Of a stretch of DNA of 24,062 nt, positions 1 to 24,062 are shown in pieces. The DNA lies in contig JAJYZL010000001.1 in assembly GCA_021799965.1 (NCBI GenBank), positions 1 through 24,062 of the forward strand, given 5' to 3'. Position 1 is the first letter of the stretch, and each line of letters begins with the position of its first letter. Source of the DNA: a bacterium (GTDB lineage: Bacteria; Patescibacteriota; Minisyncoccia; UBA6257; 02-FULL-45-10c). The notes beneath the pieces are model-generated. The model worked only from the letters and a program-made list of their open reading frames with translations, searched no databases and was not told the DNA's origin. The position numbers and the translations under genes were made by a program.

Positions 1-11
1 ATACATAATTG

Positions 12-413
12 TTATTTAAGATTTGTAGTTGAAGAAACAATCTGACTTTTAAAAAAGTTAACCACATCCTCGTCTCCCATTAAACACTCAGAATTTAATC
101 CATCCCATAAAAACGGCGTTCCGATGCTATGATTATTTTCCCATCCGCAAAATCTGACTTTATCAAAGAGATCATTTTTGTTAGATGTGTTATTAGTAAT
201 ATCTTTTTGGACAAAAGAAAACTTACTTGCAACATCATTAGCTTTAAGATAGTCCTCCACGATCGCGCAGTGAGGACAACCGTCCTGTATGTATAAAATT
301 ATAGAAGTATCTTTTTTCGCGGAAAACATTCCAGAATTTATATAAAAAATGAATGAGGCCCCCAGCAGTAAAATAATTAATGAAGCCAAAATTATATAGT
401 TCTTTTTTGTCAT
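12..413 (-). CDS. Membrane-anchored thioredoxin/glutaredoxin-fold protein (CPHC)
   Basis: N-terminal hydrophobic helix (YIILASLIILLLGASFIFYI), CxxC motif GCPHC, cis-Pro-type IGTPF loop and a second Cys pair. ATG at 413 preferred over the track's TTG at 434. Confidence 0.75.
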   Translation of the reverse strand: MTKKNYIILASLIILLLGASFIFYINSGMFSAKKDTSIILYIQDGCPHCAIVEDYLKANDVASKFSFVQKDITNNTSNKNDLFDKVRFCGWENNHSIGTPFLWDGLNSECLMGDEDVVNFFKSQIVSSTTNLK

Positions 414-442
414 ATACTTAATTATAAATAACAATAATTATT

Positions 443-451
443 ATTATATCA
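443..451 (-). promoter_or_regulatory. Extended -10 promoter (TGaTATAAT) for the CPHC gene
   Basis: Perfect TATAAT at 443-448 with TGn, directly upstream of the ORF. Confidence 0.55.
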
Positions 452-458
452 AATAAAA

Positions 459-487
459 TTGAATAATAGCCAAAATTTGTTTATATT
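459..487 (+). promoter_or_regulatory. Sigma70 promoter for tRNA-Ser
   Basis: TTGAAT (459-464), 17-nt spacer, TATATT (482-487), 14 nt before the tRNA. Confidence 0.55.
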
Positions 488-501
488 AATCTAGTGCACA
501 C

Positions 502-588
502 GGAAGGTTGGCAGAGTGGTCGAATGCACCGCACTTGAAATGCGGCAGAGGAGAAATCCTCTCGGAGGTTCGAATCCTCCACCTTCCG
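502..588 (+). tRNA. tRNA-Ser(TGA)
   Basis: Acceptor GGAAGGT/ACCTTCC, discriminator G, anticodon arm CCGCA-CTTGAAA-TGCGG (TGA at 536-538), long variable arm AGAGGA-GAAA-TCCTCT, T-arm GGAGG-TTCGAAT-CCTCC. CCA is not encoded. Confidence 0.97.
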
Positions 589-628
589 CATCTGCTTATA
601 GGCCGAACAAAAACGGATCCTAAAACAT

Positions 629-653
629 AATCCCGAAATTAACCGGGATTTTT
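629..653. terminator. Bidirectional intrinsic terminator between tRNA-Ser and the 65-aa ORF
   Basis: AATCCCG-8nt-CGGGATT stem with T-rich tails on both strands, between convergent genes. Confidence 0.7.
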
Positions 654-658
654 AAATT

Positions 659-856
659 TTACAGATTAGGATAATAATTGGAAATAAGAGGAAATAATTT
701 TAAGAGAATCATTACAAATATCCAGAAAATAGATGCAAAAATAGCTCCGGCTATAAAACCAGAAAGAGAAGACGCTAATACATTTCCTATTCTAACTTTA
801 AAATTTTTATGTTCTTCGCAAATAAATTGCTTAAAAACGTCATAATATTTTTTCAT
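659..856 (-). CDS. Small membrane protein (65 aa), function unknown
   Basis: ATG start, C-terminal hydrophobic helix (LASSLSGFIAGAIFASIFWIFVMILL), promoter upstream and terminator downstream. Confidence 0.75.
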   Translation of the reverse strand: MKKYYDVFKQFICEEHKNFKVRIGNVLASSLSGFIAGAIFASIFWIFVMILLKLFPLISNYYPNL

Positions 857-862
857 AAATTG

Positions 863-871
863 ATTATAGCA
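863..871 (-). promoter_or_regulatory. Extended -10 promoter (TGcTATAAT), probably giving a leaderless mRNA
   Basis: TATAAT at 863-868 is 6 nt from the ATG at 856. Confidence 0.6.
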
Positions 872-915
872 TAAAAGACCGGCTACGCTTCACGTCAATA
901 ATTACGCCTAATTCC

Positions 916-924
916 TGGTATAAT
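916..924 (+). promoter_or_regulatory. Extended -10 promoter (TGgTATAAT) for the ATPase-HtrA operon
   Basis: TATAAT at 919-924, 11 nt before the ATG at 936. Confidence 0.6.
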
Positions 925-935
925 TAAAAAAAGAA

Positions 936-3536
936 ATGTCGATTTTACCAAACGTTACAAAAAAATCCTTTTGGGCGCTTCCGATTCATGAATGTCTGAA
1001 TATCCTGGAAACTAATCAAGATGGCTTGTCCGAAGAAGAGGCCGGAAAACGGCTGCGGATTTTTGGCCCCAATTTAATTGCAGAAAAATCCAGGACATCA
1101 AAGACGAGGATATTTCTTAATCAATTTAAAAATCCCCTCATTCTCCTGCTATTAGTTGCCGGAATTATAACTCTATTATTAAAAGATTATGCCAATGCCT
1201 TCTTTATTTATGCGGCGGCACTTATAAATTGCCTGTTGGGTTTTTACCAAGAGAATAAAGCGGAAACAACTCTTAATAATCTTAAAACTTACATAGAAAA
1301 AAGAGCCAGGGTTCTCAGAGAAGATCACGAATATGAAATCAACGCCGAAGAATTAACTCCCGGCGATCTTATTCATATTTCTCAAGGAGAAAGAATACCT
1401 TGCGATGCCAGGCTTATTTATACCAATAACTTTTTAGTTGACGAATCTACTCTTACCGGGGAATCGTTGCCGATACAAAAAAATACCGAACCAGTTAGTT
1501 TCCGGGCCGTATTAGGAGATCAAAAATGCATGGTATTTGGCGGCACCTTAGTGATGCAGGGATTTGCTAACGCCATCGTGGTTTCAATAGGTGAAGAAAC
1601 AGAAATAGGAAAAATCGCATCAATGGTTGGCTCTCAGGAGACAAAAACTCCGCTTCAAGAAAAGATAATGGCCTTCAGTAAAAAAGCCGCCATAATTTTA
1701 AGCATAGCCGCAACCCTGGTCTTTTTTATTGGCATATATTCAGGAAAATCTATCCTAGAAATGTTTTTAATTTCGGTTGCCATATTGGTAGCGGCAATTC
1801 CTGAAGGACTGCCTGTAGCTATGACGGTCGTACTGGCAATCGGAGTGCAAAGGCTGGTCAGTAAAAAGGGCGTTGTAAGAAAATTATTAGCCGCAGAAGC
1901 CTTAGGAAACACAACGATAATTTTAACGGATAAAACGGGTACACTGACAGAATCTAAAATGAGTCTGTCTAAAATAGAAAGTTTTGAAAAAGATTTTGAC
2001 GAAGAACAAATCTTTAAATTCGCTTTAATAAATACCGATGTGGTTGTAGAAAATCCGGAAGAATCAATAGATAAGTGGCGGATAATCGGCAGACCACTGG
2101 AAACAGCCGTGGTCAAAGCCGCCGCAGAAAATGGAATGCTGCTAAGCAAAGCAAAAAAAGATATCAAGGTCTCTGAGTTTCTTCCATTTAATTCTTCAAA
2201 TAAATTTTCCGCCTCCATCATAGAGCATCACGGAGAAGAGCTAATCACCTTTTTCGGCGCGCCGGATATTCTTCTTAAAATATCCAATAAGACTACCGAC
2301 GAGATCAGAGAAATTAGCCGCGAAATAAATAAAATGGCCAGTTCTGGCGAAAGAGTTTTGGGCATAGCCGTAAAAAAAATTAATTCAAAAACAAAATTTA
2401 ATTTATTTACGGAAAAATTCTCCGCCCTAACCTTTATAGGAACAATATCTTTTAAAGATCCAATAAGAAAAGGCGTTAAAGAAACTATTCATAACATAGA
2501 ACAGGTCGGCATAAGAACTGTAATTGTTACGGGAGACCATCAGGGCACCGCGGAAGCAACCGCAAAAGAATTAGGATTTTCCATTACTAAGGAAAATATA
2601 ATAAACGGCGCAGAGCTGGATACGATGAGCGACTCAGAATTAAAAAAGAGACTTGCAACATTAAAAGTGGTTTCGCGTGTAAGTCCCGAAGGAAAATTGA
2701 AGGTGGTAAGGGCTTTTCAAGAAATTGGTGAAATAGTGGCCATGACGGGCGACGGAATAAATGACGCGCCCAGCCTAAAGCAAGCAAATATTGGAATTGC
2801 AATGGGAAGCGGAAGCGATGTAGCTAAAGATACGGCTCAGCTTGTGCTATTGGATGATAATTACGAAACCATAGTCGCCGCTATAGAAGAGGGCCGCAGA
2901 ATAATAGAAAATATTAAAAAAACTATTGTCTATTCCCTGCTAAATTTATCCGACGAACTTATCTTGATCGGCGGATCCATAATTTTTGGACTAGTTATGC
3001 CAATAAATGCATTTCAGATATTGTGGGTAAACTTCTTCGCCGACAGCTTTCCGGCTATCGCATTCGCCTTTGAAAATCACTTCAAATATATTTTGCAAAA
3101 ACCCCAAAATCCTTCAGAGAAATTAATAAATAACAAAACAAGCTCCCTGATTCTTTTAATAGGATTCATAAACAGCTCATTATTAATATTTATTTATTAC
3201 CTACTTTTAAAAGCCGGATTTAATCCTCAAACGGTAAGGACTTTTATTTTCGCTTCATTCGGAACATACTCGCTTTTTTCAGTTTTTTCGGTCAGAAATA
3301 TGCGACAAAGCATATTTAGATATAATCCCTTTTCCAATATTTACATAGTGGCCGGATCCGTCATCGGCTTCCTCCTTATGACCATCGCTATCTATACACC
3401 CCTAGGACAAGAACTATTAAAAACATCGGAGCTTCCAGGAATATGGCTTTGGGGAGTTCTGGGAATAGGTATAATTAATACATCGCTTCTAGAAATAGGA
3501 AAATATATAAATAATAGGAATAATTTAGAAAATTAA
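936..3536 (+). CDS. Cation-transporting P-type ATPase (P2A/Ca2+-like)
   Basis: TGES, IPEGLP, DKTGTLT phosphorylation site, DPIR, MTGDGINDAPSL and multiple C-terminal TM helices. Confidence 0.95.
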   Translation: MSILPNVTKKSFWALPIHECLNILETNQDGLSEEEAGKRLRIFGPNLIAEKSRTSKTRIFLNQFKNPLILLLLVAGIITLLLKDYANAFFIYAAALINCLLGFYQENKAETTLNNLKTYIEKRARVLREDHEYEINAEELTPGDLIHISQGERIPCDARLIYTNNFLVDESTLTGESLPIQKNTEPVSFRAVLGDQKCMVFGGTLVMQGFANAIVVSIGEETEIGKIASMVGSQETKTPLQEKIMAFSKKAAIILSIAATLVFFIGIYSGKSILEMFLISVAILVAAIPEGLPVAMTVVLAIGVQRLVSKKGVVRKLLAAEALGNTTIILTDKTGTLTESKMSLSKIESFEKDFDEEQIFKFALINTDVVVENPEESIDKWRIIGRPLETAVVKAAAENGMLLSKAKKDIKVSEFLPFNSSNKFSASIIEHHGEELITFFGAPDILLKISNKTTDEIREISREINKMASSGERVLGIAVKKINSKTKFNLFTEKFSALTFIGTISFKDPIRKGVKETIHNIEQVGIRTVIVTGDHQGTAEATAKELGFSITKENIINGAELDTMSDSELKKRLATLKVVSRVSPEGKLKVVRAFQEIGEIVAMTGDGINDAPSLKQANIGIAMGSGSDVAKDTAQLVLLDDNYETIVAAIEEGRRIIENIKKTIVYSLLNLSDELILIGGSIIFGLVMPINAFQILWVNFFADSFPAIAFAFENHFKYILQKPQNPSEKLINNKTSSLILLIGFINSSLLIFIYYLLLKAGFNPQTVRTFIFASFGTYSLFSVFSVRNMRQSIFRYNPFSNIYIVAGSVIGFLLMTIAIYTPLGQELLKTSELPGIWLWGVLGIGIINTSLLEIGKYINNRNNLEN

Positions 3537-3537
3537 T

Positions 3538-4578
3538 ATGAATAAAATAACCAATATAATTAAAAAATCTCTGCCCGCCGTAGTTTCCGTTGTTGCTACT
3601 AAAAGTTTAAGAGAGTTAGAAAAAGAGCTGCCCGCACAGGCGTTCCCGCTACTCCCCTTCGGCATGCCCGATTTGAATATTCCGGAAGACAAAGTTGATA
3701 TGCGAGGAATGATTGAGGTCAACAGCGGATCTGGTTTTATAACCGATCCCAGCGGAATTATTTTAACCAATAAGCATGTAATTTCCGATCCGGAAGCAGA
3801 ATATGAAGTTTTGACATCGTCTGGAAAAAAATATCGCGCCGAAGTTTTAGCCAGAGACCCCATTGAAGATGTAGCCATTCTTAAAATTCCGGCAGCCAAA
3901 TTACCGACGCTTAAACTGGGCAACTCAGAAAAAATAGAACTTGGAGATGAGGTTCTGGCCATCGGCAATGCTCTTGGAATGTTCCAGAATACGGTTTCAA
4001 AAGGTATAATTTCCGGCTTATCCAGAGCAATATCTCCCAACGAAGACGACGCCGAAACATCCGGACAGCAATTAAGAGGTCTTATCCAAACAGATGCAGC
4101 CATCAATCCGGGCAATTCCGGAGGTCCGCTTATCAATTTAAAAGGAGAGGTGGTAGGAATCAATGCCGCCATCATTTCTGGAGCCCAAAGCATAGGATTT
4201 GCTATACCCATAAACAGCGCCAAAAAAGATTTGGATGACGTTAAAAAATACGGGGAAGTAAGACGCCCATTTTTGGGAATAAGATACGTAAATATAGATA
4301 AAAATCTAAAAGAAAAAATGGGTTTGACTGTAGATTATGGAGCTATCGCAGTCGGCAAAAAAGGCTCGTATGAAGCAGTCATCAAAAACTCCCCCGCTTA
4401 TAAAGCAGGGATCGTGGAAGGCGATTTGATTCTTGAATGCAACGGCCAGAAAATAACACCAAATAAAACTATCCAGGATTTTCTGGAAAATATGCGCGTA
4501 GGCGAAGAATTACATTTAAAAATACTTAGAAAAAACAAAGAAATGAGCATCCCCGTAAAACTTTCGGAAAGAAAATAA
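3538..4578 (+). CDS. HtrA/DegP-family trypsin-like serine protease with one PDZ domain
   Basis: TNKHV (His), EDVAILKI (Asp), TDAAINPGNSGGP (Ser), C-terminal PDZ (RPFLGI...SPAYKAGIVEGDLI). Confidence 0.95.
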   Translation: MNKITNIIKKSLPAVVSVVATKSLRELEKELPAQAFPLLPFGMPDLNIPEDKVDMRGMIEVNSGSGFITDPSGIILTNKHVISDPEAEYEVLTSSGKKYRAEVLARDPIEDVAILKIPAAKLPTLKLGNSEKIELGDEVLAIGNALGMFQNTVSKGIISGLSRAISPNEDDAETSGQQLRGLIQTDAAINPGNSGGPLINLKGEVVGINAAIISGAQSIGFAIPINSAKKDLDDVKKYGEVRRPFLGIRYVNIDKNLKEKMGLTVDYGAIAVGKKGSYEAVIKNSPAYKAGIVEGDLILECNGQKITPNKTIQDFLENMRVGEELHLKILRKNKEMSIPVKLSERK

Positions 4579-4592
4579 AAGCATTCTTAATA

Positions 4593-4632
4593 AAAATAGC
4601 ACAGTCTTTATTAATAAAGACCGTGCTATTTT
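4593..4632. terminator. Bidirectional intrinsic terminator
   Basis: AAAATAGCACaGTCTTTA-loop-TAAAGACcGTGCTATTTT long inverted repeat after htrA. Confidence 0.85.
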
Positions 4633-4645
4633 GTTTCATAAATAA

Positions 4646-4795
4646 CTACTGTTGAAATGGCTGTATCTTAAAATACTTAATAATATTAGTCGGCACAGGA
4701 ATCGAAATGTTATTCAATTTACTTAAATGAGTAACTATATAGAAAGATACGGCCAGCGCTAAAGCTAGCAATATGAAGCCCATTAGTTTTTCCAT
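4646..4795 (-). CDS. Putative 49-aa small membrane protein (below the ORF-track cutoff)
   Basis: MEKLMGFILLALALAVSFYIVTHLSKLNNISIPVPTNIIKYFKIQPFQQ*. ATG at 4795, TAG at 4646-4648, TATAAT at 4805-4810 upstream, terminator just downstream. Confidence 0.55.
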   Translation of the reverse strand: MEKLMGFILLALALAVSFYIVTHLSKLNNISIPVPTNIIKYFKIQPFQQ

Positions 4796-4882
4796 AATAT
4801 GCCAATTATAACTCTATTTATGCCCTAAATCCATATATTTTAAAGAGTATGATTTGTAAAATACCAATCATATTCTATGGAC

Positions 4883-4911
4883 TTGACGAATTTATATTAT
4901 TGTGATATACT
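4883..4911 (+). promoter_or_regulatory. Near-consensus sigma70 promoter
   Basis: TTGACG (4883-4888), 17-nt spacer, TG-a-TATACT (4906-4911), upstream of the ATG at 4948. Confidence 0.8.
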
Positions 4912-4947
4912 ATAAAAACATTAATAAGTCATCCCTAACTCTAAAAT

Positions 4948-6350
4948 ATGATAAAAACAGCTCTAAAATTCATTAAAAATAATTACCCAATAGTATATTT
5001 GGCGATGTTTTTGGCTTTAATGAGCTATATTCCTTTCGTAGCTCAGGCTTCTGTAACGGGTATTTGGCCTACCCTCCTCTTTATAACAGCGTTACATATA
5101 ATAGCGCTATATTGCGTGGAAGCGTGGTAGAAAATTCCGACCCAAATACTTGCGTATGGTTTGAATATAGTTCTAGTAATTTTTATCAGCAAGGTCCAAT
5201 TACCACCACTCAAGAAAAATGCGGAATTATAAGTTATACATCTTTTGACCTTGATCAATTTATTAACGGACTTACGCCCGGAACAACTTACAATTTCCGA
5301 GTAGTAGCCCAGGATTCCATCGGCCTTCATTATTCGGCCAGCCAAACATTTACGACTCTTTCCACCGCACAACAAAACACGACCAATAGCCAAACTTCAT
5401 ATGATCCGACCAGTGGCGCAGTTACGACCTATGCCCAACCTACAGCAGCCACCAATGCAGCGATGCTGGTACATGAAAATTCTTCGGTAATTAATGGCAC
5501 AATTAACCCCAGAAATAATTCCACATCTGCTTGGTTTGAATGGAGCGCTGATCCTAATTTATCCGTTATAAATAAAAGCGTTCCCGAAACTATTGGTTCC
5601 GATAACACAGATAAGTATCTTGCATATGCATTATCAAATCTTACACTTGGGCAGACTTATTACTTCCGAGTAGTAGCTAAAAATTCTTATGGTACAACTT
5701 ACGGAGCTATAAAAAGCTTTACCACGCAGGCGGCTCCAATCGTAGCCGCATCTTCAAATTCGACAAACTCATCCGCTACATCTAATTCCCTACCTACCGA
5801 TAAGACAATCAATTCTCAAGCAAGCGCATCAAACAGCATCTTTTCTTTGGAAGCAGAATTCAATAATAATAATCCAAGACCAGGAAAGGAAGTTATTTAT
5901 AACGTAAGCTATGAAAATACCGGTAATTCAGACGCTGCTAACGTTATACTCAAAATCACTATTCCTAATGAAGCGGCGTACGAAAGTTCAAGTTTTGCCA
6001 CTACAAATAAAGACGGAAACACGGTTTCTTTTAAGGTAGGAAATGTTCCCGCAAAAAGCTCCGGAATAATCAGTATCAAGGTCAAAATAATGGATCTAAC
6101 CAAAACCAATAGCTTGACGTTCAGCGATTCATTGTCCTACTTAGAAAATGGAAAAACGGCAAACACGAACCTAACCAGTGAGTTAAAATTAAATCTTAAT
6201 TCACTCACTGCCTCCGTGATTGATCTATTCGGAAACACATTAAATAATGCATTAGTTGATCTGCTGCTTGGCATAATAATAGGATTCGGAATATATCATT
6301 TCGTTATCAGAAAAAAGGAAGTAACTAACACAGAAGATCCGTTGAAATAA
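4948..6350 (+). pseudogene. Surface protein gene (signal peptide, 2 FnIII-like repeats, S/T/N linker, DUF11-like Ig domain, C-terminal TM anchor) split by an apparent -1 frameshift
   Basis: ORF 4948-5130 encodes a signal peptide ending in AQA|S. ORF 5064-6350, in another frame, encodes the mature domains (WFEY...YNFRVVA; WFEW...YYFRVVA; GKEVIYNVSYENTG) and the anchor LLLGIIIGFGIYHFVIRKK. One added base gives a 467-aa protein. Could also be an assembly error. Confidence 0.7.
5295..5677 (+). repeat. Internal duplication of the FnIII-like domain
   Basis: TTCCGAGTAGTAGC is identical at 5295-5308 and 5664-5677; TGGTTTGAAT occurs at 5157-5166 and 5532-5541 with a similar offset. Confidence 0.8.
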
Positions 6351-6353
6351 TTT

Positions 6354-6390
6354 AATAAAATCCGCCCCATAGACTGGGGCGGATTTTATT
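6354..6390. terminator. Bidirectional intrinsic terminator
   Basis: Perfect 16-bp stem AATAAAATCCGCCCCA-tagac-TGGGGCGGATTTTATT between convergent genes. Confidence 0.92.
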
Positions 6391-6405
6391 TACGAAAGCA
6401 AAAAA

Positions 6406-8829
6406 CTAAATAACTATATTTATAAGTTTATCCGGTACAAATATCGTCTTTTTGGGCTTACCAGTGAGAAACTCCTTAATCTTTTCCTTAGACATTGCTA
6501 TTTTTTCTATTTCTTGTTGAGAAGAACCCTTGGGCATCAAAATTTTATCACGCAATTTTCCGTTTATTTGAATCAAAATTTCAACCTCCTCGTCTTCAAT
6601 CAAATGCTTACTGTATTCCGGCCATGCTTCAATATGCACTGATTTTTTATTGCCCAAATTCTGCCAAAGCTCTTCAGCTATATGCGGGGCAAAAGGAACC
6701 ATTATTTTGATGTAGTTCTCAGCCATATTTTTATTGACGGCATCCTTTTTCTTTTCCATTTCATTCAAAAGTATCATAAGCGATGATACTGCGGTATTAA
6801 ATTTAAATCCGGCGACATCCTCTCCTACTTTTTTAATAGTTTTATGGAGCAATCTATTCAAATCCTTATGATCTTTGCCGCTTCCATTGTCAGGCTTAAC
6901 CTTCTTATCAAATTTTATTTTGGCAAATAAATCATTAACTCTATTTAAGAACCTATAGGCTCCCAAAATACCAGTCGGATCCCATGGTCCTCCCTGGCTA
7001 TATTCCGCCATAAAGCAAAGATAAATTCTCATTGAATCAGCGCCAAACTTTTCCACCAACTCATCAGGATCAATTACATTGCCGCGAGATTTAGACATTT
7101 TTTGACCGTCTGGGCCAAGTATCATGCCCTGGTGACGCAAGGATACAAACGGCTCTTTAAAATCCAAATAACCTTCATCGTGCAGAAACTTCGTAAAAAA
7201 TCTTGCGTAAAGAAGGTGCATTACGGCATGCTCCGGCCCCCCAACATACATTTTTACAGGCATCCAATTTTTTATCTTTAACGATTCAGCAAAAGATTTT
7301 TTATTTTTAGGATCTAAGTAGCGCAGGTAATACCATGAGGAGTCAATGAAAGTATCCATAGTGTCCGTTTCTCTTTCAGCTGGTCCGCCACATTCAGGAC
7401 ACCTTACTTTCAAAAATTTCTCAGATTTAGCAAGTGGAGATCTGCCAAGTCCATCAGGAAGATAATCTTTGATTTTTGGAAGTTTTACCGGCAAATCTTT
7501 TTCCGGAACAGGAACGGTACCGCATTCCTTGCAATAAATAACCGGGATTGGCGTACCCCAATAACGCTGGCGGCTTATCAACCAGTCGCGGAATTTATAA
7601 TTAATCTTTTTCTTGGCTCCAATTGATTCAATGATTCTATCCTTGGCTATATTATTAGGCAGATTATCTAATTCTCCGGAATTAACCATGACTCCGTCAT
7701 TTACGAAGGCAGCCTCAAGCTTATTCTGCTTTCCGTTTTCAGAAACTACTTGAATGATAGGCAATTCAAATTTTTTAGCAAAATCAAAATCTCTTTCGTC
7801 GTGGGCTGGAACGGCCATAACCGCGCCCGTTCCGTATCCTCCCAAAACATAGTCAGAAACCCAAACAGAAATTATCTTTTTATTAAACGGATTTATTACT
7901 TTAATTCCTTGCAACTCTACACCGGACTTCTCTTTGACATCGGTTAATCTGTCTAACTCTGTTTTATGCTTAGATTTCTCCAAATAATCTCTCACGCTGT
8001 TTTTATTCCTTATTCTTGCATCCAAAATTTTTATAAGCGGATGCTCAGGAGCTAATACTAAATAAGTGACGCCCGGAAGCGTATCAGCTCTGGTAGTAAA
8101 AACTTTTATTTTTAATTCTGATTCTTCAATTGGGAAATCTATTTCCGCTCCTTCAGAACGGCCTATCCAATTTTTCTGCATAGACTTAGTTCTTTCCGGC
8201 CAGTCTAATGTATCCAAATCCTCTAAAAGCCTATCGGCATAGTCAGTAATCTTTAAAAGCCACTGCGTAACTTCTTTTTGTTCTACAGAAGTTCCACAGC
8301 GCTCACATTTACCGCCCTCGGCCTGTTCATTGGCCAGTACCGTTTTACAAGATGGGCACCAATTTGCCGCCACTTTTTTACGGTAAGCCAAGCCCTTTTT
8401 GTACATCTGTAAAAATATCCATTGATTCCACTTGTAATAATCCGGCAAACAAGTGACAACCATTCTTGACCAATCGTAGATATTGCCCATTGCCTGAAGC
8501 TGCCTTGTCATATTTTTTATATTAGACAAAGTCCACGTTTCAGGAGAAACGCCGCGCTTAATAGCCGCATTTTCTGCAGGAAGACCAAAAGCATCAAAAC
8601 CAATAGGACTCAAAACATTGTATCCCTCCATTCTTTTAAAACGTGCAAAAACATCGGCTGGCGCATAGTTATACCAATGGCCGATATGCGCATTCCCGGA
8701 AGGATATGGGAACATTACCAAGTGATAATAATTCTTTTTTCCTTTTACGTTATCTTTGGCAGTAAAAAATTTTTTTTGTTTCCAATATTTTTGCCACTTA
8801 GCTTCTATTTTTTTATGATTGTAAGCCAT
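6406..8829 (-). CDS. leuS: Leucine--tRNA ligase
   Basis: MFPYPSG-HIGH, Zn knuckle CPSC/CERC, CP1 editing motif GTGAVMAVPAHDERD, DWLISRQRYWG, KMSKS. Confidence 0.98.
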   Translation of the reverse strand: MAYNHKKIEAKWQKYWKQKKFFTAKDNVKGKKNYYHLVMFPYPSGNAHIGHWYNYAPADVFARFKRMEGYNVLSPIGFDAFGLPAENAAIKRGVSPETWTLSNIKNMTRQLQAMGNIYDWSRMVVTCLPDYYKWNQWIFLQMYKKGLAYRKKVAANWCPSCKTVLANEQAEGGKCERCGTSVEQKEVTQWLLKITDYADRLLEDLDTLDWPERTKSMQKNWIGRSEGAEIDFPIEESELKIKVFTTRADTLPGVTYLVLAPEHPLIKILDARIRNKNSVRDYLEKSKHKTELDRLTDVKEKSGVELQGIKVINPFNKKIISVWVSDYVLGGYGTGAVMAVPAHDERDFDFAKKFELPIIQVVSENGKQNKLEAAFVNDGVMVNSGELDNLPNNIAKDRIIESIGAKKKINYKFRDWLISRQRYWGTPIPVIYCKECGTVPVPEKDLPVKLPKIKDYLPDGLGRSPLAKSEKFLKVRCPECGGPAERETDTMDTFIDSSWYYLRYLDPKNKKSFAESLKIKNWMPVKMYVGGPEHAVMHLLYARFFTKFLHDEGYLDFKEPFVSLRHQGMILGPDGQKMSKSRGNVIDPDELVEKFGADSMRIYLCFMAEYSQGGPWDPTGILGAYRFLNRVNDLFAKIKFDKKVKPDNGSGKDHKDLNRLLHKTIKKVGEDVAGFKFNTAVSSLMILLNEMEKKKDAVNKNMAENYIKIMVPFAPHIAEELWQNLGNKKSVHIEAWPEYSKHLIEDEEVEILIQINGKLRDKILMPKGSSQQEIEKIAMSKEKIKEFLTGKPKKTIFVPDKLINIVI

Positions 8830-8894
8830 AATTTAAATTTAAAATTGAAAAACAAGATATAAAAATTTAATTAGGAAACGACTAATTACCTAGT

Positions 8895-8923
8895 ATTTTA
8901 TCCCTAAAGGCGCTTAGGGGCAA
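8895..8923 (-). promoter_or_regulatory. Sigma70 promoter for leuS
   Basis: TTGCCC (8923-8918), 17-nt spacer, TAAAAT (8900-8895). Confidence 0.55.
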
Positions 8924-8966
8924 GGGATAAGAAAAACTACTGATAATAAATAAAATTGGCTATCGC

Positions 8967-9794
8967 CTACTTTAGGCCGAACACACGGATTGAATTTTTA
9001 TAAATATCTTCCGTAGCTATCGCCAAATCAATCCCTTTTAATTCGGCTAATTTATTAACAACCTCAACAACATAAGCTGGCTCATTTCTTTTTCCGCGGC
9101 GGCTTTGTGGGGCTACGTAGGGACAGTCTGTTTCAGAAAAAATCCTATCTAAGGGTAAATATTTTATAATTTCATCGTAGCTCCTGGCAAAAGTTATAAC
9201 GCCTCCAAAAGTAAAATAAAATCCCAATTTTGCTAATTTTTTGGCCATATCCAAAGAGCCGGCATAAAAATGCATTATTTTGGGTAAGGCATCAAAACTT
9301 TTATCTCGTAATATTTCCAAGGCATATTCATAAGCATCGTCCGTTCCCTTGCTTGGCCTGCAATGCATCATCAATGGTTTATTCAAATCTCTTGCTAATT
9401 CAGCCTGCTCAACAAAAGCATTCCTTTGAAGCCCTGCGTCGTTACCCTCAGAAAACAGATCAAAACCGCACTCGCTTATAGAAACAACTTTTGGATCCCT
9501 GGCTAATTCCTTTAAAATTTTTATATCAAAAATCTCAGGTTCTGATGCATACTGCTCTTTTTCATCATGATGCCATTTTTTCGAAAGATGATTGGGATGA
9601 AAACCAACGGTCGCCCAAATATCATCCGGAAATTGATGAGCGATTTCTATAGCTTTTTTTGAAGTGGCGGCTTGCGTGCCAACAGCTATCATTTTTACTC
9701 CGGCATCTTTCGCGCGCTTAATAACCACTTCTCTATCAGTATCAAAATCCGGAAATTGTATGTGTCCGTGCACATCTATTGCTTTCATATTCAT
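8967..9794 (-). CDS. tatD: TatD family deoxyribonuclease
   Basis: DVHGH, GFHP, SECGFD, MHCR, MHFY, SETDCPY metal-binding motifs. The ATG directly follows the metG TAA. Confidence 0.93.
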   Translation of the reverse strand: MNMKAIDVHGHIQFPDFDTDREVVIKRAKDAGVKMIAVGTQAATSKKAIEIAHQFPDDIWATVGFHPNHLSKKWHHDEKEQYASEPEIFDIKILKELARDPKVVSISECGFDLFSEGNDAGLQRNAFVEQAELARDLNKPLMMHCRPSKGTDDAYEYALEILRDKSFDALPKIMHFYAGSLDMAKKLAKLGFYFTFGGVITFARSYDEIIKYLPLDRIFSETDCPYVAPQSRRGKRNEPAYVVEVVNKLAELKGIDLAIATEDIYKNSIRVFGLK

Positions 9795-11246
9795 TTATTG
9801 TAAGCGAGGAAAAAGATTATCTATTTTTTTAGCAATAAACTCGCCTTCTTTTATTTCAATGGCTTCAGATATTTTCTTTGCCGTCTCCGGTAAAAACGGA
9901 ACAAGCAGCTCGCTGATGGTTTTTAACATAAAAACCAAGTCATATATTACCTCCTTTCTCTTGGCTTCCGGCAAATCTTTGCTCCACGGCTTAGTTAAAT
10001 TTAAATACCCATCGCCGTAATGAATCAAATTCCAAATCTCATTTAAAGCTACATCAAACTTAAAATTTTCTGTATTTTTATTTGTTAAATTAATAAAATT
10101 TTCTATATCTTTTTTGGATTTTCCGGATAACCCGCCCTCTTTTGACGCCAACGTTAAAACTCTGGCCGCAAAATTACCCAAACCGTTTGCCAGATCGCCA
10201 TTATATCTTTCCTCAAACTTTTCATAAGAAAAGTCTCCGTCTCCCGAAGAAGAAATTTCCCTGAGAAGATAATACCTTACGGGATCAATGCCGTATTTTT
10301 TTATCAATTCGTACGGATCAATAATATTGCCCAAAGATTTAGACATTTTTTCTCCTCCGGAGGTGATAAAGCCGTGAATAAAAATATTTTTAGGCAAAGA
10401 AAGCTTAGCAGAAATGAGCATCGCCGGCCATAGAGCGGCGTGAAAACGCGATATATCTTTTCCAATCATATGTACATCTGACGGATGTTCCTCCCACTTT
10501 TCAATTCCGCCATATCCACTGATATAATTTGTCAGGGCATCGGCCCAAACATACATTACCTGACTATCGTCATCAGGAACCGGAATTCCCCACTTCAAAT
10601 GTTTTTTGGAACGGGAAAAACTTACGTCTTCAAATCCCTCTCTCGCCAAGGCTAAAATTTCGTTTTTACGCGTCTCCGGAACAATCTTTAATTTATCTTT
10701 TTTGATCAATGATTCAACCTCCTTGGTATATTTTGAAAGCCTAAAAAACCAATTCTCCTCTTCAATAAATTCCAAATCTTTTTTATGGGTAATGCATTTA
10801 CCATCAACAATATCTCTCCCTGTTTTAAAAGCTTCGCATCCGACACAATAATAGCCACTATATTTTTTCTTATACAAGTCTCCTGAAGCCAAAATCCTTA
10901 GCCACACGGCTTGAGCCACCGGCCAATGATTTTTTTTATCGGTTGTACGGATAAAATTATTCCAAGACAAATCTAAAAGAGGCTTTAGTCCTTTGAATTT
11001 TTCGCTTAGTCCGTCAACAAATTCTTGTGGACTTTTTTTAGAAACCTCTGCGGCTCGCTGTATCTTTGAACCGTGCTCATCAGTGCCCGTCTGAAAGAAA
11101 ACATCCCGGCCTCGCTGACGATAATATCTTGCCAAAACATCGGCCTGAATCAATTCTAAAGCATAGCCAATATGCGGCTCGGAATTAACATAAGCGATGG
11201 AGGTTGTAATATAAAATTTTTTATCTTTCTTCCAAAAGTTAAGCAT
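9795..11246 (-). CDS. metG: Methionine--tRNA ligase (short form, no C-terminal tRNA-binding domain)
   Basis: YITTSIAYVN-PHIGY, TGTDEHGSKI, CVGC/CITH knuckle, YVWADAL, GKDI, KMSKS. Confidence 0.97.
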   Translation of the reverse strand: MLNFWKKDKKFYITTSIAYVNSEPHIGYALELIQADVLARYYRQRGRDVFFQTGTDEHGSKIQRAAEVSKKSPQEFVDGLSEKFKGLKPLLDLSWNNFIRTTDKKNHWPVAQAVWLRILASGDLYKKKYSGYYCVGCEAFKTGRDIVDGKCITHKKDLEFIEEENWFFRLSKYTKEVESLIKKDKLKIVPETRKNEILALAREGFEDVSFSRSKKHLKWGIPVPDDDSQVMYVWADALTNYISGYGGIEKWEEHPSDVHMIGKDISRFHAALWPAMLISAKLSLPKNIFIHGFITSGGEKMSKSLGNIIDPYELIKKYGIDPVRYYLLREISSSGDGDFSYEKFEERYNGDLANGLGNFAARVLTLASKEGGLSGKSKKDIENFINLTNKNTENFKFDVALNEIWNLIHYGDGYLNLTKPWSKDLPEAKRKEVIYDLVFMLKTISELLVPFLPETAKKISEAIEIKEGEFIAKKIDNLFPRLQ

Positions 11247-11248
11247 TG

Positions 11249-12289
11249 TTAAACATTCTCAATCTGCATCTGACGCTTCATTTTTGCCTCAGACCAATGA
11301 TTAATGACCTCTTGCACTAACACAGCTCCCGGCACTGCTAAAATCAAGCCAACCAGGCCAGCCAGCTGAGCGCCTGCCAATATTGCTATCAATATTACGG
11401 CCGGATTTAAGCTGGTCGTAAGACGCATAAACGTCGGAGTTAAAAGATATCCCTCTACCTTTGAAATTACTACAAAAAAGATAAGAACATAAATAGCTAT
11501 CGTCTGTGATTGAGAAAGAGCCACTAAAACCGCTATCGCGCCGCTTATTATCGGCCCCACATAATGAACCAATTCCAAAACCGCGGCTAATATCGCTAAA
11601 ACCAACGCATACTCCACGCCAATAAGCCATAAACCGATATATACAATGAAACCAATACTCAAGCTTAAAAATATTTGACCTTCCAACCACTTGCCAATCT
11701 TATGCCTTGTTCTGAAATACACACTTAAAATTTGTTCTTCGTAGCTGGGCGGCAAGATAGCTCGCAAAAGCTTCTCTACCCCATCCCTATCTACTGATAA
11801 ATAGAAAGATAATACAAATGCGGAAATAGCCAAAGCAATTCCACCCAAAAACTTTGAAAGAGTATCAAAAAGAGAGGCGCTGCCGCTGAACAAAACACTC
11901 GCTAATCTGCCGATGCTTTCAGTAAACGCGTTGGCGATATCAGCTATCCTTTGCAAGCCCAAAACCGGAGTATTGGTTTTTGATAACACATCAATGAACA
12001 CATTGAGCTCGGTAAGCGCCACGGGTACTATGATATAAAGCAGAACTGCCACCAAAACTATCAAAAATATAAATATAAGCAAAGTGCTTAAAACTCTGGG
12101 AATGCGTTTTTTCTCAGCCCATGATATAACCGGATCCAAAGCAGAAGAAATTACGATAGAAATAAGCACCGCCGAAGCAATTTCTTTGGCCAGAAAAAGA
12201 AAATAAATAAAAGCAGCCACAAAAACAGCCCGCCACATAGATGACCAGCTGATCTCTAATTGAATTTTTCCTTTTTTCTCTAAGTCCAT
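11249..12289 (-). CDS. AI-2E family transporter (PerM-like permease)
   Basis: About 8 hydrophobic segments and family motifs (KIGKWLEGQIFL, YVGPII, VEGYLLTP, GLILAVP). ATG at 12289 preferred over the TTG at 12331. Confidence 0.88.
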   Translation of the reverse strand: MDLEKKGKIQLEISWSSMWRAVFVAAFIYFLFLAKEIASAVLISIVISSALDPVISWAEKKRIPRVLSTLLIFIFLIVLVAVLLYIIVPVALTELNVFIDVLSKTNTPVLGLQRIADIANAFTESIGRLASVLFSGSASLFDTLSKFLGGIALAISAFVLSFYLSVDRDGVEKLLRAILPPSYEEQILSVYFRTRHKIGKWLEGQIFLSLSIGFIVYIGLWLIGVEYALVLAILAAVLELVHYVGPIISGAIAVLVALSQSQTIAIYVLIFFVVISKVEGYLLTPTFMRLTTSLNPAVILIAILAGAQLAGLVGLILAVPGAVLVQEVINHWSEAKMKRQMQIENV

Positions 12290-12350
12290 GCTTATTAAAA
12301 CGATTTGAATGCCAAAATAGTTTCCCGGCAACAGTCAAATCCTTATCAGA

Positions 12351-13619
12351 TTAGCTCAGTTTGAGAAGTTCTTCAAATTCAGAGCCATTTTCAAATGGAC
12401 CAATTATAGCCAGATTCAGTTTATCGTTCGTAAAAATTTCCCTAGCTATCGCCCGCACATCAGAAGCTTTCACGGCTTTTATTTTTTTAACAATCTGCTC
12501 CGGAGTCAAAATCTTTTGCTTGAATAATTCCTGCTCTCCATAAAATTCAGCGACCGAATCAGATGTTTCCAGACCAATCATCATTCGGCCGGTAATGTGA
12601 TTTTTTGTTTTCTGCAATTCTTCCTTAGATATCGGCTCGGCTTTAATTTTATTTATCTCCCCTAAAATGGCTTTAATTACTTCTTTAACCCTTCTATTGT
12701 CCACCCCCGCGGACACAGAAACAAAACCATGATCGGTAAGAAGCGAACTGCCGCAATTTATATAATAAGCTGCTCCCATCTCTCCTCTTATTTTTTGGAA
12801 AAGTCTAGAACTCATTCCTCCGCCCAAAATATCGCAAAGCACATCCAGGGCGTACCTTCTTTTATCAAACATATCAAAAGCCCGAAATCCTAAAATTAAA
12901 TGAGTTTGATCAAGTTGCTTTGATTGCAAGACAGCGGCGGGACGACTCTGAGATTCCAAAACTTTTTTCTTGCCCATTCCCTTGCCCCTTTGAACTTCGG
13001 CAAAAGTTTTATTAAGTTTTTTCAGCATCTCTTTTTCCTTAAAAGCGCCGGACACTACCACGGTCGTGGCACTTGGAACATAATGCCTGGCTCTGTAATT
13101 AACTATGTCTTCTTTTTTTATTGCCCTTACCGTCTCCCTAGGTCCAGCAATGTCCCAGCCGGCCGGCTGATCTCCATACAAAAGCTTCATAAATATCTCG
13201 CCGACTTTTTTTTGCGGCAGGTCTTCGTACATATTTATCTCTTCCACGATAACGCCCTTTTCTTTTTCTATTTCTTTTTCATCAAAAAGCGGATTCAAAT
13301 ACATATCGGATATGATATCCAAAGCGCTGTCTATTTTATCAACGCCAACTTTAGCGTAGTATCCGGTATATTCGTGTCCAGTAAAAGCATTATACGCCGC
13401 TCCCAACGATTCTAATTCGGAAGAAATCGCCAAAGCAGTAGGCCTGTTTTTAGTTCCTTTGAAACACATATGCTCCAAAAAATGCGAAACACCATTTATT
13501 TCCTTAGTTTCGTATTTTGAGCCAGCCTCAACAAGAACTAAAAATGTAGTAGCCAAACTTTTTGGCATTGGACACAAAATAATTCTTAATCCGTTTTTAA
13601 GAACGTGTTTTTTGAACAT
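12351..13619 (-). CDS. M16 family (pitrilysin/insulinase-like) zinc peptidase
   Basis: Inverted zinc motif HFLEH, NAFT, EKGVIVEE, LGGGMSSRLFQKIR. Confidence 0.95.
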   Translation of the reverse strand: MFKKHVLKNGLRIILCPMPKSLATTFLVLVEAGSKYETKEINGVSHFLEHMCFKGTKNRPTALAISSELESLGAAYNAFTGHEYTGYYAKVGVDKIDSALDIISDMYLNPLFDEKEIEKEKGVIVEEINMYEDLPQKKVGEIFMKLLYGDQPAGWDIAGPRETVRAIKKEDIVNYRARHYVPSATTVVVSGAFKEKEMLKKLNKTFAEVQRGKGMGKKKVLESQSRPAAVLQSKQLDQTHLILGFRAFDMFDKRRYALDVLCDILGGGMSSRLFQKIRGEMGAAYYINCGSSLLTDHGFVSVSAGVDNRRVKEVIKAILGEINKIKAEPISKEELQKTKNHITGRMMIGLETSDSVAEFYGEQELFKQKILTPEQIVKKIKAVKASDVRAIAREIFTNDKLNLAIIGPFENGSEFEELLKLS

Positions 13620-13623
13620 TAAA

Positions 13624-14937
13624 TTAGCTGTTTAATTTTCCGTTTAAATAATTTTTAAGCTCGGAAATTTTTATACGTTCCTGTTTCATAGTATCTCTGT
13701 CTCGCACCGTCACAGCGTTATCTTCCAGAGAATCAAAGTCCACGGTCACGCAAAATGGCGTACCGATTTCATCTTGGGAATAATACCTCTTGCCAACATT
13801 TCCCCTGTCATCCCATACAGTCATAAGATCTTTGCGCAGATCACTATAAATTTCTTTGGCCTTAGAAACTAACTCCGGTTTATTTTTTAAAAGAGGAAAA
13901 ACAGCTACCTTGTAAGGAGCAAGTTTATATGGCAATTTCAAAACTAACCTTTCCGGATTGGAATCATCATATGCCGCACATAAAACAGCCAAAACTGTTC
14001 TATCAACTCCCCAAGTCGGCTCAATAACATGCGGAATTATTTTTTCATTTGTTTCCGGATCAACATAACTCAGATCTTCACCGCTCGCCTTCGCATGGTT
14101 TTTCAAATCAAAATCAGTGCGATACGCCAAGCCATAAAGCTCTTTAGTACCAAACGGAAATTCGTATTCGAAATCAATGGTTCTCTTGGAATAATGAGCA
14201 AGCTTTTCTTTTTCCACATCAAGCTCGTGAACTTTTTCCGTTTCAATACCAACTTCTTTCATCCATTCCATCATTTCCTTCCTCCACATTTCAAAAACTT
14301 CTTGCCAACCCTCGTCTTTTTTGGGCGGTTTAATAAAATACTCTATTTCCATTTGTTCAAATTCTCTGGTCCTGAAAATAAAGTTACCGGGAGTTATCTC
14401 ATTTCTAAAAGCTTTTCCTATCTGAGCGATTCCAAATGGCAATTTCTTACGAGTTGTCTGTAAAACATTTTTAAAATCAACAAACATCGCTTGAGCCGTT
14501 TCCGGTCTAAAATAAACCACGTTTGCCGCTTCTTCAGCCGGACCAAGAAAAGTTTTTAGCATCAGATTAAACATATGAGCTTCAGTAAAACTTTCTTTAG
14601 CTCCGCAATTAGGACAAGGCTTGGAATTATCAATCTGATCTTCGCGAAAACGGGAATGGCATTTTTTGCATTCCACCAAAGGATCATTAAACGTAGCCAG
14701 GTGACCGGACGCCTCCCATACTTTCGGATTCATAATCAAAGACGCATCTATTCCCACGATATCATCGCGAGACTGCACAAAACGCTTCCACCAAAGTTGC
14801 TTGATATTATTTTTCAATTCAACGCCAACCGGACCGTAATCCCAGGAATTGGCCAAGCCACCGTAAATTTCACTGCCGGGAAATATAAATCCCCTTCTTT
14901 TGCACAGTGAAATTATTTTGTCCATTTTTGATTCCAT
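13624..14937 (-). CDS. glyQS: Glycine--tRNA ligase (alpha2 homodimer type)
   Basis: KRRGFIFPGSEIYGG, RPETAQ, GIAQIGKAFRNEITP, FRTREFEQMEIEYF, VIEP, anticodon-binding domain. Start at ATG 14937 (or 14925). Confidence 0.97.
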   Translation of the reverse strand: MESKMDKIISLCKRRGFIFPGSEIYGGLANSWDYGPVGVELKNNIKQLWWKRFVQSRDDIVGIDASLIMNPKVWEASGHLATFNDPLVECKKCHSRFREDQIDNSKPCPNCGAKESFTEAHMFNLMLKTFLGPAEEAANVVYFRPETAQAMFVDFKNVLQTTRKKLPFGIAQIGKAFRNEITPGNFIFRTREFEQMEIEYFIKPPKKDEGWQEVFEMWRKEMMEWMKEVGIETEKVHELDVEKEKLAHYSKRTIDFEYEFPFGTKELYGLAYRTDFDLKNHAKASGEDLSYVDPETNEKIIPHVIEPTWGVDRTVLAVLCAAYDDSNPERLVLKLPYKLAPYKVAVFPLLKNKPELVSKAKEIYSDLRKDLMTVWDDRGNVGKRYYSQDEIGTPFCVTVDFDSLEDNAVTVRDRDTMKQERIKISELKNYLNGKLNS

Positions 14938-15000
14938 ATGTAAAAAGAATAGCAAAAAACAATCCAAAAAACAAAAATAAAATATCAGAAATCAGTCCCT

Positions 15001-15753
15001 CTATTTTCTTGTGATCAGCTCGAACTGCGGATATTTTTTTAATCCCGTTTTAAAAAACAAATATTTTCTAAGCATATTCAAAATTCCAAATCCATACTCC
15101 ACACTTCTTTTAAAACCGATCTGCGATGCCTCCGGAAAATACTTTGTGGAAATAGGAATTTCTTTGATTTTCATTCCTGCGATTTCCATTTGAGCTATTA
15201 TTTCCGAATCAAAAACAAAATCATTAGAATTTAAATTAAGTGGGAGCTGCATTGCTTTTTTACTATATGCTCGAAAACCAGAATGATATTCGCTCAAACT
15301 GCTTCTTAGAATAAAATTTTCTATTTTAGTTAAAAAAATGTTGGCAATAAATTTCCAATAAGGCATACCGCCAGCCAAAGCTTTTTGAGGGTTCTGCATT
15401 CTAGAACCGAAAACCGCATCACATTCACCATTAGCAAGCGGCGTGACTAGTTGCGGAATAAAGGCGGGATCATATTGAAAATCAGGATGCACCATCACGG
15501 CAATATCCGCTCCTAATTTCAATGCTTCCCCGTAACAAGTTTTTTGATTAGCTCCATAACCAAGGTTCTTTGGGTGAACAAATACTTTTAAGCCAATATT
15601 TCGGGCAATTTTGACGGTATCGTCACCGCTGGCATCATCTACCAAAATAATGTCATCACAAATTTCTTTAGGAATGGCGTCTAAAGTTTTTTTGAGAGTT
15701 TTTGAGGCATTATAAGCCGGCAAAACAATTATTACCTTTTTATTATTAACCAC
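15001..15753 (-). CDS. Glycosyltransferase family 2 (polyprenol-phosphate glycosyltransferase-like)
   Basis: IVLPAYN, LVDDASGD, NLGYGANQK, VHPDFQYDP, SGFRAY, FVFDSEI. GTG start. Confidence 0.92.
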   Translation of the reverse strand: MVNNKKVIIVLPAYNASKTLKKTLDAIPKEICDDIILVDDASGDDTVKIARNIGLKVFVHPKNLGYGANQKTCYGEALKLGADIAVMVHPDFQYDPAFIPQLVTPLANGECDAVFGSRMQNPQKALAGGMPYWKFIANIFLTKIENFILRSSLSEYHSGFRAYSKKAMQLPLNLNSNDFVFDSEIIAQMEIAGMKIKEIPISTKYFPEASQIGFKRSVEYGFGILNMLRKYLFFKTGLKKYPQFELITRK

Positions 15754-15797
15754 GAGTTTACTTTTTTAAAAAACCAAAAAATGTTTATGGAAATATT

Positions 15798-17510
15798 TTA
15801 CGGCTGCACCACTCCACCCTGCTGACCAATAGTTGTGTCATCCGGAAGAGCGGTCGTGATCGGAGTCAATTGAGAACTGATCGAATTTGAGGTAAATGCA
15901 TCGGTTGCCGTCATAGTTGTTTCACCTAACAGCGGCATGTAGTTCGCAACTTGAGAAGAAGACGGCGTTGCTTCAATTTGAAAAACCGCTTCAGCCGGAC
16001 TATCTACAAAACCTTTATTTGCCGGAAGACTATCCAGTGTCCATACCATCTCACTGGTAGAAGCTTCATAAACCGGTGGGTTTCCATAATTACTCGTAGC
16101 AACGCCGGTAAATTTAACACCATCATTTAATGGAACTCTTACTTCTATGCCGTTAAAATCCGTAGCAAAGCTCTTTAGTGCCCAATGGATAGTGAAGTCT
16201 GTAGGCTGCCCCACTTTTGGAGGCATATTGCCATTATTCAAAATGCCGGAATTTGCATCCCTGAAATAAGCCGCTGATGTTAAAGATATTTTTCCGGATA
16301 CCTTTGAATCAAAATTAATTACATTGTATGTCGAAGTTGTACTAGCACTCAAAAAATCGGGAACAGTCGGCGATTCAATTTCAACTTTAACGCTTAAATC
16401 AAAATTTTTATCGCCCAATCTTGTGATTGGATAGCTATTGCTTGTTTTTATATTAAACGAAACAACTCCCGCACTTTTCGGCGCAATATAGCCAAGTCCG
16501 GACGTATTTCCAGAATTCCACGTTAGAGTATTATTTGAGCTATTAAAATTTGCATTAGTATTTAAAGAACTAAAGTCAAAAAGCTCGCCTTGAAGTTGCG
16601 CCTTTAGAATGGCGCGTTTCAAAGCAATGTCGGTATTATTTATATAGCTGATCACTTAATTTAAATTATCTCCGGTTGTAGCCGCATAATCTGGCTTATC
16701 ATTTAAAACAACGGCTAGAGAAAGCGGAGACGGAGAAATGGTAATGGCCGTATCGTTCAAATTCATGGAATATTGCTTCTCGTTCCAAGTCATTTGTAAT
16801 TCTGATTTAAAAATAACTTGTGAATTATCCGGCCCAACCGCGCTACCCTTGATAGTAAAATGACCGTCAGAACCGCTTCTCAGATCACCCAAAATCCATA
16901 CATTATTTCCGCTGTCTGGTTTAGAATCAGAACTCTCAAAAGTAAAACTTGGAGGATAATTAATAGTCAGCTGCAATCCAGAAAAATCAACATCGGAATT
17001 ATTTTTATAATTCACATCAATATTAAATTCTTGGCCATTAACAATCTTATCAGGAGTTTTAAGCTCTATATCAATACCGCTATTTAAAATATTAATGGAT
17101 CGCTCCATGCTCTGCTCATACTTCACTCCACTTGAAGAATAATAAGAAATTAGCGCTTTTATTTTACTACTGCTTCCAGCGCCCTTTAAAAATACAACCT
17201 GATAATCATGAGAGATTAAGCTGCCCGACCCCAAATCACCCAAACTTTTACTATCCACCAGCTTCTGCTCATCATTTCCGGCAAAAACTGCGCCATCAGG
17301 AAGCGTGACGATAAGAGATACGTTTTTAATTACCGAATTCAATTGATTGCTGAACTCAACTTTAAAATCCACGGGCACGCCCATCATCGCGCTATCCGGC
17401 GCAGACAAGACAACGTCTAGATTCTGATTATTGCCGGTAAAAATATAAAAAATACTTGCGCCAATAATCAAGACTAATATTAAGATCAATAATTTATAAA
17501 AATTGCTCAT
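15798..17510 (-). pseudogene. Membrane-anchored multi-Ig (DUF11-like) surface protein interrupted by an in-frame TAA at 16656-16658
   Basis: ORFs 16656-17510 and 15798-16655 are in the same frame, separated only by TAA. The junction GDNLN*VISYINN matches the repeat pattern GQEFNIDVNYKN / GKEVIYNVSYEN. N-terminal TM helix. Confidence 0.8.
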
Positions 17511-17522
17511 TTTTAAGATAAA

Positions 17523-18014
17523 TTAATTTATATAGCAATCCCTGCAATAAAAAGCGAGATCCCTGATAGAAAAAAAATCAGGGGATCCATTTAAACAATT
17601 ATTACATTTAGCACGAATCGGGTCAAAACCCAAAATTTTCAAAGCCTCATTAAAATCCCCCTCACGAGCCTCTCTGTTTATTAATTCAACTAATAAATTC
17701 CATAAATCCGGCTCCGGCTGACCCTCGGGAGAAATTTCTTTAATAAGTGAAAATATCTTAAAAATTATTTTACTAGGCATGGCTTTTTTTGCAGCTAGCG
17801 CGTCAATAAGCTGCGGGCTGTTTTTATCAACTACTCTGACGGTCACAAAATTAAGAGGCTCGGTATGCGCAGCCAACTTTGAGGTAATTTTTCTTCCACT
17901 GGTAATCTTGGCGCTAATCCTGCCAAAATCTTTTGTAAATAAAAAAGCTTTGGAATCTTGTTCTTTCAAATCGATCTTATCTAAAATTACCGCCTCGGTA
18001 ATATATTCCAGCAT
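17523..18014 (-). CDS. recO: DNA repair protein RecO (short, with C4 zinc finger)
   Basis: N-terminal OB-fold pattern (TEAVIL..IDLKEQD...LFTKDFGRISA...GRKITSKL), C-terminal CNNC...CRDC, located upstream of glyQS. Confidence 0.85.
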   Translation of the reverse strand: MLEYITEAVILDKIDLKEQDSKAFLFTKDFGRISAKITSGRKITSKLAAHTEPLNFVTVRVVDKNSPQLIDALAAKKAMPSKIIFKIFSLIKEISPEGQPEPDLWNLLVELINREAREGDFNEALKILGFDPIRAKCNNCLNGSPDFFSIRDLAFYCRDCYIN

Positions 18015-18022
18015 TGTTAAAC

Positions 18023-18304
18023 TTAGGAAGTTTTTTCTTCCACCTCATCTGCGCCATTCTTAAGTTCTGATATTTGTTCCTCGTCTAATTTTAAAAGCAA
18101 TGCCTGAAATTCACCGACATGAGTTTTTTCTTCCTTGGCTATATCCAACAGCATTTTTTTCATACCGGCATTATCGGTCATCGCTGCCATTTGCTCATAC
18201 AAACTAATAGCGTCATATTCGGCCATGATGCCGGCTCTGCAGATCTCCTTGTTTAACTCTTCTTTTTTTACGTTTTTTAAATCGATTGGTAATAATGAAA
18301 GCAT
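18023..18304 (-). CDS. Ferritin-like protein, encapsulin-associated ferritin (EncFtn)-type
   Basis: AEYDAISLYEQMA and EEKTHVGEF ferroxidase motifs. From recall, closely resembles the Pyrococcus furiosus EncFtn domain. Confidence 0.85.
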   Translation of the reverse strand: MLSLLPIDLKNVKKEELNKEICRAGIMAEYDAISLYEQMAAMTDNAGMKKMLLDIAKEEKTHVGEFQALLLKLDEEQISELKNGADEVEEKTS

Positions 18305-18366
18305 TTTTTTATTTATTATATAAATTATTTTTAGACCTATATTATTATACCTCCAAAATTATTTTT

Positions 18367-18999
18367 TTATAATAACATCTGCCTGCCGCCCAATTTTTGC
18401 GATATCAGTTCCACGACCCGATCTAATTTCTTCGGATCTTCAATATAATTTAAATTATCAACTGAAATATTTAAAATGGCAGCCTTTTTAAAACTCTTTG
18501 CCCAATCTTCATATAAACGATTCAGATCTAAAAGATATTTTTCATCTATTTTTTGTTCAAATTCTCTGCCACGCTTCTTAATTCTTTTTTTGACTGTCGG
18601 CAAAGAAGCTTTCAAATAAATTATCAAGTCAGGAGCCGGCAATAGATTTAAAATAGTCTCATAAAAACTCTGGTAGACATCCCAGTCGCGCTTTTGAATA
18701 AATCCCCTTTCAAAAAGATTTTTGGCAAAGATTTCTGCATCTTCATAAATAGTCCTATCCTGAATAATAATACCCTTCTCTTTGGAGAGAAGGTAATGAT
18801 CTTTAAGACGCTGGCTAAGAAAGAACATTTGAGAATGAAAGGCCCAGCGTTTCATATCTTTATAAAAATCGGCAAGATAGGGATTTTCAGAAACTGGTTC
18901 ATAAACCGGTTTAGCGTGGAATTTTTCGGCCAAAATTTTTGTAAGAGTAGATTTTCCGGCACTTATGTTTCCGGCGATAGCTATAAAAAGATTGTCCAT
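18367..18999 (-). CDS. Deoxynucleoside kinase (dCK/dGK family)
   Basis: P-loop GNISAGKS, WAFHSQMFFL, IQDRTIYED, LIIYLKAS, RGREFE. Real start is ATG 18999; the track's extension to 19140 runs through the tRNA. Confidence 0.93.
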   Translation of the reverse strand: MDNLFIAIAGNISAGKSTLTKILAEKFHAKPVYEPVSENPYLADFYKDMKRWAFHSQMFFLSQRLKDHYLLSKEKGIIIQDRTIYEDAEIFAKNLFERGFIQKRDWDVYQSFYETILNLLPAPDLIIYLKASLPTVKKRIKKRGREFEQKIDEKYLLDLNRLYEDWAKSFKKAAILNISVDNLNYIEDPKKLDRVVELISQKLGGRQMLL

Positions 19000-19003
19000 A
19001 TTG

Positions 19004-19087
19004 TGCACGGGACAGGATTTGAACCTGCATGACCTTACGGTCGCTACCACCTCAAGGTAGTGCGTCTGCCAGTTTCGCCACCCGTGC
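19004..19087 (-). tRNA. tRNA-Leu(GAG)
   Basis: Acceptor GCACGGG/CCCGTGC, discriminator A, anticodon arm CTACC-TTGAGGT-GGTAG (GAG at 19053-19051), variable arm GACC-GTAA-GGTC, T-arm GCAGG-TTCAAAT-CCTGT. CCA is not encoded. Confidence 0.97.
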
Positions 19088-19101
19088 ATATTTAACACCC
19101 A

Positions 19102-19138
19102 GTCTGCCATCCGCCAACTGGCGGATCGCCACCCGTGC
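19102..19138 (-). repeat. Duplicated tRNA-Leu 5' fragment with palindromic insert
   Basis: GCACGGGTGGCGA-[TCCGCCAGTTGGCGGA]-TGGCAGAC versus the tRNA's GCACGGGTGGCGA-[AAC]-TGGCAGAC; 14-nt spacer to the real tRNA. Confidence 0.95.
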
Positions 19139-19154
19139 AATTTTACTAATAACC

Positions 19155-19182
19155 ATTATAACCAAAAAAATATATTTGTGAA
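19155..19182 (-). promoter_or_regulatory. Promoter for the tRNA-Leu/kinase transcript
   Basis: TTCACA (19182-19177), 16-nt spacer, TATAAT (19160-19155), upstream of the duplicated fragment. Confidence 0.6.
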
Positions 19183-19189
19183 ATATAAG

Positions 19190-19221
19190 AAAACAGAATC
19201 CCGGCGATATGCCGGGATTTT
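19190..19221 (-). terminator. Intrinsic terminator of rplS
   Basis: AATCCCGGC-5nt-GCCGGGATT followed by CTGTTTT on the minus strand. Confidence 0.8.
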
Positions 19222-19227
19222 AAATTT

Positions 19228-19557
19228 TTATTCAGCCGAACCGACTTTTTGTCTGGTTTGCTTTCTAGAAAGATCGCGGATGTAATAGATTTTTGACCTA
19301 GAAACTTTTTTAGGAGAACTTAGTATTTCCAACTTTTGAATCTTTGTAGAGTGCAGGGGAAAAACTCTTTCTACGCCCACTCCCGCCAAAGAAGTTCTTA
19401 CAGTAAAAGACGATCCGATTTCAGAACCATGCTTTCTGGCAATAACCATGCCGGAAAAATGAGCGATGCGCTCCTTATCGCCTTCTTTAACTTTTTCATA
19501 AACCTTAACATTCGCGCCCGGCCTTATTTTATTGAAAATTTCTTTATTTATTGGCAT
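19228..19557 (-). CDS. rplS: 50S ribosomal protein L19
   Basis: IRPGANVKV..KVKEGDKERI..FSGMVIARK, FTVR, GVGVERVFPLHS, KVSRSKIYYIR. ATG at 19557. Confidence 0.96.
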   Translation of the reverse strand: MPINKEIFNKIRPGANVKVYEKVKEGDKERIAHFSGMVIARKHGSEIGSSFTVRTSLAGVGVERVFPLHSTKIQKLEILSSPKKVSRSKIYYIRDLSRKQTRQKVGSAE

Positions 19558-19573
19558 ATGTTTAGTAGTTAAT

Positions 19574-19602
19574 ATAATAGACAAAAACAGGGACGGAGTC
19601 AA
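19574..19602 (-). promoter_or_regulatory. Sigma70 promoter for rplS
   Basis: TTGACT (19602-19597), 17-nt spacer, TATTAT (19579-19574). Confidence 0.65.
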
Positions 19603-19639
19603 TCCTTTGGTAAATTTATTAAGCACGGTGCTAATTATC

Positions 19640-19648
19640 TGATAAAAT
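19640..19648 (+). promoter_or_regulatory. Extended -10 promoter (TGaTAAAAT), probably leaderless
   Basis: TAAAAT at 19643-19648, 6 nt before the ATG at 19655. Confidence 0.55.
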
Positions 19649-19654
19649 TAATCT

Positions 19655-21748
19655 ATGGCTATTGTTCCCAAGAAAAATATATCCAAACATCTGCACGATA
19701 TAAAACATCATGGTAGGGCACCAAAGAATAAAGTAGCGAATAATTTTAATTTTCGTCCGAATTTTGTGCCCCCAAATAAATCCACCGATAAAAAATTCAG
19801 ACCCCCGCTAAAATACATATTGATCGGAATAAGCGCGGTAATCGTAGCTGCAGGATTAATTTTTATAACCGATATCAGAAATAATCTCGTAGATTCTTTC
19901 GCGTATATCGTTTATCAGATCCAAAATATCAAATTAGCTGCTTCAGAAATGAAAACCGGGCAGCTAAAAGATTCTCTCGGCGCATTAAACGGAGAAATAC
20001 AAAATCTTGATTCAAAAATCGACGGTTATGGAATAGCTGGACTAATCAATATAATCGGCCAATTTAACGGCTCCTTAAAAGAAGTTCCCGGTGCCTTTAA
20101 AAATATTTCTGCAATCAGTGATAGATCGAGCCAAATAGCAAACGATTTAGACTATTTAAAAAATAATGCATTTCAGCTAATTTTTAATCAGAAGGGCGCT
20201 GAGCTTATAAATCGCCTGGAAAATATGCAGAAAAACCTTACAGACTTAGAAACTATAATGCCTGAATTCAAAAGCCAGGCCGGAAAAATAAAAGACCTAA
20301 ATCCCCGCCTTTCTTCGCTTTATGACTCTTTTGACAAAAACTATCTCGCTATCAACCTAAATATTTATAAAGCGGAAGACGTGATAAACGCCATTCTGTC
20401 ATTATTAAAATCTCCCAATGAAGTAAATATATTAGTTCTTTTCCAGAATCCGACAGAAATACGCCCAGGCGGAGGATTTTTAGGAAGCTTCGCTTACATA
20501 ACATTATTAAATGGCAGTGTAAAAGAAATAAAAGTTGATGATATTTATAATGCCGACCGACAGCTCAACATCAACGTAGCTCCGCCAAAAGAATTAAGTT
20601 CTATAACCACAAAATGGGGCGCTCGTGACGCTAATTGGTTCTTTAATTTTCCGGATTCAGCCAAGAAAGTCGCTTATTTTCTAGAAAATTCAAAACTATT
20701 CAGCGATTCGGGAATAAAATTCAACAATGTAATATCAATAAATACAAATGTTTTGGCTTCTCTTATCGACATAACCGGACCAATAACATTGCCCGATTAT
20801 AACCTAACCATAGACAGCAATAATTTCCTCCCAGAACTTCAACGCGAAGTAGAAGCCGGACAAGACAAAAAACCAGGACAAAATCCCAAACGCATACTTT
20901 CCGTATTAACGCCAATCCTAATAGATAAATTAAAAAATCTAGATGACAGCGGAAAACTTGGTCTGCTAAAAGATTTGTCGGGCGCTGTTTCGAATAAAGA
21001 CATTATGGCTTTTTCTGAAACAAATGAAATTCAAAAAATTTTATTAGAATTCAATATGTCCGGAGAAGTATTTAATATTCCCCAAAATTGGAGCGGCGAT
21101 TATCTGGCGATAGCTAATGCGAATGTAGCGGGAGGAAAAAGCGACGCGTTTATAAATCAACAGATCCGCTTTAAAAGCCAGATCTTGCAGGATGGCTCAA
21201 TAAATAATGAACTTACTTTGATTAGAACCCATAACGGACAAAACGAAAAAGATTGGTGGTACAGAGCCACGAATTATGATTACGTAAAAATATTCTTACC
21301 CCCCTCATCCGAAGTAAATACGGTGAACGGAAATAATAACTCACCATATAAGTACATAACTCCGGCAAAAAATCTCGCAACCGATCAGGACCTTTCAGCT
21401 ATAGATCAGAGCACTATTTTTCTAAATAATTTAAAAATGTGGGAAGGGACCGAAGATAATAAGGAATTTTTAGGAACATGGATAAATACTCCGGCCGGCA
21501 AAACCAAGACTATGCAAATAGAATATAAGGAGTCTAGCAATGTCAAAATAGCAGACGGACAGGAATTTGATTTTGTTTTTGATAAGCAGTCGGGTATTCA
21601 AGGATCTTTGGAATACGAAATAACCGCACCACCCGGATACATCTGGAAAGAATCTGGAAAATCCGTCTTTTCTTACGGTACGGAACAAATTAAATCACGA
21701 GAAACTATTCAGCTAACTTTAAAAAGTAATCCCGGCTTGAACCAATAA
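19655..21748 (+). CDS. DUF4012 domain-containing membrane-anchored protein
   Basis: One TM helix, coiled-coil region, LVLFQNPTEIRPGGGFLGS, RDANWFFNFPDSA, ANANVAGGKSD motifs. Confidence 0.85.
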   Translation: MAIVPKKNISKHLHDIKHHGRAPKNKVANNFNFRPNFVPPNKSTDKKFRPPLKYILIGISAVIVAAGLIFITDIRNNLVDSFAYIVYQIQNIKLAASEMKTGQLKDSLGALNGEIQNLDSKIDGYGIAGLINIIGQFNGSLKEVPGAFKNISAISDRSSQIANDLDYLKNNAFQLIFNQKGAELINRLENMQKNLTDLETIMPEFKSQAGKIKDLNPRLSSLYDSFDKNYLAINLNIYKAEDVINAILSLLKSPNEVNILVLFQNPTEIRPGGGFLGSFAYITLLNGSVKEIKVDDIYNADRQLNINVAPPKELSSITTKWGARDANWFFNFPDSAKKVAYFLENSKLFSDSGIKFNNVISINTNVLASLIDITGPITLPDYNLTIDSNNFLPELQREVEAGQDKKPGQNPKRILSVLTPILIDKLKNLDDSGKLGLLKDLSGAVSNKDIMAFSETNEIQKILLEFNMSGEVFNIPQNWSGDYLAIANANVAGGKSDAFINQQIRFKSQILQDGSINNELTLIRTHNGQNEKDWWYRATNYDYVKIFLPPSSEVNTVNGNNNSPYKYITPAKNLATDQDLSAIDQSTIFLNNLKMWEGTEDNKEFLGTWINTPAGKTKTMQIEYKESSNVKIADGQEFDFVFDKQSGIQGSLEYEITAPPGYIWKESGKSVFSYGTEQIKSRETIQLTLKSNPGLNQ

Positions 21749-22444
21749 CTTTTTAAGCTCCGTCGGAAGACCAGCCCTAAATTTTAATTCCTTGCCATTC
21801 ATATCTTTAAATTCTATTTCCTCAGCATGCAAAAATTGCCTGCCAATTTCCGGGAACATATCGTTTTTTCTTCCATAAAGTTTATCGCCGACAACTGGGC
21901 AGTGGATAGAAGCAAGATGAACTCTTATTTGATGCGTTCTGCCTGTTTTGGGATAAGCCCTGAGCAGGGTCAATCCCTGTCCTTTTAACTCAAATCTTTC
22001 AACAACTTCAAGCTCGGTTATGGCATCTTTTGACATCTTAGAACTGTGGACACTTCTCTTCGTTGTGCCACTTTTTATGCCAATTGGTTTATTTATCACA
22101 ACCCTATCGCTTCTTACCGTTCCATAGACCAAAACCAAGTAGGTTTTTTTTACTTCATGTTTTTGAAAATTTTTTTTAAAATATTCAAAAGTTTTTTGAT
22201 TTAAAGGAATTATCATAACGCCAGAAGTTTCTCTATCAAGACGATGCACTATACCAGGACGATTTTCCGGATCATCGCCTACATTTTTTATTTTGGGATA
22301 TTTTTTTAAAAGCCAATCAGTAAGAGTTTTTTCTTCTGGATGTATATCTTCCCTATTTAAAACTGAGCGGTGCACCAACAAACCAGCCGGTTTATTTATT
22401 ATTAAATAATCTTTATTTTTAGAAATTATTTTTGGATTCATCAT
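21719..22444 (-). CDS. RluA family pseudouridine synthase (no S4 domain)
   Basis: NKPAGLLVH, IVHRLDRETSGV (catalytic Asp), TGRTHQIRVH, VGDKLYG, FLHA. ATG at 22444. Confidence 0.95.
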   Translation of the reverse strand: MMNPKIISKNKDYLIINKPAGLLVHRSVLNREDIHPEEKTLTDWLLKKYPKIKNVGDDPENRPGIVHRLDRETSGVMIIPLNQKTFEYFKKNFQKHEVKKTYLVLVYGTVRSDRVVINKPIGIKSGTTKRSVHSSKMSKDAITELEVVERFELKGQGLTLLRAYPKTGRTHQIRVHLASIHCPVVGDKLYGRKNDMFPEIGRQFLHAEEIEFKDMNGKELKFRAGLPTELKKLLVQAGITF

Positions 22445-22477
22445 GTTTAAAATATAATTTATTTTTAGCAAAAAAGA

Positions 22478-22501
22478 AAAGGGCGCCATTAGGCGCCCTT
22501 T
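22478..22501 (-). terminator. Intrinsic terminator overlapping the HAD gene stop
   Basis: AAAGGGCGCC-TAAT-GGCGCCCTTT followed by TCTTTTTT on the minus strand. Confidence 0.8.
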
Positions 22502-23331
22502 ATTGTATTGAACCACGAGCTTATCTCCGCGATACTCGAACAGCGGACACTGCGGTTCTTGTCACGGTAATATTCAATCTCGTTGAACTTACCGCGCTCC
22601 TTCCAGTTGTACTTGTAGGGAGTATATATCCCGAAAAACCACAGCCTCATACCTATTTCCACGTCTTCTTTGTATGTATCGCCGACGCAGTAATAGTGCA
22701 GAGCCGGATTTTTCCGTTTTATTTCTTTGATCTTGGCATTCTTATGATTTGGAACCACAAAGAATCCATCACAATAAGCCATAATCCCGGCTTTTTCCAG
22801 AGCTTTCCTTTTATCACCCTGAATTTCGTCATCGCCCTTTGTGAGAATAAAGATTTTTTCATTAAGATTCTTAAGGAATCTAAACAAAGGAAGAACTTCC
22901 GGTCTTATAACTTTGAGATACTCTTCCTTGCAAAAAACCTTTTTCCCGATGCTGCTTAATTTATGCGCTATTTTACGATCGAATTTTACATCAGCTTCCT
23001 TGCAAAAATGCTTATAGCACCTTACAAGTGAAAGCGGAAAGCGCGATTTATGAAGAAGATACGGCTTCTGTGTACGAGGATTTATATCGTACATCATGCC
23101 GAGATCCAGATCATGCTGCTTATCCAAGATTTTAACAACGGAGAACTTACCGTCAAAAATCTTGAAAAGCTCTCTGGAAAACTCATCCAAGGCACGCTCG
23201 TAAAAAACTCCCGTATCCATTAAAGGCCCATCGAGATCAAAAACCCAGACACCTCTTTCAGCTTTCCAAAAAAACAAGACTTGTTTTATTCTTCTGAGCA
23301 GCTTTTCCCACCACGGAAGATTCGGATTCAT
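22489..23331 (-). CDS. HAD-superfamily hydrolase
   Basis: Motif I FDLDG, motif II LTKG, motif III Lys (HKN), motif IV VGDTYKEDV. Confidence 0.85.
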   Translation of the reverse strand: MNPNLPWWEKLLRRIKQVLFFWKAERGVWVFDLDGPLMDTGVFYERALDEFSRELFKIFDGKFSVVKILDKQHDLDLGMMYDINPRTQKPYLLHKSRFPLSLVRCYKHFCKEADVKFDRKIAHKLSSIGKKVFCKEEYLKVIRPEVLPLFRFLKNLNEKIFILTKGDDEIQGDKRKALEKAGIMAYCDGFFVVPNHKNAKIKEIKRKNPALHYYCVGDTYKEDVEIGMRLWFFGIYTPYKYNWKERGKFNEIEYYRDKNRSVRCSSIAEISSWFNTIKGA

Positions 23332-23335
23332 ATAC

Positions 23336-23340
23336 CCTCC
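23336..23340 (-). promoter_or_regulatory. Shine-Dalgarno-like GGAGG for the HAD gene
   Basis: GGGAGGGTAT-ATG; the only clear SD-like motif seen in the window. Confidence 0.45.
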
Positions 23341-23434
23341 CGGAACAATATTCGAGATTTAAAAGAACTTTCTATTCGAGGTATACCACAAACCAAAATA
23401 TCTGGCAATAAGCCAGAAAAACCTAAATAAATAA

Positions 23435-23776
23435 TTACGGCTTAGCCACCCTAGAAGTAGTTATATAAGAATTAAAAACCCTGCCGACATCCCTCATAAT
23501 CAAAATACCGAAACTTAAAAATATTAAAATAATTATCTTTTTTAATATCGAAGTTGCCCAAAAAGCTTTAAACATATAGGAAGCCAAAATTAACGGATTT
23601 TGAGCGCTGGCCAAAAAAGCATTAGTAAAAACCTGCTGAACAAAAACCAATCTTCCTAAGATCCATAAAGCCAAGGTCAGCAAAACTAATTCCAAAATAA
23701 ACAAAGGAATTATCCTTTTAAATAACCAAACCCGATAAACTTTCCAGGCTATTTTATTTTTTACAACGTCTTTCAT
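23435..23776 (-). CDS. Membrane protein downstream of the ECF sigma factor (candidate anti-sigma)
   Basis: Two hydrophobic segments; ATG at 23776 lies 4 nt after the sigma stop. Confidence 0.65.
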   Translation of the reverse strand: MKDVVKNKIAWKVYRVWLFKRIIPLFILELVLLTLALWILGRLVFVQQVFTNAFLASAQNPLILASYMFKAFWATSILKKIIILIFLSFGILIMRDVGRVFNSYITTSRVAKP

Positions 23777-23780
23777 ATTT

Positions 23781-24062
23781 TTATAATTCGCTGTTTCTTT
23801 CAATGACACCTTTAAAAACTCTTTTGGCCCTAAACATTCTCATCTTTAAAGCCGGCATAGATATTTTTTCCGCTCCAGCAATCTCCTCATAAGACATATC
23901 GTCAAAATAATACATTTTTAAAATTCTTCCGAGATGTTCGGGCATTTCTCCGATGGCTTTAGATACACCTTCTTTAATATCTCTTTCCAGCGCCAAATTA
24001 TTATATTCGGACAATAGCGGGTCGTCTTCATATAAAACAGGGTCAAGGTACTCTATGTTTCC
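23781..24062 (-). CDS. ECF RNA polymerase sigma factor, C-terminal region 4 (5'-truncated by the window edge)
   Basis: Frame is open to the window end. MPEHLGRILKMYYFDDMSYEEIA...ISMPALKMRMFRAK is a region 4.2 HTH. Confidence 0.85.
   Translation of the reverse strand, partial: GNIEYLDPVLYEDDPLLSEYNNLALERDIKEGVSKAIGEMPEHLGRILKMYYFDDMSYEEIAGAEKISMPALKMRMFRAKRVFKGVIERNSEL

What the first reader, a model, noticed from the sequence alone, without database searches (positions are those of the whole stretch)
19088..19138. tRNA-Leu leader is a copy of its own 5' end with a palindrome inserted in the D-loop
Downstream of the promoter lie GCACGGGTGGCGA-TCCGCCAGTTGGCGGA-TGGCAGAC, a 14-nt spacer, and then the intact tRNA (GCACGGGTGGCGA-AAC-TGGCAGAC). 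The insert forms a perfect 8-bp inverted repeat (ATCCGCCA-GT-TGGCGGAT, 19109-19126). Its arm TCCGCCAGTT is 9/10 complementary to the tRNA's D-loop AACTGGCAGA, and the copied GCACGGG can compete for the 3' acceptor strand. The core ATCCGCC/GGCGGAT also forms the 6354-6390 hairpin. Integrative elements usually duplicate tRNA 3' ends, so a 5' duplication is unusual. Hypotheses: a short palindromic element hit the tRNA and a duplication rescued it; a template-switch scar; or a leader controlling RNase P processing and kinase expression.
Basis: partly seen in the sequence, partly recalled or inferred. Interest (0 to 1): 0.7.

Follow-up and report, generated by a model that had tools for sequence, protein, structure and literature searches.

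The report
Broken tRNA copy carrying a mini-palindrome
The stretch in front of this leucine tRNA gene is a leftover front end of the same gene that has picked up a tiny insertional palindrome, one example of a recurring and apparently undescribed pattern around tRNA genes in these very small bacteria.

Summary
On the minus strand a sigma-70-like promoter is followed by GCACGGGTGGCGA (19138-19126), a 16-nt palindrome (19125-19110), TGGCAGAC (19109-19102), a 14-nt spacer and the intact tRNA-Leu(GAG) (19087-19003). It is not a misassembly: a sister species (G005) and independent contigs from two runs hold the same structure. Another genus member (G004) has the same promoter, but its tRNA starts where the stub starts here, so the stub marks the ancestral 5' end and 51 nt are derived. 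The palindrome (PAL, TCCGCC-RRYY-GGCGGA) belongs to a repeat family: 320 sites in 44 of 61 related genomes, against 0.005 expected per strand here. It is present or absent between G005 and G000, including in frame inside genes. The hairpin at 6354-6390 is an ordinary terminator, not a member. Five of 34 tRNAs in this genome carry broken self-copies, two or three of them nested tRNA-in-tRNA. PAL replaces an R-A-Y triplet of a D- or T-loop in such stubs in several genomes and metagenome contigs. The best reading is an evolutionary scar: partial duplication plus a mini-palindrome. A processing role is possible, because the leader is unusually conserved and competes for the acceptor strand in silico, but it is untested.

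The parts
19155..19182 (-). sigma-70-like promoter (TTCACA, 16 nt, TATAAT) that should drive leader, tRNA and kinase
   Evidence: 11 of 12 matches. It is conserved in G005 (27/28) and in G004.
19126..19138 (-). stub part 1: exact copy of tRNA positions 1-13 (GCACGGGTGGCGA). It lies 16 nt after the -10 box, the same distance at which the tRNA itself starts in G004.
19110..19125 (.). PAL, a 16-nt palindrome (TCCGCCAGTTGGCGGA on the minus strand) replacing the D-loop triplet AAC. It is a member of the TCCGCC-RRYY-GGCGGA repeat family.
19102..19109 (-). stub part 2: exact copy of the tRNA's TGGCAGAC (rest of the D-loop and the start of the D-stem 3' strand)
19088..19101 (-). 14-nt spacer tgggtgttaaatat, which serves as the immediate 5' leader of the working tRNA. 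It holds the single difference to G005, at 19099.
19003..19087 (-). intact tRNA-Leu(GAG); no CCA is encoded
   Evidence: 50.1 bits; gathering score 29
18367..18999 (-). deoxynucleoside kinase gene whose ATG lies 3 nt after the tRNA end. It has no promoter or ribosome-binding site of its own in between.
   Evidence: (PF01712, E = 1.9e-57)
19197..19219 (-). terminator-like hairpin after the bL19 gene, upstream boundary of the tRNA transcription unit

Best explanation
The 51 nt between the promoter and the tRNA are an evolutionary scar, not a dedicated device. The first 13 nt and the 8 nt after the palindrome are the displaced original 5' end of the tRNA-Leu(GAG) gene. A partial duplication or replacement event rebuilt a complete gene 51 nt further downstream, with a new 14-nt leader. 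This happened in the common ancestor of G000 and G005. The dead stub then received a copy of PAL, a 16-nt GC-rich insertional palindrome that is scattered through the genomes of this order. PAL lands in hairpin loops, in untranslated regions and, in frame, inside genes. In tRNA-like stubs it replaces the R-A-Y triplet of a D- or T-loop. Shown: the anatomy, the derived state, the repeat family and its presence/absence polymorphism, and the recurrence of stubs and nested copies. Inferred: the order of events, the mechanism of duplication and the mechanism of PAL insertion. For the duplication I favour illegitimate joining during recombinational repair or uptake of a homologous copy. The transcript should carry the stub, and RNase P has to choose between two identical 5' strands. 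I regard that as a tolerated side effect.
For: (1) Derived state. G004 has the same promoter, and its tRNA starts 16 nt after TATAAT, where the stub starts in G000. Only 2 of the 20 tRNA-Leu(GAG) loci examined (G000 and G005) have the stub. Among 185,579 species genomes the stub-plus-PAL pattern matched only G005's contig.
(2) Real DNA. Contigs from runs X1 (0 differences) and X2 (1 difference, the G005-type base at 19099) span 19055-19300.
(3) PAL is a repeat family. There are 5 copies in G000 against 0.005 expected per strand. There are 320 sites in 44 of 61 relatives, and the reversed control gives 0-2 per genome.
(4) PAL is insertional. Of G005's 13 sites, 3 are shared with G000, 4 are unresolved and 6 are absent at the aligned G000 site. 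Three of the absent ones are in-frame gains inside coding sequence (+12, +12, +15 nt) and one lies in a terminator loop.
(5) Stubs form without PAL. In G000, 5 of 34 tRNAs carry self-fragments (Leu GAG, Arg CCT, Arg TCG, Pro CGG, Pro TGG). The D- and T-loops of the Arg CCT and Pro CGG outer halves are intact. In G004, 2 of 45 tRNAs carry self-fragments and there is no RRYY-type PAL.
(6) PAL replaces AAY or RAY of a D- or T-loop in other stubs: Pro TGG in G000, Pro GGG and Pro CGG in G005, and Thr CGT in another family at the D-loop position. In 7 of 38 metagenome contigs both flanks exactly copy the tRNA just upstream.
(7) No known leader RNA family, terminator or attenuator lies in the leader.
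Against: The leader is far better conserved between G000 and G005 than neighbouring neutral sequence. From the -10 box to the tRNA start there are 2 differences in 67 nt. The intergenic stretch just upstream differs at 24%, and third codon positions at 37%. The binomial P is 1.8e-6, or 0.0125 if the 37 nt that gene conversion or hairpin self-correction could maintain are set aside. That fits a function or a recent exchange of this block. The stub lacks most of the D-stem 3' strand. If PAL targets hairpin loops, it should have arrived while the D-arm was whole, which speaks for palindrome-first. The repeated association of PAL with stubs next to intact tRNAs may point to a coupled mechanism rather than two independent events. 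No enzyme was identified.
Confidence: 0.5

Rival explanations
1. Palindrome first, rescue second. PAL inserted into the D-loop of the live tRNA-Leu(GAG) gene and inactivated it. This was tolerable because tRNA-Leu(UAG) is present. A recombination event with an intact copy, from a sister chromosome or taken-up DNA, then rebuilt the gene from position 1 and joined illegitimately after position 24, leaving the hit 5' end upstream.
For: PAL sits exactly in loop positions of D- and T-arms in every stub where it occurs. The window's stub can no longer form the D-hairpin, so a loop-directed hit fits an intact gene better. tRNA-Leu(UAG) exists in G000 on contig C32. Many affected tRNAs are isoacceptors that a U34 partner could cover: CGG, CCT, GAG, GGG, CGC, CGT, CCC, CGA; that such a partner can cover them is recalled. 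rRNA operons show the same pattern, a partial duplication with short DNA between the copies (PMC3457768, passages read).
Against: Stubs and nested halves without PAL exist in the same genome and in G004. The duplication therefore does not need PAL. No allele with PAL in an uninterrupted tRNA was seen among the loci examined. Removing PAL from 30 PAL loci gave no new ARAGORN tRNA across the site.
Confidence: 0.2
2. Functional leader. The stub and hairpin are kept because they act in the transcript or on the DNA. They could act as a competitor for the 3' acceptor strand that tunes RNase P processing of the tRNA, and so the 5' end and yield of the co-transcribed kinase mRNA. Alternatively they could act as a decoy or immunity site that keeps further palindrome insertions out of the working gene.
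For: There are 2 differences in 67 nt against G005 where neutral sites differ at 24-37%. In silico the fold in which the stub pairs with the acceptor strand is as stable as the native one (-61.8 against -61.0 kcal/mol; mean pair probability 0.75 against 0.24). The kinase ATG follows the tRNA by 3 nt, so its mRNA end depends on tRNA processing. Stubs carrying PAL next to intact tRNAs recur widely.
Against: Only one sister species shares the leader, and G004 and 17 other relatives do without it. Conservation rests on a single pairwise comparison. It could come from gene conversion by the tRNA, from self-correction of the hairpin, or from a recent recombinational exchange of the promoter-tRNA block. 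No RNA reads cover the leader. The energy model ignores tRNA tertiary contacts. No Rfam family, terminator or antiterminator was found.
Confidence: 0.2
3. Local template-switch or fold-back scar. The palindrome was made on the spot from the tRNA's own D-arm sequence during replication or repair.
For: The palindrome arm is 9/10 complementary to the D-loop AACTGGCAGA. The tRNA's TGGCGA also resembles the arm TGGCGGA. PAL-free alleles elsewhere often show a half-site-like GCGGA or GGAGA at the insertion point.
Against: The same 16-mer, differing only in the central four bases, occurs at unrelated loci in this genome and at 320 sites in 44 of 61 relatives. That includes T-loops and coding regions with no such local template.
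Confidence: 0.05
4. Assembly artefact: two strain variants of the tRNA 5' end were stitched in tandem.
For: The source is a fragmented metagenome-assembled genome (150 contigs). Public contigs break inside the conserved part of the tRNA.
Against: The same structure is present in G005, whose flanks are about 14% diverged. It is also present in independent contigs from two runs that bridge the true 5' end, the spacer and the stub.
Confidence: 0.01

Closest known systems
Partial tRNA genes left by integrative elements (att-site scars)
   Same: A direct repeat of part of a tRNA gene lies beside the intact gene. The 3' stubs seen elsewhere in this genus begin near the T-stem or anticodon stem, the classic crossover regions (that these are the crossover regions is recalled). 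PMC9897764 (passages read) describes such fragments as products of integrating 9-23 kb elements or of CRISPR spacer uptake.
   Different: Here the copy is of the 5' end, and the two copies are 14 nt apart, not kilobases. No integrase lies in the window; the genome's single PF00589 hit is on contig C138. The loop of the stub is replaced by a palindrome.
Rickettsia palindromic elements (RPE)
   Same: They are small palindromic repeats that invade coding and non-coding regions and RNA genes. R. felis has 728 copies, 85 in ORFs and 3 in RNA genes (PMC1166351, passage read). PAL likewise occurs in frame in genes and in RNA-gene-derived sequence.
   Different: RPEs are about ten times longer (size recalled, not checked). 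PAL is 16 nt, is a near-perfect palindrome, has 0-46 copies per genome, and occurs in a different phylum.
GC-rich palindromic clusters of fungal mitochondria
   Same: They are GC-rich hairpin-forming mini-elements that multiply in AT-rich small genomes, show presence/absence polymorphism and can merge with one another (PMC4478555, passages read). A 1981 paper by Yin and colleagues on GC-rich palindromes flanking tRNA genes in Neurospora mitochondria appears in that paper's reference list; I saw only the title.
   Different: They occur in organelles, not bacteria. They are longer (GC42 is 42 nt) and have a two-base target duplication. No replacement of tRNA loop triplets and no broken tRNA copies are reported in the passages I read.
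REP/REPIN elements with RAYT (Y1) transposases
   Same: They are short extragenic palindromes in tens of copies. Y1 transposase genes flanked by their own palindromes do occur in relatives (G003).
   Different: No Y1 gene was found in G000 (76% complete). Y1 presence does not track PAL load across 61 genomes: mean 5.7 with (21 genomes) against 5.0 without (40), Mann-Whitney P = 0.29. PAL also sits inside genes. The defining features of REPs are recalled, not read.
Partial duplications inside rRNA operons
   Same: The pattern is an internal duplication with a short inserted DNA between the duplicates. [quoted passage not shown]
   Different: Those cases concern rRNA, not tRNA, and no palindromic element is involved in the passages read.
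Split and intron-containing tRNA genes of archaea
   Same: The nested loci found elsewhere in this genome resemble split tRNA halves joined by complementary flanks: a 5' half, a helix arm, an insert, a helix arm and a 3' half.
   Different: The organism is a bacterium (bL19 and a bacterial-type LeuRS). Some outer halves lack parts needed for a working tRNA, for example Arg CCT in G000. I could not draw a bulge-helix-bulge motif at the junctions by eye. For these papers I saw only listings and abstract starts (PMC4390854, PMC4033280).

Membership tests
Integrative-element att scar | The partial copy and the intact gene flank an element with an integrase or other element genes | tested here: not met
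   Only 14 nt separate the copies. Of the 10 larger window ORFs scanned, none is an integrase. The only PF00589 hit in G000 is on contig C138.
Integrative-element att scar | The duplicated segment is the 3' part of the tRNA, from the anticodon loop, the T-loop or the 3' end | tested here: not met
   The copy covers positions 1-13 and 17-24 of the 5' end.
Short insertional palindromic repeat (RPE / GC-cluster kind) | The same palindromic sequence occurs at many unrelated sites, far above chance | tested here: met
   5 copies in G000 against 0.005 expected per strand. 320 sites in 44 of 61 relatives, with the reversed control at 0-2 per genome.
Short insertional palindromic repeat (RPE / GC-cluster kind) | Presence/absence polymorphism at orthologous sites, including in-frame copies inside genes | tested here: met
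   Of G005's 13 sites, 6 are absent at the aligned G000 site, with in-frame gains of +12, +12 and +15 nt in coding sequence.
REP/RAYT system | A Y1 (RAYT) transposase gene in the genome, flanked by the repeats | tested here: not met
   No PF01797 hit in G000, with the caveat that it is 76% complete. The Y1 genes of G005 and G003 are flanked by other palindromes. There is no association across 61 genomes.
Regulatory tRNA or mRNA leader (attenuator, T-box or other Rfam leader) | A match to a curated leader family, or a terminator/antiterminator pair | tested here: not met
   Only weak chance-level Rfam hits besides the tRNA, even at E up to 10. No terminator-like site lies between promoter and tRNA.
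Regulatory tRNA or mRNA leader (attenuator, T-box or other Rfam leader) | Conservation across lineages | tested here: inconclusive
   It is highly conserved against G005 (2 of 67 differ) but is present in only 2 of 20 tRNA-Leu(GAG) loci.
Regulatory tRNA or mRNA leader (attenuator, T-box or other Rfam leader) | It is transcribed and alters processing | not testable with these tools
   The only RNA run laid (X18) covered just the conserved tRNA core, from other organisms.
Archaeal-type split or intron tRNA | Bulge-helix-bulge junction and exons that join into a complete tRNA | tested here: not met
   The window has only a 5' stub with no matching 3' exon. The genome is bacterial.

The most novel reading that the evidence does not exclude
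PAL and the longer hairpin elements of this group (PAL2: CCCCC-N-CACC ... GGTG-N-GGGGG) are inserted by an unknown activity that reads tRNA-gene loops. PAL replaces the R-A-Y triplet of D- and T-loops. PAL2 arms replace TTCG or TCCG of T- and anticodon loops. The insertion is coupled to, or survivable only with, the rebuilding of a complete tRNA inside or beside the broken one. That would make these protein-free units of under 200 nt the smallest tRNA-restoring insertions known. They would mirror the way integrative elements carry a tRNA end, but on either side of the gene. The stub in this window would then be one half of such a unit, possibly kept as a decoy that protects the working gene from further hits.
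Probability: 0.2. Interest if true: 0.85.

Novelty: new variant of a known kind. Interest (0 to 1): 0.62.

Why it matters
tRNA genes are among the most conserved and least tolerant sequences in a genome. In these reduced bacteria most are single-copy. Here 5 of 34 tRNAs are accompanied by broken copies of themselves. Tiny palindromes replace the same loop triplet again and again, and some tRNAs sit whole inside a broken copy of themselves. Together these point to an unrecognised process acting on tRNA genes in Patescibacteria-type genomes, either a loop-directed mini-element or a characteristic repair outcome. There are practical consequences. Such stubs can confuse tRNA annotation. They create long leaders with two competing RNase P sites. 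They may also affect genes that depend on tRNA processing for their mRNA ends, such as the kinase here. If the coupling is real, it offers a natural system for studying how an essential RNA gene survives invasion.

Tried and rejected
No known RNA family or terminator explains the leader. Rfam at E up to 10 over 18800-19400 gave only the tRNA and chance-level hits. Rfam at gathering score over the whole window gave two tRNAs. The terminator scan found nothing between promoter and tRNA.

This core is too strict or too loose to define the family. The informative pattern is TCCGCC-N4-GGCGGA.

An 11-mer survey of tRNA words across the genome was too noisy to use. Local alignment and blastn-short replaced it. 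In one search I set aside the high scores of C2 Leu/Cys and C114 Thr/Thr, because they are neighbouring tRNA genes. I did not follow one 19-nt blastn-short hit at C113 (E = 0.045).

A survey of leader-trailer complementarity for all 34 tRNAs showed strong helices only at the nested loci. The shuffle z-scores were uninformative for GC-rich flanks.

The Y1 transposase does not look like the mobilising enzyme. It is not found in G000, and its presence does not track PAL load. One tyrosine recombinase is present, but nothing links it to PAL.

Rfam on 13 PAL-bearing loci of relatives found only nearby tRNAs. Deleting PAL in silico from 30 loci and re-running ARAGORN predicted no tRNA across any site.

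The exact stub-plus-PAL pattern gave 0 hits in the metagenome contig collection. It gave only G005's contig among the species genomes.

Sequencing runs: 20 were listed and 4 laid. Small-share runs covered only the conserved tRNA core of other organisms. The RNA run X18 gave nothing on the leader, so expression is untested. X3 showed a joint 19087-to-19224 at low likeness, probably a different organism; I did not use it.

Literature: I ran 8 searches. They covered Candidate Phyla Radiation or Patescibacteria or Parcubacteria with tRNA, intron, palindromic or repeat; disrupted tRNA genes; tRNA gene fragments; and pseudo-tRNA leaders. None returned a paper describing this palindrome or nested tRNA copies in these bacteria.

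Full report
**What is there.** The window is a whole 24,062-nt contig (C30) of a 784,589-nt, 150-contig, 38% G+C genome. It is bacterial and of the very small Patescibacteria type. It encodes bL19, a bacterial LeuRS with an editing domain, and DUF4012, and its closest public relative is titled a Patescibacteria group bacterium.

On the minus strand lie the following features:
- the bL19 gene (19626-19228);
- a terminator-like hairpin (19219-19197);
- a promoter-like site, TTCACA-16-TATAAT (19182-19155);
- the leader in question;
- tRNA-Leu(GAG) (19087-19003; ARAGORN, and Rfam at 50.1 bits);
- three bases later, the ATG of a deoxynucleoside kinase gene (18999-18367).

The leader reads as follows:
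- GCACGGGTGGCGA (19138-19126);
- TCCGCCAGTTGGCGGA (19125-19110);
- TGGCAGAC (19109-19102);
- tgggtgttaaatat (19101-19088).

The tRNA begins GCACGGGTGGCGA-AAC-TGGCAGAC. The two blocks are therefore exact copies of 13 and 8 nt, and the 16-mer replaces AAC of the D-loop.

These are the 8-bp arms with a 2-nt centre, the 9/10 complement to the D-loop, and two 5' strands able to pair with the 3' acceptor strand. The leader hairpin is more stable than all 200 shuffles (z = -3.9).

**It is real DNA and a derived state.** G005, a sister species, has the same 51 nt with one change in the spacer. Its L19 and kinase genes are 84% identical to G000's, and 36-40% of third codon positions differ. Independent public contigs from two runs span 19055-19300, covering the true tRNA 5' end, the spacer, the stub and the promoter. 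One has no differences, and the other has only the G005-type base at 19099.

G004, of the same genus, has the same promoter, but its tRNA begins 16 nt after TATAAT. That is exactly where the stub begins in G000, and 12 of the 16 leader bases are shared. The stub therefore marks the old 5' end of the gene, and the working gene now lies 51 nt further on.

Of 20 tRNA-Leu(GAG) loci from 20 genomes, only G000 and G005 have the stub. The exact stub-plus-palindrome pattern matched only G005's contig among 185,579 species genomes, and nothing in the metagenome contig collection.

**The palindrome is a family member.** TCCGCC-N4-GGCGGA occurs 5 times in G000, where 0.005 per strand is expected from base composition. 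The consensus, TCCGCCAGCTGGCGGA, is a perfect 16-bp palindrome. I call this family PAL.

Across 61 related genomes the pattern gives 320 sites in 44 genomes, with up to 46 in one genome. The reversed control gives 0-2 per genome. Some matches are plain terminators with other loops and a T-run. The class with purine-purine-pyrimidine-pyrimidine centres is the specific one.

PAL is insertional. Of G005's 13 copies, 3 are shared with G000 and 4 could not be placed. The other 6 are missing at the aligned G000 site:
- two inside an arginyl-tRNA-synthetase-like gene (+12 nt each);
- one in another gene (+15 nt);
- one in the loop of a terminator hairpin;
- one intergenic;
- one in a tRNA-Pro stub.

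PAL-in-PAL nesting occurs in the G005 tRNA-Pro(CGG) stub. It is a terminator between convergent genes.

**The stub is one of many.** In G000, 5 of 34 tRNAs have broken copies of themselves nearby:
- Leu GAG, the subject of this finding.
- Pro TGG has a 3' stub 26 nt downstream in which PAL replaces AAT of the T-loop.
- Pro CGG and Arg CCT are nested. They read 5' half, helix arm, short leader, complete tRNA, short trailer, complementary helix arm, 3' half. The outer acceptor halves pair with each other and differ from the inner gene by compensatory changes.
- Arg TCG is also nested. Its outer copy carries an 'empty' hairpin in the anticodon loop, a split T-loop and a further 24-nt perfect palindrome.

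In the genus, G004 shows uninterrupted tRNAs at the four loci compared. G001, G003 and G005 show further nested or one-sided forms. Some of these carry other hairpin inserts in the D-loop or variable loop of the broken copy.

The helix arms belong to a second repeat family, which I call PAL2: CCCC-N-CACC ... GGTG-N-GGGG. It has 28 copies in G003 and 11 in G036, and it occurs in 15 of 61 genomes. Its junctions recur in different tRNAs. NNCG, mostly CACG, stands before the left arm, and TGAA or TAAA after the right arm, in place of TTCG or TCCG of a T- or anticodon loop.

The almost complete G004 (689,674 nt examined) has 45 tRNAs. Two carry self-fragments: Arg GCG, nested with PAL2 arms, and Asp GTC, with an 18-nt 3' stub. 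G004 has no RRYY-type PAL.

One-sided stubs such as the one in the window can be derived from nested forms by recombination between the direct repeats. That step is inference.

**PAL and tRNA loops.** Wherever PAL lies in a tRNA stub, it replaces a three-base R-A-Y of a loop:
- AAC in the Leu D-loop (window and G005);
- AAT in the Pro TGG T-loop (G000);
- AAC in the Pro GGG T-loop and AAT in the Pro CGG T-loop (G005).

In G037, a genome of another family, an upstream stub of tRNA-Thr(CGT) has PAL at the D-loop position.

A scan of public metagenome contigs for GGTTC-PAL-TCC found 38 contigs. The pattern itself demands T-loop-like flanks, so the count alone says little. However, 19 of the 38 contigs have a tRNA within 350 nt, and in 18 it lies just upstream on the same strand. 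In 7, both sides of PAL are exact copies of that tRNA's T-arm and 3' acceptor strand. In those 7 the left copy is 6 to 31 nt long, and exactly three bases are lost (GAC, AAT, GAC, GAT, AAT, AAT, GAT). The tRNAs involved are Thr, Cys, Ala, Glu and three Pro. Several contigs look like duplicates of one another.

Stubs with intact loops also exist, so stubs do not need PAL.

**How it most likely works.** The best-supported reading is a scar made in two steps.

The first step was a partial duplication or replacement that left the old 5' end in front of a rebuilt gene. The same pattern is known from rRNA operons, where insertion with a long target duplication, or tandem duplication followed by recombination, were proposed (PMC3457768, passages read).

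The second step was insertion of PAL into the stub. Functional tRNAs cannot tolerate such hits, so only stubs display them.

The reverse order, palindrome first and rescue second, remains possible. It would be survivable, because tRNA-Leu(UAG) is present. It is favoured by one detail: the stub no longer has the D-stem 3' strand, so a loop-directed hit fits an intact gene better.

I found no enzyme. G000 has no Y1 transposase hit at 76% completeness. Across 61 genomes, Y1 presence does not track PAL load (mean 5.7 against 5.0 sites; P = 0.29).

**Is it functional?** Two results keep this open.

First, the 67 nt between the -10 box and the tRNA differ from G005 at only 2 positions. The intergenic stretch just upstream differs at 24%, and third codon positions at 37%. 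The binomial P is 1.8e-6. It is 0.0125 if the 37 nt that gene conversion from the tRNA or hairpin self-correction could maintain are left out.

Second, in the nearest-neighbour model the fold in which the stub's GCACGGG pairs with the 3' acceptor strand is as stable as the native cloverleaf (-61.8 against -61.0 kcal/mol). It dominates the ensemble (0.75 against 0.24). RNase P would therefore meet two candidate sites.

The kinase gene follows the tRNA by 3 nt without its own ribosome-binding site, so its mRNA end should depend on tRNA processing.

Against a function:
- the leader is limited to two species;
- the conservation rests on one pairwise comparison;
- the energy model ignores tertiary contacts;
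- no RNA data cover the leader.

**Comparison with what is known.** The closest kinds are these:
- att-site scars of integrative elements; here the distance is wrong, the copy is from the 5' end and no integrase is present;
- Rickettsia palindromic elements and mitochondrial GC clusters, which show the same behaviour but differ in size and host;
- REP/RAYT systems, for which no matching transposase was found;
- partial duplications in rRNA operons.

Eight full-text searches found no description of this palindrome or of nested tRNA copies in these bacteria. The library is incomplete and supplements were closed.

I rate the finding as a new variant of known kinds. The local feature is a scar, but it opens onto a patterned and apparently undescribed process at tRNA genes.

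Noticed in passing
G000 contig C83 about 3012-3200 (locus L053) and contig C34 about 1664-1881 (locus L052): These are nested tRNA-in-tRNA loci. Complete tRNA-Pro(CGG) and tRNA-Arg(CCT) genes sit inside broken copies of themselves. They are flanked by complementary helix arms that include G-U pairs on the sense strand. The outer acceptor halves carry compensatory differences from the inner gene.
   Followed up: partly
G000 contig C83 about 190-420 (locus L053): tRNA-Arg(TCG) is nested in an outer tRNA-Arg. The outer anticodon loop holds an 'empty' 29-nt hairpin (352-385), and the outer T-loop is split. A separate 24-nt perfect palindrome, TCCCTGCCTGCCGGCAGGCAGGGA, lies just downstream of the inner gene.
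   Followed up: partly
relatives G003 (28 copies), G036 (11) and 13 other genomes: This is a second palindromic repeat family, PAL2 (CCCC-N-CACC, loop, GGTG-N-GGGG). It keeps a conserved T/C (or G/A) mismatch in the stem and often has T-R-A-A after the right arm. The same arms flank the nested tRNAs.
   Followed up: partly
window 18997-19003, and the same junction in G004 (L003) and G005 (L002): The deoxynucleoside kinase start codon follows the tRNA 3' end by 0-3 nt, with no ribosome-binding site between. The kinase mRNA is probably released by tRNA 3' processing and translated as a nearly leaderless message. The arrangement is conserved in three species.
   Followed up: no
G005 contig C55 about 9491 and 10828 (locus L096), against G000 contig C113: Two PAL copies lie in frame inside one arginyl-tRNA-synthetase-like gene of G005, each adding four codons. 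The G000 ortholog has neither.
   Followed up: partly
G000 C73:2030; G005 C47:4107, C39:3146 and C17:7430: Several PAL copies sit 6-22 nt upstream of a start codon, where a ribosome-binding site would be expected. The arm GGCGGA followed by an A-rich spacer may mimic or mask one.
   Followed up: no
window 19003-19087 against G005 (L094): The only two differences in the tRNA between G000 and G005 are a compensatory pair in the variable arm (GACC...GGTC against GCCC...GGGC).
   Followed up: no
G003 contig C20 about 1500-2600 (locus L110) and contig C96 (L109): Y1 (RAYT-like) transposase genes are flanked on both sides by their own palindromes, for example TAGGAAGTCGGACTTCCTAA. This indicates at least one classical REP-type system in the genus, distinct from PAL.
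   Followed up: no
window 6360-6384: A GC-rich hairpin followed by T-runs lies between the convergent 5064-6350 ORF and the LeuRS gene (6406-8829). It is a likely two-way terminator and is unrelated to PAL.
   Followed up: yes
window 6406-14967: This is a cluster of translation genes on the minus strand: LeuRS, MetRS, a class II synthetase with an HGTP anticodon domain, and an M16 peptidase.
   Followed up: no
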